Positions 1 to 7,505 of a stretch of 7,505 nt of DNA are shown one piece after another (positions within the stretch are counted from its first letter, which is position 1; every line of letters begins with the position of its first letter). The notes under the pieces are model-generated. The model searched no databases and was not told the DNA's origin. It saw nothing but the letters and a program-made list of their open reading frames with translations. The stretch comes from Selaginella moellendorffii. Lineage: Eukaryota > Plantae > Lycopodiophyta. The translations under genes and the position numbers were made by a program. Location of the stretch: NCBI RefSeq assembly GCF_000143415.4, contig NW_003314665.1:1-7505 (forward strand), read 5' to 3'.

Positions 1-168
1 TCTCCTGAACACTTCTGATGCTTCCACATGTCCACGAGGCTGCTTGCGACGAATGCATTGGGTTAATTTGCGAGGTAGACCAACCTATCCTGTTCTTCGT
101 CCCATCCTGTCAAACAACCTGTGTTGCAAGCCGCAGTGTAGACTTCGACCATACTTCCACAATTTTGC
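1..168 (-). pseudogene. Degenerate PLS-class pentatricopeptide-repeat (PPR) gene remnant
   Basis: Across shifting minus-strand frames: AK+CGSMVE (168-144), RLFDRM (120-103), IGWST (88-74), PNAFVASSLVDM (62-27), CGSI (28-17), EVFRR (15-1). These follow the order of the plant PLS-PPR pattern N-x-FV-x-S-x-LVDMYAKCGS-x-x-EARR-x-FD-x-M...SW. Confidence 0.7.
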
Positions 169-270
169 ACTTGCTTGATTCCTGGCTTATGATGCTCTTG
201 ACTCTGGGGAAACCTATCTGGCCGCTATGCCCTGCTCTGCTTCTTCTCATCGAAGTTGAGATTTGAGCAC

Positions 271-303
271 CTGCAAGAACAGAGAGCAAAAGTAGTACGT
301 TAC
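271..303 (-). other. 33-nt GT-AG intron-like element, possibly an internally deleted intron
   Basis: AAAG|GTAACG...TTTTGCTCTCTGTTCTTGCAG|G on minus; the same donor at 7441 in the right arm is followed by at least 65 nt ending in a T-rich tract. Confidence 0.55.
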
Positions 304-588
304 CTTTTCTCAAACCTTTCGTCTCAAGCAACTTCTCTGGCCTTTCGAGGTGCACTAACGTCTGCTCGCCCGTCACCTCTAGAGGATACCTCAGTCAAAT
401 CGAAACTTGGTAGGTTCCTGCTCTACTTTCCAGCCTTCCTTGGATAACTTCCAAGCCTGGTGACTTCCACCAGTGGACTCTTCACCGTCCGTGAGCAAGA
501 CCCTGCTGTCTTCTTGCTCTGCAACTTCATCTCCTTGAAGATTGCTTGTACACAATCTTCCATGTGACAAGGCATGCACTGTGCTGAC

Positions 589-1365
589 TTACGCGTCACT
601 GCCAGTGTTGGCAGGACACTTTGAGGAGAATCCCAGAGTGCCATTGCTGTGCGAACCACGAGTGTGAGCTTCCAGCTGTTTCTTCTCAGTCAGAGAATCG
701 TCCACCACAACTTCGATCTGCCACCCGGGATCCTGAAAGATCGCATTCCTGCACTGCTTCCTCCGAGAGAACATCCATCGCACGAGCAAAAAGCATGCGA
801 GCAGCACCAAGATCGCAACCAAAACCCACAGAAGAAGCTGGAGCAGCGACCACGGCGTCCTCCGAACCACTGTAACTACTGCTGCGGGTGTTGGTGTGGC
901 CACTGCTGCGTCGTGACCCTCGCGACGATGGTGGTGGTGGTGGTGGTGGTGGTGGTGGTGGTGGTGGTGGTGATGGTGGTGGTTGTGGCGTCCTCCATGG
1001 TGGTGACCATGGTGGTGAACAACCAGAGGAGCTCCATCACCGTGATGATGATGGTACACTGCTGCTGCTGGAGCTGGATCGTGGTGGCGAGCATCAGGCG
1101 CTGGAGCTAGATGAGCAGGGTGGCCACGAGCAGGGTGAACGAAAGCAGCTGGCGCTGGGGCTCGAACTGGAGCGTCACCTTGAAGAACTGGAGCTAAAGC
1201 TGGCACTGGCTCGTGGGCTCCTGGAGGATGGTGTCCATGGTGGTGTGGTGGATGTGCTGGAGCTAGAGCTGGAGCTCGCGGGTGTGAAGCTCGGTGATGG
1301 CCGCCATGCCAGGGCGCTGGAGCTCGGCGGGCAAGCGTTGGGGCGGCGTGAGCGCGAGAGACCAT
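589..1365 (-). CDS. Hypothetical His/Pro/Ala-rich single-pass membrane protein (258 aa) with AGP-like AP/PA dipeptides, 18-His run and one TM helix
   Basis: Open ATG-to-TAA frame in a GC-rich island; 47 His in the first 151 aa; recurring APAP/PALAP motifs; hydrophobic stretch LLQLLLWVLVAILVLLACFLLV (aa 174-195, nt 846-781) followed by basic RWMFSRRK. No signal peptide seen. Termini uncertain because both lie beside GTAAG donor-like sites. Confidence 0.65.
   Translation of the reverse strand: MVSRAHAAPTLARRAPAPWHGGHHRASHPRAPALAPAHPPHHHGHHPPGAHEPVPALAPVLQGDAPVRAPAPAAFVHPARGHPAHLAPAPDARHHDPAPAAAVYHHHHGDGAPLVVHHHGHHHGGRHNHHHHHHHHHHHHHHHHHHRREGHDAAVATPTPAAVVTVVRRTPWSLLQLLLWVLVAILVLLACFLLVRWMFSRRKQCRNAIFQDPGWQIEVVVDDSLTEKKQLEAHTRGSHSNGTLGFSSKCPANTGSDA
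928..981 (-). repeat. (CAC/CAT)18 coding microsatellite, poly-His
   Basis: Plus strand ATG(GTG)14ATG(GTG)2; the paralogue has (CAC)6 at 6749-6766. Confidence 0.97.
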
Positions 1366-2493
1366 AGCTTACCTGACGAGAGCTTCGACAATAGAAAAAT
1401 CCAAGCGAGAAAGATTATAACCTAACCCTTGACTTAGAAAATAGAAAATAAAGAGGTACTTTTGGCTTTGTGAAAAAAACAAGAGCTTGTGACGTTGTGG
1501 ATTGTCAGACTTGAACTGAGCATGCCAAAGAGCCCAAACCTAGATGTGAACAGCGATTTAATCTCACAATCACGAAATGCTCAATATTTCAAAAAGATAA
1601 GACATTTTTAATTTGATGGCAACTCCTTTCCATGCTCAATTCTAATTTACTTGCATTGAACGAAACTTTTTTACTCGTTTGCAAAAAAGTGGGAAAAAGA
1701 AACACAAGATAAATATCTATGCATTGCTCTGTTGACAGTCTCACGGTGCAACATCCATCCATAGCTCCCCCAGTCAACACCAGTAAAATCGGTCAAAACG
1801 CCTGGAACGACCTAATAATCAAACATATTTGGAGATGCTGGTTATTGATCCCTAAGCGAGCACTCTACCATCTGAGTTATCTCCCCTTAGCAAAGAAACA
1901 AAAATGCTAAACTTTTCTCTTCACCATTCTAATACTCATCCTTGGAGATTCTGGCAGCTTTTGTTGCATTTCAAGAGCCTTTTGAGAGATGAGCTTTGGA
2001 AAGCCCACCATCTCCAGCAAGTTTCTATAGCCAAGAAGCTGCATCAGCAGGCAACCATGAAGAATGTTACTAATGCTTATAATAATAATACATATTATAG
2101 TAATAGTAATCACAAGAGGAGGAGGAAAAGGGATAGTGTTTTGCTTTGCAGTGTTATGCAAGAGGATGAGTAAAGCAATTGGTAAAACCAACACAATATA
2201 AATCAACTGGTATGGTCTTCTGTACCAATCAAATTGTCTAAACACTAATATTAATTGGTATTTTGGTTTGCTAGTAAACATATTTAGCTACATATTTGTA
2301 TAGCTAAAAGTCTTTTAAAATGAGTAACTTGTTTTTCTTACAAAAGCTCAAAATTGCAAATGTCACCTTCACATTCTTTCAAAATTTAAGTGCATTTGCT
2401 TTTCTGAACAAACAAATAGAGATATTGGGCATGCTTGATCAATCCAAAGAAACCAATTATTAAAAGCTTACTTGGTGATGGATTTTGTTTCAG

Positions 2494-2577
2494 GTGGCCT
2501 CTCTCCATTCCTTGTAATCCAAGCATGTTGTCCTGCCTGGATCTTGTACCAAAACCAAACTAATGCCTGTGGAACTT
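2494..2577 (+). other. Candidate orphan 84-nt exon inside a left-arm-only segment
   Basis: TTTTGTTTCAG| acceptor ending 2493 and |GTAAGT donor at 2578; one open frame GLSPFLVIQACCPAWILYQNQTNACGT. Confidence 0.3.
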
Positions 2578-2818
2578 GTAAGTTGTAACAAGCAAATCAA
2601 TGCCTTCCTACTGACCTCAAGAATGTACAACTTAATGTAGTCCTATACAGATCTGATAATAGAGAGAGCAAAAGGAGTCATTAAAAATATTTTCAAATAT
2701 TCTGGTACACGAAAGAATAATTTCTTAATGTTTTCGTGGCAATATTTTTATTAAACAGGTATTTTTAAAAATTTTAAATTTAAATAGTATTTAGATCTGA
2801 GTGGCAATATTTCCTATT

Positions 2819-2860
2819 TAATAGAGGTTTTACCTTCTGACCTGGTAATAGAGGTTTTAC
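2819..2860 (+). repeat. 15-bp direct repeat TAATAGAGGTTTTAC at the inner breakpoint of the left arm
   Basis: Exact copies at 2819-2833 and 2846-2860. Confidence 0.9.
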
Positions 2861-3218
2861 ATGAAGCAATGCTTGGTTTACTTGATAGTAGTATCAATCA
2901 TTGAATAATTTGAATGAGCAATAATTATATACATATTTATAAATTATAAATCAAGATTAATATTATTGCATATCAATAGTGGAATAGAAAAGAATATACT
3001 TGAAATTTTTTTAGGAAATTTTATAAATTATAAACATGATCATAAATTATAAAAAAGATTAATCTAAATGAACAACAACCATTAGATAGTAGAATATCCT
3101 AAAATATCCAAGCATATTCAAAGTATATATAATACCACTTCAAGTTTGCTTAAGCAAACCAGTTATATGTATGTATATATATAGTGTTTGGTCTCTTAAA
3201 CTTACACAAGCTTATTCA

Positions 3219-3701
3219 CTATAAAACTTTAGACTTAAGTTTTTCCAACATTTTGTTGTAGAATATTCTTCTTTCAACCATGACCTGTACAAATATACAA
3301 ATTTCATAATTACAATTCAAGTTTCCTGATTTCGTATTTGTAGGAGAAACAATAAATATATGAAGATTACAAATACTTGGTGCAAAGACAATATACTCAA
3401 AGGCAATATAGTTAAAAAGTAAATATGAATCAAGCAACAATACCATAATCACATGTATATAGTTTTCAATTAGGAAAGTATTATTGTAAATGGGAATTTT
3501 TACAACATTATAATCAGCCAATTTCCAAGTTGCAATTGCACATACTTCTTTTAATGTTAAATTTCTAAAGTCTTTCATCCTTTGTATAGGATGGATCCAA
3601 ATGTTAAATTTTGAATTCATTTTAATGTTTGTGTAAGCTATAAATTTTTCTTTTCCAATTTGCCAACTTACCTTGTTTATCCGACCAACACTACCTTGAA
3701 C
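3219..3701 (-). other. Unassigned AT-rich open reading frame (160 stop-free codons; 133 aa from ATG 3620)
   Basis: Frame stays open 27 codons upstream of the ATG, to TAA at 3704-3702. No motif recognised. Confidence 0.3.
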
Positions 3702-4740
3702 TTATCTAAGTTCTCTCGCTAAAGTTCCTACTTATTGTACCAACTTCTACTTAGTTCTACTTGGTTTCAGCTACTCACTGCATGAACAATAGAGCATTAG
3801 CCATCCATCCACGGATTCCCAAATCTCTCCTAATCCCTCTTCCTAGGTTAGATTGGACTTAAGGTTTGGCTACACTCCCCATATGCACAAATAGTCAAGC
3901 ACACTAAACCTCTAAGTTCCTAACATCCCTTGGTACAACATAACTTGATTATGGGACCCTCTAAATCCTAAGCGTTAGTTGCAACACTTGCTTCGGGATG
4001 TTGGGAGGAAACACTATAGCATAATGGCTTGGTACAAGTACCCCTACTCCCCCACTTCCATCCTAAAGGGAAAGCCCAAACCCCTAGGAAGGGCAAAGAC
4101 CAATGACCCACAAAGTACTCAAGTGAGGCACTAGTCCACATAAACCAGGAGCACTGTAATTGGTTTCCCTTTCAAGAGTGGGAGCTGCTATTGAGCACTT
4201 CCTTGGGTGGCCCCTTTGGCACCACCCGAGTCCATGTTCACTCTCACCCAGTCTCAACCTCAAGTCAGTTTAGAAGCACCACTGAAAAGTTCCTTCAAGA
4301 CTGGTTCCTAAACCTCACTATCCCTACTATACTTTTGGAAGCCCTTACAAGCCCCCCCAGGGAGAGACACACTTTGGGCTTTCACCCCACGACCTATATT
4401 AATATTCAGTTTTGGTCTCAAACTTGATCTCAGAGTCGATTTCGGACTTGACTTTGCACTTGATCTCAAACCCAACTTCGGGCTTTGTCTCGGACTCGAT
4501 TTCGAACACGGTCTCAGATCTGATATTAGATCTCGGACTCGGTCTTGAACTCGGTCTCAAACTTGGTCTTGGAGTCGGTCTTGGATTTGATCTCGGACTT
4601 GGTCTTGAATTCGGTCTTAAAGTTGGTCTCAGACTCTATCTTGGAATCGGTCTCATCCCATGAACTCTTTATCATTTTAGTCCTACCTTTGGGGATCCTT
4701 TAGCCTTCGACACCTCGAGGAGTTAATTCCTTATAGTTTG
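3670..4740. mobile_element. Compositionally distinct GC-richer block, possible non-coding transposon/LTR remnant
   Basis: Abrupt GC rise against AT-rich flanks, no credible ORF, contains a transition-decayed minisatellite. No termini or target-site duplication found. Confidence 0.25.
4414..4654. repeat. Degenerate 12-bp minisatellite, consensus about GGTCTCGGACTC, ~19.5 units
   Basis: 9 units, a 7-nt interruption (GATATTA), 10 units and a half unit; e.g. GATCTCGGACTC GGTCTTGAACTC GGTCTCAAACTT GGTCTTGGAGTC. Confidence 0.92.
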
Positions 4741-4786
4741 GACATAAAATGAAAAAAATAGATATTGGTATTGTATTTGAAATTAA

Positions 4787-5486
4787 AATAAATTTTATCT
4801 ATAAATTATATGAAAAACAGTATAGAGCATTTCTTATAATTAAGCTCAAAGGGACTTTATAGTAAATAAAAACTTAAATAATTAGTATAAATACTAATTA
4901 TTAAATTTTAAAATAATAAATTATTCTCTAAATTAGGTGATAACATATAACCTTTGCCATAAAGATTAGATAGTGGTAATTTAAACAGATATAAATATTA
5001 TTTAAATTACTAATTTTATTTAAAATACCTAATTAATAAAGTTGTTGCAACTAAAACCTTAATAGAATATTCTTTAGTATATTGTTTTGTTCTAATTGAG
5101 GTTGATATTGGTGTTGCTCGAGTTCAAGGACAAGGGCAAGGATGTGGTTGTGAGCTAATTGATATACACATTTTCTGTATTCCTTTTCTATATTCCATAC
5201 ACTCACATTAATAAATTATTATTTATAAGTTACACATAAAATAACAAAGGGCATTTTTTAAAGTTACGCTCAAATGGATTTTATAGCAATAATTAAAGAT
5301 TTAATAATTACTATTATTAAATATTAAATTGATAATTTCTTCTATAAATTAGGTGGCAAGGCAAAACCTTTATTGATTAGGAAATATTGCCACTCATATT
5401 TAAATATTATTTAAATTACTAATTTGTTTAAACTACCTCTTTAATAGAAATATTGCCACTAAAACATTAAGAAAATATTTTTTAGT
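4787..5486. repeat. Degenerate AT-rich direct repeat, copies ~4787-5078 and ~5210-5486
   Basis: Exact 25-mer TAAATATTATTTAAATTACTAATTT at 4992 and 5401; TAAATTAGGTG at 4929 and 5345; collinear GCTCAAA..GGA.TTTATAG and ACTAAAAC.TTAA anchors. Confidence 0.8.
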
Positions 5487-6359
5487 GTACCAAAATATTT
5501 TAAAAATTTATCATTTTGTTGACCTAGCTCTCTCTATTGGCAGATCTGTCCTAGTAAGCTTTTAATAATTAATTTCTTTGAATTGATCAAGCGTGACCAA
5601 TATCTCTATTTGTTTGTTCAGGGGATATGAGAGACCAAAAGCAAATGTGCTTAAACTTTCAAAGAATGTGAATATGACATTTCCAATTTTGAAATTTTGT
5701 AAGAAAAAAAGTTACTCTTTTTAAAACACTTTTAGCTATACAATTATGTAGCTAAATATGTTTACTAACAAACCAAAATACCAAATAATATTAGTGTTGC
5801 TAACAATTATAATAATAATACATAATATGGTAATAATATTCACAGTTCCAGGCGTTTTGACCGGATTTACTGGTGTTGAAGCTATGGATGGATGTTGCAC
5901 CATGAGACTATCAAAACAGCAGTGGATAGATATTTATCTTTTTCCCACTTTTTTGCAAAAGGAAGTAGTTTGTGCATGCTGATGGCTTGTGTCTTCATGA
6001 GCTCCATGACTCACATTCAATGAATGCCAAATTTCCAAAAGTTTGAAAAAGGGAGTAAGAAATTTTCGTTCACTGCAATTACATTAAGATTGAGTTTTGC
6101 TATCAAATTAAAGATGTTTTCTTTTTTTGAAATATTTGTATATCTATCATACCTAGAGAATTTCGTGATTGTGAGATTAAATCACTGTTCACATGCTCTT
6201 TGGCATGCTCAAGCCCGATGGCACCCTTCACAGTGTCACGAGCTCTCAAGTCTATTTGTGTTTTTTTTCACAAAGCCAAAAGTACCTCTTTATTTTCTAG
6301 GTCAAGGGTTAAGTTATAATCTTTCTCCCTTGGAGTTTTCTATTGTCGTCAGGTAAGTT

Positions 6360-7129
6360 ATGGTCTCTCGCGCTCACGCCACCCCAACGCTTGCCCGCCG
6401 AGCTCCAGCGCCCTGGCATGAAGGCCATCACTGAGCTCCACACCCGCGAGGTCCAGCTCTAGCTCCAGCACCACACCACCATGGACACCATCCTCGGGAA
6501 GGCCACGAGCCAGTGCCAGCTTTAGCTCCCGTTCTTCAAGGTGACGCTCCAGTTCGAGCCCCAGCGCCAGCTGCTTTCGTTCACCCTGCTCACGGCCACC
6601 CTGCTCATCTAGCTCCAGCGCTGGTATCCTTGATCATGCTCGCCACCACAATCCAGCTCCAGCAGCAGCAGTGTACCATCATCATCACGGTGATGGAGCT
6701 CCTCTGGTTGTTCACCACCATGGTCACCACCATGGAGGACGCCACAACCACCACCACCACCACCACTGTCGCGAGGGTCACGACGCAGCAGTGGCCACAC
6801 CAACACCCGCAGCAGTGGCCACACCAACACCCGCAGCAGTAGTTACAGTGGTTCGGAGGACGCCGTGGTCGCTGCTCCAGCTTCTTCTGTGGGTTTTGGT
6901 TGCGATCTTGGTGCTGCTCGCATGCTTTTTGCTCGTGCGATGGATGTTCTCTCGGAGGAAGCAGCGCAGTAATGCGATCTTTCAGGATCCCGGGTGGCAG
7001 ATCGAAGTTGTGGTGGACGATTCTCTGACTGAGAAGAAACAGCTGGAAGCTCACACTCGTGGTTCGCACAGAAATGGCACCCTGGGATTCTCCTCAAAGT
7101 GTCCTGCCAACACTGGCAGTGACGCGTAA
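6360..7129 (+). pseudogene. Disrupted paralogue of the His-rich membrane protein gene
   Basis: ATG at 6360 reads MVSRAHATPTLARRAPAPWHEGHH* (TGA at 6432-6434 where the left copy has CGA); net +11 bp at 6622-6635 shifts frame; His run is 6; TM and C-terminus nearly identical to the left copy. ORFs 6513..6842 and 6671..7129 are its fragments. Confidence 0.85.
6785..6840 (+). repeat. 24-bp tandem duplication GCAGCAGTGGCCACACCAACACCC x2 plus 8 bp (AAVATPTP x2)
   Basis: Exact copies at 6785-6808 and 6809-6832; single copy in the left arm. Confidence 0.97.
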
Positions 7130-7440
7130 GTCAGCACAGTGCATGCCTTGTCACATGGAAGATTGTGTACAAGCAATCTTCAAGGAGATGAAGTTGCAGA
7201 GCAAGAAGACAGCAGGGTCTTGCTCACGGACGGTGAAGATCACATACAAGGGTCCACTGGTGGAAGTCACCAGACTTGGAAGTTATCGCGCAGCTGGCTC
7301 GGAACATGGACTGGAAAGTAGAGCAGGAACCTACCAAGTTTCGATTTGACTGAGCTATCCTCTAGAGGTGAGGGGCGAGCAGACGTTAGTGCACCTCGAA
7401 AGGCCAGAGAAGTTGCTTGAGACGAAAGGTTTGAGAAAAG

Positions 7441-7505
7441 GTAACGTACTACGTTGCTGGTACCAGGCTAGTACGCGCCTCCTCTCTCGCCTGTTTTGTT
7501 TTTTT
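7441..7505 (+). other. Probable intron start, truncated by the window edge
   Basis: AAAG|GTAACG donor followed by a pyrimidine-rich tract CTCCTCTCTCGCCTGTTTTGTTTTTTT. Confidence 0.5.

Follow-up and report, generated by a model that had tools for sequence, protein, structure and literature searches.

A head-to-head inverted duplication in Selaginella moellendorffii carrying an orphan reading frame, its broken copy and a three-step profile of arm identity

The stretch of S. moellendorffii DNA analyzed here (7,505 nt, with no N and no gaps; below, the window) carries two inverted arms around a spacer (Table 1). The initial annotation had described two arms of more than 2 kb and a spacer of ∼2.5 kb, ending at 292 and 7452 and including a perfect block of 158 bp. 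These statements held on alignment: the arms are 2555 and 2105 nt long and the spacer 2507 nt, the longest mismatch-free arm block is the 158 nt at 479-636/7082-7239, and the outermost one, 292-371/7373-7452, agrees with the proposed ends. Perfect runs between the arms reach 158, 106 and 80 nt. When the arms were compared by BLAST, the outer 1.4 kb gave E = 0; the arm alignment as a whole shows 93.8% identity across 1888 aligned columns, with numerous indels. At their inner ends the arms fade into diverged DNA with no sharp stop. Past the outer ends, the similarity of flank 7456-7505 (only these 50 nt of right flank lie in the window, so the outer boundary is drawn from little sequence) to flank 1-288 is at chance level.

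Table 1. Coordinates of features in the window
Feature	Position	Strand	Description
Left arm of inverted duplication	289..2843		2555 nt
Right arm of inverted duplication	5351..7455		2105 nt
Spacer	2844..5350		2507 nt; no detectable arm homology; AT-rich, then GC-richer core, then AT-rich
Outer tier	289..1094		Pairs with 6636-7455; 98.4% identity, K = 0.016; putative gene-conversion tract
Middle tier	1095..1479		Pairs with 6262-6635; 95.0% identity, K = 0.051
Inner tier	1480..2843		Pairs with 5351-6261; 88.5% identity, K = 0.124, 24 indel events
Left-arm-only stretch	1809..2240		432 nt; insertion in left arm or deletion in right arm, after duplication
Open ORF, orphan	589..1365	-	258 codons, left arm
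Broken ORF copy	6360..7130	+	TGA at 6432-6434, net 11-nt frameshift at 6621-6636
GC-richer spacer core	3640..4745		Array with 12-nt period at ∼4400-4655; unclassified, no Pfam domain, LTR or TIR ends
Direct repeat of 5210-5489	4787..5081	+	74% identity; partner overlaps inner end of right arm

Each arm holds a copy of one open reading frame (ORF); the two copies stand head to head, each reading outward from the centre. One copy is open and the other broken, as previously noted. The product of the left ORF is rich in Pro, Ala and His in its N-terminal half; it also has a poly-His run, a single hydrophobic helix at residues ∼177-200 and a tail of 55 aa. The ORF exceeds the longest one found in all of 1000 shuffles and shows strong 3-periodicity. 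The right copy, which extends from an ATG at 6360 to a TAA at 7128-7130, is interrupted by a nonsense change in codon 25 (CGA>TGA) and by a frameshift relative to the left copy at 6621-6636/1095-1098 (12 additional nt on the right, 1 additional nt on the left). In the right copy, the C-terminal 152 codons form an uninterrupted frame of their own that runs to the TAA shared with the left copy; this stretch lacks an ATG ahead of the membrane helix. Base changes between the copies of the ORF are 17 non-synonymous and 3 synonymous, with three of the four substitutions in the C-terminal part altering the amino acid. This is the pattern of neutral change, and nothing in the comparison of the copies points to purifying selection. 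Reading by eye, we saw candidate splice sites at 1373/6352 and 300/7441.

Searches for relatives of the ORF were negative. Pfam assigned no family to any of 20 ORFs and frames of the window, producing only sub-threshold matches to membrane helices and low-complexity sequence. No relative emerged from word searches in which the query was the whole ORF (poly-His words dominated this run), residues 158-258 or residues 1-128; HMMER, run with the C-terminal 103 aa, had 0 matches among 1.84 billion representative proteins; the ESM Atlas returned sub-threshold matches only, of 0.80 or lower; and an exact look-up in the collection found none of ten window ORFs. We characterize the product of the 258-codon ORF as an orphan, histidine-rich predicted membrane protein, and the ORF as a candidate lineage-specific gene, possibly one that emerged de novo. 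The word ‘gene’, used in the initial annotation, was not sustained for an ORF that has no family, no homologue and no mark of purifying selection between its copies. Rfam and ARAGORN detected no RNA or tRNA gene in the window; the segment 1836-1892 of the reverse strand resembles tRNA ends by eye, a candidate that no tool supported.

The repeat at 4787..5081 is a local tandem duplication by which the spacer was enlarged. A sensitive search for decayed arm homology within the spacer gave only AT-rich low-complexity matches. For the GC-richer core, a reading in terms of LTRs, TIRs or target-site duplications was considered and rejected: TG..CA ends are absent and AT-rich 9-mers occur at chance level. 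The observed/expected ratio of CpG is 0.68 in both ORF copies versus 0.07-0.33 in the surrounding AT-rich DNA.

Arm identity is far from uniform; it falls inward in three steps (Table 1), with 12 mismatches in 767 nt of the outer tier, 18 in 362 nt of the middle tier and 87 in 759 nt of the inner tier. The heterogeneity among tiers is highly significant (chi-square, P = 6e-15); taken singly, the step from the outer to the middle tier has P = 0.002 and that from the middle to the inner tier P = 0.0004. The outer tier spans the C-terminal half of the ORF and ∼300 nt past the stop codon, the middle tier spans the N-terminal part of the ORF and ∼115 nt upstream and houses both disabling lesions, and the inner tier includes 605 nt unique to the left arm and 151 nt unique to the right arm. 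Since the 5′ flank and the N-terminal part of the ORF have practically the same divergence (K = 0.053 and K = 0.051) despite GC contents of 0.34 and 0.65, the tiers are set by position rather than by base composition. Transitions make up 58 of 117 arm differences, an ordinary share. This tiered identity was absent from the initial annotation, and it points to arm-to-arm gene conversion.

Indeed, the outer tier differs by 1.6%, far below the rest, and this includes the non-coding DNA past the stop codon; hence, later homogenization of the outer 0.8 kb by conversion between the arms is the likeliest explanation, as judged solely from the heterogeneity between the two arms of this one locus. The same tiered picture would be produced by strong constraint acting on this 0.8 kb in both copies, or by an origin in two steps.

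For the locus as a whole, we consider as reasonably probable a local inverted segmental duplication followed by divergence, loss of the right copy and conversion of the outer arms. A unit of ∼2.1-2.6 kb, still recognizable in both arms as the orphan ORF with ∼1.5 kb of upstream DNA, was copied in reverse beside itself, head to head. The inner AT-rich parts, which now differ by ∼12% substitutions and many indels, would then have diverged, and the symmetry of the centre would have faded while it grew through the tandem duplication and a GC-richer insert; here the anatomy is observed and the order of events is our reconstruction. The right ORF was disabled by the nonsense change, which is of CpG type, and by the frameshift, both of which are present in the sequence. 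Conversion between the arms may later have evened out the outer 0.8 kb. The pair thus described looks like a relic of a gene plus a pseudogene, or like a pair of ORF relics, i.e. an ordinary leftover of duplication.

Gene duplication in Selaginella is described as taking a local and segmental route, with 6693 tandem duplicates reported for S. moellendorffii (PMC5750206). Head-to-head segmental duplications made of a gene and a pseudogene, which occur in many plant genomes, share with our locus the inverted copies a few kilobases apart, the disabling of one copy by nonsense and frameshift changes, and the further divergence, with indels, of non-coding parts; the locus differs from them in having an ORF of no known family and three positional tiers of identity. 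The ampliconic palindromes of the primate Y chromosome have arms that are kept alike by arm-to-arm gene conversion. As in those palindromes, inverted arms surround a unique spacer, and one section of the arms is much more similar than expected from the age of the remainder. Here, however, the arms are of 2 kb rather than of tens of kilobases to megabases, only the outer 0.8 kb is homogenized, and only to 98.4%, and one copy of the ORF is already dead instead of having been preserved by conversion.

The initial annotation saw in the foldback a possible source of hairpin RNA. The locus would then be an endogenous inverted-repeat (endoIR) siRNA locus: a read-through transcript would fold into an imperfect stem of ∼0.8-2 kb, Dicer-like enzymes would cut it, and the resulting siRNAs would target the left ORF, which is intact, or paralogues. 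We regard this as unlikely, although it fares better than the remaining alternatives. The outer 0.8 kb of the arms, 98.4% complementary and containing the perfect runs given above, would suffice for a long dsRNA (the duplex energy of 479-910 versus 6808-7239 is -933 kcal/mol), and maintenance of the stem could be what the outer-tier identity reflects. However, as the annotation itself had pointed out, the mRNAs of the copies would be unable to form the hairpin; our analysis agrees, since the outward ORFs yield same-sense transcripts that do not pair, and their own promoters cannot supply RNA spanning the arms. With this orientation, a hairpin RNA depends on an outside read-through transcript of ∼7 kb, and a stem made of the well-matched parts would leave 5.5 kb in the loop. 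Also, the CpG ratio of the ORF copies relative to their surroundings is unlike that of long-term, heavily methylated targets (weak evidence), the ordinary share of transitions does not favor an siRNA target, and lycophytes were reported to have no strong 24-nt siRNA peak (PMC7111516).

Loci of the endoIR kind do exist in plants; Arabidopsis IR71 yields dsRNA of ∼3 kb, and such loci were proposed as starting points of MIRNA genes (PMC10827316). The birth of proto-MIRNA genes by inverted duplication of a target gene is attributed to Allen et al. 2004, as cited in PMC10827316. The locus resembles these systems in its long imperfect inverted arms, derived from ORF-bearing sequence and adjoining a possible target. 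It differs in its 2.5 kb spacer (5.5 kb between the well-matched parts), in ORFs that face apart and in being known from DNA alone.

The initial annotation also offered a transposon reading, in which the window would show the inside of a foldback or Mutator-like element with a captured ORF fragment; a Pack-MULE, or two opposite insertions of one element, would be variants. Several features are in keeping with such elements: the arms are long and inverted and hold a piece of ORF, this ORF is an orphan that lacks homologues, and there is AT-rich DNA, poor in CpG, in which short sub-repeats lie close to the inner ends of the arms. We nevertheless found this reading improbable. No target-site duplication of 8-11 nt accompanies the outer ends at 289/7455: the left flank ends in AGAGAGCA, the right flank begins with GCTGGTAC, and positions 281-288 and 7456-7463 have nothing in common. 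In the tested spacer frames of 57 aa or more, Pfam recognized neither a transposase nor any other TE domain, the inner arm ends are fuzzy, unlike the sharp ends of a transposon, and tiered identity is not expected from two independent insertions.

Constraint might replace conversion as the cause of the similarity of the outer tier if both copies functioned throughout their outer 0.8 kb: the right copy could, for instance, express the membrane helix and tail from another start, or an element acting at the RNA level could be common to both arms. The 152 open codons retained in the right copy, in the best preserved tier, are what makes one consider this scenario, to which we assign a low probability: the open stretch offers no ATG ahead of the membrane helix, the C-terminal substitutions mostly change the protein (three of four), and the ∼300 nt past the stop codon, conserved like the coding part, contain indels of 12 and 17/3 nt.

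Finally, we regard it as very improbable that faulty assembly joined two haplotypes head to head or that a chimeric clone or read created the arrangement: the 1.6% difference of the outer tier is within the range that alleles can show, but a mis-join predicts one sharp junction and homology continuing outward, whereas here a unique spacer of 2.5 kb occupies the centre, the arm homology beside it is progressively decayed (88.5%, 24 indel events), homology ends at 289/7455 (with 50 nt of right flank visible), and the window has no N or gap.

One could speculate about a working lycophyte hairpin, in which an outside transcript would run across both arms, conversion would keep a 0.8-kb stem, and siRNAs would tune or silence the adjoining, lineage-specific gene of a histidine-rich membrane protein. 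We see this as a long shot; if true, it would place the locus at a very early stage of the path from inverted duplication to MIRNA, in a lineage with an unusual small-RNA make-up, and if small RNAs are present, it could be used as an example of a young hairpin adjoining its own target. Under the local inverted duplication that we prefer, the locus would be one more event of this kind in a genome whose duplicates reportedly arise mainly by local events, and its three-step profile would cleanly illustrate, on a small scale, a probable conversion between the arms of a plant nuclear palindrome.

The large inverted repeat proposed in the initial annotation was recovered both by a repeat finder and by self-BLAST (E = 0 for the arm-to-arm alignment of the outer 1.4 kb), together with its spacer of ∼2.5 kb and its longest perfect inverted block, 158 nt at 479-636/7082-7239. 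The end coordinates assigned earlier, 292-7452, are explained by the outermost perfect block of the arms, 292-371/7373-7452. We lean towards reading the locus as an orphan ORF that underwent an ordinary segmental duplication in inverted orientation fairly long ago, the arms being partly homogenised later.

Parts of the inverted repeat, zones (tiers) of arm identity and copies of the ORF in the window; K, Jukes-Cantor
Feature	Coordinates	Paired with	Strand	Mismatches	Identity	K	Description
Left arm	289-2843						
Spacer	2844-5350						2507 nt
Right arm	5351-7455						
Outer tier	289-1094	6636-7455		12/767	98.4%	0.016	
Middle tier	1095-1479	6262-6635		18/362	95.0%	0.051	
Inner tier	1480-2843	5351-6261		87/759	88.5%	0.124	
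Left ORF	589-1365		minus				ATG-to-TAA, 258 codons, open
Right copy of ORF	6360-7130 (ATG 6360, TAA 7128-7130)		plus				same frame, broken twice

Considering the two ORF copies, whose 5′ ends face each other so that both read outward, we saw that codon 25 of the right copy is TGA (6432-6434; a CGA>TGA change at a CpG) and that the second lesion is a frameshifting indel at 6621-6636/1095-1098, where the right copy has 12 extra nt and the left copy one. The remaining length differences within the ORF are multiples of three, produced by slippage. The poly-His microsatellite (929-988 vs 6742-6766) contains (TGG)20 in the left copy and ∼8 repeats in the right, i.e. 18-20 histidines vs 6, and the right copy carries a perfect 24-nt tandem duplication at 6784-6831; both are products of replication slippage. 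A further 6-nt indel separates the copies.

The left ORF looks like coding sequence: its stop-free run of 259 codons compares with a maximum of 257 in 1000 shuffles of 289-1380, and its GC content by codon position (0.79/0.50/0.51) has strong three-base periodicity. An in-frame TAA directly upstream of the ATG means that an upstream coding exon cannot join in the ORF frame. The predicted product is rich in His (19%), Ala (15.5%) and Pro (11%), with a long poly-His run, a 55-residue tail and a single strongly hydrophobic helix with Arg/Lys on its flanks (19-residue hydropathy window, peak 3.3, start residue 177); it has no signal peptide. No Pfam family scored above threshold, and word-index searches with the whole protein, residues 158-258 and residues 1-128 gave no matches, as did a full HMMER search of the C-terminal 103 residues against 1.84 billion representative proteins (E <= 0.001); a protein atlas held no usable match, and the exact product was absent from a 15-billion-protein collection. 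Base differences between the copies (17 in amino-acid-changing codons, 3 in synonymous ones) are close to neutral expectation, thus the pair shows no sign of purifying selection. For these two reasons we use the label orphan ORF rather than gene; we give about even odds to its being a genuine lineage-specific gene. Of the ‘intact gene and pseudogene’ described initially, the pairing of an open and a broken copy is confirmed, while ‘gene’ is unproven.

The three tiers differ significantly in divergence (chi-square p = 6e-15; outer vs middle, p = 0.002; middle vs inner, p = 0.0004), and the inner tier has 24 indel events as well, with 605 nt present in the left arm only and 151 nt in the right arm only. 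Divergence of the arms tracks position, neither composition nor coding; the AT-rich 5′ flank (GC 0.34; K 0.053) is about as diverged as the GC-rich N-terminal coding part (K 0.051), and the outer tier takes in ∼300 nt 3′ of the stop codon. Identity steps down from ∼99% (outer tier) to 95% (middle tier) at the indel that shifts the frame; the middle tier contains the two lesions of the right copy. This pattern would be read most simply as an old inverted duplication, its age given by the inner tier, with later arm-to-arm gene conversion, in one or more events, that would have entered from the outer end in tracts halted at heterologies. Constraint on both copies could also keep the outer tier highly identical; it fits poorly, however, because 3/4 C-terminal changes alter the amino acid and indels of 12 nt and 17/3 nt occur 3′ of the stop codon.

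A 38-nt block (1442-1479/6262-6299), 80-115 nt upstream of the ATG, is identical between the arms within more diverged surroundings; it may be a promoter or 5′-UTR element of the ORF.

The initial annotation had suggested hairpin/siRNA self-silencing. If transcribed across the full 7 kb in a single RNA, the outer arms would pair almost perfectly, with a computed duplex energy of −933 kcal/mol between 479-910 and 6808-7239. In plants, transcribed endogenous inverted repeats are processed to siRNAs of 21-24 nt, and MIRNA genes are suspected to originate from such repeats (PMC10827316). Such putative silencing is, however, disfavoured by the orientation: since the ORFs point outward, their own transcripts have the same sense, and an external promoter and a 5.5 kb loop would be needed, in agreement with the initial remark that only read-through from outside could make the hairpin. 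CpG at 0.68 of expectation in both ORF copies, vs 0.07-0.33 in the AT-rich DNA around, is, as weak evidence, not the mark of long-term heavy arm methylation, and a strong 24-nt siRNA peak is reportedly absent in lycophytes (PMC7111516).

The other initial proposal, a gene-capturing foldback or Mutator-like element, is unsupported, and so is a Pack-MULE, as no 8-11-nt direct repeat is common to the two outer flanks, no transposase or reverse-transcriptase remnant was found anywhere in the window, and the inner arm ends are gradual, with homology tapering off at 2843/5351. The spacer was lengthened by local tandem duplication: 4787-5081 is repeated in direct orientation at 5210-5489 (74% identity; period ∼415 nt), and the latter copy overlaps the right arm at its inner end. 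The spacer centre (3640-4745; GC 0.45 vs 0.20-0.25 around) has neither TG..CA ends nor terminal inverted repeats, its flanking 9-mers are AT-rich and at chance level only, and Pfam returned no protein domain in any of the frames submitted (57 aa or more). A 12-nt-period array at about 4400-4655 reads on the minus strand as a four-residue repeat (K/E, S/T, E/K, I/F/T) interrupted by stops.

A 432-nt segment, 1809-2240, is present in the left arm only (CpG observed/expected 0.07). By eye, 1836-1892(-) resembles a tRNA that lacks its anticodon arm and retains the 5′ half and the 3′ end; neither ARAGORN nor Rfam supported the resemblance. A 50-nt AT-rich stretch, 2065-2114, matches 5795-5844 (84%) in direct orientation inside the inverted arms, either by a small left-arm inversion or by low-complexity similarity.

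Two haplotypes mis-joined head to head would produce arms that meet at one junction and homology that extends outward, whereas the window, with no N, has a 2.5 kb unique centre bordered by decayed homology, and arm homology ends within it on both outer sides (right flank visible: 50 nt), these 50 nt right of 7455 resembling the 288 nt left of 289 no better than shuffles do.

Splice-site-like sequences were seen by eye 7 nt upstream of the ATG (CAG/GTAAG, 1366-1373/6352-6359) and at the outer arm end (AAAAG/GTAACG, 296-304/7437-7446); the outer duplication breakpoint may be intronic, within a longer transcription unit. The left flank, 1-288, has gene-like composition as in the adjoining arm (GC 0.49; CpG observed/expected 0.53) and may hold a neighbouring gene or exon; its ORFs had no Pfam match.

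Selaginella is without whole-genome duplication, new duplicates arising by local or segmental events, and S. moellendorffii has 6693 tandem duplicates (PMC5750206); an inverted duplication of this kind is therefore unsurprising.
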